From sequence record NC_014662.1: a stretch of DNA of 64,000 nt; one strand, given 5' to 3'. The stretch is from Enterobacter phage CC31. Shown piece by piece: positions 1 through 64,000 of this stretch. The position numbers were made by a program, and so were the translations under genes. The notes under the pieces are model-generated. The model was not told the DNA's origin, did not search any database, and saw only the letters and a program-made list of their open reading frames with translations. The stretch's first letter is position 1. The number at the start of each line of letters is the position of its first letter.

Positions 1-1432
1 TGGTAAAATTGTAACTGATTCTGGTGTTCTGTTAACTGAACCAGAAACTGCTACCGAGCAAATGACTTCAGTTGCGTTCCAAACTGCGTTAAAAACTTAT
101 GGAATGCCAGGTGTCGCTGCTCTTTATCCAGGTGAGCTTGGTTCTCAGTTAGAACTTGAAATTGTCTCTAAAGCTGGATTTGAACAGGGCGCTGCTACAC
201 AGCTTCCAATTTATCCTGCTGGTGGTACTCGAGTATCAACTGCTCGTGCTGTATTCGGTTATGGACCACAATCTGACGACCAATATTGCATTATCGTTCG
301 CCGCGATGGAGCTATTGTAGAAAGCTTCGTTCTGTCTACTGAAAAAGGCTCTAAGGACGTTTACGGAAATAACATCTATATTGATGATTTCTTCTCTAAA
401 GGTTCAAGCAATTACATCTTTGCTACTGCTCAAGGCTGGCCTGCTGGATTCTCCGGTATTGTTCAGTTATCTGGCGGTGTATCAGCTAACGAATCTGTTA
501 CTGCTGGCGATGTAATGCAAGCATGGGATTTATTCGCTGACCGTGAAGCTCTGCATGTTAACCTCTTAATTGCTGGTGCATGTGCTGGTGAAGACCAAGA
601 ATTCGCATCTACCGTTCAGAAACACGTAGTATCAATTGCCGATGAACGTCAAGATTGTCTGGCTCTTATTTCTCCTCCACGTAGTGTGCTGGTTAATATT
701 CCACTGACTCGTGCGATTGATAATCTGGTCGATTGGCGTACAGGTCAAGGTACCTACACTGATGCAAACATGAATATTAGTTCAACTTATGCATCTATTG
801 ATGGTAACTACAAATATCAGTATGACAAATATAACGATGTTAACCGTTGGGTTCCGTTAGCTGCTGATATGGCTGGTCTGTGTGCTCGTACTGATAATAT
901 CAGTCAGCCTTGGATGTCTCCAGCTGGTTATAACCGTGGACAGATTCTGAACGTCATTAAATTGGCAATCGAACCTCGTCAGAGCCAACGTGACCGTCTG
1001 TATCAGGAAGCAATTAACCCTGTTACTGGCACCGGTGGTGACGGATTCGTTCTGTTTGGCGATAAGACTGCAACCAAAGTTCCTACTCCGTTTGACCGCA
1101 TCAACGTACGTCGTCTGTTCAACATGCTGAAAACGAATATTGGAAACGCTTCTAAATATCGTCTGTTCGAGATGAACGATAACTTCACTCGTTCAAGCTT
1201 CCGTATGGAAACCTCTCAGTACTTGTCTGGAATTAAATCTCTGGGCGGTGTATATGAATTCCGTGTGGTATGTGATACTACGAACAACACGCCTGCTGTA
1301 ATCGACCGCAATGAGTTTGTTGCATCGTTCTACATCAAGCCAGCTCGTTCTATCAACTACATCACTCTGAACTTCGTTGCTACTGCTACGGGTGCTGATT
1401 TCGATGAACTGATTGGACCACAAGCTCAATAA
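1..1432 (+). CDS. 18: tail sheath protein, C-terminal ~476 codons; 5' end is upstream of the window
   Basis: Frame is open from the window edge to TAA at 1430-1432; sits directly upstream of the tail tube gene as in T4. Confidence 0.8.
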   Translation, partial: GKIVTDSGVLLTEPETATEQMTSVAFQTALKTYGMPGVAALYPGELGSQLELEIVSKAGFEQGAATQLPIYPAGGTRVSTARAVFGYGPQSDDQYCIIVRRDGAIVESFVLSTEKGSKDVYGNNIYIDDFFSKGSSNYIFATAQGWPAGFSGIVQLSGGVSANESVTAGDVMQAWDLFADREALHVNLLIAGACAGEDQEFASTVQKHVVSIADERQDCLALISPPRSVLVNIPLTRAIDNLVDWRTGQGTYTDANMNISSTYASIDGNYKYQYDKYNDVNRWVPLAADMAGLCARTDNISQPWMSPAGYNRGQILNVIKLAIEPRQSQRDRLYQEAINPVTGTGGDGFVLFGDKTATKVPTPFDRINVRRLFNMLKTNIGNASKYRLFEMNDNFTRSSFRMETSQYLSGIKSLGGVYEFRVVCDTTNNTPAVIDRNEFVASFYIKPARSINYITLNFVATATGADFDELIGPQAQ

Positions 1433-1527
1433 TTCTAAGACATTTAGGGACCTTCGAGAGGAGGTCCATAAATACAATCATCTTAGGAAAACTAATTCAT
1501 CTCGGCCGCTCTGGCGAATCAGAGCGG

Positions 1528-1535
1528 TATAAATA
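1528..1535 (+). promoter_or_regulatory. late promoter core TATAAATA upstream of gene 19
   Basis: Exact T4 late consensus ~15 nt upstream of the start codon. Confidence 0.65.
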
Positions 1536-1549
1536 TAACAGGAACTCAC

Positions 1550-2041
1550 ATGGAACTTACAGATTTAACTCGTGCATTTGAATCCGGTGATTTCGCGCGT
1601 CCTAACCTGTTTGAGGTAGAAATTCCTTATCTCGGTAAGAACTTCAGCTTCAAATGTAAAGCAGCTCCACTGCCTGCTGGTATTGTTGAAAAAATTCCGG
1701 TCGGTTATATGAACCGTAAGCTTAACGTTGCCGGTGACCGTACATTCGACGATTGGACCGTGACTATCTACAATGACGATGCTCATAATACTCGTCAAGC
1801 TATTGTTGAATGGCAGGGTATCGCAGCAGGTCAAGGTAATGAAATTACTGGTGGCTCACCTGCAGAGTATAAGAAAAAAGCAATTGTCCGTCAATTCGCA
1901 CGTGATAGTAAAACAATCACTCGTGAAATTGAAATTACGGGCGTTTGGCCAACTAACGTTGGTGAAGTCCAGCTCGACTGGGATTCAAACAACGAAGTTG
2001 AGACCTTTGAAGTAACATTCTGTCTCGACTGGTGGTTGTAA
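1550..2041 (+). CDS. 19: tail tube protein
   Basis: 163 aa, same length and close match to recalled T4 gp19; TATAAATA late promoter just upstream. Confidence 0.9.
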   Translation: MELTDLTRAFESGDFARPNLFEVEIPYLGKNFSFKCKAAPLPAGIVEKIPVGYMNRKLNVAGDRTFDDWTVTIYNDDAHNTRQAIVEWQGIAAGQGNEITGGSPAEYKKKAIVRQFARDSKTITREIEITGVWPTNVGEVQLDWDSNNEVETFEVTFCLDWWL

Positions 2042-2046
2042 AATGT

Positions 2047-2060
2047 GGGCCTTCGGGCCC
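2047..2060 (+). terminator. GC hairpin GGGCCTTCGGGCCC after gene 19
   Basis: 5-bp GC stem with UUCG-type loop; no U-run, so termination is uncertain. Confidence 0.45.
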
Positions 2061-2061
2061 A

Positions 2062-2069
2062 TATAAATA
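2062..2069 (+). promoter_or_regulatory. late promoter core TATAAATA upstream of gene 20
   Basis: Exact consensus between the gene 19 hairpin and gene 20 start. Confidence 0.6.
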
Positions 2070-2101
2070 TTAGTATGCTTTAACCCTTATTGGAGACTCT
2101 A

Positions 2102-3670
2102 ATGAAATTTGACGTCTTAAGTTTGTTCGCGCCGTGGGCCAAAGTCGACGAACAGGAATACGACCAGCAGCTAAATAATAATTTAGAGTCTATCACGGCC
2201 CCTAAATTTGATGACGGCGCGACAGAGATTGAATCGGAACGTGGAGACATTGCAGGCGCTGGATTATTCCAGAGAATGTACGGTCAAAATGAACCGGGAA
2301 TGAAAAACACCAGGGAGCTTATCGATACTTACCGTCAGTTAATGAATAACTACGAAGTAGATAATGCTGTCCAAGAAATCGTCTTAGATGCAATCGTATA
2401 TGAAGACGAACATCCAGTAGTTGCACTGGATTTAGATAAAACAAATTTTAGCCCAGCGATTAAAGACCGACTGCAAGAAGAATTTAATGAAGTTCTTACT
2501 TGTCTGAATTTCGAAAGAAAAGGTCTCGACCATTTCCGTCGCTGGTACGTCGATTCTCGTATCTTCTTCCATAAAATTATTAACCCTAAAAACCCGAAAG
2601 AAGGTATTCAAGAGCTTCGTCGTTTAGACCCTCGCAATATTCAGTTCGTTCGTGAAGTTATCACTGACACTGAAGCGGGCGTGAAAATCGTTAAAGGCTA
2701 CAAAGAATATTTCGTTTATAACACCGGTCACGAATCTTATCAATGTGACGGTCGAATTTACGACGCTGGAACAAAAATTAAAATTCCAAAGGCTGCAGTT
2801 GTTTATGCACACTCTGGATTAGTTGATTGCTCAGGAAGAAACATCATCGGTTATTTGCACCGAGCTGTTAAACCTGCAAACCAGCTTAAACTGCTTGAAG
2901 ACGCAATGGTGATTTATCGTATTACACGTGCACCAGACCGTCGAGTATTTTACATTGACACAGGGAATATGCCTTCCCGTAAAGCTGCTGCTCATATGCA
3001 ACACATCATGAACACCATGAAAAACCGTGTGGTATATGATGCATCTACTGGTAAGATTAAAAACCAGCAGCATAATATGTCAATGACAGAAGATTATTGG
3101 TTACAGCGTCGTGACGGTAAAGCTGTTACTGAAATCGATAATATGCCTGGTGCTACTGGTATGAACGAAATGGACGATGTCCGTTGGTTCAAGAACAACC
3201 TTTACCAAGCATTACGTGTTCCACTGTCTCGTATTCCGAACGACCAGCAAGGCGGAGTTCAATTCGATGCGGGTACAGGTATTACGCGTGACGAGTTACA
3301 GTTTGCTAAATTCATTCGTGAATTGCAGCATAAGTTCGAAGAAATTTTCCTCGACCCTCTTAGAACGAATCTTGTTTTAAAAGGCGTAATGAGCGAAGAT
3401 GATTGGAAAGATGAAATAAATAACATTAAGATAGTATTTCATCGTGACAGTTACTTCACTGAACTTAAAGATGCTGAAGTTACCGAACGCAGATTCAATA
3501 TGCTTCAAATGGCCGAACCGTTTATCGGTAAGTATATTTCTCACCAGACAGCTATGAAGACTATTCTTCAAATGACTGATGAACAAATTGAACAAGAGGC
3601 TAAGCAAATTGAGCTAGAGTCTAAAGAGGCTCGTTTCCAAGACCCAGACCAAGAACAAGAGGATTTCTAA
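2102..3670 (+). CDS. 20: portal vertex protein
   Basis: N-terminus [14 protein letters not shown] and long blocks match recalled T4 gp20; ORF track start at 2090 is a TTG, ATG at 2102 preferred. Confidence 0.9.
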
Positions 3671-3912
3671 TGGAAGATTTCATCTCCGCACTCAAATCCA
3701 ACGACCTCGTTAAAGCAAAGAAAGCCTTTGGTGCTATTATGCTTGAACAGACCGCTGATTTGATTAGCCAACGTCGTGTTGAGATTGCCCAATCTATTAT
3801 GATTGAAGGCGAAGAAAAAGAAGACGACGAAGACGAGAATGATGATTCTGAAGATGAAGGTAAAGAAAAACCTGAATCTAAAGATGAAAAAGATTCTGAA
3901 GACGAAGACTAA
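3670..3912 (+). CDS. 67: prohead core protein gp67
   Basis: 80 aa with acidic C-terminal tail; ATGA overlap with gene 20 stop; T4 position. Confidence 0.8.
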   Translation: MEDFISALKSNDLVKAKKAFGAIMLEQTADLISQRRVEIAQSIMIEGEEKEDDEDENDDSEDEGKEKPESKDEKDSEDED

Positions 3913-3927
3913 GAATAAGGAGTCGCA

Positions 3928-4353
3928 ATGCTGATTGTTCCTGATGAGTACGAAGTCGTACTTGAAAACATCGAAGCAGCTATTCCTGAAGCCGAATCTC
4001 GTTTTAAGCAGTTGTCAGAAGCTCTCGATAAAGCAGACATAAATACAATTGTAGAAAACATGTTGCCAATTGAACCTGAAGTAGCAATTGCTATGGGTTC
4101 ACTGAATGAAGAAATGCAGCTCAATGAATTTATCGTTAAGCATGTTTCTTCTCGTGGAGAAATTACGCGTACTAAAGACCGTAAAACCCGCGAGCGTCAA
4201 GCATTCCAAACAACTGGTTTATCTAAAGCTAAACGTCGCGCTATCGCTCGAAAAGTCGTTAAGTCCAAACGCGCTAATCCGTCTGGTACTGTACGAGGCA
4301 ACCGCAAACGTAAGAAAGCTATGAAACGTCGTCAGGCGTTAGGATTAAGCTAA
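3928..4353 (+). CDS. 68: prohead core protein gp68
   Basis: 141 aa, basic C-terminus, T4 position between 67 and 21. Confidence 0.75.
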
Positions 4354-4994
4354 TGAATGAACCCCAATTACTCATTGAGCATTGGGGTCAACCCGGCGAA
4401 ATTTTGAATGGCGTACCGATGCTTGAGTCATACGATGGCTCAGATGCTGGGCTAAAACCTGGATTATACATCGAAGGCGTGTTCATGCAAGCCGAAGTAG
4501 TTAACCGAAATAAGCGTCTTTATCCAAAGAGAGTGTTGGAAAAAGCCGTAGCTAATTATATTAAAGAGCAGGTTTCTACTAAACAAGCACTTGGAGAATT
4601 AAATCACCCACCACGTGCTAACGTTGACCCGATGCAAGCCGCAATCATCATCGAAGATATGTGGTGGAAAGGAAACGATGTTTATGGACGAGCTCGTATT
4701 ATTGAAGGTGACCACGGTCCTGGAGATAAACTCGCTGCAAACATTCGTGCTGGCTGGATTCCTGGAGTATCTAGTCGTGGACTAGGCTCATTAACGGAAA
4801 CCAATAAAGGCTACCGTATCGTAAACGAAGGATTTAAACTCACCGTTGGCGTTGATGCTGTGTGGGGACCTTCTGCACCAGATGCTTGGGTAACTCCGAA
4901 GCAGATTTCGGAATCCGCTGAGGCGCAAGTCGCCAAAAAGAATGACGATGAGTCATTTAAAGCTCTCGTAGAGAGTCTCGAAAAAGCATTATAA
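4353..4994 (+). CDS. 21: prohead core scaffold protein and protease
   Basis: 213 aa, T4 gp21 length and position. Confidence 0.85.
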   Translation: MNEPQLLIEHWGQPGEILNGVPMLESYDGSDAGLKPGLYIEGVFMQAEVVNRNKRLYPKRVLEKAVANYIKEQVSTKQALGELNHPPRANVDPMQAAIIIEDMWWKGNDVYGRARIIEGDHGPGDKLAANIRAGWIPGVSSRGLGSLTETNKGYRIVNEGFKLTVGVDAVWGPSAPDAWVTPKQISESAEAQVAKKNDDESFKALVESLEKAL

Positions 4995-4997
4995 ATA
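4990..4997 (+). promoter_or_regulatory. late promoter core TATAAATA upstream of gene 22
   Basis: Exact consensus overlapping the gene 21 stop codon. Confidence 0.6.
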
Positions 4998-5027
4998 ATA
5001 ATGTAACTTAACAACAGGACTAACAAA

Positions 5028-5843
5028 ATGCTGAAAGACATCCTGCTCCAGGAAGCTCAGAATATTGAAGCTACCGTAGCTGTGGACAGTATTTTCGAAT
5101 CGGTCGAGCTTTCTCCGGAAGTAAAAGCGAAGTTCGAAACTGTATTCGAAGCAACTGTAAAGAAACATGCCGTTGAACTGGCTGAATCCCACATTACCAA
5201 AATTGCTGAAATGGCTGACGAAAAGCTGAAAGATGCTAAAGACGAAGCCGAAGAAAAAGCTGAAAAGAAACTGACTGAACATGCTTCTCGTTTCTTCAAT
5301 CACATCGCTCAAGAATGGATGAATGAAAACAAACTGGCTGTTGATAAAGGCATCAAAGCTGAACTGTTTGAATCCATGTTCGCTGGTATGAAAGAACTGT
5401 TCGTTGAACACAACGTTGTTCTGCCAGAAGAATCAGTTGATGTAGTTGCTGAAATGGAAGAAGAACTGGCTGAAGCTCGTGAAGAAATCAGCAATCTGTT
5501 CGAAGGTATTTCTGCTCGCGACGAAAAAATTAATACCATGCTGCGTGAAAGCGCTGTAATGGAATCAACTAAAGACTTGACCGACGTTCAGAAAGAGAAA
5601 GTAGCTTCTCTGACCGAAGGTATGGAATATTCCGACGAATTCTCAAGTAAGCTGTCTGCCATCGTCGAAATGGTTAAAGGCTCCGTCGAGAAAGAGGTAG
5701 TAAATGAAAGCATAAATACTACCGACAATGATGCTGACGGTCTCAACTTCATTACTGAAGAACATATTGAGCCAGAAGAAAAAGTATCAAAACAGCCATC
5801 GATGATGGACGCATACGTAGCCTCTGCGGCACGTCTTTCTTAA
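5028..5843 (+). CDS. 22: prohead scaffolding protein
   Basis: 271 aa, highly acidic and helical, T4 gp22-like; late promoter upstream. Confidence 0.85.
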   Translation: MLKDILLQEAQNIEATVAVDSIFESVELSPEVKAKFETVFEATVKKHAVELAESHITKIAEMADEKLKDAKDEAEEKAEKKLTEHASRFFNHIAQEWMNENKLAVDKGIKAELFESMFAGMKELFVEHNVVLPEESVDVVAEMEEELAEAREEISNLFEGISARDEKINTMLRESAVMESTKDLTDVQKEKVASLTEGMEYSDEFSSKLSAIVEMVKGSVEKEVVNESINTTDNDADGLNFITEEHIEPEEKVSKQPSMMDAYVASAARLS

Positions 5844-5865
5844 TTTTTAAAAGGTTATAAAACAC

Positions 5866-7428
5866 ATGAAAAAGATTAATCCGTTAGTAGAAAAATGGAC
5901 TCCGCTGCTTGAGAACGAAGCACTGCCTGAAATCGTTGGTGCTGGTAAAAAAGCTCTGATTGCAAAAATCATGGAAAACCAGGAATCAGCTATTAAAACT
6001 GAACCTGCATTCCGTGATGAAAAAATCGCTGAAGCATTTGGTTCGTTCCTGACTGAAGCAGAAATTGGTGGTGACCACGGTTATGATGCTCAGAACATCG
6101 CTGCTGGCCAAACCTCTGGTGCAGTAACTCAGATTGGACCAGCTGTTATGGGCATGGTACGTCGTGCAATTCCTAACCTGATTGCTTTCGACATCTGTGG
6201 TGTTCAGCCAATGAGTTCTCCTACCGGTCAGGTATTCGCTCTGCGTGCCGTTTACGGTAAAGACCCTCTGGCTGCTGGTGCTAAAGAAGCATTCCACCCA
6301 ATGTACGCTCCAGATGCAATGTTCTCTGGTCAGGGTGCTGCTGAGAAATTCGCTGCTGTAAAAGCTGCTGACGTTCTGACTGTTGGTACTATCGTAGTTC
6401 ACGATTTCGCTGATGTTGGTCGCGCTTACTTCCAGGTTGCTGAAGGTTTCACAGTAGATGCTGGTGCTACCGATGCTGAAAAACTGGATAAAGCAGTTAA
6501 AGCTGCTGAAGAAGCTGGTCAGCTGGTAGAAATCGCTGAAGGTATGGCTACCTCCGTAGCTGAACTGCAGGAAAACTTCAACGGTTCTACTGATAACCCA
6601 TGGAATGAAATGGGCTTCCGTATCGATAAACAAGTTATCGAAGCTAAATCCCGTCAGCTGAAAGCTCAGTACTCTATTGAACTGGCTCAAGATTTACGTG
6701 CTGTTCACGGTATGGACGCGGATGCTGAACTGTCTGGTATCCTGGCTACCGAAATCATGCTGGAAATCAACCGCGAAGTTGTAGATTGGATTAACTACTC
6801 TGCTCAACTGGGTAAAACCGGTATGACTCAGACTGTTGGTTCTAAAGCTGGTGTATTTGACTTCCAGGACCCAGTAGATATTCGTGGCGCTCGTTGGGCA
6901 GGTGAAAGCTTCAAAGCTCTGCTGTTCCAAATCGACAAAGAAGCTGCTGAAATCGCACGTCAGACTGGTCGTGGTGCTGGTAACTTCATCATCGCTTCTC
7001 GTAACGTAGTTAACGCTCTGGCAGCTGTTGATACTGGCGTTACTCCTGCTGCTCAGGGTCTGGGTCAAGGCTTCAATGCTGATACCACTAAGACTGTGTT
7101 CGCAGGTATTCTGGGCGGTCGTTATAAAGTATACATCGACCAGTACGCTCGTCAGGACTACTTCACCATTGGTTACAAAGGTGCTAACGAGATGGATGCT
7201 GGTATCTACTACGCTCCATACGTTGCTCTGACTCCACTGCGTGGTTCCGACCCTAAAAACTTCCAGCCAGTCATGGGCTTCAAAACCCGTTACGGTATTG
7301 GTATCAACCCGTTTGCTGATAGTGCATCACAGCAGCCGAATGCTCGCATTCAGTCTGGTATGCCTTCTATCGTCAACTCTGTTGGTAAGAACGCGTACTT
7401 CCGTCGCATCTGGGTTAAAGGTCTGTAA
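5866..7428 (+). CDS. 23: major capsid protein
   Basis: 520 aa, close match to recalled T4 gp23; followed by GNRA-loop terminator. Confidence 0.95.
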   Translation: MKKINPLVEKWTPLLENEALPEIVGAGKKALIAKIMENQESAIKTEPAFRDEKIAEAFGSFLTEAEIGGDHGYDAQNIAAGQTSGAVTQIGPAVMGMVRRAIPNLIAFDICGVQPMSSPTGQVFALRAVYGKDPLAAGAKEAFHPMYAPDAMFSGQGAAEKFAAVKAADVLTVGTIVVHDFADVGRAYFQVAEGFTVDAGATDAEKLDKAVKAAEEAGQLVEIAEGMATSVAELQENFNGSTDNPWNEMGFRIDKQVIEAKSRQLKAQYSIELAQDLRAVHGMDADAELSGILATEIMLEINREVVDWINYSAQLGKTGMTQTVGSKAGVFDFQDPVDIRGARWAGESFKALLFQIDKEAAEIARQTGRGAGNFIIASRNVVNALAAVDTGVTPAAQGLGQGFNADTTKTVFAGILGGRYKVYIDQYARQDYFTIGYKGANEMDAGIYYAPYVALTPLRGSDPKNFQPVMGFKTRYGIGINPFADSASQQPNARIQSGMPSIVNSVGKNAYFRRIWVKGL

Positions 7429-7439
7429 TCCAATTAAAT

Positions 7440-7469
7440 GGGAGCCGCAAGGCTCCCATTGTTGTTTCT
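7440..7469 (+). terminator. intrinsic terminator after gene 23
   Basis: GGGAGCC-GCAA-GGCTCCC stem-loop followed by ATTGTTGTTTCT. Confidence 0.7.
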
Positions 7470-7513
7470 ACGGATGATAAATAAAAGTATAATCCACTAG
7501 AGGAAAAGCGACG

Positions 7514-8797
7514 ATGGCTAACATCCATGACCTTCTGCGCGAATCAACTACAACGACGAGTTCAATTTCTGCCCGTCCTAGCCTCGTTGCATTGACTCGC
7601 GCTACTACTAAATTAATTTACTCTGATATTGTAGCTACTCAGCGTACTACTCAACCTACTGCTGCTTTCTACGGTATCAAATATTTGAACCCTAACAAAG
7701 AATTAACGTTCCTTACTGGTGCTACCTACGCAGGTCAAACTGGTACTGAGGACCGTAAATCTATTGAAACATTAACTGCTTCAAATAAAGATTCATTTGG
7801 CAAGGGTGATTTGTTCAAATACGATGACATTGTTTACAAAGTACTTGTAGATAATCCATTTGACCAGATTACTGAAACTGATTTAGAAGTTGTAATTCAG
7901 ATTTCTCTGGTTAAACTCACTACTCGTTTAATGTCTGACGCTGCTATCACTTCCAAGTTTGAAACTGCTGGAGCTGATATCGCTGAAGCTAAATTCCAAA
8001 TTGATAAATGGCAGACTCAAGTTAAATCTCGTAAACTTAAAACGAGCTTGACTGTTGAATTGGCCCAGGACCTTGAAGCTAATGGCTTTGATGCTTCCAA
8101 TTTTATCGATGATTTACTGGCTACTGAAATGGCCGATGAAATTAACAAAGACATTTTACAAAGTCTTGTGACAGTTTCAAAACGATATAAAGTTGAAGGT
8201 ATCACAGATACTGGATTCATCGATTTATCTTATGCATCTGCTCCAGAAGCTGGTCGTTCTCTGTATCGCATGGTATGCGAAATGGTTTCTCATATTCAGC
8301 GCTCAACATCCTTTACGGCAACATTCGCTGTAGCATCTACTCGTGCTGCTGCTGTTCTTGCTGCATCAGGTTGGTTGAAGCATAAACCTGAAGATGATGA
8401 TTATCTGTCACAGAACGCTTATGGTTTCCTGGCAAACGGTTTGCCTCTGTATTGCGATACTAACACTCCACTCGATTATGTAATCGTCGGTGTAGTAGAA
8501 GATATTGGTGATAAAGAAGTTGTATCGAGTATTTTCTATGCTCCATACACTGAAGGTATCGACCTTGATGACCCGGAACACGTTGGTGCATTTAAAGTAA
8601 TTGTTGACCCAGAAAGCTTACAGCCTTCTGTAGCTTTATTCGTTCGTTATGCATTGTCTGCTAACCCGTATACTGTAGCTAAAGATGAAAAGGAAGCTCG
8701 AATCATTGATGGCGGGGATATGGATAAGATGGCAGGACGTTCTGATTTATCAGTTCTTCTTGGTGTTAAGTTACCAAAAATCATCATTGAAGACTAA
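7514..8797 (+). CDS. 24: capsid vertex protein
   Basis: 427 aa, gp23 paralog at the T4 gene 24 position. Confidence 0.9.
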   Translation: MANIHDLLRESTTTTSSISARPSLVALTRATTKLIYSDIVATQRTTQPTAAFYGIKYLNPNKELTFLTGATYAGQTGTEDRKSIETLTASNKDSFGKGDLFKYDDIVYKVLVDNPFDQITETDLEVVIQISLVKLTTRLMSDAAITSKFETAGADIAEAKFQIDKWQTQVKSRKLKTSLTVELAQDLEANGFDASNFIDDLLATEMADEINKDILQSLVTVSKRYKVEGITDTGFIDLSYASAPEAGRSLYRMVCEMVSHIQRSTSFTATFAVASTRAAAVLAASGWLKHKPEDDDYLSQNAYGFLANGLPLYCDTNTPLDYVIVGVVEDIGDKEVVSSIFYAPYTEGIDLDDPEHVGAFKVIVDPESLQPSVALFVRYALSANPYTVAKDEKEARIIDGGDMDKMAGRSDLSVLLGVKLPKIIIED

Positions 8798-8803
8798 AAG
8801 AAA

Positions 8804-8826
8804 GGGAACCTCACGGTTCCCTTTTG
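8804..8826 (+). terminator. intrinsic terminator after gene 24
   Basis: GGGAACC-TCAC-GGTTCCC followed by TTTTG. Confidence 0.7.
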
Positions 8827-8829
8827 TAG

Positions 8830-9375
8830 TTATAAAGCAAATATATCGAATGTTGGTGCGTATTTTTCTTTAAATCTCTGATAGATTTCTTTCTCGTACA
8901 GATTGTAGCAAGGTATACCATGACGCTTGGCTATATCAACGGCCACTCGTGTCCCTCCAGTAACGCTAGAGAGTTTTATTGGAGCATAGAATAGTACCAT
9001 ATCCACAGGTGACTGGCAATCCTCTCCGAGCACCTGAAGTGCATTGCGGGCAAATAGAGTCTTCACTATATCCCGGCACTCATCCCAGTAGCTTGTCACT
9101 TCTCTTGCTTTAATTACACTCCTGATTCTCACTTCATTTGGAAAGTCTTTCCACACCTTTACTCCAACTCCAGTTTTAAGACCATTGAAGCCTTCGTATG
9201 GTATGATACGTAATGAACGTTCACGGTCGTATCTACTGAGCCATGATTCATCTGCACCAGGAGCACCTCCCGAATACGAAAAATGGCCTGACTCCGAAAG
9301 AGCCTGACCAGTTAATGACATGACATCTAAAACACGACGTGGCGTCTCTCGAGAACCGATTAACGCCAAACGCAT
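8830..9375 (-). CDS. conserved protein with DprA/Smf-like Rossmann (SLOG-type) motifs
   Basis: 181 aa; motifs IGSRETP ... SGGAPGADESW ... SSVTGGTRVAVDIA resemble the DprA/Smf nucleotide-binding fold; convergent with gene 24. Confidence 0.6.
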   Translation of the reverse strand: MRLALIGSRETPRRVLDVMSLTGQALSESGHFSYSGGAPGADESWLSRYDRERSLRIIPYEGFNGLKTGVGVKVWKDFPNEVRIRSVIKAREVTSYWDECRDIVKTLFARNALQVLGEDCQSPVDMVLFYAPIKLSSVTGGTRVAVDIAKRHGIPCYNLYEKEIYQRFKEKYAPTFDIFAL

Positions 9376-10379
9376 TAGTTACTTACCAGTTCAATCCAAA
9401 CTGGACGAATTACGCCTTGCACGTAATTGACAAGTTCTTTCTTGACTACATCAGGATTATCAGCGTCAGTAATGAAGATTTCTTCACGGCCAGCTTCTTC
9501 CAGAATATCCTGGACAGTAAGACCCATAACTTTACCAAAGTCCTTTGGACCAACTTGGCCAATCTTACTGATAACGTTATTGACTCGGTTCAGAGTAGCA
9601 TAAGCTGCCAGCGTAGAGAAAGCAACCTTATCAACATCAGTTAATTCAACCTTAGCTTTAATAGGCTTATCGGATTTAGCTTTCTCAGAGAACTTGGAGT
9701 TCTTGCATTTAATAGCTACGCGAGAACCATTAGGGAAAAATTTAGGGTAGCATGGTTTCAGAACGTAGCCTTCGGCGATATTACTTTCTGATACAACCGC
9801 TTGGAATGGCATAGTATTAGCTTCTTCAAGACCATGAGCTTCAATAGCTTGATTATAGCGATTAACTACAACATCCAGCATATTAGGAATTTGAATCAGG
9901 TCATCGAATTTACCACGGCCCAGAAGTGGAGCCATTTTAAACCCAAAGACGTTACACATACGTTCCATCATAAAATCATCAACGTAAGACGATTCACCTG
10001 ATTCGGTAGTCACTTTAATATCAAAGACGTAGAAGTCTTTTTCACCGTAATCAACACCCTTCTGAATTCCGCCGCCAGCAAATTCACCAAAGATTTGATA
10101 AGCTACTGTAGCACCAGTCAGTGCAGCTTGAACAGCTTTAAAGGACTCGTTATAACGACCCATGATAACCATATAGCCAAAGAAGTCTTCTGCTGGCAGA
10201 ATAGGACCAGTACGCTTGGCAGGTTGGATGCTATCTTTAGTTACGATAACAGAGAAGTTAGTGCCGTGAATTTTCTCACGCGCTACCCAAGTTTCAGAGA
10301 CATCAAAACCAGCATTACGAATACGCTCAATGAATTTACCGTTGTAGTGGTTCTCGAGCGTTGAATATTTCTCAAACAT
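9375..10379 (-). CDS. rnlB: RNA ligase 2
   Basis: 334 aa; [10 protein letters not shown] lysine-nucleotidyltransferase motif and overall match to recalled T4 Rnl2. Confidence 0.9.
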
Positions 10380-10387
10380 ATTTCACC

Positions 10388-10636
10388 TTAGAATTTAATT
10401 TTGAAAGATTTGCCCTGGTAGTCAGAATTGAACTCATAAGAGAACTTTTCTTTATTCAGGAATCCTTTTATAGCGGTTTCATGAGAATACCACTCACTTG
10501 GAATAATATAAAGGGCTTCAAACTTGCCGCGGGCGGCAGCGTCGCGAAGATGGTCTTCAATATGGGTTTGAACTTCTTTTGGTAAATTTGTATTAGCTGA
10601 CTCAGCCATATTCCTGTAGAAATTAGCAAGACTCAT
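10388..10636 (-). CDS. hypothetical protein
   Basis: ORF-track ORF trimmed to the ATG (MSLANF) that has a GGTGA ribosome-binding site. Confidence 0.55.
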   Translation of the reverse strand: MSLANFYRNMAESANTNLPKEVQTHIEDHLRDAAARGKFEALYIIPSEWYSHETAIKGFLNKEKFSYEFNSDYQGKSFKIKF

Positions 10637-10750
10637 TATAATCACCATATAAATATCAATAATTAGGGAGGGTTCTATCCTTCTATCGTCAAGCGTATGT
10701 ACTAGAAAGAATCCGTGAAACCATTATACCACGCGGATTCTTTAAGCATA

Positions 10751-11332
10751 TTATAGAGGGATTACTTTATACTTCTTATTGCCACGAGCATCACGCTTAC
10801 AAACTAATTTGCACTTCATGCCGCTTGTGATAGTGTAATCTTCATCAACCTTCATCCGCATCCAGTCTAATACCATTCCAGATGGGTTCAAAGATTTTTC
10901 AACTTCAACCATAATTTTAGTGCCAGACTTATAAAACTTAGATTCTTGTTGCTCATAGTCAGATAGTGCGCGAGCAAACGCAGATGGGCTTAAGAATTTA
11001 TTATAACCGTGAGCAGCAGCCACAAATGTATTATCTAAAGCATGTTTGATATTTTTGATTACGACTGTTGCGTAACCGATGTGTTTTTCTGGATAGTGAG
11101 TCATTACAAAGTCCTCATGAACTGCGAAAGTTTTTTGATGACGAGATTTTACATCAACATTTGATAAGCGTTTACGATAAACCACTTTCTCTTTTCGTTT
11201 AGATTTAGCTTTTGCCGATTCAACTTTAGCATAATATAAAGCTGCTTCTTCGGGTTTAATACCCGCTTCTCTCGCAATTTCAATAAAACTCAATCCGCAC
11301 TCATGCTTAAAATGAATCTCAATCGGTGTCAT
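10751..11332 (-). CDS. hypothetical protein with N-terminal helix-turn-helix-like segment
   Basis: 193 aa; GLSFIEIAREAGIKPEEA resembles an HTH; lysine-rich linker. Confidence 0.65.
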   Translation of the reverse strand: MTPIEIHFKHECGLSFIEIAREAGIKPEEAALYYAKVESAKAKSKRKEKVVYRKRLSNVDVKSRHQKTFAVHEDFVMTHYPEKHIGYATVVIKNIKHALDNTFVAAAHGYNKFLSPSAFARALSDYEQQESKFYKSGTKIMVEVEKSLNPSGMVLDWMRMKVDEDYTITSGMKCKLVCKRDARGNKKYKVIPL

Positions 11333-11377
11333 GGTAATATCCTACAGTAAAAGATGTTGATATAATACCACTCTCCA

Positions 11378-11404
11378 GAAAAAGCAAAAGGAGCCTTCGG
11401 GCTC
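11378..11404 (-). terminator. intrinsic terminator after hoc (minus strand)
   Basis: GGAGCC-CGAA-GGCTCC on minus strand followed by TTTTGCTTTTT. Confidence 0.7.
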
Positions 11405-11407
11405 CTT

Positions 11408-12106
11408 TTAATAGATGATACCAGCTTCTAAAGCTGAACGATGAACAATACGTCCATTACGTGATTCTTGAACATCAACTTCAGGGTAGTCTTCAATCAT
11501 TTTAGCTAACGTAGCCAAATGACAGTAATAAGGAGTATCAGAAGCGGTTGCAGTTTTCCAGTCTTTACCTTCTTCAGTAAGTTTCTGAATTGCATCCATA
11601 ACCCACCAACCAGCCCAGATATAAGCACTAGAGCGATGCGGAAGTGGATGAACATAGAGAATTGGGCATTCGTCTGGAACAACTGGCTCGGCAGCTTCAA
11701 CTGTAATATTCAGCACATTTGAAGTTTTAACAGTGTCTTCGTATCCAGTTGCTTTAGCAGTTACTTCACATGTTAAAGCAACATTTCCTTCCGTTTGAGC
11801 TACTGCACTAATATCAGCCGTAGTTTCTCCGGTTGACCATTTGTAAGCAAGAGTTGCTCCTGATGGTTGACCTGTTACTCCACAGGTTGCACTATAGCTT
11901 TCACCAACTTTAACAGTTTGAGACTGAGCTGAAATAGTAACAGTAAGATTCATAACGTCATTTACTGTTAAGTTAGTAGTTGCGGTTTGAATATCGTCTG
12001 GGTCTTCACCAGCTTTAGTGGTTGAAGTAACTTTAACTACTTTAGTTCCAGCCGAGTCAGCGGTGTAATCCAAAGTATCAGTCACAGATGATTGTACTAC
12101 AACCAT
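11408..12106 (-). CDS. hoc: outer capsid decoration protein Hoc, main reading frame (232 codons)
   Basis: Ig-like repeats plus C-terminal capsid-binding block PLPHRSSAYIW.GWWVMD...YPEVDVQESRNG matching recalled T4 Hoc; the true N-terminus lies in another frame (next feature). Confidence 0.8.
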   Translation of the reverse strand: MVVVQSSVTDTLDYTADSAGTKVVKVTSTTKAGEDPDDIQTATTNLTVNDVMNLTVTISAQSQTVKVGESYSATCGVTGQPSGATLAYKWSTGETTADISAVAQTEGNVALTCEVTAKATGYEDTVKTSNVLNITVEAAEPVVPDECPILYVHPLPHRSSAYIWAGWWVMDAIQKLTEEGKDWKTATASDTPYYCHLATLAKMIEDYPEVDVQESRNGRIVHRSALEAGIIY

Positions 12107-12219
12107 TCATAAGTTATAGTTGCTCCTTCTGGCGCTCCGTTAACAGTTGCTGTAAACTGTTGTGAATCTCCAACTTTGATAGTGGGATTTAGAGGAGTTA
12201 AATCTACTGTAGTAGCCAT
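12097..12219 (-). pseudogene. hoc: hoc N-terminal fragment, 40 codons in a different frame from the main hoc ORF
   Basis: MATTVDLTPLNPTIKVGDSQQFTATVNGAPEGATITYEWL then TAG; resembles the start of Hoc Ig domain 1; frames differ by one nucleotide. Confidence 0.6.
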
Positions 12220-12252
12220 ATAATTTCCATTATTTAAGAGGGACAAGCCCTC

Positions 12253-13008
12253 TTATGATAAAGTTACAAATGAAGAGTTTCGGGTTTCTCTTACTTGAAC
12301 TGAACCATTACGTTTGATGTAATAAATCAAGCTCAAAAGAGTTTGATGAGCAGTAGGATGCTCAAATGACAGTGGTCTAGATTTCCAATCTGGATTTTCA
12401 AGAATCCACTGATAAATCCACCAAGGAAGAGTAGCATAACCTGGATTACGCCCAATTAAATGCAGAGATGGACTGAAATCAGCCGGAAGCTCGAATGTGT
12501 CAGTTTCAATAACTTTGACAACTTTATCCATAGCTTCATTAAATTCATCTTGGGTCATATTCCCTACTGGAATTTTATGAACTTCGCCGTCATCTGAAAC
12601 TGCAATAACAGAATCACCAATCGGAGCTTCAAGGATTACACCTTTAACTGAGTCCATTGGCTTACCAAAATGAGGGTCGATATCAGTTACTTTCACTTGT
12701 GGTGCGTCAGCAGATACAGAATCAATCAATAGACGAGCTTCTTCTTTAGCTTCATCTTTAAAAATAGCAGTGCCTTTGGCTTCATCATCAGCTTGAATGA
12801 GGTCATAAATTGAAAGACCGTCATTATCTTCTGGCATAGGTTCTTCTGCTAGTTTAGCCAATTCGACTTCAAGGTCAGCGACCATATTGTCGAAGGCTTT
12901 AGTTTTCTTCAGCTTAATACCGAAGGTTTCAGCGTACTCGGCAAGCTTCTCTTTGGCTTCTTTTTTCTCAAGTGCACCGATTTCAGCAATATAATCTTTA
13001 TCTAACAT
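12253..13008 (-). CDS. inh: inhibitor of prohead protease
   Basis: N-terminus MLDKDYIAEIGALEKKEAKEKLAEYAETFGIKLKK matches recalled T4 Inh; start taken at the internal ATG 13008 behind a late promoter. Confidence 0.8.
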   Translation of the reverse strand: MLDKDYIAEIGALEKKEAKEKLAEYAETFGIKLKKTKAFDNMVADLEVELAKLAEEPMPEDNDGLSIYDLIQADDEAKGTAIFKDEAKEEARLLIDSVSADAPQVKVTDIDPHFGKPMDSVKGVILEAPIGDSVIAVSDDGEVHKIPVGNMTQDEFNEAMDKVVKVIETDTFELPADFSPSLHLIGRNPGYATLPWWIYQWILENPDWKSRPLSFEHPTAHQTLLSLIYYIKRNGSVQVRETRNSSFVTLS

Positions 13009-13023
13009 AGTAGCCTCGTTGTG

Positions 13024-13031
13024 TATAAATA
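13024..13031 (+). promoter_or_regulatory. late promoter core TATAAATA upstream of uvsW
   Basis: Exact consensus 30 nt upstream of the uvsW ATG. Confidence 0.6.
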
Positions 13032-13037
13032 TAAATG

Positions 13038-13045
13038 TATTTATA
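13038..13045 (-). promoter_or_regulatory. late promoter core TATAAATA (minus strand) upstream of inh
   Basis: Exact consensus on minus strand, divergent from the uvsW promoter. Confidence 0.55.
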
Positions 13046-13060
13046 ACTAAGGAATCGGCA

Positions 13061-14563
13061 ATGCACGATATCAATGTAAAATTTCATGATTTTAGTCATG
13101 TGTTTATTGAATGTGATGAATCCACATTTCATGAACTAAGAGACTATTTTAGTTTTGAAGCTGATGGCTACAAATTCAATCCAAAATACCGTTATGGGCA
13201 TTGGGATGGACGTATTCGTCTTCTGAACTACGATCGTCTGCTTCCGTTTGGCCTCGTCGGACAAATCCGCAAATTCGCTAATAGTATGGGTTATTCAGTT
13301 TACTTCGAACCGAAGATTTTTGAGACTGAAGAAATTACTCGTGAAGCGTTTGATGATTGGCTGGGCAATCTCAATATTTACTCTGGGAGTAAAAAGATTG
13401 AGCCTCACTGGTATCAGAAAGATGCAGTGTTTGAAGGATTAGTTAATCGCCGTCGAATTTTGAACCTTCCAACGTCTGCTGGTAAATCTTTAATTCAATG
13501 CTTACTTGCTCGTTATTATGTTGAGAATTATGAAGGTAAAATTTTAATCATCGTTCCAACAACAGCATTAGTAGACCAGATGATTAACGACTTCTGTGAT
13601 TATCGTCTATTTGGTAAACAACATTGTCTTGGTATTCGTTCAGGTACAAAGCGTGATTCTGATGCAATGATTTATGTTGCCACCTGGCAAACAGCAGTAA
13701 AACAGCCAAAAGAGTGGTTCCATCAATTCGGCATGATGATGAACGATGAATGCCACCTGGCTACCGGTAAGTCTATTTCTACTATCGTTGCTGGTCTAAA
13801 TAACTGCATGTTTAAGTTCGGCTTATCCGGTTCATTAAAAGACGGAAAAGCTAATATCATGCAATATGTTGGAATGTTTGGTGAAATTTTCAAACCAGTT
13901 TCAACATCACAGCTTATGGAAGATGGACAAGTAACTGACTTAAAAATTAACTCTATTTTCCTTCGGTACCCGGATGAGTTTACCGTCAAAATGAAAGGTA
14001 AAACTTATCAAGAAGAAATTAAAGTTATTACAAATGCAAAACGTCGCAATAAATGGATAGCTAATCTTGCAGTAAAATTGGCTAAGCGAGACGAAAATGC
14101 ATTTCTGATGTTTAAACACGTGGCTCACGGTAAAGAGCTATTTGAAATGATTAAAGAACTTGGGTATGAGAAAGTGTATTATGTTTCAGGGGAAGTTTCT
14201 ACTGAAGTTCGTAATGCTCTGAAGGTGATGGCTGAAAATGGAACAGGAATTATCGTAGTTGCGTCTTATGGCGTTTTTTCTACTGGCATTTCTGTAAAGA
14301 ATCTCCATCATGTTATTTTAGCTCACCCAGTTAAATCAAAAATTATCGTTCTGCAAACAATCGGTCGCGTACTTCGTAAACATGATTCTAAATCAGTTGC
14401 TACAGTATGGGATATCATCGATGATATGGGTGTTAAACCAAAATCAGCAAATGCTAAGAAAAAATATGTTCATTTGAACTATGCTTTAAAGCACGCGCTG
14501 GAGCGCATTCAAAGATATGCAGACGAAAAATTCAATTACGTAATGAAACAAATCGATATTTGA
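13061..14563 (+). CDS. uvsW: UvsW DNA/RNA helicase
   Basis: SF2 helicase motifs (PTSAGKS, DECH, QTIGRVLR) and close match to recalled T4 UvsW; start at MHDINVKF. Confidence 0.9.
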   Translation: MHDINVKFHDFSHVFIECDESTFHELRDYFSFEADGYKFNPKYRYGHWDGRIRLLNYDRLLPFGLVGQIRKFANSMGYSVYFEPKIFETEEITREAFDDWLGNLNIYSGSKKIEPHWYQKDAVFEGLVNRRRILNLPTSAGKSLIQCLLARYYVENYEGKILIIVPTTALVDQMINDFCDYRLFGKQHCLGIRSGTKRDSDAMIYVATWQTAVKQPKEWFHQFGMMMNDECHLATGKSISTIVAGLNNCMFKFGLSGSLKDGKANIMQYVGMFGEIFKPVSTSQLMEDGQVTDLKINSIFLRYPDEFTVKMKGKTYQEEIKVITNAKRRNKWIANLAVKLAKRDENAFLMFKHVAHGKELFEMIKELGYEKVYYVSGEVSTEVRNALKVMAENGTGIIVVASYGVFSTGISVKNLHHVILAHPVKSKIIVLQTIGRVLRKHDSKSVATVWDIIDDMGVKPKSANAKKKYVHLNYALKHALERIQRYADEKFNYVMKQIDI

Positions 14564-14570
14564 GGAAGTT

Positions 14571-14801
14571 ATGAAAACATTCGAAGAAGTCATTTACGAA
14601 GCTACTATCGACACGTTTATGAGTAAGATTGCTCAGTGCCAAACTTTAGAAGGTTTAGAAGAACTGGAAGCTTATTACAAAAAGCGTGTTAAAGAAGCTG
14701 ACCTGAAAGATACTGATGATATCTCTATTCGAGATGCATTGGCAGGAAAAAGAATGGAATTTGAATCTGAAGATGAGTCAGAATCAGAAGAAGAATTCTA
14801 A
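14571..14801 (+). CDS. uvsW.1: UvsW.1 small acidic protein
   Basis: 76 aa directly after uvsW as in T4. Confidence 0.75.
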   Translation: MKTFEEVIYEATIDTFMSKIAQCQTLEGLEELEAYYKKRVKEADLKDTDDISIRDALAGKRMEFESEDESESEEEF

Positions 14802-14802
14802 T

Positions 14803-14827
14803 AAAAAAGGCCCCTCAAAAGAGGGGC
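14803..14827 (-). terminator. intrinsic terminator after uvsY.-2, between convergent transcription units
   Basis: GCCCCTC-TTTT-GAGGGGC on minus strand followed by CTTTTTTATT. Confidence 0.65.
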
Positions 14828-14854
14828 AAACCACAAGTGGCATAAAACACTAGG

Positions 14855-15022
14855 CTACATTAAAAGTTGCGTTTCGTTTAATTGCTCTTCTGCGCTTTCG
14901 CTTACCGGCAATTCAATCGCATAATTATAACAAGCACCTGGATGAACAGGGCCTTTATCTGTTTCAACAACCAACGCCGAATCAATCGGTTGCTTACAGA
15001 CAGCACAAATCTTTTCAGACAT
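14855..15022 (-). CDS. hypothetical protein (T4 uvsY.-2 position)
   Basis: Small ORF with CxxC pair, start taken at MSEKICAV. Confidence 0.5.
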   Translation of the reverse strand: MSEKICAVCKQPIDSALVVETDKGPVHPGACYNYAIELPVSESAEEQLNETQLLM

Positions 15023-15055
15023 GATTGTCTCCTCAGTTATTAACAATTCTATTTA

Positions 15056-15469
15056 TTAGTCGCCTGCTTCAAACCTACGCATATCAATAATGTGCTTGAT
15101 TGAAAATCCGCGAGACTTAATAGCATCCATCGCATCGCGACAGAACTCTAACAAAATTCCCCAGTATTGCAAACTTGTATCAATACGAAGAACTTCTTTA
15201 TCGGCAGACAGAACAGTCTTCATCTCAGACTTTTCATAACGGTCCATGCTGAACTCGTCACCATCACCTCTACCTGTATAGTAATCCAACTTCTGCTTTA
15301 ACGCGGACTTCTTCGAAGCCTCGATGCGAAGCATTTCTTTACGAATAGCAGACAATTTTGTCAACCACTTACCATAAAGAACTGGATTATTAGCTGCTTC
15401 ATACTGCAATTTAGTTGAATCAATAATCAAATCTTGTTTCAACTCTTCCTGTAAATCTTCAAGCTTCAT
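15056..15469 (-). CDS. uvsY: UvsY recombination mediator
   Basis: ~137 aa; LEDLQEELK...STKLQYEAANN...SLQYWGILL match recalled T4 UvsY. Confidence 0.9.
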   Translation of the reverse strand: MKLEDLQEELKQDLIIDSTKLQYEAANNPVLYGKWLTKLSAIRKEMLRIEASKKSALKQKLDYYTGRGDGDEFSMDRYEKSEMKTVLSADKEVLRIDTSLQYWGILLEFCRDAMDAIKSRGFSIKHIIDMRRFEAGD

Positions 15470-15518
15470 AATCACCTTTCTTTGTTCAATTTGTTACTCT
15501 AGCAAGGAACTCAAAACC

Positions 15519-15548
15519 ATTATAACCATCTTGAAATAAAAGCGATTA
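15519..15548 (-). promoter_or_regulatory. candidate MotA-dependent middle promoter of uvsY (oriF-like region)
   Basis: Minus strand reads AATCGCTTTTA (MotA-box-like) about 12 nt upstream of TATAAT, ~45 nt before the uvsY ATG. Confidence 0.4.
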
Positions 15549-15944
15549 GTTACGGCTTGAGCTTGCCAATTGAAGCTTAATCTGTTCAAGGTCGTCCGGG
15601 TTGTCAATGACGGAGAACTGAACTTCAACGATAAGCGTGTAATCATCGTAAACCGGAGTGACGTTCACCTGAAGACGACGAATGCGTGGTTCATAGTTTC
15701 TTATAGCAGATGTGATGTTTCGTTCTACTGTGTCAGCCGTAAGAGGAGTCATGTTCTCGAAAAGCTGGTCTTGTAAATCACACCCAAAGTTAGGGTCAAA
15801 TGGACGGCTTCCCTTTCTTGTTGTTATAATACCTAAAAGAGAGTTTTTAATTGCTCGTAACCCACGAGCACGTGCAACGTCTTTGGACCAGTTCATTTTA
15901 AGTTCAGGGTCCAAATCCGAATAAAGGTCGTTTATATTTGCCAT
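15546..15944 (-). CDS. 25: baseplate wedge subunit gp25
   Basis: 132 aa, near-identical in length and sequence to recalled T4 gp25. Confidence 0.9.
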   Translation of the reverse strand: MANINDLYSDLDPELKMNWSKDVARARGLRAIKNSLLGIITTRKGSRPFDPNFGCDLQDQLFENMTPLTADTVERNITSAIRNYEPRIRRLQVNVTPVYDDYTLIVEVQFSVIDNPDDLEQIKLQLASSSRN

Positions 15945-16573
15945 TACAGATACCTGAAGAATTCTTTAAGGCCTTTAATCACTTCAACGTGAGTTGCTCC
16001 GCATTTCTGACATTTCACAGGAACTGCTAGATAAACGGTAGGCTTTAAAAGCATATTTTTGATGCGGATAATATCCTCTTCAGTGATAGCTGAGTAAAGG
16101 TCATCGATTTCTTTGTCATTCAAATCTTCGATTGAAATGGTTTCACCATTCACATAGATGTACTCGATACACGTAGCAATCATCTGTGCGATGTTTTTAT
16201 CATCGAATAATTTTGGATAACGAAGCTTAAGTTTAAAATTCGCTAGAGGATACCAGAGTTCCTCTGGTTCATCGATTTGTGCAGATGTAAAGTTAATCGG
16301 CGTTAATGTTTCGTGACCTTCTGGACATATCCAGATGTTCTCATGATTAACCTCACCTAATGAGTGAGACCATAACTGAATCAGCAGAAGTTCTGACTCT
16401 TGCTTGTTAAGGTTTCGTGCTGATGTACAATTATTAATCAGCCGTTTTACTACTTCACCAATGTTTCCATTGATTTTGCCATCGATGAGCTCTTTGTATT
16501 CTTCTAACGTAAAAGCTCTGCATTGGATATCAGAGCCATTAATCTGGACTTCAAATTTGTAATCGTAGTTCAT
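15944..16573 (-). CDS. 26: baseplate hub subunit gp26
   Basis: 209 aa, T4 position; divergent late promoter with gene 51. Confidence 0.8.
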   Translation of the reverse strand: MNYDYKFEVQINGSDIQCRAFTLEEYKELIDGKINGNIGEVVKRLINNCTSARNLNKQESELLLIQLWSHSLGEVNHENIWICPEGHETLTPINFTSAQIDEPEELWYPLANFKLKLRYPKLFDDKNIAQMIATCIEYIYVNGETISIEDLNDKEIDDLYSAITEEDIIRIKNMLLKPTVYLAVPVKCQKCGATHVEVIKGLKEFFRYL

Positions 16574-16590
16574 ATTAGCTCCTTACGGAC

Positions 16591-16598
16591 TATTTATA
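16591..16598 (-). promoter_or_regulatory. late promoter core TATAAATA (minus strand) upstream of gene 26
   Basis: Minus-strand consensus overlapping the plus-strand one. Confidence 0.55.
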
Positions 16599-16602
16599 AA
16601 TA
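16595..16602 (+). promoter_or_regulatory. late promoter core TATAAATA upstream of gene 51
   Basis: Exact consensus 20 nt upstream of gene 51. Confidence 0.6.
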
Positions 16603-16622
16603 TTTCAATAAAGGAGACCTCT

Positions 16623-17375
16623 ATGGCCAATATAATTCGTTGTGTACTACCGGACGGGGTCCATCGTTTTAAACCCTTCACGGTAGCTGATTACAGAGAT
16701 TTCCTTCTGGTTCGTAATGATATGCAACATAAAACTTACGAAGAGCAGAAGGTGATTATAAAAGAACTTTTAGCTGATTACTTTGGTGAATATCCTGAGA
16801 CTTTACGTCCATACATGTTCATGAAGGTATTCACTGGCTCAATCGGTAAAACAAAAATTCCAGTAGCTTTCACCTGTCCGACTTGCGAAAAACAAAAGCA
16901 AGTTCTGTTTGACATCAGCCAAGAAGATTTGGTTGAGCCTACTATTGAAGTTGCCGGAATCACAATAGCTTTTAAATTCCCTGAGAAGGAATACGAAGAT
17001 AAAGCTGCAATGATTTACGATTGCATTAAAGCAATTAAATACAACAATCAATGGTATCCTTGGAAAGAGATGTCAGAAGACAACCAAATCCAAGTGATAG
17101 AAGCAATTGACTTTACAACGTTTGAAAAGATTTACACTCAACTAACTCCAATGAGATTTGAACTTAAAATGAAATGTTGCGAGTTAAGAACAAACGTGTA
17201 TGAAGACATTTTATCAGTCTTTAAGCTTCTTATAAACCCAGATGAAATTTTTAGCTTCTATCAAATCAATCACACTCTGGTTAAAAGTTCATATGATTTG
17301 AACAGCATAATGGGTATGATTCCAATCGAGCGAAGCATCGCCCTTTCGTTAGTAGAGAAGGACAATAAGAAATGA
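16623..17375 (+). CDS. 51: baseplate hub assembly catalyst gp51
   Basis: 250 aa, T4 position. Confidence 0.8.
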
Positions 17376-18556
17376 CAGTACTACAACGTCCAGGTTTTCC
17401 TAACTTAAGCATAAAGCTCTATGAAAATTACGATGCTTGGTTAGATAACCGTTTCCTTGAATTAGCAGCAACTGTAACGACACTCACTATGCGTGATGGT
17501 CTTTATGGCAGAAATGAAGGGATGCTGCAATTTTATGATAACAAAAATATGCATACCAGAATGAATGGTGACCAAATCATTCAGATTTCTGTGGCCAATG
17601 CAAACAGTAAAAGAACATTGAACCGCATTTACGGTTGTAAGCATTTTTCAGTTTCAGTTGACTCTAAAGGCGATAACATCATCGCAATTCAACTTGGATT
17701 GGTGCACGAGATTATCAACCTCAAGTTTAGTCGTTGTTTCTTCAACGATGCTGGTGAGTCAATTAAAGAGATGATTGGTGTAATTTACCAAGAAACTCCT
17801 CATATTGCTCCAGCTATAAACTCGATTAACACCTACGTTCCACGGGTTCCATGGACGAGTACGTTAAAGGACTATTTAGCTTGGGTTAGAGAAATTTCAC
17901 TTGCCGTTGAAAGTGACCAATTCGTATTTGTGTGGGAAGACATCTATGGCATTAACATGATGGACTATGCATTTATGATTGCACAAGAGCCTATCCCGGT
18001 TGTGGTCGGTGAACCAAGACAAATCGGTCAAATGGTTAATGAGTTGAATACGGACTTGGCATATGACTTTGAATGGCTCACTAAAGCTAACCAATTTACC
18101 CGAAACCCAATGGCTAACGCTACATTTTATGCTCACAGCTTCTTGGATAATCAATTCCCTCGAATTGTTACGGGCGATGGTTATAACTCGGTGTTAGTGT
18201 CTCGTTCAGGTTCATATTCTGAAATGACTTATCGTAACGCATACGAAGAAGCTCTGCGATTAGGAACGATGGCACAATATGATGGTTATGCTAAGTGCAC
18301 GATGGTTGGTAATTTTGAATATACTCCAGGTCAAAAGATAAACTTCTTTGACCCTAAAAACCAATTCCGCACAAACTTTTACGTAGATGAAGTTATTCAT
18401 GAAGTTTCTAATAACGAATCAATAACTACATTGTATATGTTTACTAACGGACAGAACTTAAGTCCAGTAGAACCAATTAAGGTGAAAAATGAATTTAAAC
18501 CTAATACTTCCAATGAAAACAATTCAAGTGAACCAGAAGGAAATAAAAATTCCTAA
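17372..18556 (+). CDS. 27: baseplate hub subunit gp27
   Basis: 394 aa, T4 position and length. Confidence 0.85.
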
Positions 18557-19016
18557 GCTTGGATTGAAGCATCACAACATGCTGAAAGAAGTTAAATCTC
18601 CGGAAGAGAATTTATCTCTGCTGATTAATTCAATTCATCCGGGTTTAACACCAGCCGAAATCGATTACGTTTCAATTCATTTACTTGAGTTCAACGGTAA
18701 GATTAAAAGTAAGGTAGTCAAAGACGATTTTGAATATGACCTTTCAACTTTAAGAATTGTTCAACGATTAGAATTTCAATTCGCTGGTCATACTTTCAAA
18801 TTCAGAGCTCCTGAGCAGTTTGAAGGATTTGGCGGTGTTGATAAGATGCTTTCAAAATGCCTTGAAACGGTAGACGGTAAAAAAGAAGATGTCGACTTCA
18901 TGAAGATGCCAGCATTTGTGACCAAATGGGCAGATGACATTTCAAGTACCGTAGCAGTAAGCGGCCCTAATGGCGACATCAGAGGAGTTGCCAAAATCAT
19001 AGGAATTTTTGAATGA
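18489..19016 (+). CDS. 28: baseplate hub distal subunit gp28
   Basis: 175 aa overlapping the gene 27 3' end; start codon uncertain. Confidence 0.75.
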
Positions 19017-20773
19017 AAACCGAAAACATGAAGACTATGCGTCGGAAGGTTATTGAAGAGGGTCGTAGTGAAAGAGATGCAGCGAAAGCTGCATCAACTC
19101 AAGCCGAATCTTTATCAGTTCTTTCTTCACAGCTTGATGATTTACAAACTCAAGCTGAGCTTACGTCTGAAGTAATTGAGGATAAAGGTAATCAAGTTAT
19201 TGATGCCTTGAATCGAGTTGACCAAAGCATAATTGATACTACTGCCGGGGCTGAATTAACTGCCGAAGCATCTGAAAGAACCACGGAAGCTGTTAAGCAA
19301 CAGACCGAAGTGTCAAACAAGATTTCAGATAAGCTCAGTAAGCTGACTGAACTTTTAAATGAACGTCTTTCAGCTATCACTCCGAATCTTCCGCAGATAT
19401 CTGTTCCCGATACATCTCTGTCTGTAGTTGAAGATGCAGTACCTGTTGATATAGTGACACCAGGGTTACCAGAGTTACTTCAGGAGTTAATTCCTGACCC
19501 TGTCAATAATACCAATAACCCTAACGATGCGTTCTTCCCTACCGTTCCAGAGAACCCAGAGAGTGATTCTAAAAAGGGAGCTGACGAGGAACGTAAGAAG
19601 AAAGACTCTGACACTCTGAGTAATCTGCTTAAAGCTACAAAAAGTGGATTTAAGGCTTCAATGAGTATCACGGATAGAATAGCTGGAATGCTTTTCAAGT
19701 ACACGGTAACTGCTGTGATTGAAGCTGCTAAAACAGCCGCATTGCTGTTCTCTATTGTGCTCGGTATCGATGTCATAATGAAGCACTTCAAATATTGGTC
19801 AGACAAATTCACTTCAGACTTTGATAAGTTCTCTGCTGAAGCTGGCGAATGGGGAAGCACATTATCATCTATATTCGGAACACTTGAAAACATTCAGAAG
19901 TTCTGGGAAGCTGGAGACTGGTCTGGATTGACTGTTGCTATTGTAAAAGGCGTAACTGAAATCATTTACAACCTCAGTGAACTCATTTCTTTAGGAATGT
20001 CAAAAGTAGCTGCCGCTATTCTTTCACTTATTCCTGGCTTAGGAGATGCTGCATTATCTGTTGAAGGAGCTGCATTAGAAGGTTTCCAAGAAAGAACCGG
20101 TAACTCTCTTTCTAAAGAAGACCAAGATACATTAGCTAAGTATCAATCATCTAAGATTGAAAAAGGCGAAAACTTCTTCGATAAAGTATCTCAAGGTAAA
20201 ACTTGGATTGTTAACAAAATAACTGGAGATGCTAACATTTCTGATTTTGTTACAGACGAAGAAAGAACAGCTCAGAACGAAAAACTCCGTCAGATGAAAC
20301 CTGAAGAAAGGGAACAAGTTCTGAAGAAAGGTAATGAAGCTCGTGCTGCTATTGTCAGATTTGAAAAATACATGGAACAAATCAATCCTGACGATAAACG
20401 TTCAGTTCAATCAGCTGATAAAGCATACGCTAATCTTCAGACACAGTTAAATGACACTGACCTGAATAATTCTCCTATTACCAAAAAAGAATTAAATGCT
20501 CGTATGAATATTGTTACTGCTAAGTATGATAAGCTCAAAGGCAAAGAACCACAGCCTGCTCCATCATCTCAATCTGAAGATGTTAAAAAAGTCGAAAGTA
20601 TCGAGAAGAATAAAGCAGCTGAAAAAGCTTCATTAGGAACTGGCGCAGGAGCTGCAGCAGCTAACTTGTTCAATACAAACAACGTCATTAACAACAGTAG
20701 AACTATAAATACTGTTAGTCCTGTAACGAGCACTAATGCTCCAGGCGTATTTGGTGCAACTGGTGTTAACTAA
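19013..20773 (+). CDS. 29: baseplate hub subunit / tail length determinator gp29
   Basis: 586 aa, T4 position and length. Confidence 0.85.
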   Translation: MKTENMKTMRRKVIEEGRSERDAAKAASTQAESLSVLSSQLDDLQTQAELTSEVIEDKGNQVIDALNRVDQSIIDTTAGAELTAEASERTTEAVKQQTEVSNKISDKLSKLTELLNERLSAITPNLPQISVPDTSLSVVEDAVPVDIVTPGLPELLQELIPDPVNNTNNPNDAFFPTVPENPESDSKKGADEERKKKDSDTLSNLLKATKSGFKASMSITDRIAGMLFKYTVTAVIEAAKTAALLFSIVLGIDVIMKHFKYWSDKFTSDFDKFSAEAGEWGSTLSSIFGTLENIQKFWEAGDWSGLTVAIVKGVTEIIYNLSELISLGMSKVAAAILSLIPGLGDAALSVEGAALEGFQERTGNSLSKEDQDTLAKYQSSKIEKGENFFDKVSQGKTWIVNKITGDANISDFVTDEERTAQNEKLRQMKPEEREQVLKKGNEARAAIVRFEKYMEQINPDDKRSVQSADKAYANLQTQLNDTDLNNSPITKKELNARMNIVTAKYDKLKGKEPQPAPSSQSEDVKKVESIEKNKAAEKASLGTGAGAAAANLFNTNNVINNSRTINTVSPVTSTNAPGVFGATGVN

Positions 20774-20782
20774 GGAATAATC

Positions 20783-21832
20783 ATGGCTATAAGAGCTACA
20801 GAAATTCTAGATAAAGCTTTCGGCAGTGGAGAAAAGACCTCTGCCGGCCAAAGCTCTATTTCATCAACTCGAAGAAGTACTGTAACAGCTCAATATCCGG
20901 CAGAACGTTCTGCCGGTAACGACGCTGCAGGAGACCTTCGTGTTCATGACCTTTATAAGAACGGATTGCTGTTTACTGCATACGATATGAGTTCAAGAAC
21001 GACTCCCGACCTTCGTAGTATGCGTCAATCACAATTGAGTAAATCAGCAAGTTCTATTCTCAATAGTCTTGGAATTAAAAACAACGGACAAGTCGATAAA
21101 TCTCCGATTGCGAATATTTTACTTCCACGTTCTAAATCAGACGTTGAATCAATATCACACAAGTTCAATGATGTTGGTGATTCATTAATGACTCGTGGTA
21201 ATAACTCAGCTACTGGAGTATTGAGTAACGTTGCATCTACAGCAGTATTTGGTGCATTAGATTCAATCACTCAAGGTCTGATGGCTGACAATAACGAGCA
21301 AATCTATAACACTGCACGAAGCATGTATGCGGGCGCAGATAACAGAACGAAAGTATTCACTTGGGATTTGACTCCTCGTTCAGTGGCGGATTTGGTTTCA
21401 ATTATTCAAATATACGAGTACTTTAACTATTTCAGCTACGGTGAAACCGGTAATTCAACTTATGCTAAAGAGTTGAAAGGACAATTAGATGAGTGGTACA
21501 AAACAACTCTGTTATCTCCATTGACTCCAGATGGAGCTGATTTGAATAACACAATGTTTGAAAATATCACTTCATTCTTAAGTAATGTTATTGTTGTGAC
21601 TAACCCAACGGTATGGTTCATCAGAAACTTTGGTAAGACATCTAAATTCGATGGAAGAGCTGAAGTGTTTGGCCCATGCCAGATTCAGAGTATTCGCTTC
21701 GATAAAACTCCGAATGGTCAATTCAATGGTTTAGCAATTGCTCCTAATATGCCAAGCACATTCACTCTGGAAATTACTTTCCGTGAAATCTTGACACTGA
21801 ACAGAGCATCACTTTATGCAGAAGGTTTCTAA
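20783..21832 (+). CDS. 48: baseplate tail tube cap gp48
   Basis: 349 aa, T4 position. Confidence 0.8.
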   Translation: MAIRATEILDKAFGSGEKTSAGQSSISSTRRSTVTAQYPAERSAGNDAAGDLRVHDLYKNGLLFTAYDMSSRTTPDLRSMRQSQLSKSASSILNSLGIKNNGQVDKSPIANILLPRSKSDVESISHKFNDVGDSLMTRGNNSATGVLSNVASTAVFGALDSITQGLMADNNEQIYNTARSMYAGADNRTKVFTWDLTPRSVADLVSIIQIYEYFNYFSYGETGNSTYAKELKGQLDEWYKTTLLSPLTPDGADLNNTMFENITSFLSNVIVVTNPTVWFIRNFGKTSKFDGRAEVFGPCQIQSIRFDKTPNGQFNGLAIAPNMPSTFTLEITFREILTLNRASLYAEGF

Positions 21833-22794
21833 TGCTTAATTTAGATGAATTCAACAACCAAGTAATGAACGTTGATTTCCAACGTACAAATATGTTTAGT
21901 TGTGTATTCGCAACGTCTCCATCTGCAAAGTCTCAATTACTGTTGGACCAATTCGGTGGAATGCTTTATAATAACTTGCCAGTCTCAGGAGACTGGCTTG
22001 GATTATCTCAAGGCGAATTTACACAAGGACTTACATCAATTATCACCGCAGGTACTCAGGAACTTGTTCGTAAATCGGGCGTATCTAAGTACCTTATTGG
22101 AGCAATGACTAATCGTGTTGTTCAGTCTTTATTGGGAGAATTTGAAGTCGGTACTTATTTACTTGACTTCTTCAATATGGCTTTCCCAACATCAGGATTG
22201 ATGATTTATTCAGCTAAAATTCCTGATAATAGACTGTCTCATGAAACAGACTGGCTTCATAACTCTCCGAATATTCGTATCACCGGAAGAGAATTAGAGC
22301 CGCTTACTTTAAGTTTCCGAATGGATTCTGAAGCAAGTAACTGGAGAGCAATGCAAGACTGGGTTAACTCTGTACAAGACCCTGTCACTGGATTAAGAGC
22401 TCTTCCTGTTGACGTTGAAGCTGATATTCAAGTTAACTTGCATGCACGCAATGGACTACCTCATACAGTGTGTATGTTCACAGGTTGTGTTCCAGTTTCA
22501 TGTGGTTCACCTGAATTTACTTGGGATGGTGACAACCAAATTGCTGTATTTGACGTTCAGTTTGCTTATCGTGTTATGCAGGTAGGTGCTGTTGGTCGTC
22601 AAGCTGCTGCTGACTGGGTTGAAGATAGACTTGTTCATGCTATTGGAAATATTTCTGATGACATGGGTCTGGACTCATCACTGTCAAGACTTAGTAGATT
22701 AGGAGGCGCTGCTGGAGGTATTACTCAGATGGGTAATGCGATAGGGCGTAAGACTGGAATGTGGAATAGTACTTCCAAGATACTTGGACTATAG
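21832..22794 (+). CDS. 54: baseplate tail tube initiator gp54
   Basis: 320 aa, gp19-like, T4 position; followed by strong terminator. Confidence 0.85.
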   Translation: MLNLDEFNNQVMNVDFQRTNMFSCVFATSPSAKSQLLLDQFGGMLYNNLPVSGDWLGLSQGEFTQGLTSIITAGTQELVRKSGVSKYLIGAMTNRVVQSLLGEFEVGTYLLDFFNMAFPTSGLMIYSAKIPDNRLSHETDWLHNSPNIRITGRELEPLTLSFRMDSEASNWRAMQDWVNSVQDPVTGLRALPVDVEADIQVNLHARNGLPHTVCMFTGCVPVSCGSPEFTWDGDNQIAVFDVQFAYRVMQVGAVGRQAAADWVEDRLVHAIGNISDDMGLDSSLSRLSRLGGAAGGITQMGNAIGRKTGMWNSTSKILGL

Positions 22795-22799
22795 AAAAA

Positions 22800-22829
22800 G
22801 GGAGCCGCAAGGCTCCCTTTGTTTTATTT
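22800..22829 (+). terminator. intrinsic terminator after gene 54
   Basis: GGGAGCC-GCAA-GGCTCCC followed by TTTGTTTTATTT; hairpin identical to the one after gene 23. Confidence 0.75.
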
Positions 22830-23114
22830 GCGGAACACCACGAAAGCATTCAGAACAACTTCCGAAGATTGCTCAATGTTAGTTACAGTGATTTTAAACG
22901 GAACTTCACCATTGAACTTACCGTTCAGAGTGTAAGCGATATACCCCTCACATTTGTCTTCTGGAATTCCGAAAGGTGCCAGTGGAACCATTTCAACCAT
23001 TCCTTTAGCAATCTTTTGAATCTCGTTAAAGACCATGTTATTGAATTCGTCAGATACTGGAACTACACCTTCAACAACAGTTTCTTGGCCATTCATACGC
23101 AGAATCGATTTCAT
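22824..23114 (-). CDS. hypothetical protein (T4 alt.-1 position)
   Basis: ORF trimmed to MKSILRMNGQ because an early promoter -10 lies over the longer N-terminus. Confidence 0.55.
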   Translation of the reverse strand: MKSILRMNGQETVVEGVVPVSDEFNNMVFNEIQKIAKGMVEMVPLAPFGIPEDKCEGYIAYTLNGKFNGEVPFKITVTNIEQSSEVVLNAFVVFRK

Positions 23115-23140
23115 GATGTTCTCCTCAGTTAGTGTAAGTC

Positions 23141-23171
23141 TATAGTAACACACTTCCATGTGCGTGTAAAC
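23141..23171 (-). promoter_or_regulatory. early promoter (GTTTAC -35, TGTGT-TACTAT -10)
   Basis: Member of an eight-copy family; -35 abuts the alt stop codon. Confidence 0.6.
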
Positions 23172-23173
23172 GG

Positions 23174-25309
23174 TTAAAGAACGAACTTCTCTGGAGTGTC
23201 TTCAACATCAATCATTGAAGCCAACAGAGCAAGAATCTTGTTGCTTTCTGATGCCTTTGTGGACTTAACAAATCCTTCAAAATCATATGGACTTGGTTCA
23301 GGCTGAGGCTCGTCACTGTATTCTACTACTTCACCGGTTTCCATAAGAACGTCACCATCATAAACAACAGCTTCGTCTAACTGGTCAGCTGTCATTACTT
23401 CGCCTTGGATGAATTTCTGATTGTCATACACTAGACCATCACTATAAGAAGCATCTACAATGCTGTTGACTTTCAGCATAGTACCGCGAGGCAGAATAAC
23501 TTCCATTTCACCAGACATGTTGCTCAGGTCACCAGGATAAACAACGTTAACTTTCTCACCACCAGTAATAGCCCAACCAATCATGACTCTCGTGCTTTCC
23601 GCCTGCTGAACGTCTTTAGCTGCATGAACCTCATCAGTAAGACCTAATTCAGCATAAGTCATAGAAGCTAACTTGACAGTTTCTGCACTGTTATCTGGCT
23701 GATTCAATACTGCACGAGTATTATCAGAAGCCATTGCAACCGCTTGGTTACCTTTCCAACCACCAAAAATAATTGGAGACAGAGAAGTTGAAACATAGTT
23801 TCTGAAATAGAATACTCTGTTCTTAACCATTGCTTCAAAAATTGGTTTACGGACTGACTGCGAACGCCATAAGGTAAGTCCTTCTGGAATTCTGTCACCG
23901 CGTTTAAAAGCATCATCCAGATTTTTGATAGCAGTAGTAACTTCTTTATAAGACAGCGTATCGTAATTGTCAGCTCTATAACGGCCTAAAAGCATATTGT
24001 TGATGTCTGAATAGCCGGAACCAACATACTCTTTGATGCCGCGTTTTTCTGCATTTGTATATTGAAGAGGTGTACGAGTACGAGTAATATCTTCGATAGT
24101 AGCAGAAACGTTTTTAGCATAACCTTGAAGAGCAGCTTTAATCATTTTGGTACGTTCAATGTTCCAAAGATTGTTAGCCATTTGCTCTTTATCTTTTGGT
24201 TCAAGGTATTGTGGAACTTTAGTCATGATATGTTCCATTGCTTCATATTTACGCTCTTCTAATGTGTCTAAAAGAGTTTGAGTATATGCTTGCATACTCT
24301 GAACTGAAGTTAATGGAGCATTACCAATTCTTGATTCAAGTTCTTTTACGAATCTCTGCTCAAATTTTTCTGACTGACTTAATTTAATTGTAGTCAGTGA
24401 TTTCAAATGGAATATAGCTCCAGTGGCTGCCAATTGAGCAGAACGAGCTTTAGCCGCTTTAGATTCTACCGCGTCCTTTAACTGCTGAGCTTCCGGAATA
24501 GGATTTGCTGTAGCTGGTTTACTGAATTCAGCAGCAGTGGCTTCATACTTTTCAAATTCTTCCGGGTCATGAATGATATCAGAAGTTAATGATTGACTTG
24601 CCGCAACTTGACGACGAGATACCTTAGCACGAGCAATAACAGATTGGTCAGTACGTTTGTCATTCTCTTGAGCAATAGTAGCTGCTAACGCTTCCGATTT
24701 AGAAACTTGCTTACCTGACTTATTGTTGATGTAAACATCACCGACCGCAGTGTCAACCTTAGTGAACTCTTCTGTTGATATCTCTGGGATGCCAGGGATG
24801 GTCGAGAGGTCAACATTCTTACGATGAATAAGAACATATACGTACTTCTTATCGTAATCATAGAGTTCTTTCAGGATAACAAAACGACCACCCAGACGAC
24901 TCATCACCAAACGGTTGATAATCATCTGCACTGCTCGAGCTTGTCCACCCATCTTAGACTTATTGATGCGGAACATTACAGCATCCATTTTGTATTTCTT
25001 CACAGTTTGAGATACTAAGTCAAACATGGTAGAAATAACACCCAATGGATTGCCACCAAGATTTTTCAGCTTAACCAAAGTACCTTTTTCAGATACACCG
25101 AGCACAATAGCATGCATCATTTTATCACCAGGCTTAACGTTCTTGTTAACGTCTCCGCCGCCAGTGTAAGAACACATACGAAGAGCTACTGAACCTTCTG
25201 GAGCAGCAATAGCAAAAATCTGTGGAATTTTAGTTTTCGGATAAAGATTAGTGACCGGAAGCATTTCTGAATCCGCGTCAAAAATCTCATTTAATTGAAA
25301 TTCGGTCAT
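23174..25309 (-). CDS. alt: Alt ADP-ribosyltransferase
   Basis: ~711 aa; N-terminal TNLYPKTKIPQIF and YVLIHRKNV blocks match recalled T4 Alt; late promoter upstream. Confidence 0.85.
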   Translation of the reverse strand: MTEFQLNEIFDADSEMLPVTNLYPKTKIPQIFAIAAPEGSVALRMCSYTGGGDVNKNVKPGDKMMHAIVLGVSEKGTLVKLKNLGGNPLGVISTMFDLVSQTVKKYKMDAVMFRINKSKMGGQARAVQMIINRLVMSRLGGRFVILKELYDYDKKYVYVLIHRKNVDLSTIPGIPEISTEEFTKVDTAVGDVYINNKSGKQVSKSEALAATIAQENDKRTDQSVIARAKVSRRQVAASQSLTSDIIHDPEEFEKYEATAAEFSKPATANPIPEAQQLKDAVESKAAKARSAQLAATGAIFHLKSLTTIKLSQSEKFEQRFVKELESRIGNAPLTSVQSMQAYTQTLLDTLEERKYEAMEHIMTKVPQYLEPKDKEQMANNLWNIERTKMIKAALQGYAKNVSATIEDITRTRTPLQYTNAEKRGIKEYVGSGYSDINNMLLGRYRADNYDTLSYKEVTTAIKNLDDAFKRGDRIPEGLTLWRSQSVRKPIFEAMVKNRVFYFRNYVSTSLSPIIFGGWKGNQAVAMASDNTRAVLNQPDNSAETVKLASMTYAELGLTDEVHAAKDVQQAESTRVMIGWAITGGEKVNVVYPGDLSNMSGEMEVILPRGTMLKVNSIVDASYSDGLVYDNQKFIQGEVMTADQLDEAVVYDGDVLMETGEVVEYSDEPQPEPSPYDFEGFVKSTKASESNKILALLASMIDVEDTPEKFVL

Positions 25310-25332
25310 GACAAGTCCTCTATTGTTTCTTA

Positions 25333-25340
25333 TATTTATA
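25333..25340 (-). promoter_or_regulatory. late promoter core TATAAATA (minus strand) upstream of alt
   Basis: Exact consensus 24 nt upstream of the alt ATG at 25309. Confidence 0.55.
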
Positions 25341-25363
25341 GACAACAAAAGCCCCGAAGGGCT

Positions 25364-25582
25364 TTAGACTGCAATAATATTCCTGAAGATTTCAACCTTT
25401 CCACCGCCACGGGTAGCAATGACCTCATGCTTGTTAATTCCGGAAACTCGACCATCTGTAAATGATTCCACTTCACCCTGTGGACGGAATGGTAATTCGA
25501 CCAAACTCTGTGTTACATTAGCGGCTCGTCCTGAGCCTTCACCTGGATGAGCAATTGTGATAATTTCTAAATAGAATTTCAT
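25364..25582 (-). CDS. hypothetical protein
   Basis: 72 aa, ATGA overlap with gene 30 stop. Confidence 0.55.
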   Translation of the reverse strand: MKFYLEIITIAHPGEGSGRAANVTQSLVELPFRPQGEVESFTDGRVSGINKHEVIATRGGGKVEIFRNIIAV

Positions 25583-27027
25583 AGACCAGTTACCTCATGG
25601 AAATCACCCCAGATATCAGCAAACGTATTTGCTACATCTTTATCACGACGCATTTTAATCGCAATAGGCAAGAACAGCTTGACATAATCAGTTCGCCCTT
25701 CAGCAGCTAACCAACCATTACATTCGGATTCAAGAACACCACCGATGTAGTCATTCTTGTTTTCCCAAATTCGAGTTCGGTCTAACTCATGAGCATCTTT
25801 ACCTGGTTTGTCTTTAAGACCTGAACCAGCTTTAACTTTAATCAGACCACATTCGGATTCAAGATAAAAACCACCGGCTTTACCTGGCTGCTTGCTATGC
25901 TCATAGATATCAACAATACGAAGGTCAATCGTAATAACTTCTTTGAACTTATAAAGGTTTTTAGAACGGGTGTTTTCCCAGAAAGCCCCAATGTTCTTCA
26001 GGATAATACCTTCAAGACCTTCATCAACGTATTTGCGATAAATGACCTTAGCTTCATCAAGATTATGAACGATGTGGTTCTCAATCAGAATCATCTGAGA
26101 GTAACCTTGAACCATCAGTTCTAATGCACGGAAGCGAACATCATAAGCAAATCCAGATTGCTTACCTTCGGAATAAACAACATCCAACGGAACGTAATCC
26201 CATACTTGGAATTTCATACCAGCAGCTTCTTTAGCTGAGATAGTTCCTTTCAGAGATTTGTTAGCCAACCCGTTTGACATTGTACGGGATTCTTCTTTGA
26301 ATTCCTTAGCTTTACTCAGCTCGGGTAAATCACCGAAGATATCGTCCAATGGACCAGCTGGGAGAGTGCTTGCATGATAGACGAGTTCACCATCAATCAT
26401 TACACCGCCAGGATGACGTTCACGAGCTTCTTTGGTCATTTCAATGAGTTGTTGTTTTAACAAATCAAGACCAAGATACTCGTTACCCGCTCGGGACAGA
26501 ATTTTTACATCATCTAATTCATCACCACGAACTTCAGCAAATGCTCTGGCACCATCGGCTTTAAGCTGTGCAAATGCAGGGAACTTGATGTTCTTTTCAA
26601 TACCTTTTTCATCATAAGATGAAGCAAGCATCTGTGGCTGTTCGGGAATTAGATTTTTCCATACTTTATTCGCAATACTACGGGATGCGCCACAGCGCAA
26701 ATCACGAAGCAGAACTTTCTTAACAACTTCTGCATCTGCATCAGATGTTTGAGATAAAGCAATTTCAAGTTTTTCCTTTGCGGCATTACCGGTCACAACT
26801 CGCTTAGCTAATTTTTCTTCTAACAAATAAAGCATGTCTTCAAGAGTAAGATGAATATCACCTTTAGGTCTCGTATCCCACTTCTTGATGTAATACTGGA
26901 GCTTGCCATCATAAGTCATTCTGAATACTCGCTTCAGAAGCTCATTATCTTTATGACGACGGATGATAGCTTCTTTTTCTTTGGTAGAGCCAATTGAAGC
27001 AATTTCATTGATAATATCTAAAATCAT
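25579..27027 (-). CDS. 30: ATP-dependent DNA ligase
   Basis: KFPAFAQLKADGAR adenylation motif and long blocks match recalled T4 ligase; start at MILDIINEIASIGSTKEK. Confidence 0.9.
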   Translation of the reverse strand: MILDIINEIASIGSTKEKEAIIRRHKDNELLKRVFRMTYDGKLQYYIKKWDTRPKGDIHLTLEDMLYLLEEKLAKRVVTGNAAKEKLEIALSQTSDADAEVVKKVLLRDLRCGASRSIANKVWKNLIPEQPQMLASSYDEKGIEKNIKFPAFAQLKADGARAFAEVRGDELDDVKILSRAGNEYLGLDLLKQQLIEMTKEARERHPGGVMIDGELVYHASTLPAGPLDDIFGDLPELSKAKEFKEESRTMSNGLANKSLKGTISAKEAAGMKFQVWDYVPLDVVYSEGKQSGFAYDVRFRALELMVQGYSQMILIENHIVHNLDEAKVIYRKYVDEGLEGIILKNIGAFWENTRSKNLYKFKEVITIDLRIVDIYEHSKQPGKAGGFYLESECGLIKVKAGSGLKDKPGKDAHELDRTRIWENKNDYIGGVLESECNGWLAAEGRTDYVKLFLPIAIKMRRDKDVANTFADIWGDFHEVTGL

Positions 27028-27085
27028 ATTCACCTCGTTTATTGTCCCGAGCGGGTATGACAATTATATCATACCCTTTATAAAG

Positions 27086-27316
27086 CTATTGCCCGCGATA
27101 CTCACGAATGAGTTCAGCCAGAGTTCGGTGGTAAAGTACTCCACCATTTTTACGAGTAATGTAGATTGCGCCATTGAACATCGCATCAATCATTTCACGT
27201 TGTTTTTGATTATCAGCATGAATGTTACGCGCCTTGAAGAACTCTTCTTTGTTTGCGAAACTTTCTAAACGCTTAGTTTTGTCAGTTTGCGGGAACCATT
27301 CAATTACGTTAATCAT
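27086..27316 (-). CDS. hypothetical protein (T4 30.1 position)
   Basis: 76 aa ORF. Confidence 0.55.
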   Translation of the reverse strand: MINVIEWFPQTDKTKRLESFANKEEFFKARNIHADNQKQREMIDAMFNGAIYITRKNGGVLYHRTLAELIREYRGQ

Positions 27317-28182
27317 GCTTTACCTATAGTAGTTTTAGCTGTAGGCTGACGATTCAGATATTCGATACCTGTCCCAATTCCGTATCCTACACCTGGATTG
27401 TAAACAGGAAGATTACCTGGATGCTCATACCACGGCTTATAATCAGAAGGACCTGGATTTACCCATTTCTTTGGAAATTCTGGAAACTTATCAAATGGCC
27501 AATTCGGAGTAGTCTTTTCAACCTTTTTGAATAAGTCGCTCAGCTTATCACCGAGGCTTTCCTGGAATTCGCGCTGATTCATCAGACGCTGAACATGTTC
27601 CCAGTTATGCACCTTTTCTCCATATTTAGAGGAGGTGTCTCGCTGACCACGAGGCATAAACATGCAATTGACTTCACCGCCAAAGACTTCATAAGCTGAA
27701 TCTACATGATGAGGAAGGTCATCAATATAAGCAACAACTCTGTCGCCATATTTTTCTTTGATTTTCTCAAAGAGTTTAGTCTTTGGCTCAGCATGGTCAC
27801 AGATGAAAGTTTCAAGGAAAGCACCTGGGAACAAAGCATTCAAGTTGAATTGACGATTCAGTTTAGCATCTACAGAAGTACCAAGTGCCGTTACTGCAAC
27901 GAAGTCATACTTATCTTTCAGAGCATTGACAACCTTCAAAGCATCGTCATACGCAGCCAGATAGCGAATGAAATCTGAGCAATTATATTTGACCATCAGT
28001 TGTTGAGCAAATTCTTCGTCTACACCAAACAAATCTTTTGGAGCAACGAATTGGTCGTCAATAATCATTTCAAGAATGTGATGAACAGGCAGATTGTACT
28101 TCTGAGCGAAGTAAGGCAAGCCTGATTGCCACTTTACTAATACACCGTCTACATCAGTAGAGATAATTGGTTTATTTGACAT
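27313..28182 (-). CDS. HAD-superfamily phosphatase-like protein (T4 30.2 position)
   Basis: 289 aa; N-terminal ISTDVDGVL is a HAD motif I (DxDGV). Confidence 0.65.
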   Translation of the reverse strand: MSNKPIISTDVDGVLVKWQSGLPYFAQKYNLPVHHILEMIIDDQFVAPKDLFGVDEEFAQQLMVKYNCSDFIRYLAAYDDALKVVNALKDKYDFVAVTALGTSVDAKLNRQFNLNALFPGAFLETFICDHAEPKTKLFEKIKEKYGDRVVAYIDDLPHHVDSAYEVFGGEVNCMFMPRGQRDTSSKYGEKVHNWEHVQRLMNQREFQESLGDKLSDLFKKVEKTTPNWPFDKFPEFPKKWVNPGPSDYKPWYEHPGNLPVYNPGVGYGIGTGIEYLNRQPTAKTTIGKA

Positions 28183-28348
28183 TTTTAGCCTTCATTTTAG
28201 CAATCATGTAAGCCGCGATACAAGATTTACCCGGCAGCGATGGTTGTCCAACTCCACTTAATAGAGTAGTTAACTCTCCTACTTTAATACCGCCTTGATT
28301 TAAGCGTTTTAAAACATCAAGACCTTTCATATCATATTTGACTTGCAT
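28172..28348 (-). CDS. hypothetical small protein (58 aa), not in ORF track
   Basis: Hand-translated MQVKYDMKGLDVLKRLNQGG...AKMKAKNVK; stop overlaps the start of the downstream gene; conflicts with ORF-track ORF 28327..28548. Confidence 0.35.
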   Translation of the reverse strand: MQVKYDMKGLDVLKRLNQGGIKVGELTTLLSGVGQPSLPGKSCIAAYMIAKMKAKNVK

Positions 28349-28495
28349 AACATTTTCTCAAAGGTTGCGATACTGTTAGCTGGGCCACTTAGAGTTATCT
28401 CTATGAACCCAGGCTGACTTGAAGGACCAATTCTGTATATACATATGGCTAATGTTCTTGCGTATTCCAGAAGGTCCTTCGTTAACCCTCTTACA

Positions 28496-28699
28496 TTAAA
28501 CTGTTTCATAAATTTCGTCATTAGCAGCTTTAAGAGGTTCGATTTCACATTCTAAACGAATATCAGTATTCCCATCAACCCATTGTACTTCATAAGCAGG
28601 TTGAACACCATATTCTGGGATTGCTTCAGCAGTATCACAGATGACTCCCGGAATACCGCCTTTTCGCAGCTGTACGGCTTGTAAAATGTGGTATTTCAT
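28496..28699 (-). CDS. hypothetical protein
   Basis: 67 aa, ATGA overlap with the upstream small ORF. Confidence 0.5.
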   Translation of the reverse strand: MKYHILQAVQLRKGGIPGVICDTAEAIPEYGVQPAYEVQWVDGNTDIRLECEIEPLKAANDEIYETV

Positions 28700-28863
28700 T
28701 CTGCCACCGCATAAGTTGGAATTTGACGAAAGAAATCAGGGCATTCAAGCTGATACTTAACTTCTGTATCAGAGACAGTTACACCCAGCACTTCAATCAT
28801 TGGATTGCTCAACATGCCGCGTTCAAATTCAGGTGCTTTATTACGAGGAATAGTGATAATCAT
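28696..28863 (-). CDS. hypothetical small protein (55 aa), not in ORF track
   Basis: Hand-translated MIITIPRNKAPEFERGMLSN...; TAATG overlap upstream and ATGA overlap downstream, typical T4 packing. Confidence 0.45.
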   Translation of the reverse strand: MIITIPRNKAPEFERGMLSNPMIEVLGVTVSDTEVKYQLECPDFFRQIPTYAVAE

Positions 28864-29330
28864 TACAGAGTCTCCAATACAGTTTTTACTTTAGCTTCAG
28901 CAACTTGTTTAACAATCAGAACACGAACACCTTCAATCGCGTTGCGAATTTGCTTTTGAGCTTTTTCTGTAGCTTCATCTTCAGTGTAAGGACCAACACA
29001 GAAGGGCGATTGAGAACGACTGGCCGGGATGGTCATCATCCAGAAATCTTTATCTACAGAAGCTTGCTTAACTTCTTCAAGATACTTATGAATATCAGTA
29101 GCCAAGAAGAAGCACCATACTACATTGAATACACCAACATTAGCATGATGAAGTTTACCATCAACATCAATTGCAATAATGTTTCCACCGCCGTCTATCT
29201 TTTTGACTGTAAATGAAGTTAGTCCGTTATTCAACAGCTTAAGAAGTTCATCAGAATAAGAACTTCCACGATTCTTAAGACAAGTAACACCGGATTCAGT
29301 CAGTTTAAACTCTTTATCAATAATGCTCAT
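28863..29330 (-). CDS. hypothetical protein
   Basis: 155 aa with GAGGAA ribosome-binding site. Confidence 0.6.
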   Translation of the reverse strand: MSIIDKEFKLTESGVTCLKNRGSSYSDELLKLLNNGLTSFTVKKIDGGGNIIAIDVDGKLHHANVGVFNVVWCFFLATDIHKYLEEVKQASVDKDFWMMTIPASRSQSPFCVGPYTEDEATEKAQKQIRNAIEGVRVLIVKQVAEAKVKTVLETL

Positions 29331-29369
29331 AACTATTTCCTCAAGTAGAGGGGCCGAAGCCCCTAATTT

Positions 29370-29732
29370 TTAGATTACGAATTCGTTTGAAACGATATCC
29401 CAAATTGCTTCACGTTGTTCTTCAGTAGTTTTGAGGCTGAGAACATGACGCAGATAAAGTTTAACCAGAATTTTACGATTATCACCGTTCCAAGAAGGAT
29501 GAGTTCCTAAATCGCGAGTACGATGATCATCGTGGAAACCAATTGAAATGACTGAACCTTTGAGTTTGACGTCTAAGGTTGGGCCATTTTCAAAACTGAT
29601 GAAGACGTAGTTATCTTCCCAGTACATATCGATTTGAGCAACTGTGCCATTTTTATGTTCCCAGAGTAAAGTTGTTGAAACGTCCCATGCATTATCTTGA
29701 ACGTATTTTCTGTTAAAGTTTGTGAAGTTCAT
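29370..29732 (-). CDS. hypothetical protein
   Basis: 120 aa; preceded by early promoter and ACGGAG ribosome-binding site. Confidence 0.6.
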   Translation of the reverse strand: MNFTNFNRKYVQDNAWDVSTTLLWEHKNGTVAQIDMYWEDNYVFISFENGPTLDVKLKGSVISIGFHDDHRTRDLGTHPSWNGDNRKILVKLYLRHVLSLKTTEEQREAIWDIVSNEFVI

Positions 29733-29766
29733 TTTGTTCTCCGTTGTATCTGTTTGTTTTTGAGTT

Positions 29767-29799
29767 TATATACTAACACATACAACGGAGGATGTAAAC
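29767..29799 (-). promoter_or_regulatory. early promoter (GTTTAC -35, TGTGT-TAGTAT -10)
   Basis: Family member; 18-nt spacer. Confidence 0.6.
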
Positions 29800-29802
29800 G
29801 GT

Positions 29803-30324
29803 TTAGTTCACTTCTGTGAAAATTGTTTGAGGAACTTGCTCGGTTTTGGCAGTTGCAATCATCTTCATAATGGCAGCTTTTCCTTCAATGTTTTTACGCA
29901 AGAACGACTTGCATGCATCATGAGCTTCTTCGGACGTCATAAGCGTAGCTATTGAACGCGCTTCCCCTACTTGGTCCAGATTCAACCAAACGTTTTCTTT
30001 CTTAGTCTGGCCAAAAGCCGCATACATCACTTCAACGGTCTTTTCTTCAGTTTCAATCAGAAAATTTTTAATTTCATTTGAAGTAAACCAAGGACACGAA
30101 TCGCCATTCATACCATCAATATCAGCACCCTTTGGACTTATCCAGCCTTCATTTTCAAATCGGATAAGACCAATAGAACCTGAAGCAATTGCTTCACCCT
30201 TTGCAATGTAAAAAGGTCTGTCACCGATATAATCGGCAATCAATTGATTTACTCGCTGATTGCATCCTTCAGCGAACTTTAAAAAACCTTCTTTGTCTAA
30301 GCGGTACAGAACATCACTTTTCAT
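29803..30324 (-). CDS. hypothetical protein
   Basis: 173 aa ORF in the early gene run. Confidence 0.6.
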   Translation of the reverse strand: MKSDVLYRLDKEGFLKFAEGCNQRVNQLIADYIGDRPFYIAKGEAIASGSIGLIRFENEGWISPKGADIDGMNGDSCPWFTSNEIKNFLIETEEKTVEVMYAAFGQTKKENVWLNLDQVGEARSIATLMTSEEAHDACKSFLRKNIEGKAAIMKMIATAKTEQVPQTIFTEVN

Positions 30325-30348
30325 AGTTTCCTCATAAGGCCCGAAGGC

Positions 30349-30723
30349 CTAGAACATTTTACGTTCGGTCCAGTTATCAAGATTAACTGTGCCAGTTTTC
30401 TTCATTTTCTCAATCAAGTTATCTGCGCGAGTGCGTCCATTTTCATACCACACTACATCTTCAGAATAACCATCTTCGTCTTCATAAGTTTCTGAACGAA
30501 TGTGACCGTGAATGCTTGTTTTCAAAACGTATTCAGAGCCAGTGAACCAGTTAGTCAAAACGATGTACCAGCAGAAATCAGTAGATGGACCATCAGGAGT
30601 CATACAGTGAACTACATCTCCTTGCCATGAAGACAGATGCCACATTGGCTCTTCTACTTCAATTGCTTTATATCCGTCATGGTCTTTCGTTTTGATTTTA
30701 GCGTTCAGATTAATTGTGTTCAT
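30349..30723 (-). CDS. hypothetical protein
   Basis: Trimmed to MNTINLN behind early promoter and ACGGAG ribosome-binding site. Confidence 0.6.
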   Translation of the reverse strand: MNTINLNAKIKTKDHDGYKAIEVEEPMWHLSSWQGDVVHCMTPDGPSTDFCWYIVLTNWFTGSEYVLKTSIHGHIRSETYEDEDGYSEDVVWYENGRTRADNLIEKMKKTGTVNLDNWTERKMF

Positions 30724-30758
30724 TTTATTCTCCGTTACCATATTGGTTATTGAGATTC

Positions 30759-30789
30759 TATCATAACACAACTTTCAACAGATGTAAAC
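30759..30789 (-). promoter_or_regulatory. early promoter (GTTTAC -35, TGTGT-TATGAT -10)
   Basis: Family member. Confidence 0.55.
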
Positions 30790-30791
30790 GG

Positions 30792-30995
30792 TTAGAGTTT
30801 TTCGCAACTATGATATTCAGTATCTGTCCAAATACCAAATGACGGCAATGATTCTAGCATTGAGTTTCCGACTTTAACTGCGTCTTCCCATGGCCAAAGC
30901 GTAGCAACCTTTTCATAGAAAAAGATTGAATCCATGTGTGAATATTCTGCTGGGTATTCTGATGTAACTTTGAAAATAAATTTACGCTTAAACAT
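30792..30995 (-). CDS. hypothetical protein
   Basis: 67 aa ORF. Confidence 0.45.
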   Translation of the reverse strand: MFKRKFIFKVTSEYPAEYSHMDSIFFYEKVATLWPWEDAVKVGNSMLESLPSFGIWTDTEYHSCEKL

Positions 30996-31008
30996 ATGAA
31001 CCTCTTAA

Positions 31009-31036
31009 ACAAAAAAGGGACTCCCGAAGGAGTCCC
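31009..31036 (-). terminator. intrinsic terminator (minus strand)
   Basis: GGGACTCC-TTCG-GGAGTCCC on minus strand followed by TTTTTTGTTT. Confidence 0.65.
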
Positions 31037-31047
31037 GAACTTATGCT

Positions 31048-31227
31048 TTATGCTTTCTTACGTGGATTACCAAAAGCCGTGTCGTGAGCAATAACTTTAC
31101 GAGCACGAGATGCTAACTTATCTGTTAGCTGATTGATACGCTTGTTCGAACCACGCTTGTAGCCAGCGCGTTTAGAGGTACCAACAACTTCTTTTACTGC
31201 AGTTTTTGCTTTAGCTTGTTTAGCCAT
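31048..31227 (-). CDS. small basic protein (59 aa), not in ORF track
   Basis: Hand-translated MAKQAKAKTAVKEVVGTSKRAGYKRGSNKRINQLTDKLASRARKVIAHDTAFGNPRKKA; followed by a hairpin plus U-run terminator; weak ribosome-binding site. Confidence 0.4.
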   Translation of the reverse strand: MAKQAKAKTAVKEVVGTSKRAGYKRGSNKRINQLTDKLASRARKVIAHDTAFGNPRKKA

Positions 31228-31375
31228 TTTTAGTCTTCCATATAAGGAGGTAATAAAAGAGCTCTAAGTCTTAGACAGCTAACCTTTTGCTGACGCATAG
31301 AGCCGTTGTTAATGGAAGTTTTGGATATTTAACGTCTGGATAACTACCAACCACGACCAAGTCCTCGAAGGGTAC

Positions 31376-31630
31376 TTATTTCAAAGTCACTACGAAGTGA
31401 CGAACCGCTTTACGAGCTGCTGAACACAGAGGTTTAGCAAACTTCAACTCATCTTTCAGAGCAAGTGCATCGCGGAGGTCTGCCTGAACAGGATTCAGAT
31501 GTTTGAAACCTTTCAGAACTTCCAGTGCTTCGGCGTAAACGTCGATAGATGCACCGTAGTTTTCGTGACCTGCGTTCCAGGAGTTGCGCTGCAGATGCAG
31601 AGCGTGTTCAAGTTGTTTGTTCATTGACAT
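31376..31630 (-). CDS. rIII: rIII lysis-inhibition accessory protein
   Basis: ~84 aa directly downstream of gene 31 as in T4; late promoter upstream. Confidence 0.6.
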   Translation of the reverse strand: MSMNKQLEHALHLQRNSWNAGHENYGASIDVYAEALEVLKGFKHLNPVQADLRDALALKDELKFAKPLCSAARKAVRHFVVTLK

Positions 31631-31747
31631 TATGTCATTCCTCAATACGAGGTTAATAAAAGGTAGACGGTATCAGAGTTTAATCTATGCGTCTACCACC
31701 TTGTAATTTCTCCGGGTAACTTTTGTCCGGCAGCCAAATTACAATAA

Positions 31748-31755
31748 TATTTATA
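31748..31755 (-). promoter_or_regulatory. late promoter core TATAAATA (minus strand) upstream of rIII
   Basis: Exact consensus immediately after the gene 31 stop. Confidence 0.5.
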
Positions 31756-32079
31756 TCACCCGTAGATACACGGAATTGATTTCCAATGACAAGTCACAAA
31801 TTTTTGTGCAATTTCTTTTGGTTTTTTCATACCAGCAGCGACAAGCGGATGAGGTACATTACGAATCTGACCAGTTGGCAGCGGCACTAACATACCGACT
31901 TCGAAAATACCTTCAGGAACATCCGCGCCGATTGAATATATTTCACACATATCGGGGATTTGTCCGGTTTCTTGTTTGCCGATAACAATACCGCCAGAAG
32001 AAACGATTTCATCACCTTGCTGAGGCGGTTCAGAAACCAAGATAACATGTTCGCCGATAGCTTTAATTGGTAAATCCAT
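31756..32079 (-). CDS. 31: co-chaperonin for GroEL (gp31)
   Basis: [16 protein letters not shown]...GQIRNVPHP...[12 protein letters not shown] match recalled T4 gp31; start at MDLPIK with AAGGTG ribosome-binding site. Confidence 0.85.
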
Positions 32080-32135
32080 TGTTACACCTTGTTGTTTGAG
32101 CATGAAATAATATTATCATGCTCATATTTAAGCAA

Positions 32136-32465
32136 TTAACCTTTGACCTGAACCAGTTTCAGCAGATGCTCTACTTTAACACCATTCACTGAAACGATAG
32201 AATCCAGTTTGAATGAACGCCATGCGTGTTTTTCAGTGTCCCACACAGGAATAGCTTCTGTAGATTCTTTACGAGACACCTGAGAACCAGTGCTTTCAAC
32301 CAGGTCACTTGGAATGATGTCATGGTCGCGAGTACAACGCAGAGAGCGGATAGTACCGTCTACTTTCTCAAATACTACCTGAGATTCGCCACGAGCCAGA
32401 ATTGGTTTCAGAGTATCACGGATTTGTACTTTTTCAGCTTCAGTCAGTTTAGTTTTCTTAGTCAT
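32136..32465 (-). CDS. hypothetical protein (T4 31.1 position)
   Basis: ORF, start codon uncertain. Confidence 0.55.
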   Translation of the reverse strand: MTKKTKLTEAEKVQIRDTLKPILARGESQVVFEKVDGTIRSLRCTRDHDIIPSDLVESTGSQVSRKESTEAIPVWDTEKHAWRSFKLDSIVSVNGVKVEHLLKLVQVKG

Positions 32466-32772
32466 TAGTTTGGCCTTTATATTCAGCAAGATATTGGAAG
32501 CGGAATTTATACTTACCGCTCGGTTCTTTTGTTACTTCTCGTAAAAATACAACAATTGGATTGTACTCGTTGATTGCTGCGATAGCATAATCCAAATCAT
32601 CGGCAATCTTAGATACAACCTCGAAGCAAGAAGCTCCGTTGGCTTGTTCCAGTTGGAACGTTGGGCCAGGAATTTCAACGGTGTAGATTTCCAAGTCACG
32701 CAGACGTTGTGCTACATATCCAGTGATATCTTCCGGTTCAGCAGTAATCTTGGTTTTATTCAAATCAAGCAT
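32458..32772 (-). CDS. hypothetical protein (T4 31.2 position)
   Basis: ORF, start codon uncertain. Confidence 0.55.
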   Translation of the reverse strand: MLDLNKTKITAEPEDITGYVAQRLRDLEIYTVEIPGPTFQLEQANGASCFEVVSKIADDLDYAIAAINEYNPIVVFLREVTKEPSGKYKFRFQYLAEYKGQTND

Positions 32773-33331
32773 TTTCAACACCACAGTAGTTTTCAACATT
32801 ATACCAATTGAGTTTATTCAGGTTCGTCTTAGGAACATGATGAATCTCAATACCAGCATCGCGGAGTATGTTATCCCAACCATCGATGTTTTTATCGTAT
32901 GTTTCACAATATACGAGTTTCTTAATTCCAGATTGAGCAATAGCTTTAGCACAGTCTGGGCATGGTGAAAGTGTAACGTACATCGTAGCGCCTTCAATTG
33001 AAGAACCATTACGTGCTGCGAACAGAATAGCATTCAATTCAGCATGTATTTCGTTAATTTTCGACCACTCAGAGTGTTCAGCTCGGAATTTAGTGTCTAA
33101 TCCATATTTTGGAATTGGTCCATCTTGACGAAGACCACTTCCAGGTTTCTTAACTAACCACCCTTTATCTTCAGCGTGGTCGCAACAGTTAACTCCACCG
33201 GCAGGAGAACCATTATAGCCGGTAGAAATGATACGACCATTTTTCTCAATAACTGCACCGACTTTCCAGGAGCAGCATTTCGATTCTTGGGAAATCAGAT
33301 AAGCGATTTGTAAGACGGTGCTAGCTTTCAT
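32765..33331 (-). CDS. cd: dCMP deaminase
   Basis: 188 aa with CDHAE and SPCPDCAKAI zinc-binding deaminase motifs. Confidence 0.85.
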   Translation of the reverse strand: MKASTVLQIAYLISQESKCCSWKVGAVIEKNGRIISTGYNGSPAGGVNCCDHAEDKGWLVKKPGSGLRQDGPIPKYGLDTKFRAEHSEWSKINEIHAELNAILFAARNGSSIEGATMYVTLSPCPDCAKAIAQSGIKKLVYCETYDKNIDGWDNILRDAGIEIHHVPKTNLNKLNWYNVENYCGVENA

Positions 33332-33678
33332 TATTGAATCACCAAATAGTTTGAACGGTCAGTTTTAATCAGCGTGATTTCAGTATGAAGAGGAATAATC
33401 TCTTGTACCGTACTAGTGATTATAAACACCCCGTCTTTAAAGCGTTTCTTTTTGTCAAAGAAAACATCGCCATAAAAACGTTCACCTACGACAGGAGAAG
33501 TCTGGTCTTTTGAAGTGATAAGGATTCCATCATACCCCACGCAAGAATTCACCAGACGGTCACACGCTAACACAGAACGAATGAATCCAACACCATCTTC
33601 AGTGAATTGAGATTTATCACCACACGCGTTGTAATGTTCTTTTCGGACACCATCGAAGATGTCAGTTAAATTCATCAA
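33331..33678 (-). CDS. hypothetical protein
   Basis: 115 aa ORF. Confidence 0.55.
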   Translation of the reverse strand: MMNLTDIFDGVRKEHYNACGDKSQFTEDGVGFIRSVLACDRLVNSCVGYDGILITSKDQTSPVVGERFYGDVFFDKKKRFKDGVFIITSTVQEIIPLHTEITLIKTDRSNYLVIQ

Positions 33679-33905
33679 ATTATATCACCTAAAACGTTAG
33701 TCATTGTAACATGCCCATGACGGTCAAGAGTTAACAAAGCTGTCTGGTCCTTTCCGTTATGAGTGATTGTAATCAAAGCTCCATTAGAAACGCGGTCAGG
33801 ACGGAGCTGAACCTCAGCTCCTGGTACTTTATTTGCTAAAGCCTGCGCGAATTCTTTGAGCTTTTCCAGAAATTCAATCCGGGTAAAAGTTTTATCAGAA
33901 GTCAC
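33675..33905 (-). CDS. hypothetical protein
   Basis: 76 aa ORF. Confidence 0.5.
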   Translation of the reverse strand: MTSDKTFTRIEFLEKLKEFAQALANKVPGAEVQLRPDRVSNGALITITHNGKDQTALLTLDRHGHVTMTNVLGDII

Positions 33906-34188
33906 TGTTGTCCCAGCTATAAATTACGGAGAAGAAAATAGGGTCATCTTTATCAATATCTAAACGGAAATCAAAAGTCATTGAATAGCTATTGAAAGAT
34001 GGTGTAACTTTAAATTTAATGCCTTTCCACAGAATTTGTAAAGCACCTACAATATCCGCATGAATTTGCGCATGAGTCGGTGCTGTTGCTGGAACAAATA
34101 GAAAGTTATCTGCAACCTGAGCTACAACAACTTCAGCCACTTTACGAAAACTTGAAAGACCTGGACGTACTTCAGTATGAATTCCCAT
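33895..34188 (-). CDS. hypothetical protein
   Basis: 97 aa ORF. Confidence 0.5.
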   Translation of the reverse strand: MGIHTEVRPGLSSFRKVAEVVVAQVADNFLFVPATAPTHAQIHADIVGALQILWKGIKFKVTPSFNSYSMTFDFRLDIDKDDPIFFSVIYSWDNSDF

Positions 34189-34406
34189 TAGTGCACCGTG
34201 TGTACTTTAACGTTAACGACAAAGTGAGTAATAACCTCACCAATTGGAACGAACTCTACATAATACTCATCTTTGTATCGAGAGTTCATATCGGTGCGAA
34301 TTTGAGCAAGCTTATTAATGAGCTCAGGTGTCATATTCATACCGACTATTTCACGAAGAAGCTTGTAAGCTTCCTCTTTAACCTGTTCGTGTTTATTATA
34401 CATCAT
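34188..34406 (-). CDS. hypothetical protein
   Basis: 72 aa ORF. Confidence 0.5.
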   Translation of the reverse strand: MMYNKHEQVKEEAYKLLREIVGMNMTPELINKLAQIRTDMNSRYKDEYYVEFVPIGEVITHFVVNVKVHTVH

Positions 34407-34419
34407 TTCACCTTATGCA

Positions 34420-34611
34420 TTATCGACGATGCCACGGGAGCATGAGCTTAGTTTTCTTGACAGTATAACTTCTTTCAGGATTAGCTGCTCGAACTTTTAA
34501 GCATGTTTCCCAAGCAGCACCTTCTTCGCCATATACGCAATAATGATTATCAAATATAACTACGCAACCGGTGCTGCTATTAATGATAGCCCAACATTCA
34601 TGATAACCCAT
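34420..34611 (-). CDS. hypothetical cysteine-rich small protein
   Basis: Trimmed to the internal ATG that overlaps the pseT stop. Confidence 0.45.
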   Translation of the reverse strand: MGYHECWAIINSSTGCVVIFDNHYCVYGEEGAAWETCLKVRAANPERSYTVKKTKLMLPWHRR

Positions 34612-35498
34612 CAGAAATCTCCATGAGCAACTTGCCAGCATTCAACACCGATACGACGCCACATTTCAACTACTTGTGCTCGGTCATCTACTGCAAGCTT
34701 AATGTTATAATGAGGAGCAATATCGCGCCAGAAGATTTCTTCTTTTACGATATCATCTTTACGAGAATCGCCCTGCTTACGCTGCCAATGCCCATGAGTT
34801 TCACCGACATGGTCTAATACCCATTTCTGAGTCATGCGACGATAAACAGTTTCATCTTCTTTTGTACCAGATTCGCGCCCAGATACAGTAAGAATTTTAA
34901 ACCCTTTCTGCCGAAGCATTTTCAGGAGTTCAATAACCATTTCTTTTGGAGCATCTTCAGCACATTTATCAAGGTCAAATGGTGAACGATGATGGTTATC
35001 TGCAAGAGTTCCATCAAGGTCAAAGATAACCGCTTTTGGCTTAGACAAATCAGGAACGTAAACTTTCTCAACTTCCATCAGTGTATAAAAATGGCGCAGA
35101 ACATCAATCGGGACTGCTTTATCGCCACGATATTGGTTGCGCTTAACCAGTTCAGTCCAAGGAACATGGAAGTCCTGGAAAGACATTTCATACAGACCTT
35201 TGAAACGAAGTTCCCATTTCTCGACGGTTTTAGGGTTCAAGTTAGTGTCGCAGACTATAACACCTTTGGTGTGTTCAAGGTCAAGCAGAGACACTGCAGC
35301 AGAAATTTGAGCAGCTGTTACTGCACGCTCTTTATGCTTAGAATATTTGTAAGCATTGCGAGCATCAAGGCCAAACAGCTTTTCACGGAAATCATCACGA
35401 GACAGAATGTACCAACCAGGATTTTTAGCGACATATTCATTTGCCCAAGTTGACTTTCCACAACCTGGAGCACCGCGAGTCAAAATAATCTTTTTCAT
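34611..35498 (-). CDS. pseT: polynucleotide 5'-kinase / 3'-phosphatase
   Basis: Walker A GAPGCGKST, HAD motif DLDGTLA, C-terminus RRIGVECWQVAHGDF match recalled T4 Pnk. Confidence 0.9.
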   Translation of the reverse strand: MKKIILTRGAPGCGKSTWANEYVAKNPGWYILSRDDFREKLFGLDARNAYKYSKHKERAVTAAQISAAVSLLDLEHTKGVIVCDTNLNPKTVEKWELRFKGLYEMSFQDFHVPWTELVKRNQYRGDKAVPIDVLRHFYTLMEVEKVYVPDLSKPKAVIFDLDGTLADNHHRSPFDLDKCAEDAPKEMVIELLKMLRQKGFKILTVSGRESGTKEDETVYRRMTQKWVLDHVGETHGHWQRKQGDSRKDDIVKEEIFWRDIAPHYNIKLAVDDRAQVVEMWRRIGVECWQVAHGDF

Positions 35499-35833
35499 TC
35501 AAGTTCCTTTACGAAGTTATCAACATCAGCCTTAGCTTTATTATAATCAGCTAGAGTTTTAGCTAACCATTCTTCTTTGCGGCCTTTAAGCAAAGCAGAC
35601 AAATATGAACCCTGAGCAAATAGCTGTGTAGTCATTAAATTTGACATAACATTTGCTAGTTCTGGCGCTTTAGCTTTTACGGCGCGTCGTAAATTTGCTC
35701 CAGCTTCGTCTAAGTCTCTGGCGATGTTTTCAAGTTCTTGTTCTGCGCGAACTGAACCATCATCTACACGAAGTCCATACGAATAAGCATATGAAGCTTT
35801 GCGGTATTTTTCGAGTAGAATTTTAATGGACAT
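35495..35833 (-). CDS. hypothetical protein
   Basis: ORF, start uncertain. Confidence 0.5.
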   Translation of the reverse strand: MSIKILLEKYRKASYAYSYGLRVDDGSVRAEQELENIARDLDEAGANLRRAVKAKAPELANVMSNLMTTQLFAQGSYLSALLKGRKEEWLAKTLADYNKAKADVDNFVKELE

Positions 35834-36038
35834 TAGCAATTTCCTCAATAATGACGTTTACACGCGCAGTAGCTTCATCGTATCGAGCTTTAGCTTGCAT
35901 TGTTTCTACAACAAGGTCTTCGTAAGTCAAATAACCGTCTTCCATTTGCATACGAGTTTTAGCTGAACCATAGTCAATTGCGCGAGCCTTAAGTTCAGAG
36001 ATAGCGCCTTCAAGAGCCATTTTAGCAAATTTGTTCAT
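35823..36038 (-). CDS. hypothetical protein
   Basis: 71 aa ORF. Confidence 0.5.
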   Translation of the reverse strand: MNKFAKMALEGAISELKARAIDYGSAKTRMQMEDGYLTYEDLVVETMQAKARYDEATARVNVIIEEIANVH

Positions 36039-36514
36039 AGTCCAAGTGCCTCATATAATGATTTACGAATATCACGAACATCTTTACCTGCTGGTCGCAT
36101 TGAACCCTCGACATCCGAAATAAATCCGTTTGCACAATTGGATTTAATTTGCCCGTAAATTGAAGCTGCTTCAATAAGCTTGTCAATCAAATCACGTTTA
36201 TAGTCTTCTTCCATGCGAATGCCATACCATTCATCGTAATCTTCAACAGGAGCAAATATTTTGAACCAAGTTTCTTCTGAAATATAAGTTTGTTCTTTGA
36301 GCTTAAAGACATGAGATGGAATAGTTTCAGTTCCAGGAGCGAATACTCTCACAGAAACTACAGTAGGCTTTCCACCAATAATTTCAAACCAGGGACTCAC
36401 AGTAGCTTTACGCATCAATGGAGTTTTGTGACGGGCACCCTGCATACACAATTTGCGTAGCTGGGTCTTTTTAATTGCAGATAAGAATGAGCCATCTTTT
36501 ACAAAATAACGCAT
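36035..36514 (-). CDS. hypothetical protein
   Basis: Trimmed to MRYFVK; the longer ORF-track N-terminus would read through an intergenic UUCG hairpin. Confidence 0.55.
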   Translation of the reverse strand: MRYFVKDGSFLSAIKKTQLRKLCMQGARHKTPLMRKATVSPWFEIIGGKPTVVSVRVFAPGTETIPSHVFKLKEQTYISEETWFKIFAPVEDYDEWYGIRMEEDYKRDLIDKLIEAASIYGQIKSNCANGFISDVEGSMRPAGKDVRDIRKSLYEALGL

Positions 36515-36565
36515 ATTATTTTCCTCAAAGTTTATTATCCCGATGAGGCCCGAAGGCCTCAATTA

Positions 36566-36661
36566 AAACGTAACTACCATTGCAAGAGCTACGGAACATG
36601 CAACTGCAGCGATGAACAGACCGAAACAAAACAGCTTTGCACCTAACGTGAATTTACGCAT
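36566..36661 (-). CDS. small hydrophobic peptide (31 aa), not in ORF track
   Basis: MRKFTLGAKLFCFGLFIAAVACSVALAMVVTF with AAAGGA ribosome-binding site 8 nt upstream. Confidence 0.4.
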
Positions 36662-36945
36662 TTTGGTTCCTTTAATTCGTAGCGATAGTAACATATCATA
36701 CCATTAGCATCTTTGGTATAACGAAGAACATCATTTAACCAAATTCTAAACTCCTGAGAATCAGAATAAGGCATTCCCACGAATGGACGACCATCAACTT
36801 CAACGATAGTCCAATGCCCGTTCCAAGGCTTGATTTGGTCAGGCCAAGATGGATGCACTACCGTTGGCTGGGGTAACTCTGGTGTCTTCTGGGAACATCC
36901 AGCCAATAGTCCAATTGATAATACAGTGGCTACTAAGAGTTTCAC
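36643..36945 (-). CDS. outer-membrane spanin lipoprotein (Rz1-like; T4 pseT.2 position)
   Basis: Signal peptide with LLAGC lipobox, proline-rich mature part; ATGA overlap with the i-spanin gene. Confidence 0.7.
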   Translation of the reverse strand: MKLLVATVLSIGLLAGCSQKTPELPQPTVVHPSWPDQIKPWNGHWTIVEVDGRPFVGMPYSDSQEFRIWLNDVLRYTKDANGMICYYRYELKEPKCVNSR

Positions 36946-37298
36946 TTGGTGGCCTCCTGAAACTCTAGAGTCAATTTGTTGAAAGACTCATTTAACTGCT
37001 TTTCAACCAGCTTAGGCTTAGCTTTGACCACATGCTCACGCTTGGCATCTTTAGCCATTTTAGCGTCAGACTTATCAGCCTCTGCTCTGTTTTCTTTACG
37101 AGTCTCATCATACTTATTGAGATTCACAAAGTCTGTTTTTAACTTTTCAATAGCTTTGCCATTAGCTTCAGCTATTTGTTGCATTTGCTTAAGGTCTTCT
37201 TTTAAGCCATCAATCCGTGAAGATTGATATTGAATGAACCCATAAGCTGTTAATCCGAGCGCCACTAAAATGACGTGGATGTTTGTTATTTTGAACAT
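36942..37298 (-). CDS. inner-membrane spanin (Rz-like; T4 pseT.3 position)
   Basis: N-terminal TM helix (ITNIHVILVALGLTAYGFI) followed by charged coiled-coil region. Confidence 0.7.
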   Translation of the reverse strand: MFKITNIHVILVALGLTAYGFIQYQSSRIDGLKEDLKQMQQIAEANGKAIEKLKTDFVNLNKYDETRKENRAEADKSDAKMAKDAKREHVVKAKPKLVEKQLNESFNKLTLEFQEATK

Positions 37299-37792
37299 AA
37301 TTTGATGATTGCCTGTACAATATCGTCCTGAGAAAGACCATTGATAAGAATATGATGTTCAGCAGGAGAGTTTTGAATTTTGAAGCAAGGGTCCACCATC
37401 TCTGCCATTTCTGAAGCAGAAAGACGAGGATTTGAAACACCCAGACGATGCTTTCCATAGATTGGGTCTACGATGATGTAGCACTTACAACCATTTACAT
37501 GAACGTTTGGTTGGGAAATGTTAATCATCACTTCTGCGCCGTACTTGGTCAGATGATTATCTAAGAAGCTGCGCATTTCTTCTACTGCTTCAGGCATCTT
37601 CTCAGCACGTTCTTCATTTACCCGATTGCTGTATTCTTTACGAGCCTTTTGACGCTTTTGGTCGCGAGAGTAAGCTACACGTAAATCAGTGATGTAACCC
37701 AGAGGACGAGAATTTTTGAAAATACGAATCCCGTCATGGTGTGTACCTTCGTAAATTTCTACTAGCTCTTCGGCAGTGATTAAGTTCAGCAT
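37286..37792 (-). CDS. alc: Alc-like protein (transcription termination on dC-DNA), by position
   Basis: 168 aa at the T4 alc position between spanins and rnlA; early promoter upstream; sequence identity not verified. Confidence 0.55.
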   Translation of the reverse strand: MLNLITAEELVEIYEGTHHDGIRIFKNSRPLGYITDLRVAYSRDQKRQKARKEYSNRVNEERAEKMPEAVEEMRSFLDNHLTKYGAEVMINISQPNVHVNGCKCYIIVDPIYGKHRLGVSNPRLSASEMAEMVDPCFKIQNSPAEHHILINGLSQDDIVQAIIKLCSK

Positions 37793-37822
37793 TTCGTTTT
37801 CTCCATTTGGTTAGTGTAGAGA

Positions 37823-37853
37823 CATAGTAACACAATCAAATGGAGATGTAAAC
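37823..37853 (-). promoter_or_regulatory. early promoter upstream of alc
   Basis: Family member. Confidence 0.6.
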
Positions 37854-37855
37854 GG

Positions 37856-38986
37856 TTAGATGTACTCAGCCGGAGTGAATGGCTTTGTGTTCTTCAAGAA
37901 TGCACAGTTGAGCTTGGTGATGAGCTGGTCGTCATCAAGGTCTCCTGCATACATTTTCATGATGATACCGAAAACTTGAGGTAGACCGGCCAATGCGGTT
38001 TCAGCTTGAGCGTTTGCTGCGTAAGACTTACGGTCTTTACCACGATGAGTAGCATAGAAGTCCTGGCACAGCTTAAGAGAAGAACGCAGATAGTTCAAGT
38101 ACTGAGTTTCGAAAGCATTGATTTTACCCAACGCAAACTCGTCAGAATCGAACATACCACGAAGGTCATCTGCCGCGTTATTCACGATGCACTCAAACAG
38201 ACGCTCGTTGTTGATAATGGAGTCTTTGGTGTGGTGCAGAGCCGTGTACCATTCGGTTTTCAGCTTAAAGCGTAAACCATCTTCCATAACCATCACGTAA
38301 CCTTCGATTTGCTCTTCAGCTCGAAGCTTGGAAACAAAATCACCTTTAGGAACTTCAAAGGCTTCTACCAGATACTTACGAAAAACTGGATGAGCCAGAA
38401 GGTCTTCGTAGTCAACATACTCACCAGTATCGTTTTCACGAACGTTCAGAAGAACAAGCATCTTTTTAGGATAGCTCAGAACAATTCGGTTCTGCGGAGA
38501 GCAGTATTCGAAGTTAGCGGTGAAGCCATCTTTTGCTAAATCAATCAGAGCTTCAGCCAAATCCAAATGCTCAATACTTGCCAGCATTGCAGAAGCTTCA
38601 ACAGCCTGCTCAGATTTGATAGAAGTCTTAGACTTAAAGCGAATACGATTTTCGCCGTCTAGATAAGTAGAAACCAAAGAACCATCTTCTTTAGCCAGCA
38701 TGTACTTAACTTTGGAAAGGTCTAGATTCATTGTGAACGGAGTTTCATTCAGGTTGAAGAACTTTTCCATTGGACGAGATGCAATACGCACTGGGATGTC
38801 ATCAACATCAAGTTCAAACATGATGCCACGGCACTCTAATGCAGACGGCAGAAGCCAGTCAGAGTAAGATGCGTAATGGTAAGAAAACGTGCGGTATTTG
38901 TACCCCATTGGAGATACATCATCACGGTAGAAGAAACGAGTTTCATCGTTACATAGAGTCATGAGCTCATTGAATAATTTTTTCAC
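37856..38986 (-). CDS. rnlA: RNA ligase 1
   Basis: 376 aa; blocks RIASRPMEKFFNLNE, KEDGSLVSTYLDG, GFTANFE match recalled T4 Rnl1. Confidence 0.9.
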   Translation of the reverse strand: MKKLFNELMTLCNDETRFFYRDDVSPMGYKYRTFSYHYASYSDWLLPSALECRGIMFELDVDDIPVRIASRPMEKFFNLNETPFTMNLDLSKVKYMLAKEDGSLVSTYLDGENRIRFKSKTSIKSEQAVEASAMLASIEHLDLAEALIDLAKDGFTANFEYCSPQNRIVLSYPKKMLVLLNVRENDTGEYVDYEDLLAHPVFRKYLVEAFEVPKGDFVSKLRAEEQIEGYVMVMEDGLRFKLKTEWYTALHHTKDSIINNERLFECIVNNAADDLRGMFDSDEFALGKINAFETQYLNYLRSSLKLCQDFYATHRGKDRKSYAANAQAETALAGLPQVFGIIMKMYAGDLDDDQLITKLNCAFLKNTKPFTPAEYI

Positions 38987-39396
38987 TTTTTACCCTTATG
39001 TTGAGTATTCCACGGAGGATTGAATTTTTTGATGAACATCGGTTCTTCAAGGTCCATCGTTGAGATTGACATTTCACCGAGTTCGTTGTTTATCAGGAGA
39101 TTAAAGCACTGTCGAGCATAAAAGCTAACAGTCTTTCCTGACATCAGAGCATCGTAAATCTTAGCTGACTTAGTTGAGTCTGACGTCTGGTCTTTGCGAT
39201 TAATCGCTGTCCTGTAATAATTTATTCTCTTTCTGAGATTCTTGGTCTTACCGATGTAGACCAACTCATCATCAACTGCAATTGCATATACCACGTTCAA
39301 CTTGTTTGGAACTTGGACTTGGTCTATAGTGCAATCAGGTAGCAGCTTCAGTTGAGTGTATTCTATAAAAGAAAACTCGTTAGCAATATCTTTCAT
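38983..39396 (-). CDS. denA: endonuclease II (GIY-YIG family)
   Basis: 137 aa; VVYAIAVDDELVYIGKTKNLRKRINYYR GIY-YIG motif and near-identity to recalled T4 DenA. Confidence 0.85.
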   Translation of the reverse strand: MKDIANEFSFIEYTQLKLLPDCTIDQVQVPNKLNVVYAIAVDDELVYIGKTKNLRKRINYYRTAINRKDQTSDSTKSAKIYDALMSGKTVSFYARQCFNLLINNELGEMSISTMDLEEPMFIKKFNPPWNTQHKGKK

Positions 39397-39422
39397 AACA
39401 GAAGGGCCCGAAGGCCCTCTCC

Positions 39423-40598
39423 TTACAAATACTTTCTGAATTTCAACAGCACATCAGCATCGACATCGTTGTCAATCTGAGCTACAAGGTAACTTGAGAT
39501 TTCAACTTCTTGTGGAGCAGATTGTACCGCATCTGAGTTTAAGTATTCACGAATCCATGGGATTGGGTGACGAACAGGAGCGTCAGTAATCGGGCATGGA
39601 AGACCACAGCTACGCATACGTGAAACTGTCAGATAGTCAATGAAGTCATGAAGGATTTTCACAGATAGACCAGGAACCCCGCCATCGCGCCACAGATGAA
39701 CTGCCCATTCTTTTTCTTGGCGGTTGATTTCCATGAAGATATCAACTGCTTCTTGTTCGCATTCACGAGCAATCTGAACCCATTCTTCGCCATCAGTACC
39801 AAGCTGAAGCTGACGAATAATGTACTGTGTACCCTTAAGATGGAGCTGTTCATCACGTGCGATGAACTTCATAATCTTGGAGTTACCTTCCATGATTTCC
39901 ATGTTCTTATGGAAATTGAAGGTACATGCGAAAGATACGTAAAAACGAATTGCTTCAAGACCATTGATGACATGCAGACACAGATAAAGTGCTTTCATTA
40001 GTTCACGTTTAGCATCAATGACATATCCTTCATACATTTCAATGTCATTTTGTTGGCATGAACCAAGAGATTCTTCATACCGCTCTTTAGCGTTTTCCCA
40101 CAGACGAGTCTTCAGAATTACATCGTCATAATAATGACCAATTGTCTCAGCTCGTTTCATAATTGCTTCATCGAGAACAATCTCATCAAACACCTTTGCC
40201 GGGTCATTCAGCAGGTTACGCATGATGTGAGTATATGAACGAGAGTGAATCGTTTCAGAGAACGTCCAGGTCTGGTTCCATGTATCGAGTGATGGGTCAG
40301 AAATCAGAGCAGAAAGAACAGCAGCTGGAGCTCGGCCTTGGATTGAATCCAGAAGGCTTTGATATTTCAGATTATCAAGGAATACGTTTTGCTGGCCAAC
40401 TGGAAGCTTTTCAAATTGAGCTCGGTCAGTCATCAGGTTAACTTCTTCAGGACGCCAGAAGAACGAGAGTTGTTTCTCAATCAGTTCTTCAAATGTACGG
40501 TGGCGCTGAATATCATATCGTGCAATACCAAGCCCACTTCCGAAGAACATCGGCTCGGTCATCAAATCTACTTGTTGCGTATTAAAAACTGTGCTCAT
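39423..40598 (-). CDS. nrdB: ribonucleotide reductase small subunit (intron-free)
   Basis: 391 aa continuous ORF at the T4 nrdB position. Confidence 0.9.
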   Translation of the reverse strand: MSTVFNTQQVDLMTEPMFFGSGLGIARYDIQRHRTFEELIEKQLSFFWRPEEVNLMTDRAQFEKLPVGQQNVFLDNLKYQSLLDSIQGRAPAAVLSALISDPSLDTWNQTWTFSETIHSRSYTHIMRNLLNDPAKVFDEIVLDEAIMKRAETIGHYYDDVILKTRLWENAKERYEESLGSCQQNDIEMYEGYVIDAKRELMKALYLCLHVINGLEAIRFYVSFACTFNFHKNMEIMEGNSKIMKFIARDEQLHLKGTQYIIRQLQLGTDGEEWVQIARECEQEAVDIFMEINRQEKEWAVHLWRDGGVPGLSVKILHDFIDYLTVSRMRSCGLPCPITDAPVRHPIPWIREYLNSDAVQSAPQEVEISSYLVAQIDNDVDADVLLKFRKYL

Positions 40599-40645
40599 TA
40601 TTTACCTCTTAAGACCATCCGTGGTCCAATTATAAACTGAAAGAA

Positions 40646-42901
40646 TTAAAGCTTACATGCAGAACAATCTTCGGCTTTTGGTTTTTCGATTTCAAAATCG
40701 TCGTTACCAGAACCATCACGAGTGTTATGATAGTACAACGTCTTACCGCCAAAGTACCAGAAGTAAAGCAAGTCGTCCATCATAACAGACATTGGCACTT
40801 TACCTTTCTCATAGTTCTGAGGGTCATAGTAAGTATTAGCTGATGCAGATTGGCATACCCACTTCAACATAATAGCTACTTGAGTCAGATAAGGTTTGTT
40901 ACCCTGTTTAGCAAGTTTCCATGCATAATCATAGAGGTCAGCATTCAGTTCAACATTCGGAACTACTTGGTTGAAGCTTCCTTCTTTAGACTCTTTAATA
41001 GAGACTGGACCTCGTGGCGGCTCAATACCGTTTGTGCTGTTGGAAACCTGGGAGGAGGACTCACATGGCATGAGTGCGGACAATGTACTGTTACGGATGC
41101 CATATTGCTTGAGTTCTGCACGGAGTGCTTCCCAGTCACAAACGTAATTCGGCGCCGCGAGCTGGTCAATTCTCTTATTGTACCAGTCGATAGGTAATTC
41201 GCCTCGAGACCAACGAGTGTCTTTATAATACTCGCAAGGTCCTTTTTCTTTTGCAAGTTTAATTGATGCTTTAATGAGTGCATATTGCAGCCTTTCAAAC
41301 AGTTCATGAGTCAGGTCGTTTGCATCAGCGTATGTAGCAAAGTTATCTGCCAACCAAGCAGCATAGTTCGTTACACCAACACCCAATGCTCGGCGTTTAA
41401 GAGCTTTCAAAGCTTCTTTAACTGGATAACCTTGATAACTCAAGAGGTTGTCGAGTGCTCGGACTTGGACTTCTGCGAGTTCGTTAATAGTTTCTTGGTC
41501 TTGCCAATCGAAGTTGCCGAGCACGAACGCAGACAACGTACACAGCGCAATTTCTGCGTCTTCTGAGTAGACGTCTTTAGTAGGTAACGCAATTTCTGCG
41601 CAGAGGTTCGATTGCTTAATCGTAGCCACATCACGAATAAAAGGACCATAATCACCAACGTTATCTACGAAGTAAGGATAGATACGAGCAGTACCCGAAC
41701 GCTCAGTCAAGAACAGTTCAATTAATTCACGAGCTTTAACACGTTTCTTACGAACATCTGGGTTCTTTTCAAGAGCTTCATATTGTTCACGGAACGCAGC
41801 AGCATCTTTGAAATAGTTCTCATACAAACGACCCGCATCAATATCCGGAGAGAACAGAGTGATGTAGTCGTCTTTAATCAGACGTTCAAACATCAGGTCG
41901 TTGATTTGAACACCATAATCCAAGTGACGAATTCGGTTTTCATCTACGCCTTTGTTGTTCTTAAGTACGAGGAGGTTCTCAACTTCAAGGTGCCAGATTG
42001 GATAGTACAATGTCGCCGCGCCACCACGGACTCCGCCTTGGGAACAAGACTTAACTGCTGTTTGGATGTGTTTCCAGAAAGGAATAACTCCAGTATGCTT
42101 GACTTCTCCGAAGCCGATTTTTGAACCTTCTGCACGAATCATACCTGCGTTAATGCCGATACCAGCACGTTTAGAGATGTACTCTACAATTGATTCAGCT
42201 GATTTGTTAATTGACTTCAGTGAATCACCAGCTTCAATAACAACGCAAGAACTGAATTGACGAGTAGGAGTACGAGCACCTGCCATGATTGGAGTTGGCA
42301 GAGAAATTTTCTTAGTTGACACAGCATCATAAAAACGAATAGTGTTAACCAAGCGATTTTCACCATCATCCTGGTGCAGAGTCATACCGATGAGCATGAA
42401 TGCAAACTGAGGAGTTTCGATGATTTGACCCGTGCTGCGGTCTTTAACCAGGTATTTTTCAATGAGCTGCATTGTACCAGCATACGTCATTTCAAAATCA
42501 CGGTCATGAACAATTTTACTTTCAAGCAGAGCAATTTCTTCAGCAGACCATTTGGCAAGAACTTCTTTGTCATATTTGTTGTGATTAACACCAAATGAAA
42601 TCTGGTCAATAAATGAACGAGGCTCAAACTGCCCATAAACTTGCTTACGGAGATTGAACATCGCCAGATTACTTGCGACGTACTGATAATCTGGTTCTTC
42701 AATTGAAATCATTGAAGCTGCAACCTTAGTAGCTGCGCGTTGAATGTCATACGTCGTCATTCCATCTTGCAGATGTGGAACGATAGCTTGATATAGCTCA
42801 TATGGGTCAACTCGGGTGTTTTCACAACCCCATTCCAGAACCTTAATAAGTTTTTCTGGAGTAAATTCCTGAGAGGTACCACTGGACTTAATTACTTTCA
42901 T
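40646..42901 (-). CDS. nrdA: ribonucleotide reductase large subunit
   Basis: 751 aa class Ia RNR alpha chain at the T4 nrdA position. Confidence 0.9.
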   Translation of the reverse strand: MKVIKSSGTSQEFTPEKLIKVLEWGCENTRVDPYELYQAIVPHLQDGMTTYDIQRAATKVAASMISIEEPDYQYVASNLAMFNLRKQVYGQFEPRSFIDQISFGVNHNKYDKEVLAKWSAEEIALLESKIVHDRDFEMTYAGTMQLIEKYLVKDRSTGQIIETPQFAFMLIGMTLHQDDGENRLVNTIRFYDAVSTKKISLPTPIMAGARTPTRQFSSCVVIEAGDSLKSINKSAESIVEYISKRAGIGINAGMIRAEGSKIGFGEVKHTGVIPFWKHIQTAVKSCSQGGVRGGAATLYYPIWHLEVENLLVLKNNKGVDENRIRHLDYGVQINDLMFERLIKDDYITLFSPDIDAGRLYENYFKDAAAFREQYEALEKNPDVRKKRVKARELIELFLTERSGTARIYPYFVDNVGDYGPFIRDVATIKQSNLCAEIALPTKDVYSEDAEIALCTLSAFVLGNFDWQDQETINELAEVQVRALDNLLSYQGYPVKEALKALKRRALGVGVTNYAAWLADNFATYADANDLTHELFERLQYALIKASIKLAKEKGPCEYYKDTRWSRGELPIDWYNKRIDQLAAPNYVCDWEALRAELKQYGIRNSTLSALMPCESSSQVSNSTNGIEPPRGPVSIKESKEGSFNQVVPNVELNADLYDYAWKLAKQGNKPYLTQVAIMLKWVCQSASANTYYDPQNYEKGKVPMSVMMDDLLYFWYFGGKTLYYHNTRDGSGNDDFEIEKPKAEDCSACKL

Positions 42902-43199
42902 GCAAATCCTCTAGCGTAAATGTGTCTTTGAATAATCTGTTTACTATATGAGCTATTATATCACCATGGCAAGCTTTAGGTTTACAAGTGCATCCTAATC
43001 TCATTCCACGGAGAGTCTCCAGGTGCTCACGTTTTATTTCACCACTCCTAATACGCTTAATGAAGTCCTCTTTAAAGGCTTCAATGGCAGCCTCCCGGCT
43101 GCCAGCATTTTTACCAACGTCATTACCCCACATTGTACCTCGTTGGATATTAACGTCGAAATCGGAATGGTATTTATTAACCACTCGACAAGCTCTCAT
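42888..43199 (-). CDS. hypothetical protein with LGCTCKPKACHGD motif
   Basis: 103 aa; start overlaps nrdA by 14 nt. Confidence 0.6.
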   Translation of the reverse strand: MRACRVVNKYHSDFDVNIQRGTMWGNDVGKNAGSREAAIEAFKEDFIKRIRSGEIKREHLETLRGMRLGCTCKPKACHGDIIAHIVNRLFKDTFTLEDLHESN

Positions 43200-43429
43200 T
43201 TAACTTCCACAATAAACCATGTATCATGAATTAATTGATTAGATTCAAGTCCGAATTCTTCAAAACCGTGCGCTTTTTCGTATGCATGGACAACGTTACG
43301 AACATAGAGACGCGCTCCACGAACTTGAATAATTGAACCGACCTTTGGAATTTCAGAATCACGGATGTTATAAACTTCTGCGATAGGGTCTTCTTCATTA
43401 TTTTGAATTACAATTCTAAGATGTGGCAT
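43196..43429 (-). CDS. hypothetical protein
   Basis: 77 aa ORF. Confidence 0.55.
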   Translation of the reverse strand: MPHLRIVIQNNEEDPIAEVYNIRDSEIPKVGSIIQVRGARLYVRNVVHAYEKAHGFEEFGLESNQLIHDTWFIVEVK

Positions 43430-44475
43430 TATGCTTTACTCACAATAACAACGCGTTCAGTAGATTCACCAACAATTTCAATGTGATGAGCCAGAACTAT
43501 ATGAAAATAGCCATTAATCATAATAGAAGAGTTTAATTTGAAGTCAGCATCGCACAGTTGCTCATCAGTTTGAGCATAAACGATACTTCCCAAAGCATTT
43601 GTAAATTTAGTAATCATACAGCCATTTTTTCCTTTGATTGTTGGGTGACTTTCATAGTTAACTAACTTGAAGTCTTCGATAACAGCAAATCGGTTTATCC
43701 ACTTAAGCTGAGATGAAGTTTGCCAGCGCTCAAACTCAATTGGAAAATCAATTTCAAGATTGCAGAGTTCTTTTGGCTCTCGACGAAGAATTTCTTCGCA
43801 CTGCTCAATATGATTTGAATAAATGTGAGTGTTGCCGCCAGTAAATACCAAATGACCAGGTTTTAAGCCAGTCATTTTAGCTACGATATGAATCAAAGCA
43901 GCATACGACGCAATATTGAATGGTAGACCAAGGAATACATCTACCGACCTCTGGTACCACTGGAGGTCCAGAAGCCCATTGCGTACGTTGAACTGATATA
44001 TCATATGGCATGGTGGAAGCGCCATCTTAGGGATGTCTAGAGGGTTCCAGGCGGTCACAATTTGACGGCGGTCATTAGGTAGTTCTTTGATTCGGTTAAT
44101 AACCAAAGTCAATTGGTCAACACCCATAAAGTCTCGCCACTGCTTACCATAAACCGGACCAAGCTCGCCGTCGACATATCCCATTGAACGAGCTTGATTT
44201 TCGTAGTTGTCGTCCCAAACAGTTTTACCATTTGTCGGAGACCCATGCTGACGAAGACGCAAATCGTTTACATTCGTTGAACCGGACAAGAACCACAGAA
44301 GTTCTGCAATACATGCTTTCCAAGCAAGCTTCTTGGTAGTCACTGCTGGAAAACCTTCTTGCAAATCAAATCGTAATTGAGTACCAAACACAGCACAAGT
44401 GCCAGTTCCTGTGCGGTCGTCAGTTACATAGCCTTCATCAAAGATGTGTTGAATTAGTTGTTGATATTGTTTCAT
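43429..44475 (-). CDS. td: thymidylate synthase, intron-free; ORF as sequenced carries a 62-codon C-terminal extension
   Basis: TS motifs (ALPPCHMIYQF, DVFLGLPFNIASYA) complete through HPTIKGK at about residue 283; frame then continues to 43429, see finding. Confidence 0.85.
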   Translation of the reverse strand: MKQYQQLIQHIFDEGYVTDDRTGTGTCAVFGTQLRFDLQEGFPAVTTKKLAWKACIAELLWFLSGSTNVNDLRLRQHGSPTNGKTVWDDNYENQARSMGYVDGELGPVYGKQWRDFMGVDQLTLVINRIKELPNDRRQIVTAWNPLDIPKMALPPCHMIYQFNVRNGLLDLQWYQRSVDVFLGLPFNIASYAALIHIVAKMTGLKPGHLVFTGGNTHIYSNHIEQCEEILRREPKELCNLEIDFPIEFERWQTSSQLKWINRFAVIEDFKLVNYESHPTIKGKNGCMITKFTNALGSIVYAQTDEQLCDADFKLNSSIMINGYFHIVLAHHIEIVGESTERVVIVSKA

Positions 44476-44822
44476 TGGTTTCCTGGACGAAAGAAGATTT
44501 CACGGCCTTGTTTATCAAAACGACCAAAAACAGTCATCGTATTACCGGAGATAACAACGTTACCTTTAGCAATATGATGAATTGTTTGACGAGTGTTCAT
44601 CATAATTTTAACACCTAAACCATGAGCAATTCTGATGCCTTCATCAGCTGCCCAAGTGTCATTGATTTCAACGTCAATACGATAAAATCCATGAGGAATT
44701 GTTTTGTACAGCTCAGGTTTACGCTTATACTGTTCAATAGTAGGAGGATTACCCTCGATTACTAAAGCCCAATTCTTTTGGGCTTCTTCTTGTATCAACG
44801 TCAAATGATTATTGATTTTCAT
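44472..44822 (-). CDS. hypothetical protein, paralog B of a tandem pair
   Basis: Shares HG.Y and GNV..S.G..T..G.F.K.G...FF.P blocks with 44809..45129; start codon uncertain (ORF-track start 44879). Confidence 0.55.
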   Translation of the reverse strand: MKINNHLTLIQEEAQKNWALVIEGNPPTIEQYKRKPELYKTIPHGFYRIDVEINDTWAADEGIRIAHGLGVKIMMNTRQTIHHIAKGNVVISGNTMTVFGRFDKQGREIFFRPGNQ

Positions 44823-45129
44823 ATTGTTCTTCCAACGGATTGAAGAATACTTGACTTCCGCTTTTAAAGAAGTCTCCAATCATTGTAACACACCCATTTG
44901 AAAAGCTAACATTACCGTTCATTGAAGCAAGCAGTACTGATTTCATTGAACGACAAAGCTCAATTGGATTATTTCCGGTGCCGTCATATATAGTGTACTC
45001 ACCATTACGGTATTCTCTGATATCTCCAACCGCAAAGGATAACTCATACACGCCGTGTACTTTGTTCCAGTTCTTCCATTTCTTTTGAGTTTTGTAAGTC
45101 TCTAACAAACGAAGATTATATCCGTTCAT
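44809..45129 (-). CDS. hypothetical protein, paralog A of a tandem pair
   Basis: 106 aa; similarity to the downstream ORF visible by eye. Confidence 0.55.
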   Translation of the reverse strand: MNGYNLRLLETYKTQKKWKNWNKVHGVYELSFAVGDIREYRNGEYTIYDGTGNNPIELCRSMKSVLLASMNGNVSFSNGCVTMIGDFFKSGSQVFFNPLEEQYENQ

Positions 45130-45709
45130 AGACAGTCTCCGTTAATGAAGTTAGTTCATCACAACGTACCCAAGAAGTTTCTACCATTTGGAATGCGTTT
45201 TCCCATGCTGGATATGAAATGAAGCTCATGTCCAGAGTGACATCAGAGTTAACGCGATGCTTCTTCTGTATTGACGTTTGGACTATACGGTCTGCGTATG
45301 GCTGAGCCGTCTCTAGAATCCCCTTACCACCAATAACAGAATAGTTATCATTCGGAAGAAGACGAATACGAATGCCACCATGATTTGTGTAGTAGTTATT
45401 AGTTTTGTCAAGGAAAGCTTTAAATTCTTCTGGGCTCATGTAGCCATCAGGAAATAAACCATCTTTTGCTTGAGCAAATGGACGATTCATATCTTGGACA
45501 ACAATGCACTTGCGACCTTTAAGAGCAGTAGGCATGCTCATCCAAGTTTTTGCACCCATGATAACGACAGTGTCTTTAGTGCGTTTTGCAAAGTTTTGCA
45601 TATCACGCTTGATATGACCCCAAGGCAAGCCATCTTTAAGACCAAAAGCATATTCGTTTTGACCGTCAACGGTCTTGGTTCCGCAATAAGCATATACGAG
45701 TTGTAGCAT
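45116..45709 (-). CDS. frd: dihydrofolate reductase
   Basis: GLPWG, IMGAKT and VIGG motifs; start at MLQLVYAY overlapping the upstream stop. Confidence 0.85.
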   Translation of the reverse strand: MLQLVYAYCGTKTVDGQNEYAFGLKDGLPWGHIKRDMQNFAKRTKDTVVIMGAKTWMSMPTALKGRKCIVVQDMNRPFAQAKDGLFPDGYMSPEEFKAFLDKTNNYYTNHGGIRIRLLPNDNYSVIGGKGILETAQPYADRIVQTSIQKKHRVNSDVTLDMSFISYPAWENAFQMVETSWVRCDELTSLTETVYERI

Positions 45710-45921
45710 TATGATTTCCTGCATTTGATGAGTGCGTTGTAAAGGCGACGAGTAAATTCAATATTAGCTTCACGACCAATACGAGAGAAGAAGCCTTTAG
45801 TCATATCATCATATGATTGCTTTAAGCCAGTAGTGATTTCATCGACAGCCTTATTATATCCGGATTTATGAGCTTTGGCTTTAGCTTCTTCAAACTCTTC
45901 AAGAGTCATTGTGATTTGCAT
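45709..45921 (-). CDS. hypothetical protein
   Basis: 70 aa ORF. Confidence 0.5.
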   Translation of the reverse strand: MQITMTLEEFEEAKAKAHKSGYNKAVDEITTGLKQSYDDMTKGFFSRIGREANIEFTRRLYNALIKCRKS

Positions 45922-46160
45922 TATCGCACCTCAATATAAGCGACATACTTAGGAAGAATATAACCATCATCACCAGAACCAATAGCAAAGCGATAATTTT
46001 TATTGCGGCCCTGTTCCCAGACTAATTCAACCGTGTGAACTGTGCCATAAGTAGTTTCAACGATGAATGGCTTATCATATGCTTCATTTGCATAAAGTGT
46101 ATCAAGGCAAAAATCAGGACCAATTTTAACCAAACAGATGTCTTTGTATTCAAGTTCCAT
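45921..46160 (-). CDS. hypothetical protein
   Basis: 79 aa ORF. Confidence 0.5.
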   Translation of the reverse strand: MELEYKDICLVKIGPDFCLDTLYANEAYDKPFIVETTYGTVHTVELVWEQGRNKNYRFAIGSGDDGYILPKYVAYIEVR

Positions 46161-46402
46161 TACAATAATCCTTTTTCTTCAATGAATGCAATATCATCTG
46201 GGTCTATACCATAATCCATATCTTCACCAGGTTTCACAAAGCTAAAATGACCATCCTCCTTGCAAAGTTCTGCTTGGAAAATAGAACCCCATTTATCTTC
46301 AAGAACTAAAAGGCCACTGTAATGCTGGCTTTTCATCATTAGCCCGAGCTCATGAGGAGTTTTGTATTCAAATTCTTTTAATTCAATATTTTTACGTTTC
46401 AT
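46160..46402 (-). CDS. hypothetical protein
   Basis: Trimmed to the ATG in TAATG overlap with the upstream small ORF. Confidence 0.5.
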   Translation of the reverse strand: MKRKNIELKEFEYKTPHELGLMMKSQHYSGLLVLEDKWGSIFQAELCKEDGHFSFVKPGEDMDYGIDPDDIAFIEEKGLL

Positions 46403-46500
46403 TAACCTTGCCTCATTCCGCATTTAAAGCATTTACCGCCAAGTGACCACAAACCGGCACCACAATACTTGCATTCCCAATCAGAAAGAATTCGAATCAT
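46402..46500 (-). CDS. putative zinc-ribbon mini-protein (32 aa), not in ORF track
   Basis: MIRILSDWECKYCGAGLWSLGGKCFKCGMRQG with two CxxC pairs; overlaps upstream gene end by 20 nt. Confidence 0.3.
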   Translation of the reverse strand: MIRILSDWECKYCGAGLWSLGGKCFKCGMRQG

Positions 46501-46804
46501 AACCAGCAGCCCTTACAAGACGACGCATCAGTTCCATTCCGTCTTCAACAGCACAAGCAAGTTCTTCAAATGCTGCTTTAGTGAAGATGAAAGCCGCACC
46601 TACTTTCTGGCGTTGAAGATAACCGTTGATGATTTGGTCATCCAGCGGGAAGGTGCCATATCCAGTTTCAATTATGCCTGACACTCGGTTACCACGGGAG
46701 TGTGGGTCATACTCCATAGTAATCCAAGATACACCTGGAAAATTCTCAAACTGACAACGTACTTTAACTTTAGGATACGCAATTGAGTGAATATGGTTAG
46801 ACAT
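46481..46804 (-). CDS. hypothetical protein
   Basis: 107 aa ORF. Confidence 0.55.
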   Translation of the reverse strand: MSNHIHSIAYPKVKVRCQFENFPGVSWITMEYDPHSRGNRVSGIIETGYGTFPLDDQIINGYLQRQKVGAAFIFTKAAFEELACAVEDGMELMRRLVRAAGYDSNSF

Positions 46805-47088
46805 TATTTTGGTTCCTTTTTAGCAATTTTCCAGGCCGCTTTGAAAGCTTCGACTTCAGAAATTTCAATCCAAAAACCGCTGCCAAAGCCATCGTTATAG
46901 CAGGGACAGCCATCGCAGTAATTGTCCCAAGTAAGTACCAGACCATCACCACGAACAGCACCAGTTTCCATTTCGCGAAGGCGATCTTCAGCAGCTTCAA
47001 TAACTTCTGGGTCATTCCCTTCAATGATAAAGTACCACTTGCCATTGTATTCGCTTCCGAGTTTAATTGATTGACGTTGAAGTTTCAT
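46804..47088 (-). CDS. hypothetical protein
   Basis: Trimmed to MKLQRQ behind early promoter and GGAG ribosome-binding site; CDGCPC motif. Confidence 0.55.
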   Translation of the reverse strand: MKLQRQSIKLGSEYNGKWYFIIEGNDPEVIEAAEDRLREMETGAVRGDGLVLTWDNYCDGCPCYNDGFGSGFWIEISEVEAFKAAWKIAKKEPK

Positions 47089-47114
47089 TTTGTTCTCCTT
47101 TGTTTTGATAGGGC

Positions 47115-47145
47115 TATAGTAACACACCATAGCCCTGATGTAAAC
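47115..47145 (-). promoter_or_regulatory. early promoter
   Basis: Family member; -10 flanked by GGGCTAT/ATAGCCC inverted repeat. Confidence 0.6.
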
Positions 47146-47147
47146 GG

Positions 47148-47396
47148 TTAGTCGTCTACTTTTAGCAACTTTTTGAAAGCATCAAATGTTTTCATATGCT
47201 TAGCTTCAACATAAACATGCTTAACCATCTTGCCTTCAAGTGAGAAGACTTCAACTACCAAGTCATAGCACTCATCTTCAACGAGTTTCATGCATTTTGG
47301 AGTAGAAGCTTTGTCAAACAGCTGTACCAAGTTGTTGCCAGCCCAGATGTTTTTGCTGCCATCATAGCTATAATCTTCAGAAAGAACATAAAACAT
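47148..47396 (-). CDS. hypothetical protein
   Basis: Trimmed to MFYVLSEDY; longer N-terminus would read through an intergenic hairpin. Confidence 0.55.
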   Translation of the reverse strand: MFYVLSEDYSYDGSKNIWAGNNLVQLFDKASTPKCMKLVEDECYDLVVEVFSLEGKMVKHVYVEAKHMKTFDAFKKLLKVDD

Positions 47397-47428
47397 TTCA
47401 ATCTCCAAAGGGCCCGAAGGCCCCATTA

Positions 47429-47701
47429 TTAAGCGGTGTAATCTTCCATCATTTCCATGATGTATTCATAATCTTCTTCGTCTTGAGCATAAAAATTCTT
47501 AACCCAAAGACCGATGTCTACTTGATGACCAATTAATTTAATTTCTGGCCATCCGTCGCCTTGACCACTTTCATTTACAACTTCAAATTTCAAACCACTA
47601 AACGGGCTATTGAAACGAGAGCCATCGTCAAACTGCAAATCAACTACTTTACCATTTTCTTTAACGAGGTCGCATACGATGTCAATTACAAGTTGTTTCA
47701 T
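47429..47701 (-). CDS. hypothetical protein
   Basis: 90 aa behind early promoter. Confidence 0.55.
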   Translation of the reverse strand: MKQLVIDIVCDLVKENGKVVDLQFDDGSRFNSPFSGLKFEVVNESGQGDGWPEIKLIGHQVDIGLWVKNFYAQDEEDYEYIMEMMEDYTA

Positions 47702-47730
47702 TTTGATTTACTCTCTGTTGTTTTGATAGT

Positions 47731-47763
47731 GCTATAATACCACATCCATGTGGTGATGTAAAC
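47731..47763 (-). promoter_or_regulatory. early promoter (GTTTAC -35, TGG-TATTAT -10)
   Basis: Family member; palindrome CCACATCCATGTGG in the spacer. Confidence 0.6.
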
Positions 47764-47765
47764 GG

Positions 47766-47990
47766 TTAGTTGCAAATTTCAGAAATAGTGTCAGCCAAGA
47801 ATTCGCCAGTTTCGTCAGCGCCTACGCAGTAAGATTCAGTTAAGAATTTTACAATTTTCTCACGAGGACCGAATACTTTGTATTCATATCCCCATTCTAC
47901 ATCGCCTGCTAATTCGCAGTTAAGACCAAATTGTTCAACTTCAGCTTCGAAATGTTCTTCATCTGCAACGCCGAGATAGATATGTGCCAT
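47766..47990 (-). CDS. hypothetical protein
   Basis: 74 aa behind early promoter. Confidence 0.55.
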   Translation of the reverse strand: MAHIYLGVADEEHFEAEVEQFGLNCELAGDVEWGYEYKVFGPREKIVKFLTESYCVGADETGEFLADTISEICN

Positions 47991-48021
47991 TTTGTTTTAC
48001 TCCGTTTGGTTGGTGTAAGAG

Positions 48022-48052
48022 TATAGTAACACAGCTTAAAGCGGATGTAAAC
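48022..48052 (-). promoter_or_regulatory. early promoter
   Basis: Family member, just downstream of the palindromic repeat pair. Confidence 0.6.
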
Positions 48053-48059
48053 GGCAGAA

Positions 48060-48121
48060 TTAACGTAACGTATAAGTTACTTTAGGTGGGAATTGGGAGG
48101 TTAATGTAACGTATAAGTTAC
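48060..48121. repeat. two direct copies of a 21-bp element TTAAYGTAACGTATAAGTTAC, each holding the palindrome GTAAC-N6-GTTAC
   Basis: Copies at 48060-48080 and 48101-48121, centres 41 bp apart, between the gene 32 terminator and the next early promoter. Confidence 0.8.
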
Positions 48122-48127
48122 GATTCC

Positions 48128-48156
48128 AGAAACAACAAAAGGAGCCCGAAGGCTCC
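48128..48156 (-). terminator. intrinsic terminator after gene 32 (minus strand)
   Basis: GGAGCC-TTCG-GGCTCC on minus strand followed by TTTTGTTGTTT. Confidence 0.75.
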
Positions 48157-48164
48157 TTCTTTTA

Positions 48165-49085
48165 TTACAGACCGTTCAGCAGTTCGTCGAGGTCTTCATC
48201 ACCGCTGGAGGCAGAACCGCCAGTTTCCATGAAGTCTTCAGCTGGTGCTGATTTCTGAGAACCTGCGTTAAAGTTCGCGAGGTCATCTTCAAAGTTGTCC
48301 AGGTCTTCACCAACTTTATCAGCCTGAGCAGAAGCGCGAGACGCGGCAGTACCCATAGCAGCTGTACCCATAACCTGAAGGAATTTCTTCTGGTTATCTT
48401 CGAAAGATTTGAACTGGTCTTTCGCAGTCAGAGTGGTCAGGTCGACCATTTGTTCCTGCAGTTGTGCCTGATAAGCTTCATCTTCGATATTAGGAATCTC
48501 AGATTGACCAAGGAACTTGGATTCATCGTAGTTGCTGAAACCAGATACTTTCTTAACTTTCAGAACGAAGTTAGCACCTTCAAACGCACAAGTTACGTCG
48601 ATTGGAGTTTCGCCCATTTCAACGTCAACGGCAACCATTGCATTGATTTTGTCCCAAATTTTCTTACCGAAACGATATTTGAAGACTTTACCTTCGTTTT
48701 CTGGAGCAGCCGGGTCTTTAACAACCAGGATGTTCGCGTAGTAAGAAGTTTTGCGTTTCAACAGCTTGTATTCTTCGTTGTTGGTGTTATATGAATCATT
48801 CTTGGACAGATATTGACATACTGGGCAAGAATCATAATCACCGTGGGTAGAAGTACAGTTTTCAATGTACCATTTACCGCCTTTCTTGAAGCCGTGATTC
48901 ACCAGAACAGCGAATGGTACGCCTTCATCACCTTTACCTGGCAGGAAACGGATGACCGCTTGACCGTTACCAGCATTATCCAACTTCAGTTTCCATTCAC
49001 CTTTATCTTCGGAATTGAAACCTTTAGAACCAGACAGGGAAGCCAGTTGGGAAGCCAGGGCAGCAGGATTTTTACGCTTAAACAT
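48165..49085 (-). CDS. 32: single-stranded DNA-binding protein gp32
   Basis: 306 aa; N-terminus MFKRK, blocks [15 protein letters not shown] and acidic C-terminal tail match recalled T4 gp32; terminator downstream. Confidence 0.9.
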
Positions 49086-49095
49086 AGATTTTACC

Positions 49096-49749
49096 TTAAT
49101 ATTTACAGTTTTTGACAGTTTTTATGAACAGTTGTTTTGCTTCTTCGCGGTCAACATTAAGTATCTTTCGATACGCATGTAACTTTGTAGAGTAGTTTGA
49201 CCAGACCAGATTATCGGTTGCTTGGTCATGTTTATTTATAATGTCCAGAAACGAGTCCAGAATTATAAAAGTCTCGAAAGAGATGATATTACTTTGAAGT
49301 AATTTGAATATGTATGACGAGTTAACCTTATCATTATAATCAAATAACTCATTAAGCGATTTAACTTCAACTTTCTTGCTGAAATAGTAAATATTGCGAA
49401 CGTCTTCTTCGAAGTTCGACTTGATTAATTTCAGCTTACCGATATATTCACGATAAAACACTAACGCATCAGCATCGGAAATTTCACCAATCCAAGCGTC
49501 CTGGTTAGCTACCAGGTTACTGATGAATATCAAGGTCAATTCTTTTAATGTGTACTTCTCAGATAACTTCTTGAAGAAGTATTTGTCACGACGTTTATCG
49601 TAAGCCTTATCTGATACTCGCATGCACCAGTTGTACTTGACAACATCATATCGACCGTTGAAGTGATTCTTCAACATCAAGTACAACTTGTACACAGACT
49701 TACCGTCGATATATCGTCCACCATTTGGTGGCATGCGCAATTTAATCAT
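49096..49749 (-). CDS. 59: helicase loader gp59
   Basis: 217 aa, near-identical to recalled T4 gp59 (MIKLRMP...[10 protein letters not shown]...). Confidence 0.9.
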
Positions 49750-50087
49750 AACAGGAAATCGAGTGTATTTGTCTTTTGCTGTTTACTAAAGGATGGACGC
49801 AATAGATTATCGTCCAATGCTTCGCTCATAATCTTTTCAATTATATTACCAGGAATATATTTAGCGAATGCAGTTTCAGGGAAAGAATTTTCTTCTAACC
49901 AGTGTGTAGCAGCTTCAAGATAACTCATTCCATGTTCATTAACTAAAGCTTCGATAGCGAAGCCATTGTTCTGTTTATCTACTAATGTAGTAACAGAATC
50001 CGGCTTTTCAGCCGGAGTTTCATCATTTAGGGAAAACAGTGTCATACAGCTCAATCGCCTCTTCAGTTTCGGCTTCAAATTCATCAC
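49746..50087 (-). CDS. 33: late-transcription accessory protein gp33
   Basis: T4 position between 59 and dsbA; start codon uncertain since ORF-track start overlaps dsbA. Confidence 0.7.
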   Translation of the reverse strand: MMNLKPKLKRRLSCMTLFSLNDETPAEKPDSVTTLVDKQNNGFAIEALVNEHGMSYLEAATHWLEENSFPETAFAKYIPGNIIEKIMSEALDDNLLRPSFSKQQKTNTLDFLL

Positions 50088-50298
50088 GAGCAGATTTGAA
50101 GTATAGAGTCAGCAGTCGGTTAAACATCTTACCGTCAACGCCAAGTTCATCTTTAGCGCGAGTACGAATATCACCAATTAGGGTCTGGAAACCGGAGATT
50201 TTCAGTTTATGGTCGGCAGCTTCAACAATTAGTTTCTTGAGGTCAGCACCATGCACTGCTTCGTCAAATTCAACTGGTTCTTTCTTTTCTTTAGCCAT
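50023..50298 (-). CDS. dsbA: dsDNA-binding protein DsbA
   Basis: 91 aa at the T4 dsbA position. Confidence 0.8.
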   Translation of the reverse strand: MAKEKKEPVEFDEAVHGADLKKLIVEAADHKLKISGFQTLIGDIRTRAKDELGVDGKMFNRLLTLYFKSARDEFEAETEEAIELYDTVFPK

Positions 50299-50305
50299 AA
50301 TTTCC

Positions 50306-51229
50306 TCAGAAATCGTTAACGTTTTTGGTTAATTTTGAAAGTCCTGATTTCACGAAGTAAGGATAGATTTTACCACGTGGAGGTACTTTATAAGAGTTAT
50401 AATAATCCAGAATTTGATTAGCAATATCTTCTGGAATATAATCGAAGTCGATAAGCACTCGGTTTTCATAAAACCGTTTGAGCTGCTCACCTTCAAGAAT
50501 AGTTGTGATATCTTCTGCGTCACAACACTGTTCAACAAAAGCAGTTTTAGTTGGTGGAGTACGTTCACCATCTACGCGAGTATACCAGAAATCAGAACGC
50601 ACAGTAATTGCTGCCACGTTATCTTTCTTATCGCCTTTGACTACTTTCATCATACAATCAAGTGCAGGAGAACCTGTCTTCGCTTTAACGAATTTCTTCT
50701 GCATCGGAGACCATTGAGTTACATTCGGATATTTGTGCAACTGAGTAAAGTCACCATCTGATGAAACGATAAGTACTTTATTACCTTCTAGCGAAAGCTT
50801 TTTAGTGAGGACCGCAATATGGTCATCCGCTTCCATTTTATCAATATTCATCATATGATAAGGCATGTACTTTTCAAATTCTTCAATTACAGTACGAATA
50901 CCTTCGAAATAGCCTTCCCAGTCCCATTCAGACTCTTCGCGACCATCTGCACGGTTCTTTTTGTAGTAATAAGCTTTATCACGACGCCAATAGCCGGACT
51001 TAGCATTATCACAACAAATAATTACCTTGTTGTAACCGTCTTTGCGGAATTTGAATGCGTTAAATTTCAGAGTGCTCAATACCAGATGACGAAGCATCGG
51101 AGTAGTGATTTTCTCTTTATCTTTGAAAGTGTGCATCGCTGTCGCCAATGCGATTTGAGACAAGTCGACTAGAATGTAACCATCTTTTACTTGGTCTTCT
51201 TCGTCGAAGAGACAGTTTAAATTAGACAT
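50306..51229 (-). CDS. rnh: RNase H / 5'-3' exonuclease
   Basis: FEN-family blocks (CDNAKSGYWRRD, SSDGDFTQL, GDKKDNV) match recalled T4 RNase H. Confidence 0.9.
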   Translation of the reverse strand: MSNLNCLFDEEDQVKDGYILVDLSQIALATAMHTFKDKEKITTPMLRHLVLSTLKFNAFKFRKDGYNKVIICCDNAKSGYWRRDKAYYYKKNRADGREESEWDWEGYFEGIRTVIEEFEKYMPYHMMNIDKMEADDHIAVLTKKLSLEGNKVLIVSSDGDFTQLHKYPNVTQWSPMQKKFVKAKTGSPALDCMMKVVKGDKKDNVAAITVRSDFWYTRVDGERTPPTKTAFVEQCCDAEDITTILEGEQLKRFYENRVLIDFDYIPEDIANQILDYYNSYKVPPRGKIYPYFVKSGLSKLTKNVNDF

Positions 51230-51260
51230 TAGAACCTCGTTCATTTAGTAACAGAGTCAT

Positions 51261-51268
51261 TATAAATA
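51261..51268 (+). promoter_or_regulatory. late promoter core TATAAATA upstream of gene 34
   Basis: Exact consensus 30 nt upstream of the gene 34 ATG. Confidence 0.65.
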
Positions 51269-51298
51269 AGTTCTATAATAGCAAATAGGAGCACCATT

Positions 51299-54200
51299 AT
51301 GGCAGATTCAATCAAACGCAAGTTTCGTGGCGCTGAAGGCTTCGATGCTGCGGGTGAAAAAATAGTCAACGTTGCTACTGCTGACCGCACGGTGTTATCC
51401 GATGGCGTCAACGTTGAATTCCTTATACAAGAAAACACATTACAACAATATGATGAAACACGTGGCTACACTTCTGGCTTCGCAGTAATTTACGACAACC
51501 GTATTTGGGTTTCAAATCGTGATATTGCAAAACCTGCCGGTGCATTCAACGAACTCTTCTGGAACTCAGTACGTACTGACGCCAAGTGGCGAGTAGTTTC
51601 AAGCGGAACCACTACTCTGAAATCAGGTGAATTCATTTCAGTCGACACCAATAAAGGTAACGACATGGTATTCACTCTGCCGAATAACCCACAAGACGGC
51701 GATACAATTATGCTGAAGGATATCGGGAACAAAACCGGTACTGTAGGCGTAGTTATTAACGCATCAGTACAAGATATCGTTCTGCGTGACCCTACGAATA
51801 AAGTTCGTTCTGTTCGTATGACTCATCCGTTGTCTCAGTACGTGTTTGTGTTCAGTAACAGATTGTGGAACCTTTACGTTTCAGATTACGCTCGTTATGC
51901 TCGCATTGTAACTCCAAGTGCAGTTGTACAAGCACAATCAAACGACTTTATCGTTCGTCGCTATACTTCTCCAGGTCCAATTCGTATCACTTTACCTAAG
52001 TTTGCGAATACCGGAGATATTATCAACTTTACTGACCTTGATGGAAAGAACCCTCAATTCCACATGATTGTTAGTACTTTTGATGATAACACTAACATCG
52101 GTACTGTTGGTCAAAAATCAGTAGAAGTTCGTACTTCAGGCGACGGATTCATCGTATATGATGCTTCAGAATCTATCTGGAGAATCTGGGAAGGTGATTT
52201 ACGCCCACGTATGCGTATCATCACTGATAACGTAACTTTAATTCCAAACGATGTTGTTACTGTTTTTGGTGTAAATAACACTACCCAGAAAACTATTGAC
52301 ATCACTTTGCCTACTGATATTGCTGTTGGTGATACCGTCACTATCGCAATGAATTATATGCGCAAAGGCCAAAAGGTAAATATCAGAGCAGCTACTGGAG
52401 ACAAAATTGCTTCAAGTCTTCAATTACTGCAATTCCCTAAACGCTCAGAGTATACGCCTGATGCAGCTTGGGTAATGAATGATGTTCTTACTTTCGACGG
52501 CACTACTTCTTATGTTCCAGTGCTTCAGTTATCTTATATTGAAAATGCTGGTTCAAAATACTGGATTGTAGCAGATAATGCTCCGACGGTAGAACGTGTT
52601 GATTCAAAAGATAATGAAACTCGTAAGCGTCTTGGTGTTATTGCTCTTGCTTCTCAAGCTCAAGCTAACGTTGATTATGAAAATAGTCCAGAAAAAGAAT
52701 TAGCAATTACTCCAGAGACTTTAGCAAACCGTATTGCTACCAAGATTCGTCGTGGTATTGCTCGTCTGGTCACATTAACTGAAATTCAGGCTCCAACTTC
52801 TGGTCCGCATCTGGATGATGTTATTGTTACTCCAGCTATGCTGAATGAAAAAACAGCTACTGAAGAAAGACGCGGTGTTGCTGAAACCGCTACTCAGGCT
52901 GAAGCAAATGGTTCAACTGATGATGAAAGAATTGTTACTCCGAAGAAGCTGCATAACCGTATTGCTTCTGAGACGTTGACTGGTATTCTTAAATTAGTAA
53001 GAACTGTTGGAACTGCGGCGGGTATTGGACGAGATACGAAAGGTACTAACATTTATGACTATGATAACAACATTGATGCGGTAACTCCAAAATCACTGTT
53101 CCAATTCAAGTCTACTGAGCAAGCTCAGGGCGCTGTTTATCTGGCTACTCAAAACGAAGTAATTGCTGGTGGTCCAGCTCAACCTGGTTTCCCAGTCGTT
53201 GTTACTCCACAAACGCTTCACGGTAAAACTTCAACTGATTCAAGAATCGGTTTGATTCAAATTGCTAAACAAGCTGAAGTAGATGCTGGCACAGATTACA
53301 CAAAAGCAGTTACTCCTAAAACTCTGAATGACCGTAAGGCTCGTGAAGATTTAAGTGGTATTGCTGAAATTGCAACTCAAGCTGAATTTGATACTGGAAC
53401 AGACGATACTCGTATCGTAACTCCATTAAAGGTTAAAACTCGTTTCAATTCAACCGATAGAACATCTGTTGTTGCTCTGTCTGGATTAGTTGAGCAAGGA
53501 ACCTTGTGGGACCATTATACATTAGATATCAAAGAAGCATCTGAGACCCAGCGTGGTACCGCTGCTCTGGCTACTCAAGTACAAGTTGATGCTGGCACTG
53601 ATGATAAGACGATTGTTACGCCTAAGAAATTACAGGCTAAGAAAGCGACTGAGACTACCGAAGGTATTATCCAAGTTGCTAACCAAACTGAAACTGTAGC
53701 CGGCACCATCGCTATTAAAGCAGTTTCTCCGAAGAACTTGAAGTATATTGCTCAGGAAGAAAAAACTTGGGAATCTACTATAGCTCGTCGTGGTTTTGTT
53801 AAATTGTCAGAAAAAGCACTTACCTTTAAAGGGGATGCTACTAATGGTTCTGGCCGTCTGCTTCCAGGTGACTTAATCAACGAACCTGCTTTGACAGATT
53901 TGCCTAAAGAAGGATATGCAGTATCTCCATATGAGATGAACCGTGCGCTGCAATACTTCTTACCGGCTAAAGCGAAAGCTGTTGATTCTGATTTGCTTGA
54001 TGGACTTGATTCAACTCAGTTTGTACGCCGTGATATCGACCAAGTAGTTAATGGTAAAATTACGTTCAAAAAGGATGTTACTCTAGAAGCTCCTCTGGTG
54101 TCCTCTAGTACGGCCAAGTTCACTACCGTGAATGCTACTATATCTGTTGATATTGGTGACACCCTGGGTAATTCTAGAATCAATTTGAATACTCTGGCGA

Positions 54201-55093
54201 ATGGTTGGAACATCGAGACGCTGGCGAATGGTTCAACTCTTGATTTTACTGCCGTAGATAAAGTTCTGACACTTAATCGTAATGGAAACGTAACGGTTGC
54301 TCAGACTCTGACTGCAATGAACAAAGTTGATGCTAGTAAGGGCTTTTCAGTCGAAGGTGGTACAATGGTTATCAATCCTTCCTCTACTGAAATTGTCATT
54401 GGTACTCAATCTAAGCAAGTAACACTGCAGAACAAAGATGCTAAGACATTCTCAGTTGTAGACCCTTCTGGTACTTACACCATTCTGAATACCAAGAATG
54501 CTTTTGAAATAACGGCTCAAGGGTTCGTTAAGAAAGCTGGTGATTCAATGACTGGACCACTTCAAATTCAAGCTCCATTAACTGTTCAGATTCCTGAAGG
54601 ACGAGTTGCTCCTGATGTTAAACCATCAGATGATAACCCAGCTTCATGGTCTGCATCAATTACCACAGCAACGATTTACAATAAGTTGCCTGGTTATGGT
54701 GTTCCAGTTATGGAAAAAGATTCTGAAGGACAAGATACTGGTTTCGTAGACCATTACGAATATGTTAAAGGTCCTGGTGTATTAACTCAACATGGTATTG
54801 GTAAGACTGCGGTCTATCAAATTTGGGCACCTCGCCCAACAGTTCAAGAGTTAAACCACAATGCTCAGACTTTCTGGATTCGTAACTTCAACATTGTAAC
54901 TAATGATTGGGACGAATGGGGTAAGATGTACACCTCAGTTCAGAGACCTACTGCAGGCGAAATTGGTGCTGTATCAACTTCTGGTTCGGCTTTCAATAAC
55001 TTAACAATTCGCGACTGGTTACAAATTAAGAACGTTCGTATTGTTCCTAATGAAACCACTCGTACTGTTGACTTCATTTGGGTTGATGAATAA
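51299..55093 (+). CDS. 34: long tail fibre proximal subunit
   Basis: 1264 aa; N-terminal region and repeated TPKKL/TPKTL motifs match recalled T4 gp34; late promoter upstream. Confidence 0.9.
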   Translation: MADSIKRKFRGAEGFDAAGEKIVNVATADRTVLSDGVNVEFLIQENTLQQYDETRGYTSGFAVIYDNRIWVSNRDIAKPAGAFNELFWNSVRTDAKWRVVSSGTTTLKSGEFISVDTNKGNDMVFTLPNNPQDGDTIMLKDIGNKTGTVGVVINASVQDIVLRDPTNKVRSVRMTHPLSQYVFVFSNRLWNLYVSDYARYARIVTPSAVVQAQSNDFIVRRYTSPGPIRITLPKFANTGDIINFTDLDGKNPQFHMIVSTFDDNTNIGTVGQKSVEVRTSGDGFIVYDASESIWRIWEGDLRPRMRIITDNVTLIPNDVVTVFGVNNTTQKTIDITLPTDIAVGDTVTIAMNYMRKGQKVNIRAATGDKIASSLQLLQFPKRSEYTPDAAWVMNDVLTFDGTTSYVPVLQLSYIENAGSKYWIVADNAPTVERVDSKDNETRKRLGVIALASQAQANVDYENSPEKELAITPETLANRIATKIRRGIARLVTLTEIQAPTSGPHLDDVIVTPAMLNEKTATEERRGVAETATQAEANGSTDDERIVTPKKLHNRIASETLTGILKLVRTVGTAAGIGRDTKGTNIYDYDNNIDAVTPKSLFQFKSTEQAQGAVYLATQNEVIAGGPAQPGFPVVVTPQTLHGKTSTDSRIGLIQIAKQAEVDAGTDYTKAVTPKTLNDRKAREDLSGIAEIATQAEFDTGTDDTRIVTPLKVKTRFNSTDRTSVVALSGLVEQGTLWDHYTLDIKEASETQRGTAALATQVQVDAGTDDKTIVTPKKLQAKKATETTEGIIQVANQTETVAGTIAIKAVSPKNLKYIAQEEKTWESTIARRGFVKLSEKALTFKGDATNGSGRLLPGDLINEPALTDLPKEGYAVSPYEMNRALQYFLPAKAKAVDSDLLDGLDSTQFVRRDIDQVVNGKITFKKDVTLEAPLVSSSTAKFTTVNATISVDIGDTLGNSRINLNTLANGWNIETLANGSTLDFTAVDKVLTLNRNGNVTVAQTLTAMNKVDASKGFSVEGGTMVINPSSTEIVIGTQSKQVTLQNKDAKTFSVVDPSGTYTILNTKNAFEITAQGFVKKAGDSMTGPLQIQAPLTVQIPEGRVAPDVKPSDDNPASWSASITTATIYNKLPGYGVPVMEKDSEGQDTGFVDHYEYVKGPGVLTQHGIGKTAVYQIWAPRPTVQELNHNAQTFWIRNFNIVTNDWDEWGKMYTSVQRPTAGEIGAVSTSGSAFNNLTIRDWLQIKNVRIVPNETTRTVDFIWVDE

Positions 55094-56241
55094 TGGCTAA
55101 AATGATGGCGAGTTTTGGACAAGGATTTGTCCAAACTCAAGTTCTTTCTGAGAACAATTCCGTCAAGTATAAGCTAGCATTTGCGGCAGGGGTAGCTCAG
55201 TCTACCCCTTCTGAAGCTTATTATACTTTCCAGGATGAACCTGCTGGGGTTCAATATGACGGCCCAGGTATAAACCTGAGAGAATTTAATCCAGCAACTA
55301 ATCAAATGCTTAACTTCAAAACTTTTAATTTAAATCCTGAAGACGCAAACGCGGCTACTAAAGCATTTGTGCAACATATGCAAACCCTCCCGGCTTCTGA
55401 TAATTTGCTTATCATTACATCATATGAGAGGCTTTATTCAAGCCCTTCTGTAGATGCTTTGATGAAATCTCTTGGTTCAGTTATGTGGCCAAGTATATTT
55501 CTTACTACAAATTATGGATGCAATTACTGTGCTTTGTACTCTATTAGAAGAAAGAAAATAATTGCTGAAAACACAACATATTCAGATTTCAAAAAAGAGA
55601 ATAGAGACATACGTCCAGCTTTAGAATTCATTTATGATAAAGCAAATGATATCGGAGCTACTGGATATTCACAAAAAGCTATTGATGATTCAAACACATA
55701 TATCATTGATAAAGATAATCCAAGTAAAAGATTTCCGCAGCAGCTTGAGCAAATATCTCCAATAAATCAATACGGAATTGCTCCTGGAGATAAAATGCAG
55801 TGGAACTTTGAAGTAAAAGGAGATTCTTCTTTAACAGCTCCAGGACAAAACATTAGAGTAAATCTTCGTTGGTTCCAAGGCACTTCATATCTTTCTGGAG
55901 CAGTAGTTGAAACACAACCGACTGACGCAGATAAATGGATGTGGCACCAGAGATATGTAACCGTTCCTGATAATGCTGATGGATTTACAATAATTGCTTC
56001 TCGTTATCCAGAAGTAGCTGGTTCTGAAGGAAGCGGTGCTATTCGTGAAATGATGCTCACTCAAGTATCGAGAGCTGTAGAACCTCTTATGGACCCGGCT
56101 GGATTTGGTGTAAACGGAATCAGAATGAACAATATGATTTCTGATGGTGTAGATGAAAATACACTGTTAGTTCTTCCTGATACAGAAGACGATAAATCTG
56201 GTAATATCTACTCGGCTGACTTCAGAGAGTATAATGACTAA
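55093..56241 (+). CDS. 35: long tail fibre hinge connector gp35
   Basis: 382 aa, ATGA overlap with gene 34, T4 position. Confidence 0.8.
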   Translation: MAKMMASFGQGFVQTQVLSENNSVKYKLAFAAGVAQSTPSEAYYTFQDEPAGVQYDGPGINLREFNPATNQMLNFKTFNLNPEDANAATKAFVQHMQTLPASDNLLIITSYERLYSSPSVDALMKSLGSVMWPSIFLTTNYGCNYCALYSIRRKKIIAENTTYSDFKKENRDIRPALEFIYDKANDIGATGYSQKAIDDSNTYIIDKDNPSKRFPQQLEQISPINQYGIAPGDKMQWNFEVKGDSSLTAPGQNIRVNLRWFQGTSYLSGAVVETQPTDADKWMWHQRYVTVPDNADGFTIIASRYPEVAGSEGSGAIREMMLTQVSRAVEPLMDPAGFGVNGIRMNNMISDGVDENTLLVLPDTEDDKSGNIYSADFREYND

Positions 56242-56300
56242 AGCCCTTCGGGGCTTTTGTTGTTTCTGAATAAATACAACAAACATATAAGGGGAAGGCC

Positions 56301-56954
56301 ATGGCTGATTTAAAAGCTAACAGTACAATTGGCGGATTACCGATTTGGCACCAGGGGAGTTTCCCTCTTTTTCCAATAAACGATACTCTGCTTTACAAGA
56401 CTTATAAAGTCTACACAGAATATGATAAGCCACAAGCTGCAGATAACGACTTCGTTTCTAAAGCTAATGGCGGCATTTATGCAAAACCAGTTCAATTCAG
56501 TCAGGGATTAACTTTCCTGGATGATAAAGGAGCGACTGTTACAATAGGCAAAGCCACTGGAACAGCTGGAGCAACTTATACTGCTTCAATCAAAGTTCCT
56601 GCTCAATTTGCTTTTGAGACTGGCGAAGGCAAACCATTTGTAATTTTTGACCCAGTAACTGACATGACTAAGCCTCGTCTTGTTGTAATGGGAGATGTCT
56701 TAGGCAAGTTTTTATACGACGAAGCTGGTCGAGTTTATTCACCTGGAAATAAGCCAAATAACGTTGACGTTGGTTTAGGAAATGTAAGTAATGACGCCCA
56801 GGTGAAAATAAATACAACTACGTTACAAACAATGGCTGGTCCATTGGCTGCACCGAACTTAAGTTCTTTAAACGCAGCTTCTGCACCACAACACGTTCCA
56901 CGTTTTGACCAGATTGTCGTAAGAGACTCTATTCAAGATTTCGGAACCTATTGA
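56301..56954 (+). CDS. 36: long tail fibre distal connector gp36
   Basis: 217 aa, T4 position. Confidence 0.8.
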   Translation: MADLKANSTIGGLPIWHQGSFPLFPINDTLLYKTYKVYTEYDKPQAADNDFVSKANGGIYAKPVQFSQGLTFLDDKGATVTIGKATGTAGATYTASIKVPAQFAFETGEGKPFVIFDPVTDMTKPRLVVMGDVLGKFLYDEAGRVYSPGNKPNNVDVGLGNVSNDAQVKINTTTLQTMAGPLAAPNLSSLNAASAPQHVPRFDQIVVRDSIQDFGTY

Positions 56955-56961
56955 GGAATTT

Positions 56962-59574
56962 ATGGCAACTATCAAACAAATTCAATTTAAGCGTTCTAAC
57001 GTTGCTGGTAAAAGACCGCTTCCAGCTGATATCGCTGAAGGCGAATTAGCAATTAATATCAAGGATTCGACTTTATTCACTAAGAACGCTGATGGGCAAA
57101 TCATTGACCTCGGTTTTGCAAAAGGCGGCAGAATCGACGGTGACGTTGTACAAGTAGGTAATTATACTCAGACCGGTAATTACATTACTTCTGGTGATGT
57201 CAGTGCTAAAACTATTTTAGCCTCAGCAGGTGTTTCATCAAATGGTGATATTGTTGCTGAAAGAGGCGTAATTCGAACTCGTGCTGCTTCTTCAGGCAAC
57301 GCTCATTTGTGGTTTGAAGGCGAAGAAATTACAGGTGAAAACCGTAATAAAGAACGTGGTGTTTTATATGCTACCCAACAAACAGATACAGATGGGCGAG
57401 TAAACCTTCGAGTTTACAATGGTAAAGCCCACGCGGCTAATACAAACAACGCGCTGTTCGTGTTTAACGGTGCCGGGGATTTCGCGGCTCCTAAAGATTT
57501 GTATGGCCAGCGCTCTCGTTTAAGTATTGAGTCTATAGCCCCAGTAATGAATACAAATCGCCTTTTAACGGCGAATAAACCATTCGCAAACCAAGTGTAT
57601 AGCTTTGATGATATAGTCAATTATAAAGCCGGCGAGAATGGCGCTCTTGCGTTAAACTATGTGTACAAAGGCCGGGCGCATCAGACCGGCACGATTTGGC
57701 ATCATTTAATCGACGAACGCGAAGCTCCTGAATGGGCTCTTTATACTGGTTCGGGTCCAGCAAATAAAATGTTCGCGATTCGTTCAGTTGGTACATTAGG
57801 ACATGCTCAATTCACTGGTAGCTTATTCTTAGGTTCTGGTAGCAGTGGAACTGGTTTTGTATCTGGAATGGGTGAAGGTTCTTTAGCATTGGGTGATAAT
57901 GATACTGGTTTCCGTAACGATGGCGACGGGATGTTTAGTGTAATGGCTAACTCTCGGGCTCTTGTTAATTATAATGCTTCAGCCCCGAAGTTCCAAATTG
58001 AGCACAGAAAAGCTACTAGAATCACCCACACTGATAATACAAACACAACTATTCTTCCAAGTAACAACAATTCTTTATTGGAAATTGACACTTCGTTAGA
58101 TGGAAATAATGCTGGTGGAAACGGGTTAACTCTTTTAGGTTATATTTCAAGCGGAAAATATTATCATTATTTCAGAGGTTCTGGATATGTAGCTTATGAT
58201 ATGGATGAAGGCGTTAAAATTAATAAAGGTGGCTTGAATGTAGGCGGTAATACATCTATAACAGGAAATACTTATGTAACTGGCGCTGTTACATCAAATG
58301 GACAGTTTAAAACTTCCGCAAATGATGGTTTAAAAATTTGGAATGGCGATTATGGTATGATACTGCGTCGTTCTGAAAATAACTTTTATCTTATCCCAAC
58401 TGCGCAAGGTCAAGCCGAAAATGGTGGTATTAGTAATTTGCGCCCGTTTTATATTGATTGTGCTACCGGCAACGCTACTTTAGGACATAACGTAACAATT
58501 AATGGCCAATCTACGTTAAATGGCAACGTTACTTTAGGTTCGGGTCAAATTAACTTGCTTGGGGGTTCAGGTAATATTGGATTTGCAAAAGCAGGTACAA
58601 GCCCTTATTCAATGCGAATTTTCTATGCTGGGAATACTGAACGTGGCAACAGACTAGAAATAGCTGATGATTCGTCTTATTTGATGTATATTGAACGTCA
58701 TCCATCTATAGGTATTCAATTAGTTACTAATGGTGGTCACATAAAAACTAATGCTGGTAGCGTTTATACTGAAGCTATAGCGTTAAATAGCGGTGCAAGA
58801 TTTGTGGCTGATGGAAACATTTATTTACCAAATGCTACTAACGGATTTTCTGCTGGTTGGGTATTAGGTCAAATTAACAGCCGTCTTAACGCTGCTGTTC
58901 AAAAATCTGGCGATACCATGACTGGTACCTTGACTATTAACAACGGTGCAAACACTGGTGTAATGGTTTCTGGTATTACATCTGGTAGTGATAAAGGATT
59001 AATACGAGGTAACGTCGACGGTGGCGCTCATGATCAATGGGAAAACCGTTCTTCTGGTCTTCAATTAGATTGCCCGAGTTCCGATGATAGCGCATATAAC
59101 GTATGGAAAGCAACTAAATGGGGAGCTTATCATATTGCTGCAATGGACGTTTATGCTCCAAGTGGTAATGGTTATGTTCGCTTAGTTATTCGTAACGGCG
59201 GAGCCCACATTTGGAATAACAGCAGTTATACTTCTCCAGTGCAGATTAATGCTCCAGAATTTTATCTGACTTCAGATATTTCGTTGAAGAAAGATATTCG
59301 TTCAATCGAAGATTCTCGTTCTAACTTGCATAAAGTTGAAATTAAACGATATGCAATGAAAGATGGTTCTAACGATAATGCAATCGGTGTTATTGCACAA
59401 GAAGTTCAAGAAGTTTATCCAGAACTTGTTAATGAAAATAAAGACACTGGCAAATTATCTGTTAACTATCGTGGACTTTCTTCTGTTCTTTGGAAAATTG
59501 TTCAAGAGCAAGATAAAGAATTGGAAGATGTTAAATCTCGTTTAGCTCGCATTGAAGAACTTTTGTCTAAATAA
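56962..59574 (+). CDS. 37: long tail fibre distal subunit gp37 with C-terminal intramolecular-chaperone-like domain
   Basis: 870 aa; C-terminal ~100 aa (SDISLKKDI...VIAQEVQEVYPELV...RLARIEELL) resembles self-cleaving chaperone domains of other fibres. Confidence 0.8.
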   Translation: MATIKQIQFKRSNVAGKRPLPADIAEGELAINIKDSTLFTKNADGQIIDLGFAKGGRIDGDVVQVGNYTQTGNYITSGDVSAKTILASAGVSSNGDIVAERGVIRTRAASSGNAHLWFEGEEITGENRNKERGVLYATQQTDTDGRVNLRVYNGKAHAANTNNALFVFNGAGDFAAPKDLYGQRSRLSIESIAPVMNTNRLLTANKPFANQVYSFDDIVNYKAGENGALALNYVYKGRAHQTGTIWHHLIDEREAPEWALYTGSGPANKMFAIRSVGTLGHAQFTGSLFLGSGSSGTGFVSGMGEGSLALGDNDTGFRNDGDGMFSVMANSRALVNYNASAPKFQIEHRKATRITHTDNTNTTILPSNNNSLLEIDTSLDGNNAGGNGLTLLGYISSGKYYHYFRGSGYVAYDMDEGVKINKGGLNVGGNTSITGNTYVTGAVTSNGQFKTSANDGLKIWNGDYGMILRRSENNFYLIPTAQGQAENGGISNLRPFYIDCATGNATLGHNVTINGQSTLNGNVTLGSGQINLLGGSGNIGFAKAGTSPYSMRIFYAGNTERGNRLEIADDSSYLMYIERHPSIGIQLVTNGGHIKTNAGSVYTEAIALNSGARFVADGNIYLPNATNGFSAGWVLGQINSRLNAAVQKSGDTMTGTLTINNGANTGVMVSGITSGSDKGLIRGNVDGGAHDQWENRSSGLQLDCPSSDDSAYNVWKATKWGAYHIAAMDVYAPSGNGYVRLVIRNGGAHIWNNSSYTSPVQINAPEFYLTSDISLKKDIRSIEDSRSNLHKVEIKRYAMKDGSNDNAIGVIAQEVQEVYPELVNENKDTGKLSVNYRGLSSVLWKIVQEQDKELEDVKSRLARIEELLSK

Positions 59575-59579
59575 TTTAA

Positions 59580-59593
59580 GGGCCTTCGGGCCC
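59580..59593 (+). terminator. GC hairpin GGGCCTTCGGGCCC after gene 37
   Basis: Identical to the hairpin after gene 19; no clean U-run. Confidence 0.4.
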
Positions 59594-59607
59594 TAGAGGA
59601 TTTTTAT

Positions 59608-60393
59608 ATGGCTATAGCTGGTCCTAATATTGGGACATCATGGTTTAGAGAAACCGGTCAAAGACCGATGTCTGCCGCTCGAGTGGCAGTAAGACTTCCG
59701 GCAAGACCTGGAGGCGCTCGACAAATGGTTGGCTTATCTAAAGAAGTAAATTATAACATCGGCGCAAATAACTCTTACAATAAAGACACATTAATTAACT
59801 ACTTACGCTCTCAAGGCTCAACACCTGTAGTTGTTACTATCACTGGTAATTTAGTAAGTTATAGTTCTGGTGTAGCATGTCTTGAATTTCCGGCTAATTT
59901 ACCAAATGCTTATGTACATCTCATTATAAATGGCGGTGTTACTCTTTATGGAAGAGGAGGTAACGGTGGCGTTAAAGGGAATGGAGCTGCAGGCGGTCAT
60001 GCTATTAACAACCAATTTGGTACTCGTCTTCGTATTACAAATAACGGTGCAATAGCAGGCGGTGGTGGTGGAGGTGGAGGAAACTCTGCTAATGGTGGTA
60101 TGGGTGGTGGTGGTAGACCATTTGGTTATGCCGATAAAACACATCCGCCTGCTGCAGCTACTTCACGTGCTGCTACTGATGGTACTTTAACATCTCCAGG
60201 TATTGGTGCTGAATATAAAATTGGTACTGCAGTTCAATATACTTGTGGTTCTGGTGGTAATGTTGGAGCAAATGGTGGTGCATCTACAGGAAGGTTAGGA
60301 ACAAACTATGGAGGCGGATCTGCCGGTAGAGCTGTTATAGGTAATGCTCCTACATGGAATAAAGTTGGTACCATTTATGGGTCACGAGTTTAA
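59608..60393 (+). CDS. 38: T2-type receptor-binding adhesin gp38 with glycine-rich motifs
   Basis: 261 aa; several poly-Gly/GxG segments separated by variable segments. Confidence 0.75.
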   Translation: MAIAGPNIGTSWFRETGQRPMSAARVAVRLPARPGGARQMVGLSKEVNYNIGANNSYNKDTLINYLRSQGSTPVVVTITGNLVSYSSGVACLEFPANLPNAYVHLIINGGVTLYGRGGNGGVKGNGAAGGHAINNQFGTRLRITNNGAIAGGGGGGGGNSANGGMGGGGRPFGYADKTHPPAAATSRAATDGTLTSPGIGAEYKIGTAVQYTCGSGGNVGANGGASTGRLGTNYGGGSAGRAVIGNAPTWNKVGTIYGSRV

Positions 60394-60421
60394 ACATAAA
60401 TACCCTTGAAAAGGAGGGTAT

Positions 60422-61078
60422 ATGACCCAGAGAACACCACTACCAGGAATATCTGACATTTTATTTGGTGTTCTAGACAGACTCTTCAAAGATAACGCAA
60501 CCGGGAGGGTACTTGCTTCCCGGATTGTTGCTCTGATAGTTGTTTTCATTCTTTCGCTTACATGGTATCGCTTGGATGCTATAATGCAAGTATGGAAAGA
60601 GTCTCGTTATGAGACTTACACTAAAGTTTTGCAACAAGATAAAGAGGCTAAATTTGAAGCATCAGCTCTAGAACAACTACAGATAGCTCACGTTTCGAGC
60701 AATGCAGATTTTTCCGCAATTTACTCATTTAGACCACGCAACTTAAACTACTTTGTGGATTTAATTGCATATGAAGGGCGACTGCCTAGCACAGTCAACG
60801 AAAAAAATTTGGGAGGATTTCCAGTTGATAAGACTTCGAACGAATATTCTGCTCATTTGAGAGGTGCATATTTCTCTTCTGAGGATGAATTTGTTTTCTT
60901 ACCGACTAAGAAAAAGGATGGGGAGTTGAAGTACATGTACTCGTGCCCGTATTTCAACCTGGACAACGTTTATGCCGGGACAGTTTCCATGTACTGGTAT
61001 AGCAAACCACTCTTAAATGAAAATAGATTGGCCGCAATTTGTAGTCAAGCTGCTAGAACTTTAGGAAGAGCCAAGTAA
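60422..61078 (+). CDS. t: holin
   Basis: 218 aa; SDILFGVLDRLFKDNATG..VLASR and C-terminal YMYSCPYFNLDN match recalled T4 holin. Confidence 0.9.
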   Translation: MTQRTPLPGISDILFGVLDRLFKDNATGRVLASRIVALIVVFILSLTWYRLDAIMQVWKESRYETYTKVLQQDKEAKFEASALEQLQIAHVSSNADFSAIYSFRPRNLNYFVDLIAYEGRLPSTVNEKNLGGFPVDKTSNEYSAHLRGAYFSSEDEFVFLPTKKKDGELKYMYSCPYFNLDNVYAGTVSMYWYSKPLLNENRLAAICSQAARTLGRAK

Positions 61079-61086
61079 CAAGGATG

Positions 61087-61359
61087 TTACGGCTTGCTGT
61101 ACATCATCATATAGCGATATACTGATTCAAAACCTTCATTAAACTCTTCAACTAGCTGCTGTTTTTCTTCAGCTGTCATTTCTTCAATCATTTTACGGAA
61201 GTTACTCTGATTCAGAGGACGACCCAAATCATTCTTAATTCCAATTTCATTCAAAAATGCAATAAAATGTTCGCGTTTTTCAAGAATGTGTTCAGAACCA
61301 AATTTAATCAATACAGAAGCCACAGTAACAATTTCACGAACAATTTCAAGTTTAGACAT
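61087..61359 (-). CDS. asiA: anti-sigma70 factor AsiA
   Basis: 90 aa, close match to recalled T4 AsiA (VREIITVASILIKF, IAFLNEIG, NEGFE.VYRY); early promoter upstream. Confidence 0.9.
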   Translation of the reverse strand: MSKLEIVREIVTVASVLIKFGSEHILEKREHFIAFLNEIGIKNDLGRPLNQSNFRKMIEEMTAEEKQQLVEEFNEGFESVYRYMMMYSKP

Positions 61360-61392
61360 ATCAAGTATTTCCTACGACTTAATGGATTGAGA

Positions 61393-61424
61393 TTATAATA
61401 ACACAGTCTACTGCGAATGTAAAC
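61393..61424 (-). promoter_or_regulatory. early promoter upstream of asiA
   Basis: GTTTAC ... TGTGT-TATTAT, family member. Confidence 0.6.
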
Positions 61425-61426
61425 GG

Positions 61427-61684
61427 TTAGTTCACTACTTCCCAGCGTTGAAGTACATGGCCTGGTAGAGTCACATATTCGTCACCAGAGTCATAGCGAA
61501 TGGCGTAGCGACCATCAATCAACTCAGCTGATATATACCATTCGGCTCCTACTACACGAACCCTACGTTTCATCCAGTGACAAATCTCCATGGCCTCTTG
61601 ATAGCTGTAGTCCACCATGTCACCGAGCGCAAGCTTGTTCATCATTCCTTCAAGATAGCGTTGAATCTCTACTGTCTGGTTCAT
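61427..61684 (-). CDS. hypothetical protein
   Basis: 85 aa ORF. Confidence 0.55.
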   Translation of the reverse strand: MNQTVEIQRYLEGMMNKLALGDMVDYSYQEAMEICHWMKRRVRVVGAEWYISAELIDGRYAIRYDSGDEYVTLPGHVLQRWEVVN

Positions 61685-62034
61685 TAAATTTTCTCGTAGT
61701 TTATTTTCAATTCAAATTCGTCAGCAACACCTTTGAGGAATTGATAACCTTGCATGACGTCAGAAACACTACGCTTAGAGCTTACGGTGAAATAACAAAA
61801 TGTTTCTTCACTTGCTTTTATTTCGCAGTGAGTGAGTAGAGATTCTGGATGATTAATAGCGTTGACAAATTTTTGAAAAGTTGTATCTTCAAAATATTTC
61901 CAAGAGCAATCTTGCTCCTCTTGGCTCAAAGAGAACCATACCACGAGATGATACACTGGAGTTATTGCATCTACAACACTGGTGTGTTCATCCCATGCTT
62001 TCCGTTCGGCTTCGATATGAGAAATCTTATTCAT
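61684..62034 (-). CDS. hypothetical protein
   Basis: 116 aa ORF. Confidence 0.55.
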   Translation of the reverse strand: MNKISHIEAERKAWDEHTSVVDAITPVYHLVVWFSLSQEEQDCSWKYFEDTTFQKFVNAINHPESLLTHCEIKASEETFCYFTVSSKRSVSDVMQGYQFLKGVADEFELKINYEKI

Positions 62035-62305
62035 AATATCCTTCTGTCATTTCGTCAATAATATTGTCAATATGAGCAATAGCATCTTCAATTCGCTTAT
62101 CGGAAATTGCTACAATTTCAAACGTACCATTCAAAAACATACGAATGATGAAATCATTGTCATTAATATCCGATTTGACATCATTTTCAATTTCACTTAG
62201 AGTATCATAGAAAATGCCAGTGCCATTAAATTGGTCCTGGAACTCACGGAGTCTCTCGCTGGTATAAGTGACGTAAGGTACCATTTTAATTTCAGATGTG
62301 CTCAT
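62027..62305 (-). CDS. hypothetical strongly acidic protein (possible DNA mimic, Arn-like by size and charge only)
   Basis: 92 aa with ~23 Asp/Glu versus ~7 Lys/Arg. Confidence 0.5.
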   Translation of the reverse strand: MSTSEIKMVPYVTYTSERLREFQDQFNGTGIFYDTLSEIENDVKSDINDNDFIIRMFLNGTFEIVAISDKRIEDAIAHIDNIIDEMTEGYYE

Positions 62306-62388
62306 AACCTTTTCCTTTATGCTTTTGCTTACGACGAGATTCTTTTTCCTGGCGCTTCATATCTTTATGAGCGCCGCCTTTATTGAAA

Positions 62389-62604
62389 TCATGCTTTGCT
62401 ACTGGATTGTTCATAATGCTCTATAACCTCTCTTAGACAATATGACTCTAAGTTAAATCTTTTAGCAATCCCACACTCTATAATGTGGGACTTCAATTCG
62501 TTTGGAACAATATAACCTAATTCAACTATAAAGCGTTTAATCTGAGCCTTCTCTGAACGATTAAGGCTATTGAAATAATCACTCTTTCTGTGTATTGTTC
62601 TCAT
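62389..62604 (-). CDS. hypothetical protein
   Basis: 71 aa ORF. Confidence 0.45.
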   Translation of the reverse strand: MRTIHRKSDYFNSLNRSEKAQIKRFIVELGYIVPNELKSHIIECGIAKRFNLESYCLREVIEHYEQSSSKA

Positions 62605-62890
62605 TTAATTGTTCCAAACGTCGTTCGAGTTCTTTAATCATTTCGTTGTTCATTGCTTTGTATATATCAAGCAAGAATGGCTTAACACCGCCGTTATAAG
62701 GAGTTTCAAACGGACAGATATAATCTTTACCAAGAAGCTTCTTCATGAAAGGATGCTCTGCCATTCTGAATCCAGGGTCATTTGCATAAGTTCCCCAGTT
62801 TTCATCCATCATTTCATTAGCACGTTGCAGAGAAGCAATTTGAGTTTTGATTAAAATGATGTTGTGACGCAGACATGATAAATCAGACAT
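62579..62890 (-). CDS. hypothetical protein
   Basis: 103 aa ORF. Confidence 0.5.
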   Translation of the reverse strand: MSDLSCLRHNIILIKTQIASLQRANEMMDENWGTYANDPGFRMAEHPFMKKLLGKDYICPFETPYNGGVKPFLLDIYKAMNNEMIKELERRLEQLNENNTQKE

Positions 62891-63273
62891 TAGTATAAAT
62901 CCTCGGAAAATAATGTATCAGCAGGGCCGCCTTTCTGGCGGCGAGTATTAATTTGACCAGCATGAGTTGCAATGATTAATGCTTCTTTGCGAGTAAGATA
63001 ATTTCCCCATTGGTCCAGGAAACCTTGGTCATCACCATAAACTTGTTCAGAAACTACCTTATCACGCATTTGGTCTAATACTAGAGCCATGTCTTTTGAA
63101 TAATGACGAGTCCCTGGAATAACTAACTCTCCGCCATCTTTCAATTTAAAACGATTAGCTGCACAGACGATAACTCGTTGAAGTAAACGGCCATCCCACC
63201 AGTCAGCTTTAATGAAACAGATTTCAGGAATTCGTTCGCCGATATTCTGAGTTTCGATTAAATCACCATTCAT
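62890..63273 (-). CDS. hypothetical protein
   Basis: 127 aa with conserved-looking blocks VIVCAANR, GTRHYS, IATHAGQ. Confidence 0.55.
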   Translation of the reverse strand: MNGDLIETQNIGERIPEICFIKADWWDGRLLQRVIVCAANRFKLKDGGELVIPGTRHYSKDMALVLDQMRDKVVSEQVYGDDQGFLDQWGNYLTRKEALIIATHAGQINTRRQKGGPADTLFSEDLY

Positions 63274-63680
63274 TTGAAGAATCCTTTAATTTTCTGCCAC
63301 AGAGTTTTTGGTTCACGAATTCCCCAAACACGAAGTTCAGGTTCTTTAACTACTTCGTTAATCCACTCTTCAACTTCTTCAAGCTCTTTCTTTGCGATGA
63401 CGACAGAACATGAATCAATGAAGCGAGCCAATGCCTGCATGTAAGTTGCACAATCACCACAGTGACGACCTAAAGAACTGTGAACTGCATAACAACCTTT
63501 GTATTTACGTTCAATGCTACCAAGATGTGTTCCACGGAACCAGACTTCCCATGCTTCGGTTGGTAAGTAGTGTTCATCTGTTACTCGTTCAGCACAACGC
63601 TGAAGTTCATTCAAAATCGCTGGACGGTTCATTGACTTTTTGACGCGGTCGATTTGAGCATTCAGGTTTTTCATGTTCAT
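63270..63680 (-). CDS. hypothetical protein with Cys/His cluster
   Basis: 136 aa; C..H....HCGDC arrangement. Confidence 0.55.
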   Translation of the reverse strand: MNMKNLNAQIDRVKKSMNRPAILNELQRCAERVTDEHYLPTEAWEVWFRGTHLGSIERKYKGCYAVHSSLGRHCGDCATYMQALARFIDSCSVVIAKKELEEVEEWINEVVKEPELRVWGIREPKTLWQKIKGFFK

Positions 63681-63694
63681 CTTTAATTTCCTTA

Positions 63695-64000
63695 TTACAG
63701 AGTGTCAACAGCGTGGATGATGTTTTCAATGTTTTCCTGAGTACGTGGAATGTCCAGGTATACATTGCCATTTTTGGAATGTTTAGCAACCATTCCGAGG
63801 TCTTCGAAGTGTTTAACTTGTTCTTCAGTCATTTTGTAACCAGAGATACGGAAGTTACCTTTGTTTGATACCTCGAAGCTGCGAATACCGAAAGTACGTT
63901 TTTCAAGTACCGCGATGAAGTTGCTACGATAAACATCCAGTTTTTTGATTGTGAACAGATTATCTTTAGTAGCCAGAATTTCCATCATCAGATTTTTGTC
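63695..64000 (-). CDS. motA: middle-transcription activator MotA, C-terminal DNA-binding part; 5' end beyond window
   Basis: VYRSNFIAVLEKRT.GIR.FEV...GN.RI.GYKM...KNGNVYLDI matches recalled T4 MotA C-terminal domain; frame open to window edge. Confidence 0.8.
   Translation of the reverse strand, partial: DKNLMMEILATKDNLFTIKKLDVYRSNFIAVLEKRTFGIRSFEVSNKGNFRISGYKMTEEQVKHFEDLGMVAKHSKNGNVYLDIPRTQENIENIIHAVDTL

What the first reader, a model, noticed from the sequence alone, without database searches (positions are those of the whole stretch)
36566..37298. Separated spanin pair plus an adjacent 31-aa hydrophobic peptide
An inner-membrane spanin (N-terminal TM helix plus coiled coil) and an outer-membrane lipoprotein spanin (LLAGC lipobox) are encoded in the separated architecture with an ATGA overlap. 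Immediately downstream a 31-codon ORF with its own ribosome-binding site encodes a single-TM peptide, which may be an unannotated membrane factor.
Basis: partly seen in the sequence, partly recalled or inferred. Interest (0 to 1): 0.35.

Follow-up and report, generated by a model that had tools for sequence, protein, structure and literature searches.

The report
T4-type spanins plus conserved tiny membrane peptide
This stretch of Enterobacter phage CC31 holds the already catalogued T4-type gene pair that breaks the host outer membrane, followed by a real, conserved and already annotated 32-residue membrane peptide whose function is unknown.

Summary
On the minus strand lie an i-spanin (36942-37298) and an o-spanin (36643-36945). 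They are homologues of T4 PseT.3 and PseT.2.

The window is phage CC31. Its spanins are already listed in the T4 "separated" spanin families of Kongari et al. 2018.

- The start/stop overlap is GTGA, not ATGA.
- The small ORF (36563-36661) has 32 codons, not 31.
- It overlaps the o-spanin 3' end by 19 nt rather than lying downstream of it.
- It is not unannotated: it is CC31p227, a member of PHROG 26334.

The small ORF is a real gene. It is intact in every Karamvirus and Kanagawavirus locus I translated, and in Winklervirus. Between genera, synonymous sites are near saturation (pS 0.89) while replacement sites are not (pN 0.17). It is predicted to be one transmembrane helix.

Beyond the finding, seven Tevenvirinae genera carry short one-helix ORFs in the slot between the o-spanin stop and a C(UUCG)G hairpin. 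These ORFs fall into at least three families with no recognisable similarity. T4 has none. That could mean a link to the cell envelope or to lysis, but nothing here shows it.

Overall: known spanins, plus a genuine small membrane protein of unknown function. Interest is low to moderate.

The parts
36942..37298 (-). i-spanin gene (homologue of T4 PseT.3), 118 aa. It has an N-terminal transmembrane helix at about residues 4-22, a long periplasmic helix with five heptads (29-63), a conserved K94-P95 break, and a second helix.
   Evidence: (phrog_739, E 5e-36)
36643..36945 (-). o-spanin gene (homologue of T4 PseT.2), 100 aa, with a GTG start. The lipobox is LLAG|C17 and residue +2 is Ser. The periplasmic cysteines C85 and C96 are conserved.
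   Evidence: (phrog_812, E 2e-40); PMC6139136
36942..36945 (-). GTGA junction: the o-spanin GTG start overlaps the i-spanin TGA stop, indicating translational coupling. This is the 'separated' gene architecture.
36953..36958 (-). AGGAGG ribosome-binding site of the o-spanin, 7 nt upstream of the GTG.
   Evidence: (read from the sequence)
36563..36661 (-). Small ORF CC31p227, 32 aa: MRKFTLGAKLFCFGLFIAAVACSVALAMVVTF. It has a basic N-terminus followed by a 23-residue hydrophobic helix. It overlaps the o-spanin 3' end by 19 nt in the -1 frame.
   Evidence: (phrog_26334, E 7e-23)
36668..36672 (-). AAGGA ribosome-binding site of the small ORF, 6 nt before its ATG. It lies inside the o-spanin codons for the conserved LKEPK motif.
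   Evidence: (conserved upstream string in 10 loci)
36544..36561 (-). C(UUCG)G hairpin with a 7-bp stem (UGAGGCC-UUCG-GGCCUCA), starting 1 nt after the small ORF's stop codon. It closes the alc-spanin-small ORF gene block. The stem co-varies between genera.
37286..37792 (-). alc (inhibitor of host transcription), the upstream gene of the same block. It overlaps the i-spanin start by 13 nt.
   Evidence: PF17527, E 6e-53
37824..37852 (-). Sigma-70-type promoter-like site (TTTACA, 17-nt spacer, TG-TACTAT) upstream of alc. It is a candidate early promoter for the block. This is a consensus match only.

Best explanation
The window comes from Enterobacter phage CC31 (Karamvirus, a T4-like phage). 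The region is one minus-strand gene block: alc, i-spanin, o-spanin, small ORF, hairpin.

The spanins. The two larger genes are the T4 PseT.3/PseT.2-type two-component spanin. By homology to the T4 proteins:
- The i-spanin sits in the inner membrane through its N-terminal helix and extends a coiled-coil into the periplasm.
- The o-spanin is lipidated on Cys17 and sorted to the outer membrane.
- The two bind through their periplasmic ends.
- The o-spanin's two C-terminal cysteines form intermolecular disulfides.
- Once the endolysin has removed the cell wall, the complex disrupts the outer membrane, probably by fusing it with the inner membrane.

The small ORF. It is a genuine, translated gene.
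- It encodes a 32-residue single-pass inner-membrane peptide. Its basic N-terminus should face the cytoplasm, and it has no periplasmic domain.
- It is probably made by ribosomes coupled to o-spanin translation. It has its own AAGGA site, and its start lies inside the o-spanin's last codons.
- Most likely it is a dispensable accessory peptide that acts within the inner membrane. It is one of several unrelated small peptides that different Tevenvirinae genera carry in this slot, not a core spanin subunit.

Shown here: homology, anatomy, conservation, purifying selection and distribution.
Inferred: topology, translational coupling, co-transcription, and any function of the peptide.
For: Identity of the window:
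- The exact peptide is CC31p227.
- An IMG/VR contig of 165,540 bp has a 99% identical o-spanin and an identical small-ORF DNA sequence.

Spanins:
- PHROG Rz-like spanin families match at E 5e-36 and 2e-40.
- tblastn finds the o-spanin in 1,324 phage records, including T4 and RB32 pseT.2 at 57.6% identity.
- G16, C17, C85 and C96 are invariant.
- Kongari et al. 2018 list CC31 in the T4 i- and o-spanin families. They also show that T4 PseT.3/PseT.2 complement lambda Rz/Rz1 and need both cysteines.
- The helix and heptad structure fits.

Small ORF:
- It is intact in the 10 Karamvirus and 3 Kanagawavirus phage records I translated, and in the IMG/VR contigs of both genera.
- A homologue with a GTG start lies in the same position in Winklervirus, where it is not annotated.
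- Karamvirus versus Kanagawavirus gives pS 0.89 and pN 0.17 in the part that overlaps no other gene.
- The ribosome-binding site is conserved.
- A single helix is predicted.

Dispensability and variable slot content.
Against: - No experiment bears on the small peptide, so its function is a guess.
- The positional pattern could mean a real tie to spanin or envelope function rather than a passenger gene. Short one-helix ORFs of at least three families without recognisable similarity are coupled to the o-spanin stop in seven genera. No other convincing small membrane ORF exists elsewhere in this 64-kb window.
- Co-transcription rests on a consensus promoter match and a hairpin. There are no transcript data.
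- No T4-type late promoter (TATAAATA) lies near the block, so the timing of expression is unknown.
Confidence: 0.85

Rival explanations
1. The small peptide is a previously unrecognised accessory of envelope disruption or lysis control. It would be co-produced with the spanins and act in the inner membrane on the i-spanin anchor, the holin, or a host envelope protein. The short one-helix ORFs that other Tevenvirinae genera carry in the same slot would be functional analogues.
For: - The slot between the o-spanin stop and the hairpin holds short one-helix ORFs in Karam-, Kanagawa-, Winkler-, Moon-, Gelderland-, Teguna- and Dhakavirus. They fall into at least three families without recognisable similarity and with different charge layouts.
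- All are in the -1 frame, with starts on or just before the o-spanin stop.
- Families A, B and D are under purifying selection, for example pS 0.89-0.96 against pN 0.32-0.33 for Moonvirus versus Gelderlandvirus. Family C was not tested.
- In each phage record the tblastn hit is a single place next to the spanin.
- Small membrane ORFs are otherwise rare in this window.
- There is precedent. The 65-aa membrane protein Lcc6 is required for lysis by Shewanella phage LambdaSo (bioRxiv 10.1101/2024.01.23.576932).
Against: - T4, Mosigvirus and Jiaodavirus have no such ORF.
- The T4 spanins alone replace lambda Rz/Rz1.
- One Kanagawavirus-like contig lacks the ORF cleanly.
- The only distant relative found in 1.84 billion proteins sits after a terminase gene, not next to a spanin.
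- The pseT.2-pseT interval varies in gene content between genera.
- Slopek-, Krisch- and Chrysonvirus have none.
Confidence: 0.2
2. The small ORF encodes a tiny lipoprotein, or a mimic of a lipoprotein signal peptide. It has a basic N-region, a hydrophobic core and a lipobox-like AAVA|C22. Cleavage would leave an 11-residue lipopeptide, or the peptide could compete for the host lipoprotein-processing enzymes that mature the o-spanin.
For: - The peptide fits the PROSITE lipoprotein pattern at Cys22, with K/R among the first seven residues.
- A cysteine at this position with A at -1 is kept in Karamvirus (VAC), Kanagawavirus (VAC) and contig L026 (LAC).
Against: - Cys22 is replaced by T or I in the Winklervirus members and is absent from the distant 30-aa relative.
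- The residues after Cys22 are wholly hydrophobic and continue the predicted helix to residue 31. Cys22 therefore sits mid-membrane rather than at the periplasmic face.
Confidence: 0.05
3. The ORF's amino-acid sequence does not matter. On this reading it is a chance or purely regulatory reading frame, whose translation only carries ribosomes to the hairpin or sets expression of the downstream 159-aa gene. Alternatively it is joined to the o-spanin by a -1 frameshift to give a protein anchored in both membranes, like a unimolecular spanin.
For: - The stop codon lies 1 nt from the hairpin in all genera.
- The ORF is in the -1 frame of the o-spanin.
- T-rich sequence readily yields hydrophobic ORFs.
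Against: - Replacement changes are strongly suppressed relative to synonymous ones.
- The N-terminal motif TLGAxLF is kept across three genera and in the distant hit.
- It has its own conserved ribosome-binding site and start codon.
- Reading the junction sequence, I find no X-XXY-YYZ slippery heptamer.
- In a fusion, the basic residues would precede the helix on the periplasmic side, against the positive-inside rule.
Confidence: 0.05

Closest known systems
Phage T4 PseT.3/PseT.2 two-component spanin ('separated' class; Kongari et al. 2018, PMC6139136)
   Same: - Sequence homologues: o-spanin 57.6% identical, i-spanin about 27% with an invariant C-terminal KPxLVExQxNxSF block.
- Same gene order alc, i-spanin, o-spanin.
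- Same 4-nt start/stop overlap.
- Same N-terminal membrane helix plus two-helix periplasmic domain.
- Same lipobox.
- Same two essential periplasmic cysteines.
- CC31 itself is listed as a member.
   Different: - The o-spanin starts with GTG rather than ATG.
- It has a C-terminal tail three residues longer than T4's (VNSR versus K).
- A 32-aa membrane-peptide gene is overprinted on its last 19 nt.
- T4 has pseT.1, a soluble 76-aa protein, in that place.
Lambda Rz/Rz1 spanin
   Same: - Same two-component logic: an inner-membrane subunit plus an outer-membrane lipoprotein.
- The T4 homologues replace it functionally.
   Different: - No sequence similarity.
- Rz1 is embedded within Rz in the +1 frame, whereas here the genes are separate.
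- Lambda Rz1 is unstructured and proline-rich. The T4-type o-spanin is larger and predicted to be structured.
PHROG 26334 (CC31p227, PG7 gp201, CIP9_047): hypothetical 32-aa phage proteins
   Same: The small ORF is a full-length member (E 7e-23, profile positions 1-32 of 32; exact match to CC31p227).
   Different: - The family has no assigned function.
- This work adds unannotated Winklervirus members that fall below the PHROG threshold.
- It also adds one distant 30-aa relative in an uncultured phage.
Small single-helix phage lysis accessories, such as Lcc6 of Shewanella phage LambdaSo (65 aa) and the Mu releasin
   Same: They are short phage-encoded inner-membrane proteins that standard lysis-gene annotation missed. 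Lcc6 is required for lysis.
   Different: - No sequence similarity was tested or claimed.
- Lcc6 is twice as long, has a 43-residue cytoplasmic tail, and is encoded far from the lysis genes.
- The CC31 peptide has essentially no extramembrane part, and no phenotype is known.
Slot ORFs of other Tevenvirinae (Dhakavirus PHROG 23289; unannotated 22-25-aa ORFs of Moon-, Gelderland- and Tegunavirus)
   Same: - Same position, frame and coupling to the o-spanin stop.
- Same size class, with one hydrophobic helix.
- The Moon-/Gelderland- and Dhakavirus families are under purifying selection, as this ORF is; the Tegunavirus family was not tested.
   Different: - No recognisable sequence similarity.
- The charges lie at the C-terminus (YKxIKL motif) or as an acidic N-terminus, predicting the opposite membrane orientation.

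Membership tests
T4 PseT.3-type i-spanin | Sequence homology to the family | tested here: met
   phrog_739 'Rz-like spanin' matches at E 5e-36 over the full length. In the alignment with RB32 PseT.3 and four other genera, the C-terminal block is invariant. CC31 is listed in the family.
T4 PseT.3-type i-spanin | N-terminal transmembrane domain | tested here: met
   Residues 4-22 have a mean hydropathy of 1.79 and lie within the predicted helix. No dedicated topology predictor was available.
T4 PseT.3-type i-spanin | Helical periplasmic domain with coiled-coil propensity in the first helix and a short linker | tested here: met
   AlphaFold2 predicts helices 6-93 and 95-117 at pLDDT 82. Residues 29-63 form five heptads with 80% strongly hydrophobic a/d positions against 8% elsewhere. 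This matches the published description.
T4 PseT.2-type o-spanin | Outer-membrane lipoprotein signal: lipobox with Cys, and no Asp at +2 | tested here: met
   TVLSIGLLAGC fits the PROSITE pattern with Cys17. Residue +2 is Ser, read from the sequence. The +2 sorting rule is from established knowledge.
T4 PseT.2-type o-spanin | Sequence homology and the two conserved periplasmic cysteines | tested here: met
   phrog_812 matches at E 2e-40. Identity to T4/RB32 pseT.2 is 57.6% at E 7e-29. C85 and C96 are invariant and correspond to T4 C87 and C98, which are essential.
Two-component spanin, 'separated' architecture | The o-spanin gene is not embedded in or substantially overlapping the i-spanin gene (an 8-bp overlap still counts as separated) | tested here: met
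   The overlap is 4 nt, GTGA. The criterion is from PMC6139136.
Two-component spanin | Required for outer-membrane disruption; complements Rz/Rz1 defects | not testable with these tools
   This has been shown only for the T4 homologues.
PHROG 26334 (small ORF) | Full-length profile match | tested here: met
   E 7e-23, residues 1-32 on profile positions 1-32 of 32. The sequence is identical to CC31p227.
Bacterial lipoprotein (small ORF) | A lipobox cysteine conserved across the family | tested here: not met
   The pattern fits at Cys22 in CC31. That position is T or I in the Winklervirus members, and the distant relative has no cysteine.
Unimolecular spanin (o-spanin and small ORF fused by frameshift) | One polypeptide with an N-terminal lipoprotein signal and a C-terminal membrane helix oriented periplasm-to-cytoplasm | tested here: not met
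   The two are separate ORFs, and the small ORF has its own ribosome-binding site and start codon. I found no slippery heptamer on reading the junction. The basic residues precede the helix rather than following it.
Holin or antiholin (small ORF) | At least one membrane helix plus a charged cytoplasmic C-terminal tail; typically 60 aa or more | tested here: not met
   The peptide is 32 aa, ends inside the hydrophobic stretch and has no charged residue after K9. The size and tail criteria come from general knowledge of holin classes.

The most novel reading that the evidence does not exclude
Tevenvirinae phages may have repeatedly recruited unrelated tiny single-helix peptides to one slot. That slot is translationally coupled to the o-spanin stop codon. 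On this reading, a small inner-membrane partner tunes spanin or holin action, for example by holding the spanin complex in check or by setting lysis timing on particular hosts. CC31p227 would then be one member of a convergent, unrecognised class of lysis accessories that T4 itself happens to lack.
Probability: 0.18. Interest if true: 0.6.

Novelty: already known. Interest (0 to 1): 0.25.

Why it matters
The spanin pair adds nothing new. CC31's genes are already in the published T4 spanin families.

The small peptide matters only modestly on its own. It is a real 32-residue membrane protein under purifying selection, of the kind gene callers often miss. It is unannotated in Winklervirus, and several Karamvirus records omit it or annotate a different ORF in its place.

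The comparative pattern is the useful lead. Seven T4-like genera place short one-helix ORFs, from at least three families without recognisable similarity, on the o-spanin stop codon. The best-studied phage, T4, has none, which would explain why the slot has never been examined.

If these peptides affect lysis or the envelope, they would add a component to a system regarded as complete. If they do not, they are a clear example of repeated small-gene gain at one permissive site.

Tried and rejected
- I used the full HMMER scan of 1.84 billion representatives instead. It found only 3 clusters.
- Pfam gave nothing above threshold for either spanin or for the peptide, only weak coiled-coil noise.
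- Neither spanin has a solved-structure relative in the PDB by profile search.
- Rfam found nothing credible in 35000-39000.
- Seven phage records matched only residues 1-17 of the peptide, which looked like frameshifts. The two I translated (UFV01 and ZX13) are intact. I attribute the short match to BLAST's low-complexity masking of the AAVVVF-type tail. The other five were not checked.
- Two Salmonella P22-like hits (E 0.3) lie antisense to an annotated ORF and are chance matches.
- The longer 43-aa start at 36694 is rejected. The upstream extension is not kept in Pet-CM3-4, Kanagawavirus or Winklervirus, whereas the 32-aa start and its ribosome-binding site are.
- The lipoprotein and frameshift-fusion readings were considered and set aside; see the rival explanations.
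- I looked for a T4 late promoter (TATAAATA) near the block and found none.
- Slopek-, Krisch- and Chrysonvirus have no comparable slot ORF.
Full report
**What is there**

All genes in 34.6-40.6 kb of the window are on the minus strand, in T4 order: nrdB, denA, rnlA, alc, two small genes, then a variable stretch and pseT. The nearest deposited genomes are Karamvirus phages, led by KaAlpha at 97% nucleotide identity with about 25 more at 90-92%.

The small peptide is identical to "hypothetical protein CC31p227" of Enterobacter phage CC31. An IMG/VR contig of CC31's length (165,540 bp) carries a 99% identical o-spanin and an identical small-ORF DNA sequence. The window is therefore CC31 or a near-identical isolate.

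**The spanin pair**

ORF 36942-37298 (118 aa) matches PHROG 739 "Rz-like spanin" over its full length at E 5e-36.
- Its N-terminus is hydrophobic at residues 4-22.
- AlphaFold2, run on a six-genus alignment, predicts two helices, 6-93 and 95-117, broken at a conserved Lys-Pro, with mean pLDDT 82.
- Residues 29-63 form five clean heptads.
- This agrees with the published description of T4 PseT.3 (PMC6139136).

ORF 36643-36945 (100 aa) matches PHROG 812 at E 2e-40.
- It is 57.6% identical to T4-type PseT.2.
- Its signal peptide ends in LLAG|C17, which fits the PROSITE lipoprotein pattern, and Ser follows the cysteine.
- Cysteines C85 and C96 are invariant across six genera. They correspond to T4 C87 and C98, both shown to be required for lysis.

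The same paper shows that T4 PseT.3/PseT.2 complement lambda Rz/Rz1. It counts overlaps of up to 8 bp as "separated". [quoted passage not shown] So the spanin part of the finding is correct and already in the literature.

One detail is wrong. The o-spanin starts with GTG, so the junction is GTGA. This holds for the Karamvirus loci examined and for Winklervirus, while most other genera have ATGA. No solved structure exists for either subunit.

**The small ORF**

It runs from 36661 to 36563 and has 32 codons plus a stop: MRKFTLGAKLFCFGLFIAAVACSVALAMVVTF.
- Its ATG lies 19 nt inside the o-spanin gene in the -1 frame. It is formed by the Lys-Cys codons of the o-spanin's conserved C-terminal cysteine.
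- An AAGGA ribosome-binding site lies 6 nt upstream.
- Three basic residues are followed by 23 uncharged hydrophobic residues.
- AlphaFold2 predicts one helix, residues 4-31, at pLDDT 86.
- By the positive-inside rule the N-terminus should face the cytoplasm. This is an inference.

It is not unannotated. It is CC31p227. It is also annotated as a hypothetical protein in PG7, KaAlpha, ZX13, myPSH1140, CIP9 and Kosakonia phage 305, and it forms PHROG 26334. Other records omit it (UFV01, Entb_43, ZX14) or annotate a different ORF in its place (RZH).

**Is it a real gene?**

tblastn finds it in 42 T4-like phage records, once per genome and always at the o-spanin's end. It translates intact in the 10 Karamvirus and 3 Kanagawavirus phage records I read, and in further IMG/VR contigs of both genera.

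Seven records matched only residues 1-17. The two I checked are intact. I attribute the short match to BLAST's low-complexity masking of the alanine/valine-rich tail.

A homologue with a GTG start sits at the same place in Winklervirus, where nobody has annotated it: MKSNLTLGATLFCAGLVLALLVTVIVFAFVLVV.

In the part of the ORF that overlaps no other gene, Karamvirus versus Kanagawavirus shows 17 of 19 synonymous sites changed (pS 0.89) but pN of only 0.17. Comparisons with the Winklervirus lineage give dN/dS of 0.1-0.3 from Kanagawavirus or contig L026, and 0.71 from CC31 itself. Ten alignment columns are invariant, among them T5, L6, A8, L10, F11, C12, G14 and L15, and G7 is kept in nine of ten sequences.

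The family is very small: a profile search of 1.84 billion cluster representatives returned three clusters. The third is a 30-aa peptide in an uncultured phage. It lies after a terminase gene, not next to a spanin.

**The lipoprotein idea**

The peptide fits the lipoprotein pattern at Cys22, and that cysteine is kept in Karamvirus, Kanagawavirus and one other lineage. It is T or I in Winklervirus and absent from the distant relative. Cys22 also lies in the middle of the predicted helix. I consider this reading unlikely.

**The gene block**

- alc, the i-spanin, the o-spanin and the small ORF overlap each other by 13, 4 and 19 nt.
- A sigma-70-type promoter-like site lies upstream of alc.
- No T4-type late promoter is near.
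- One nucleotide after the small ORF's stop codon begins a 7-bp C(UUCG)G hairpin, at 36544-36561.
- The window holds twelve such hairpins. From my own knowledge, this matches the stable CUUCGG hairpins described between T4 cistrons.
- The stem co-varies between genera: GAGGCC/GGCCUC, GAGGGC/GCCCUC, AGAGCC/GGCUCU and AAGGGC/GCCCUU.
- A widely conserved gene of about 160 aa and unknown function follows the hairpin (PHROG 4482).

**The slot in other phages (beyond the finding)**

I fetched 36 IMG/VR loci with an o-spanin alignment and read the sequence after each o-spanin. The interval between the o-spanin stop and the hairpin holds a short one-helix ORF in seven Tevenvirinae genera. The ORFs fall into at least three groups.

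| Family | Genera | Length | Features | Phage-record evidence |
|---|---|---|---|---|
| A (this one) | Karam-, Kanagawa-, Winklervirus | 32-33 aa | basic N-terminus | 42 records, Karam- and Kanagawavirus; Winklervirus found by direct reading |
| B | Moon-, Gelderlandvirus | 22-25 aa | MDPLVVLI...YKxxKL | 16 records |
| C | Tegunavirus | 25 aa | MFMNTIIFIAILVFLYKIIKLILQS; shares a C-terminal YKxIKL-like motif with B | 6 records |
| D | Dhakavirus | 34-37 aa | acidic N-terminus, cysteine-rich; PHROG 23289 | 87 records |

- One contig, L026, carries an A member and a C-like member in tandem.
- All are in the -1 frame, with starts on or just before the o-spanin stop.
- Families B and D also show pS well above pN.
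- Each family occurs once per genome, at this site.

By contrast, T4-type (Tequatrovirus), Mosigvirus and Jiaodavirus go straight from pseT.2 into pseT.1. A Kanagawavirus-like contig (L043) has the hairpin directly after the o-spanin stop. Slopek-, Krisch- and Chrysonvirus have nothing comparable.

Within this 64-kb window, no other convincing small membrane ORF lies outside long ORFs. The pattern is therefore not a general property of the genome.

**How it most likely works**

The spanin mechanism is taken over from the T4 and lambda work by homology.

The peptide is real, membrane-embedded, and probably made in step with the o-spanin. Because T4 spanins work without it, and because it can be cleanly absent, I treat it as a dispensable accessory. 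It probably acts inside the inner membrane on an unknown partner.

The recurrence of unrelated peptides in this one slot leaves a real possibility, which I put near 20%, that they modulate spanin or holin action or some envelope process. The 65-aa Lcc6 of Shewanella phage LambdaSo shows that small membrane proteins can be overlooked lysis factors, but it is only an analogy.

**Verdict**

The features themselves are already known and annotated. The slot pattern is a modest comparative lead worth one knockout experiment.

Noticed in passing
window 36035-36514 (-): A 159-aa ORF directly after the hairpin belongs to PHROG 4482 (E 4e-63), has no Pfam match and has no known function. Homologues follow the same hairpin or slot in Karam-, Kanagawa-, Winkler-, Moon-, Gelderland-, Teguna- and Dhakavirus, and in Jiaodavirus-like contigs that lack a slot ORF.
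   Followed up: partly
L014:1784-1885 (Kosakonia phage Kc304); L052 about 1479-1556 (Yersinia phage TG1); L054 about 1467-1538 (Salmonella phage SEA1); JS98 and JS10 records: Conserved short one-helix ORFs on the o-spanin stop codon are missing from these GenBank annotations. They are apparently too short for the gene callers used.
   Followed up: yes
L003:1104-1319 (UFV01), L052:1339-1488 (TG1), L007:1104-1313 (ZX14): In these relatives the o-spanin is annotated from an internal ATG, which removes the signal peptide and lipobox. In myPSH1140 (L009) it is not annotated at all. The true GTG or ATG start overlaps the i-spanin stop.
   Followed up: partly
L010:1333-1437 (Enterobacter phage RZH): This record annotates a 34-aa ORF in another frame across the hairpin region instead of the conserved 32-aa ORF at 1301-1399.
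   Followed up: no
window, 12 sites, e.g. 39403-39418 (-), 31017-31036 (-), 11386-11409 (+): There are twelve C(UUCG)G hairpins with stems of 5-10 bp in 64 kb, mostly between genes. One lies just upstream of denA. They resemble the stable CUUCGG hairpins known from T4.
   Followed up: partly
L026:2787-2956 (IMG/VR contig of 175,437 bp): Two small membrane ORFs lie in tandem after the o-spanin: a family A member followed, across an ATGA overlap, by a 24-aa ORF ending in AYKAIKLILKS, like the Tegunavirus family. The hairpin follows.
   Followed up: partly
L053:about 1596-1625 and other Dhakavirus loci: In Dhakavirus the slot ORF is followed not by a UUCG hairpin but by GTTTACA, a 17-nt spacer and TATAAT. 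This is a near-consensus T4-early-type promoter in front of the 160-aa gene.
   Followed up: no
L043:2760-2840 (IMG/VR contig of 177,643 bp): This is a Kanagawavirus-like locus in which the o-spanin stop is followed immediately by the hairpin. It is either a clean loss of the 32-aa ORF or the state before its gain.
   Followed up: partly
window 35495-36038 (-): Two further small ORFs (71 aa, PHROG 26735; 112-117 aa, PHROG 15029) lie between the 159-aa gene and pseT. They replace T4's pseT.1, and the interval differs in content between genera.
   Followed up: no
L055:3001-3093 (Logan SRR34488295 contig): A 30-aa peptide, MRYTLGAKLFIAGVALALVAITVALYVVVN, shares the TLGAKLF motif with the CC31 peptide (E 1.5e-4 against the whole library). 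It lies after a terminase large subunit gene in an unrelated uncultured phage.
   Followed up: partly

What the first reader, a model, noticed from the sequence alone, without database searches (positions are those of the whole stretch)
39423..44475. nrdB and td are intron-free
T4 carries self-splicing group I introns with homing endonuclease ORFs in td and nrdB. Here both genes are single continuous ORFs of the expected spliced length (nrdB 391 codons; td TS domain uninterrupted), and no homing endonuclease ORF is present nearby. This marks the phage as an intron-minus T-even relative.
Basis: partly seen in the sequence, partly recalled or inferred. Interest (0 to 1): 0.35.

Follow-up and report, generated by a model that had tools for sequence, protein, structure and literature searches.

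The report
Intron-free td and nrdB in CC31
The window comes from Enterobacter phage CC31, whose thymidylate synthase and ribonucleotide reductase genes do lack the self-splicing introns that phage T4 carries, which is the usual and already published state for such phages; the one oddity is a single extra A that fuses the thymidylate synthase reading frame to the next small gene.

Summary
The core observation holds. The window is Enterobacter phage CC31 (Karamvirus). Its nrdB (39423-40598, 391 codons) and td are collinear with the spliced T4 genes. The T4 intron positions are empty: td between 43927|43926 and nrdB between 39926|39925. No group I intron core and no homing endonuclease gene turns up anywhere in the 64 kb. 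The genes in this block overlap or lie at most 47 nt apart, so there is no room for an intron.

Two details need correcting.
- td is 348 codons, not the expected 286. One extra A in the run at 43625-43630 replaces the canonical end KGKMAV* and reads through into a separate 62-codon gene. Only CC31 and PG7 have six A's; all other relatives and metagenomic contigs examined have the five-base form. This is probably a homopolymer sequencing error, or else a slippage mutation.
- A GIY-YIG ORF lies directly downstream of nrdB. It is the DenA (endonuclease II) orthologue, not a homing endonuclease.

The result is already published: Petrov et al. 2010 list CC31 with no homing endonuclease genes and no introns. 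Being intron-free is the norm: 2 of about 28 Karamvirus genomes carry a td intron and none carries an nrdB intron. Interest is low.

The parts
39423..40598 (-). nrdB, class Ia ribonucleotide reductase small subunit; 391 codons, continuous, no intron
   Evidence: ORF. Pfam PF00268, E=6.6e-34. 80% identical to spliced T4 NrdB. The exact protein is recorded in several Karamvirus genomes.
39925..39926 (-). Empty site that corresponds to the T4 nrdB intron. It lies after gene nt 673, inside the Cys codon T|GT of the motif SFACTFNF.
   Evidence: The 598-nt T4 intron aligns as a single gap here. The junction is unambiguous: T4 ...TTTTGCGT|intron|GTACC..., window ...TTTCGCAT|GTACC....
40646..42901 (-). 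nrdA, ribonucleotide reductase large subunit; 751 codons, continuous. It is 47 nt from nrdB, with no mobE or nrdB.1 between them.
   Evidence: Pfam ATP-cone, Ribonuc_red_lgN and Ribonuc_red_lgC. T4 has mobE and nrdB.1 at this position. tblastn with MobE and NrdB.1 finds nothing.
42888..43199 (-). nrdA.1 orthologue (DUF4326), 103 codons
   Evidence: Pfam PF14216, E=1.5e-20. 81.6% identical to T4 NrdA.1.
43196..43429 (-). 77-codon gene of unknown function, present in only some Karamvirus genomes
   Evidence: phrog_2458. Absent from Ent31 and present in KaAlpha.
43429..43617 (-). Standalone 62-codon gene (MITKFT...VSKA). In this sequence it is read as the C-terminal tail of td.
   Evidence: Annotated as a separate 189-nt CDS in ZX13, RZH, Ent31, Pet-CM3-4 and Entb_43. 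Full-length match to phrog_12548, positions 1-63 of 63. The exact 62-aa protein is recorded on 38 contigs. Absent from KaAlpha and EnC07.
43625..43630 (-). A6 homopolymer run with one A more than in relatives. It shifts td out of its canonical frame three codons before the stop.
   Evidence: The window reads GGAAAAAATGGCTGTATGA, against GGAAAAATGG or GGGAAAATGG in relatives. Only PG7 matches the 86-nt junction at 100%; 22 other records span it one base shorter and 4 lack the 62-codon gene. In IMG/VR only the CC31 and PG7 contigs have the 6-nt form. It is the only clean single-base indel unique to the window within 12 kb compared with three relatives.
43614..44475 (-). td, thymidylate synthase proper. 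Without the extra A it is 286 codons ending KGKMAV* with TGA at 43616-43614. As the sequence stands, the ORF runs on to 43429 (348 codons).
   Evidence: Pfam PF00303, E=3.7e-96, residues 2-283. The corrected product is 286 aa and 73.7% identical to T4 TS, with the same C-terminus. The tail in the canonical frame translates as MAV*. The exact 348-aa protein is CC31 ADB81733.1.
43926..43927 (-). Empty td intron insertion site, after gene nt 549, between Gly183 GGT and Leu184 CTA in the motif DVFLG|LPFNIASY
   Evidence: The T4 intron (1017 nt) and the EnC07 and EcL8g introns (1011 nt) all align as one gap exactly here. Flanking sequence checked.
43949..43953 (-). CAGAG, at -27 to -23 from the empty td site. 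It occupies the position of the I-TevI cleavage motif CAACG (CNNNG) in T4 td.
   Evidence: Sequence; position relative to T4 from the alignment. C1 and G5 are the critical bases, and not every central triplet is cleaved (PMC5009752). Whether this site can be cut is an inference and was not tested.
38983..39396 (-). denA, endonuclease II: a GIY-YIG nuclease that is not a homing endonuclease
   Evidence: Pfam GIY-YIG, E=2e-5. 68.5% identical to T4 DenA over 143 aa, E=9e-67. phrog_1111. Same position as T4 denA, downstream of nrdB.

Best explanation
The region is the frd-td-nrdA-nrdB-denA-rnlA nucleotide-metabolism block of Enterobacter phage CC31 (Tevenvirinae, Karamvirus).

Both td and nrdB are intronless alleles. 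Their coding sequences run straight through the positions where T4 carries its group I introns (td: I-TevI intron; nrdB: I-TevIII-relic intron). The phage has no homing endonuclease gene here or anywhere else in the 64 kb. Thymidylate synthase and the small ribonucleotide reductase subunit are therefore made by ordinary translation, without RNA splicing. This part is shown.

The empty td site keeps the conserved exon context and a CNNNG motif at the I-TevI cleavage distance. It could therefore be a recipient ('homing') site if CC31 co-infected a cell with an intron-plus relative such as EnC07 or EcL8g. This part is inferred.

The 348-codon length of td is a single-base artefact or mutation. 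One extra A in a homopolymer run fuses TS to the downstream 62-codon gene. A sequencing error in the deposited CC31 sequence is the most likely cause.
For: Identity of the window:
- The exact 348-aa td product is CC31 ADB81733.1/YP_004010095.1.
- A stretch fetched from the 165,540-bp IMG/VR contig is an exact substring of the window.

Collinearity and empty sites:
-.

Group I intron search with controls:
- RF00028 detects the T4 td and nrdB introns (40.3 and 35.7 bits) and the EnC07 intron (40.9 bits) at the relaxed threshold.
- It finds nothing in the window.

No homing endonuclease homologue:
-.
- The GIY-YIG ORF is DenA.

No non-coding space:
- Gaps between neighbouring genes range from -71 to +47 nt.

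Literature:
- CC31 is listed as 'None' for all homing endonuclease and intron classes (PMC2993671, Table 5).

Frameshift:
-.
- The 62-codon gene is an independent family and is separately annotated in relatives.
Against: Rfam is an imperfect detector here.
- At its gathering threshold it misses even the T4 introns.
- At E<=0.01 it missed the EcL8g intron, which is 99.5% identical to the EnC07 intron it did detect.
- The negative result therefore rests mainly on collinearity and the lack of spare DNA.

The sequencing-error reading of the extra A cannot be verified without reads.
- The same +1 A occurs in two independently deposited genomes, CC31 and PG7.
- PG7's close relative ZX13 has A5, so a real, recurrent slippage mutation is not excluded.

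The rest of the CC31 genome, including the position of the third T4 intron in nrdD, was not examined here. That part relies on the literature.
Confidence: 0.95

Rival explanations
1. The extra A is real. CC31 and PG7 carry a td frameshift allele, so the main product is a TS whose last three residues (MAV) are replaced by NGC plus the 62-aa downstream protein. This product would probably be inactive or weakly active, and the phage would rely on host ThyA.
For: The same A6 run is present in two independently deposited genomes. It is the only single-base indel unique to the window within 12 kb, so the sequence is not generally error-ridden. Homopolymer runs are natural slippage hot spots (general knowledge). 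T4 td mutants are viable on thyA+ hosts (my own knowledge, not tested here).
Against: The other Karamvirus records that span the junction, and the metagenomic viral contigs that match it, all keep the canonical frame. The fused 348-aa protein is recorded on a single contig, while the 62-aa protein is on 38. The TS C-terminal segment closes over the active site and contacts the cofactor (PMC6514825), so the fusion should be selected against in nature. Both A6 genomes date from 2010-2014, when homopolymer errors were common; this is an inference, because the sequencing platform was not checked.
Confidence: 0.3
2. The A6 run is a programmed recoding site. A +1 ribosomal frameshift (Lys-tRNA slipping AAA to AAA) or transcriptional slippage would restore the 286-aa TS, while the unshifted frame yields a TS-ORF62 fusion with a function of its own.
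For: A +1 slip on GGA-AAA-AAT would regenerate exactly ...KGKMAV*.
Against: There is no stimulatory element typical of +1 sites: no in-frame stop or rare codon in the A site (AAT), and no conserved upstream Shine-Dalgarno-like signal was seen. Six A's is short for efficient transcriptional slippage (general knowledge). The arrangement is not conserved; relatives have A5 or GGGAAAA with a normal stop. Some relatives lack the 62-codon gene entirely.
Confidence: 0.03
3. A short, ORF-less or degenerate group I intron, or another intervening element such as an intein, is hidden within td, nrdA or nrdB.
For: Rfam sensitivity is limited.
Against: The TS, NrdB and NrdA products match T4 lengths to within a few residues: 286 (corrected) against 286, 391 against 388, and 751 against 754 from T4's 2265-nt nrdA CDS. 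TS and NrdB align with T4 end to end, and the only NrdB insertion is 3 codons in a variable loop. NrdA was checked by length and Pfam domains only. There is no RF00028 signal. Intergenic gaps are 47 nt or less.
Confidence: 0.01

Closest known systems
Phage T4 td-nrdA-nrdB-denA block (NC_000866, 137.5-145.7 kb)
   Same: Same gene order and orientation: frd, td, nrdA.1, nrdA, nrdB, denA, rnlA. Protein identities to T4 are TS 73.7%, NrdB 80%, DenA 68.5% and NrdA.1 81.6%. The exon sequence around both intron sites is conserved.
   Different: The window lacks several T4 elements: the td intron with I-TevI (1017 nt), the nrdB intron with the I-TevIII relic (598 nt), mobE and nrdB.1 between nrdA and nrdB, and nrdA.2. 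It has two extra paralogous phrog_1928 ORFs between frd and td, and two small ORFs (62 and 77 codons) after td.
Intron-plus Karamvirus phages EnC07 (PQ096442) and EcL8g (PQ227828)
   Same: Same genus. td exons are 89-98% identical to the window, and the intron insertion point is identical, after nt 549.
   Different: They carry a 1011-nt group I intron (RF00028, 40.9 bits in EnC07) that encodes a 260-aa I-TevI-like GIY-YIG endonuclease. The intron is 79% identical to the T4 intron. Their last ~60 nt of exon 1 diverge from the window (49/61 identical) and sit slightly closer to T4 (47/61, against 43/61 for the window), which looks like a co-conversion tract.
Enterobacter phage PG7 (KJ101592) td
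   Same: The only other record with the A6 run and a 348-codon td annotation.
   Different: PG7 is 96.1% identical to the window over the 2.1-kb td region. Its near-twin ZX13 has A5 and a separate 286-codon td plus the 62-codon ORF.

Membership tests
Group I intron (Rfam RF00028) inside td or nrdB | Extra DNA interrupting the coding sequence relative to the spliced homologue | tested here: not met
   The window genes align to T4 and EnC07/EcL8g exons with the intron as a single clean gap in the window row. Product lengths are 286 (corrected) and 391 aa, against 286 and 388 in T4.
Group I intron (Rfam RF00028) inside td or nrdB | Conserved catalytic core (P3-P9) detectable by covariance model | tested here: not met
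   No RF00028 hit up to E=10 in 38500-46000 or up to E=1 in the whole window. Positive controls at the same setting: T4 td 40.3 bits, T4 nrdB 35.7 bits, EnC07 40.9 bits. Caveat: the gathering threshold misses all controls, and the EcL8g intron was missed.
Homing endonuclease genes (GIY-YIG I-TevI/Seg type, HNH I-TevIII/Mob type) | An ORF homologous to known phage homing endonucleases, intron-borne or free-standing | tested here: not met
   tblastn with 6 endonuclease queries (T4 I-TevI, I-TevIII, MobE; the EnC07 intron endonuclease; the Entb_43 and Pet-CM3-4 HNH) gives a best E of 0.037 in the 64 kb. Small ORFs near td match only PHROGs of unknown function. Not every ORF of the window was scanned with profile HMMs.
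Homing endonuclease genes (GIY-YIG I-TevI/Seg type, HNH I-TevIII/Mob type) | A GIY-YIG ORF next to nrdB that is a mobile endonuclease rather than a housekeeping nuclease | tested here: not met
   ORF 38983-39396 is the DenA/EndoII orthologue (68.5% identity, full length, syntenic with T4 denA). It has 137 aa and no I-TevI-type DNA-binding domain.
Thymidylate synthase ThyA/Td (Pfam PF00303) | Full-length TS domain | tested here: met
   E=3.7e-96, residues 2-283, profile positions 1-263 of 266.
Thymidylate synthase ThyA/Td (Pfam PF00303) | Free C-terminal segment that closes the active site; the protein ends about 3 residues after the conserved IKG(K) motif | tested here: not met
   As deposited, the last three residues MAV are replaced by NGC plus 62 further residues, because of the extra A. 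The role of the C-terminal segment is described in PMC6514825. The feature would be met if the run is really A5.
Class Ia ribonucleotide reductase small subunit NrdB (PF00268) | Full-length domain, collinear with T4 NrdB | tested here: met
   E=6.6e-34; 80% identity over 385 aligned residues.
I-TevI homing site (intronless td allele) | CNNNG cleavage motif 23-27 nt upstream of the insertion site, plus a conserved binding region around the insertion site | tested here: inconclusive
   CAGAG lies at -27 to -23, so C1 and G5 are kept. The central triplet differs from T4's AAC, and many triplets are cut poorly (PMC5009752). Cleavage cannot be tested with these tools.

The most novel reading that the evidence does not exclude
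The six-A run is genuine in CC31 and PG7 and acts as a low-level +1 recoding or slippage site. On this reading the phage would make both a normal 286-aa thymidylate synthase and a TS fused to the 62-aa product of the downstream gene.
Probability: 0.03. Interest if true: 0.4.

Novelty: already known. Interest (0 to 1): 0.08.

Why it matters
It matters little. Being intron-free is the default among T4 relatives, and it was already tabulated for CC31 in 2010.

There are three practical uses.
- The exact empty sites (43927|43926 and 39926|39925) make CC31 a natural recipient allele for homing experiments with the intron-plus Karamvirus phages EnC07 and EcL8g.
- The deposited CC31 and PG7 td annotations (348 aa) probably carry a one-base error. 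That error has already spread: the 62-aa downstream ORF is labelled 'dTMP thymidylate synthase' in several newer genomes.
- Rfam's gathering threshold does not detect ORF-containing phage group I introns. A 'no hit' at that threshold should not be taken as evidence of absence.

Tried and rejected
- **Rfam at gathering threshold.** It found nothing on the window. I rejected this as evidence because the same setting also finds nothing on T4, EnC07 and EcL8g, which do carry introns. I replaced it with E-value-threshold scans plus controls.
- **First td alignment against T4.** It used the whole 348-codon ORF and gave a scrambled alignment. I repeated it with the TS part only.
- **First T4 nrdB exon join.** It was off by the 9-nt loop indel and produced a false stop. 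This was corrected.
- **Possible nrdB intron in myPSH1140.** That record has two CDS named 'NDP reductase small subunit', so I checked for an intron. One of them is DenA mislabelled and the other is a truncated nrdB call; the locus span shows no insertion.
- **The 62-residue td tail as intein, intron-ORF read-through or real domain.** I rejected all three. The tail is a separately conserved gene that overlaps the td stop in an ATGA arrangement in relatives.
- **Identity by descent of the A6 run in CC31 and PG7.** The test was uninformative, because the surrounding ~270 nt are identical in ZX13 as well, which has A5.
- **Looking up CC31 by accession.** NC_014662 is not in the phage collection.
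- **One literature search.** It failed on a term that was too short.
Full report
**What the window is.**
- The 348-aa product of the td ORF is, residue for residue, 'thymidylate synthase [Enterobacter phage CC31]' (ADB81733.1/YP_004010095.1), recorded on one contig of 165,540 bp.
- A 1093-nt stretch fetched from the IMG/VR contig of that length is an exact substring of the window (43258-44350).
- The nearest records in the phage collection are Karamvirus phages (PG7, ZX13, UFV01, KaAlpha and others) at 93-96% identity. CC31 itself is not in that collection.

**Anatomy.** All genes lie on the minus strand.

| Gene | Coordinates | Note |
|---|---|---|
| frd | 45116-45724 | |
| two paralogous ORFs | 44472-45129 | phrog_1928, function unknown |
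| td | 44475 downwards | |
| 62-codon gene | 43617-43429 | |
| 77-codon gene | 43429-43196 | |
| nrdA.1 | 43199-42888 | DUF4326 |
| nrdA | 42901-40646 | |
| nrdB | 40598-39423 | |
| denA | 39396-38983 | |
| rnlA | 38986-37856 | |

Neighbouring genes overlap or are at most 47 nt apart. The order matches T4. T4's mobE, nrdB.1 and nrdA.2 have no counterpart in the window.

**Checking the observation.**
- nrdB is a continuous 391-codon ORF.
  - Aligned to the T4 gene, the only large gap is the 598-nt T4 intron.
  - The junction is unambiguous. T4 reads ...TTTTGCGT|intron|GTACC..., and the window reads ...TTTCGCAT|GTACC....
  - This puts the empty site between 39926 and 39925, inside the Cys codon of SFACTFNF.
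  - Protein identity to spliced T4 NrdB is 80%.
- For td, three introns align as one clean gap after gene nt 549: the 1017-nt T4 intron and the 1011-nt introns of two phages of the same genus, EnC07 and EcL8g.
  - The empty site is therefore between 43927 and 43926 (Gly183|Leu184, DVFLG|LPFNIASY).
- The central claim, that both genes are intron-free, is correct.

**Group I intron search, with controls.**
- Rfam at its gathering threshold finds nothing in the window. It also finds nothing in T4, EnC07 or EcL8g, so that negative carries no weight.
- At the E-value threshold, RF00028 detects the T4 td intron (40.3 bits), the T4 nrdB intron (35.7 bits) and the EnC07 intron (40.9 bits).
- The same setting gives no RF00028 hit in 38500-46000 up to E=10 or in the whole window up to E=1.
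- The detector is not perfect: it missed the EcL8g intron, which is 99.5% identical to EnC07's.
- The firm evidence is therefore collinearity and the absence of spare DNA.

**Homing endonucleases.**
- tblastn with T4 I-TevI, the I-TevIII relic, MobE, the EnC07 intron endonuclease and the HNH endonucleases of Entb_43 and Pet-CM3-4 gives nothing better than E=0.037 anywhere in the 64 kb.
  - It is the full-length, syntenic orthologue of T4 DenA (endonuclease II): 68.5% identity, E=9e-67, phrog_1111.
  - DenA is a host-DNA degradation nuclease, not a mobile element.
- Relatives do carry mobile genes in this block that CC31 lacks.
  - Entb_43 and Pet-CM3-4 have a 615-nt HNH gene between rnlA and denA.
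  - EnC07 and EcL8g have the td intron.

**The detail that is wrong: td length.**
- The ORF is 348 codons, not the 286 of T4 and of nearly all relatives.
- The sequence reads ...ATC AAA GGA AAA AAT GGC TGT ATG ATT....
- With one A fewer it reads ...GGA AAA ATG GCT GTA TGA, that is KGKMAV*, identical to the T4 C-terminus. The next gene's ATG then overlaps that stop (ATGA).
- The downstream 62-codon gene is an independent family.
  - It is a full-length match to phrog_12548.
  - It is annotated separately in ZX13, RZH, Ent31, Pet-CM3-4 and Entb_43.
  - It is recorded as a 62-aa protein on 38 contigs.
  - It is absent altogether from KaAlpha and EnC07.
- The A6 form is rare.
  - Among 28 phage records matching the junction, only PG7 (listed twice) shares it.
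  - Among 7 IMG/VR contigs matching a length-tolerant pattern, only the CC31 and PG7 contigs have the 6-nt form.
- PG7's near-twin ZX13 has A5. The extra A therefore arose, or was miscalled, twice.
- It is the only clean single-base indel unique to the window in 12 kb compared with three relatives.
- The TS C-terminal segment closes over the active site and contacts the cofactor (PMC6514825). A real fusion should therefore be harmful to TS activity.
- My estimate: about 0.65 for a homopolymer sequencing error in two early genomes, about 0.3 for a real slippage mutation tolerated in laboratory stocks, and about 0.03 for programmed recoding. Only reads or resequencing can decide.

**How it works.**
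- Shown: TS and NrdB of CC31 are encoded by uninterrupted genes, so no splicing step is required.
- Inferred: the empty td site is a potential recipient for intron homing.
  - It keeps the conserved exon context and a CNNNG motif (CAGAG, 43953-43949) at exactly the distance (-27 to -23) of T4's CAACG.
  - C1 and G5 are the critical bases, but many central triplets are cut poorly (PMC5009752), so cleavability is untested.
- The last 61 nt of exon 1 in EnC07 and EcL8g drop to 49/61 identity with CC31. The preceding 61 nt are 58/61 and 61/61 identical. That pattern is what co-conversion during homing would leave.

**Comparison with what is known.**
- Petrov et al. 2010 (PMC2993671, Table 5) list CC31 as 'None' in every homing endonuclease category, including intron-encoded ones.
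- Within Karamvirus, 2 of about 28 distinct genomes carry the td intron. None shows an insertion in nrdB; spans are 1176-1222 nt.
- The finding is correct, ordinary and already published.

**Verdict.** Novelty: already known. Interest: low.

Noticed in passing
window 43625-43630 (and td ORF 43429-44475): One extra A in a homopolymer run fuses td (canonical end KGKMAV*) to the downstream 62-codon gene, giving the 348-aa 'thymidylate synthase' deposited for CC31. Only PG7 shares it. Newer genomes have inherited the label 'dTMP thymidylate synthase' for the unrelated 62-aa ORF.
   Followed up: yes
L002 (EnC07) 2475-3485; L003 (EcL8g) about 2475-3485: Two Karamvirus phages carry a 1011-nt group I intron with a 260-aa I-TevI-like endonuclease at exactly the T4 td site. 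The intron is 79% identical to the T4 intron, and the last ~60 nt of exon 1 look co-converted. A 2010 review saw no convincing evidence that these introns had moved between T4-related phage clusters.
   Followed up: partly
window 38983-38986 (rnlA/denA junction) and 40599-40645 (nrdB/nrdA gap): Entb_43 and Pet-CM3-4 have a 615-nt HNH homing endonuclease gene between rnlA and denA, and two small ORFs between nrdA and nrdB. In the window, rnlA and denA overlap by 4 nt and nrdA and nrdB are 47 nt apart, so both insertion points are empty.
   Followed up: partly
window 44472-45129: Two tandem paralogous ORFs (both phrog_1928, function unknown) sit between frd and td. In T4, frd and td overlap directly.
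   Followed up: partly
window 43196-43617: The 62-codon and 77-codon genes between td and nrdA.1 form a variable cassette across Karamvirus. Both are present in CC31 and ZX13, only the 77-codon gene in KaAlpha and EnC07, and only the 62-codon gene in Ent31, Entb_43 and Pet-CM3-4.
   Followed up: partly
window about 46158-46400: A 242-nt stretch covering the 87-codon ORF at 46160-46423 is present in the window but absent from the three relatives aligned (myPSH1140, Pet-CM3-4, Entb_43).
   Followed up: no
L011 (T4), L002, L003: Method note. Rfam RF00028 at its gathering score (50 bits) misses the ORF-containing T4 td and nrdB introns, which score 40.3 and 35.7 bits. At E<=0.01 it detected the EnC07 intron but not the 99.5%-identical EcL8g intron.
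   Followed up: yes
L008 (myPSH1140) 2984-3999: In the myPSH1140 record, denA is annotated as 'aerobic NDP reductase small subunit' and nrdB is called as a truncated 576-nt CDS. This looks like an annotation or frameshift problem, not an intron.
   Followed up: partly

What the first reader, a model, noticed from the sequence alone, without database searches (positions are those of the whole stretch)
43429..43640. td runs 62 codons past the canonical thymidylate synthase end at an A6 homopolymer
The TS domain is complete through NYESHPTIKGK, and thymidylate synthases normally end 3-4 residues later. Here the frame continues NGCMITKF... down to 43429. On the coding strand the site reads ATC AAA GGA AAAAAT GGC TGT ATG ATT (six T at 43625-43630 on the plus strand). 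With one A fewer the frame would read IKGKMAV-stop, and that TGA would overlap an ATG at 43617 opening a separate 62-codon ORF (MITKFTNALG...) that ends in a TAATG overlap with the next gene. This is therefore a genuine +1 frameshift allele, a homopolymer sequencing error, or a real TS fusion protein.
Basis: partly seen in the sequence, partly recalled or inferred. Interest (0 to 1): 0.6.

Follow-up and report, generated by a model that had tools for sequence, protein, structure and literature searches.

The report
One extra A fuses two genes
The over-long thymidylate synthase in this phage record (Enterobacter phage CC31) comes from one extra A in a run of A's that joins the enzyme gene to a separate small downstream gene; 32 related sequences checked keep the two genes apart, so this is a sequencing error or a private mutation, not a new form of the enzyme.

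Summary
The td ORF (43429..44475, minus strand) is 348 codons long. It passes an A6 run (T6 at 43625-43630 on the plus strand). Removing one A gives a 286-aa Td ending IKGKMAV-stop, whose TGA overlaps the ATG (43617) of a 62-codon ORF.

The window is Enterobacter phage CC31, and the 348-aa protein is its GenBank Td. With one A removed, Td aligns end to end with phage T4 Td (PDB 1TIS, 286 aa), with the same C-terminus.

All 32 other related sequences read at this site are one base shorter. They include assemblies 98.3-99.9% identical to CC31 whose only gap is this run. They encode Td (286 aa) plus either a separate 62-aa gene or no such gene.

The 62-aa ORF is a real stand-alone gene (phrog_12548, dN/dS 0.05-0.32). 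It was never found fused to Td outside two GenBank records.

The only other fused record, PG7, has at least 10 private single-base duplications in conserved genes, some essential in T4. It is therefore not independent support.

Verdict: not a natural fusion enzyme. A base-call or assembly error is most likely (about 0.6). A real private frameshift in the sequenced stock is second (about 0.3). The wrong annotation has spread to at least 7 later genomes.

The parts
43429..44475 (-). td ORF as it stands in the record: 348 codons, made of Td residues 1-283, a 3-residue out-of-frame linker (NGC) and the whole 62-aa downstream ORF
   Evidence: The exact protein is ADB81733.1/YP_004010095.1, 'thymidylate synthase [Enterobacter phage CC31]', seen on 1 contig only.
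43627..44475 (-). True thymidylate synthase coding part (residues 1-283, through ...HPTIKGK)
   Evidence: PF00303 match 2-283, E 3.7e-96. T4 Td 1TIS E 6.5e-142. phrog_160.
43625..43630 (-). A6 homopolymer on the coding strand (T6 on +), one base longer than in 32 related sequences
43614..43616 (-). Latent td stop codon TGA. It is in frame only if the run is A5, and is part of the ATGA stop/start overlap.
43429..43617 (-). Separate 62-codon gene (MITKFTNALG...SKA), family phrog_12548, function unknown, predicted small all-beta protein
   Evidence: Full-length match to phrog_12548, 1-63/63. Annotated as a separate 189-nt CDS in 19 GenBank relatives. The exact 62-aa product is called on 38 contigs. 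dN/dS is 0.05-0.32 in this frame against 0.7-1.8 in the other two. All 7 credible remote homologues are 62-64 aa. AlphaFold best-model pLDDT 81.8 (other four 52.6-64.2), five strands.
43630..43634 (-). AAGGA, a Shine-Dalgarno-like motif 12 nt upstream of the ORF62 ATG (11 nt in the A5 form)
   Evidence: Read directly from the sequence. The function is inferred.
43196..43429 (-). Next gene, 77 aa (phrog_2458), whose ATG overlaps the ORF62 stop (TAATG). In relatives that lack ORF62 it sits directly on the td stop.
42888..43199 (-). DUF4326 / NrdA.1-like gene, 103 aa
40646..42901 (-). nrdA, ribonucleotide reductase large subunit, the end of the same string of overlapping genes

Best explanation
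The 348-aa 'thymidylate synthase' is not a natural protein form. Biologically there are two genes. The first is td (286 aa, ending IKGKMAV like T4 Td). The second is a stand-alone 62-aa gene whose ATG overlaps the td stop (ATGA), an arrangement typical of translational coupling. In the CC31 record the A5 run in the last codons of td is written as A6. This shifts td out of its own frame past its TGA and into the frame of the downstream gene. The most likely cause is a one-base overcall at the homopolymer during sequencing or assembly of GU323318. Shown: the extra base is private to this record within its own lineage, and the fusion is not conserved. Inferred: the extra base is an error rather than a mutation.
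For: 1. Removing one A restores a 286-aa Td that aligns 1-286 to 1-286 with T4 Td (1TIS), with an identical C-terminus IKGKMAV.

2. 23 of 24 GenBank relatives read at the site are one base shorter. They read GGAAAAA (12 records) or GGGAAAA (11 records), which are synonymous third-position changes in the td frame, so selection acts on the td frame up to the TGA. The same holds for Salmonella phage CGG4-1 and a metagenome contig and for 7 read-archive assemblies.

3. The corrected CC31 Td sequence occurs exactly on 5 independent assembled contigs. The four examined are 98.3-99.9% identical to the window over 2.4-6.9 kb. Each has exactly one gap, which is this run, and each has a separately called 62-aa gene where the contig extends that far (three of four).

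4. The 62-aa ORF is a real, separate gene. It comes and goes as a cassette: four relatives lack it and place the next gene on the same ATGA. All 7 credible homologues among 1.84 billion representatives are 62-64 aa, and none is fused to TS.

5. The only other A6 record, PG7, is not the window's nearest relative. PG7 differs from the window at 22 positions. PG7's nearest relative differs from it at 7, and the window's nearest relatives differ from it at 19-20; all of these have A5. PG7 also carries at least 10 private single-base duplications, all of the neighbouring base, within or next to conserved genes including gp19 tail tube, gp20 portal, nrdA and nrdB. These genes are intact in the window and other relatives.

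6. CC31 (published 2010) and PG7 appear, by accession series, to be the two earliest genomes of this genus. All later ones are A5 or A4.

7. The TS C-terminal segment closes on the active site and contacts the cofactor (PMC6514825). A form lacking it is therefore unlikely to be maintained.
Against: - No reads or traces are available, and the CC31 paper gives no sequencing method.
- The CC31 record is otherwise clean. Over about 60 kb compared with three relatives, this is the only window-private frame-breaking indel in a high-identity coding context.
- 14 other runs of 6 or more bases have the same length in every relative where the run could be located. There is therefore no sign of systematic homopolymer miscalling in CC31.
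- From established T4 genetics (my knowledge, not tested here): td is dispensable in a thyA+ host, and A runs are genuine replication-slippage hot spots. A real mutation would therefore be tolerated.
Confidence: 0.6

Rival explanations
1. Genuine private frameshift allele. A replication-slippage insertion (A5 to A6) arose very recently in the CC31 isolate or its laboratory stock. In this case the phage really makes a Td(1-283)-NGC-ORF62 fusion. The fusion would lack the Td C-terminus and probably have poor TS activity. It would be tolerated because host ThyA supplies dTMP.
For: - The record is otherwise free of coding frameshifts and of homopolymer length differences.
- The Td part is amino-acid-identical to wild contigs, which fits a very recent event.
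- td dispensability and A-run slippage hot spots in T4 are established (my knowledge).
Against: - The nearest relatives (99.9% identity) carry A5.
- The only other occurrence is in an error-ridden record.
- The two A6 records appear to be the two oldest of the genus, which points to method rather than biology.
- The td frame is under clear purifying selection through its last codons in all relatives.
Confidence: 0.32
2. A real, functional Td-ORF62 fusion enzyme that CC31 and PG7 share as a conserved form.
For: Two GenBank records annotate a 348-aa Td.
Against: - The two records are not sister lineages at this locus.
- PG7 is full of the same type of single-base error.
- 32 other sequences are unfused.
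- No fused homologue exists among 1.84 billion representatives.
- The fusion replaces the catalytically important C-terminal residues MAV-COOH.
- ORF62 is a cassette that is absent from some relatives.
Confidence: 0.03
3. A programmed recoding site. Ribosomes slip on the A run, so that both Td and a Td-ORF62 fusion are made. This would need a -1 slip on the A5 form or a +1 slip on the A6 form.
For: - Lys-tRNA slippage on A runs is known (my knowledge).
- A -1 slip on the A5 form would yield exactly the protein encoded by the A6 form, as read from the sequence.
- The CC31 RNA downstream of the run folds better than shuffled controls (z = -3.2).
Against: - The run is not conserved. It is A4 in 11 GenBank relatives, through synonymous GGA/GGG changes.
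- There is no conserved downstream structure in 8 relatives (consensus -0.73 kcal/mol).
- The same td end sits in front of unrelated downstream genes.
- Six A's are too few for efficient transcriptional slippage (my knowledge).
Confidence: 0.02

Closest known systems
Phage T4 thymidylate synthase Td (PDB 1TIS, 286 aa)
   Same: The Td part is an orthologue. It scores 476-482 bits, and after removing one A the two align 1-286 to 1-286 with the same last seven residues, IKGKMAV.
   Different: As written in the record, the CC31 protein replaces MAV-COOH with NGC plus 62 further residues. CC31 td has no intron, whereas T4 td has a group I intron (my knowledge).
phrog_12548, a stand-alone 62-64-aa phage ORF of unknown function
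   Same: Residues 287-348 of the fused ORF match the family profile end to end (1-63/63). The exact 62-aa sequence is annotated as a separate gene on 38 contigs.
   Different: In CC31 and PG7 it is not annotated separately, because it is read as the tail of td.
Single-base homopolymer errors in deposited phage genomes (example: the PG7 record KJ101592)
   Same: A one-base lengthening of a run of identical bases changes gene boundaries. PG7 has at least 10 such private events and the same A6 at this site.
   Different: CC31 shows only this one case in coding sequence across about 60 kb, so the diagnosis for CC31 rests on comparison, not on a pattern of errors.
Streisinger-type slippage frameshift mutations at A runs in T4 (rII and lysozyme genes; my knowledge)
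   Same: A +1 change in a run of A's in a T4-like phage gene that is dispensable in the laboratory.
   Different: No read-level or genetic evidence here shows that the change exists in the phage DNA.
Programmed ribosomal frameshifting (dnaX -1, prfB +1)
   Same: An A-rich slippery stretch with a Shine-Dalgarno-like AAGGA just upstream.
   Different: The slippery run is not conserved, there is no conserved stimulator, and no fused product is conserved.

Membership tests
Thymidylate synthase ThyA/Td (PF00303) | Full-length TS domain above the curated threshold | tested here: met
   PF00303 scores 321.8 bits against a cut-off of 24.3, covering residues 2-283 and profile positions 1-263/266.
Thymidylate synthase ThyA/Td (PF00303) | Orthology to the T4-type Td | tested here: met
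   1TIS E 6.5e-142. phrog_160 E 7.8e-122.
Thymidylate synthase ThyA/Td (PF00303) | Protein ends a few residues after the conserved HP.IK motif, leaving the free C-terminal segment that closes the active site | tested here: not met
   As written, the ORF continues for 65 residues after KGK. The feature is met only after deleting one A. The role of the C-terminal segment is described in PMC6514825.
phrog_12548 small ORF family | End-to-end match to the family profile | tested here: met
   Match 1-62 to 1-63/63, E 1.1e-10. Profile search finds 7 credible representatives of 62-64 aa, all full length.
phrog_12548 small ORF family | Own start codon and independent reading frame under purifying selection | tested here: met
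   An ATG in an ATGA overlap is conserved in 21 sequences. dN/dS is 0.05-0.32 in frame against 0.7-1.8 out of frame.
Natural gene fusion (Rosetta-stone type) | The fused form is found in independent lineages and its sequence quality is credible | tested here: not met
   Only CC31 and PG7 are fused. PG7 is rich in single-base errors and is not a sister lineage at this locus. 32 other sequences are unfused. No fused homologue was found in the exhaustive search.
Programmed ribosomal frameshift site | Conserved slippery sequence | tested here: not met
   The run is A5 in 12 and A4 in 11 GenBank relatives.
Programmed ribosomal frameshift site | Conserved downstream stimulatory RNA structure | tested here: not met
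   RNAalifold consensus is -0.73 kcal/mol across 8 sequences, despite z = -3.2 for CC31 alone.
Sequencing or assembly artefact | Reads or traces show A5, or an ambiguous call, at the run | not testable with these tools
   No read data are available. Petrov et al. 2010 gives no sequencing method for CC31.

The most novel reading that the evidence does not exclude
The A6 allele is real in CC31, and the phage makes a Td-ORF62 fusion polypeptide. A viable fusion would hint that the 62-aa protein works with Td, for example in the T4-type dNTP-synthesising enzyme complex. It would also imply either that +1 slippage on the run restores some normal Td, or that the free Td C-terminus is dispensable in vivo.
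Probability: 0.05. Interest if true: 0.35.

Novelty: not a real feature. Interest (0 to 1): 0.08.

Why it matters
The matter is mainly one of database hygiene.

- **Spread of the wrong name.** The fused CC31 and PG7 Td entries have passed the name 'dTMP thymidylate synthase' to the unrelated 62-aa gene in at least 7 later genome records.
- **Merged protein cluster.** The fused protein bridges 286-aa Td and 62-aa proteins into one 90%-identity cluster. This hides the small family from sequence searches.
- **False functional link.** Anyone using domain-fusion logic would wrongly link the small protein to thymidylate synthesis.

Correcting the record restores a normal T4-type td and an ordinary translationally coupled small gene of unknown function. 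Nothing here bears on an open biological question.

Tried and rejected
- **Public collection scans.** Scans of IMG/VR and of metagenome contigs for the site added only CC31, PG7, CGG4-1, Pet-CM3-4 and one metagenome contig. These add little.
- **Systematic homopolymer errors in CC31.** I looked for further private frameshifts over about 60 kb against UFV01, PG7 and VIPECLOM01. None was found in a high-identity coding context. This neither proves nor excludes a single error. My first pass used gap penalties that were too lax and gave spurious paired gaps, so I repeated it with stricter settings.
- **Sequencing method.** The CC31 paper does not state it. I found no paper describing how PG7 was sequenced.
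- **Programmed frameshifting.** A hairpin-rich fold appears in CC31 alone, but it is not conserved. I rejected this reading.
- **Function of the 62-aa protein.**
  - There is no Pfam hit.
  - The PHROG family has unknown function.
  - The AlphaFold model is a small all-beta fold, but only one of five models is confident.
  - Foldseek against the PDB found nothing below E = 0.8, with only weak, non-significant EF-P/eIF5A domain-I-like matches.
  - The function stays unknown.
- **Word-indexed protein search with ORF62.** It found only one cluster, because the main family is hidden in the Td cluster.
- **Looking for a re-sequenced CC31 via the exact NrdA protein.** This did not work, because the protein is identical in distant relatives. 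It did add three more unfused contigs.

Full report
**What is in the sequence**

The minus-strand ORF 43429..44475 is 348 codons long. On the coding strand the critical stretch reads ATC AAA GGA AAA AAT GGC TGT ATG ATT, with six A's at 43630-43625. The thymidylate synthase (TS) homology stops at residue 283-284. Pfam PF00303 covers residues 2-283, and the T4 enzyme (PDB 1TIS, 286 aa) aligns to residues 1-284. Residues 287-348 match a different family end to end: phrog_12548, a 63-position family of unknown function.

Deleting one A gives a 286-aa protein that aligns 1-286 to 1-286 with T4 Td and ends in the same seven residues, IKGKMAV. Its TGA overlaps an ATG at 43617, which opens a 62-codon ORF. 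The TAA of that ORF overlaps the ATG of the next gene.

**Where the window comes from**

The exact 348-aa protein is ADB81733.1/YP_004010095.1, 'thymidylate synthase [Enterobacter phage CC31]'. It occurs on a single contig of 165,540 bases. CC31 (GU323318) is the founding member of the T4-like genus Karamvirus and was reported in 2010 (PMC2993671). The nearest GenBank relatives are about 95-97% identical.

**What relatives show at the site**

I fetched the locus from 24 GenBank relatives and read the site in each.

- 23 are one base shorter. 12 read GGAAAAA and 11 read GGGAAAA.
- The GGA/GGG and AAA/AAG differences are synonymous third positions in the td frame, so the td frame is under selection right up to KGKMAV-stop.
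- All 23 annotate a td of 861 nt.
- 19 of them annotate a separate 189-192-nt gene starting in the ATGA overlap.
- Four (KaAlpha, myPSH1140, LilPanda, KMB17) lack the 62-aa gene altogether. They place the 77-aa gene on the same ATGA.
- Others keep the 62-aa gene but lack the 77-aa one.

The 62-codon ORF is therefore an independent cassette, not a TS domain. The same td end also occurs in Salmonella phage CGG4-1, in front of an unrelated gene, and in a metagenome contig.

**The closest relatives**

The 'corrected' CC31 Td (the window's 283 residues plus MAV) exists as an exact sequence on five contigs assembled from public read archives. The four examined are 98.3-99.9% identical to the window over 2.4-6.9 kb. 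Each differs from the window by exactly one gap, which is the A run. The 62-aa gene is called separately in the three contigs that extend that far, and in the fourth the call is cut short by the contig end. Three more assemblies, found through NrdA, are also unfused.

In total, 32 sequences other than CC31 and PG7 were read at this site, and none has the extra base. The extra A is thus private to the CC31 record within its own lineage. The rest of Td shows no sign of decay.

**The 62-aa ORF is a real gene**

- It is conserved as 62-63 codons, with conserved start and stop overlaps, in 21 sequences.
- Its dN/dS is 0.05-0.32, against 0.7-1.8 for the same DNA read in the other two frames.
- The exact CC31 amino-acid sequence is called as a stand-alone protein on 38 contigs.
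- A profile search of 1.84 billion representative proteins found 7 credible homologues, all 62-64 aa and matched end to end. None was fused to a TS.
- Its function is unknown. There is no Pfam family. The AlphaFold model is a small five-stranded fold, with a best pLDDT of 81.8 but low confidence in the other four models. There is no significant PDB match.

**The one other fused record**

PG7 (KJ101592) also has A6 and annotates a 348-aa Td. It is not a sister of CC31 at this locus. Over 846 aligned bases PG7 differs from CC31 at 22 positions. It differs at only 7 from SonariX, which has A5. CC31's nearest relatives, which differ at 19-20 positions, also have A5.

The PG7 record also carries at least 10 private single-base insertions in contexts of 96-100% local identity. 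Each one duplicates the neighbouring base. They fall within or next to conserved genes such as gp19 tail tube, gp20 portal, nrdA and nrdB. As a result these genes are annotated as shortened or merged in PG7, but are intact in CC31, UFV01 and VIPECLOM01. A viable phage cannot carry frameshifts in its tail tube and portal genes, so these are sequence errors. The A6 in PG7 is best read as one more of them. By accession series, CC31 and PG7 also appear to be the two earliest genomes of the genus.

**Error or mutation in CC31?**

This cannot be settled here. In favour of a real mutation, the CC31 record is otherwise clean.

- Against three relatives over about 60 kb, this is the only window-private frame-breaking indel in a high-identity coding context.
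- Only this run and an intergenic one at 14803 were found to differ in length from their counterparts in relatives.
- td is dispensable in a thyA+ host, and A runs are true slippage hot spots in T4 (established genetics, my knowledge).

In favour of an error:

- The base is private against relatives that are 99.9% identical.
- The only other occurrence is in a demonstrably faulty record.
- The two A6 records appear to be the two oldest.
- The td frame is strongly conserved to its end.
- The TS C-terminal segment closes on the active site and contacts the cofactor (PMC6514825).

I put an error at about 0.6 and a real private frameshift at about 0.3.

**Rejected readings**

A conserved fusion enzyme is contradicted by all the comparative data above. 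Programmed frameshifting is also not supported. The run is not conserved, being A4 in 11 GenBank relatives. The downstream RNA fold seen in CC31 (z = -3.2) has no conserved counterpart (consensus -0.73 kcal/mol). The same td end also precedes unrelated genes. No promoter or terminator separates td from the small gene. The genes from frd to nrdA form one string with ATGA or TAATG overlaps, which fits translational coupling (inference).

**Consequences**

Seven later records name the 62-aa gene 'dTMP thymidylate synthase' or 'dTMP synthase'. One note cites similarity to PG7 Td. The 90%-identity protein cluster that contains CC31 Td mixes 286-aa Td and 62-aa proteins, so a word-indexed search with the small protein finds almost nothing. 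The finding is ordinary biology with an annotation problem. Interest is low.

Noticed in passing
window 10751-11332 (-): CC31 has a single 193-aa ORF here. UFV01, VIPECLOM01 and PG7 have two overlapping ORFs instead (80 aa and 117 aa). Two one-base length differences (window 11107 and 11134) lie inside a locally divergent stretch of about 40 nt, and one of them creates another A6 run on the coding strand. This is either a second gene fusion private to CC31 or a divergent patch.
   Followed up: partly
window 42888-43617 and loci L001-L024: Small genes come and go as cassettes between td and nrdA. Three layouts occur: td-ORF62-ORF77-DUF4326, td-ORF77-DUF4326 and td-ORF62-DUF4326. Most junctions are 4- or 5-base stop/start overlaps (ATGA, TAATG), which may be the recombination joints.
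   Followed up: partly
L031 (PG7, KJ101592 103700-153699): The PG7 record has at least 10 private single-base duplications within or next to conserved genes (gp19, gp20, rnlB region, uvsW, gp31.1, nrdB, nrdA). This explains its shortened, split or merged gene annotations, and the record looks rich in indel errors.
   Followed up: yes
L003, L006, L008, L009, L015, L016, L020: Seven GenBank genomes label the unrelated 62-63-aa ORF 'dTMP thymidylate synthase' or 'dTMP synthase', a name inherited from the fused CC31 and PG7 entries. The 90% protein cluster of CC31 Td also mixes Td and the small protein.
   Followed up: yes
search hits H15 (EcL8g) and H22 (EnC07); L020 (CkP1): td is interrupted in some relatives. 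EcL8g has an insert of about 1 kb. EnC07 has a homing-endonuclease gene between two td pieces. In CkP1 td is annotated in pieces. CC31 td itself is uninterrupted.
   Followed up: no
window 43540-43626 (-): The RNA just downstream of the A run folds better than shuffled controls in CC31 (-22.1 kcal/mol, z = -3.2). The fold is not conserved in divergent relatives.
   Followed up: yes
window 14803-14808: An intergenic A6 run next to a GC-rich hairpin-like sequence (AAAAAAGGCCCC) is one base longer than in all three compared relatives. Besides the td run, this is the only run of 6 or more bases found to differ in length from its counterpart in relatives.
   Followed up: partly
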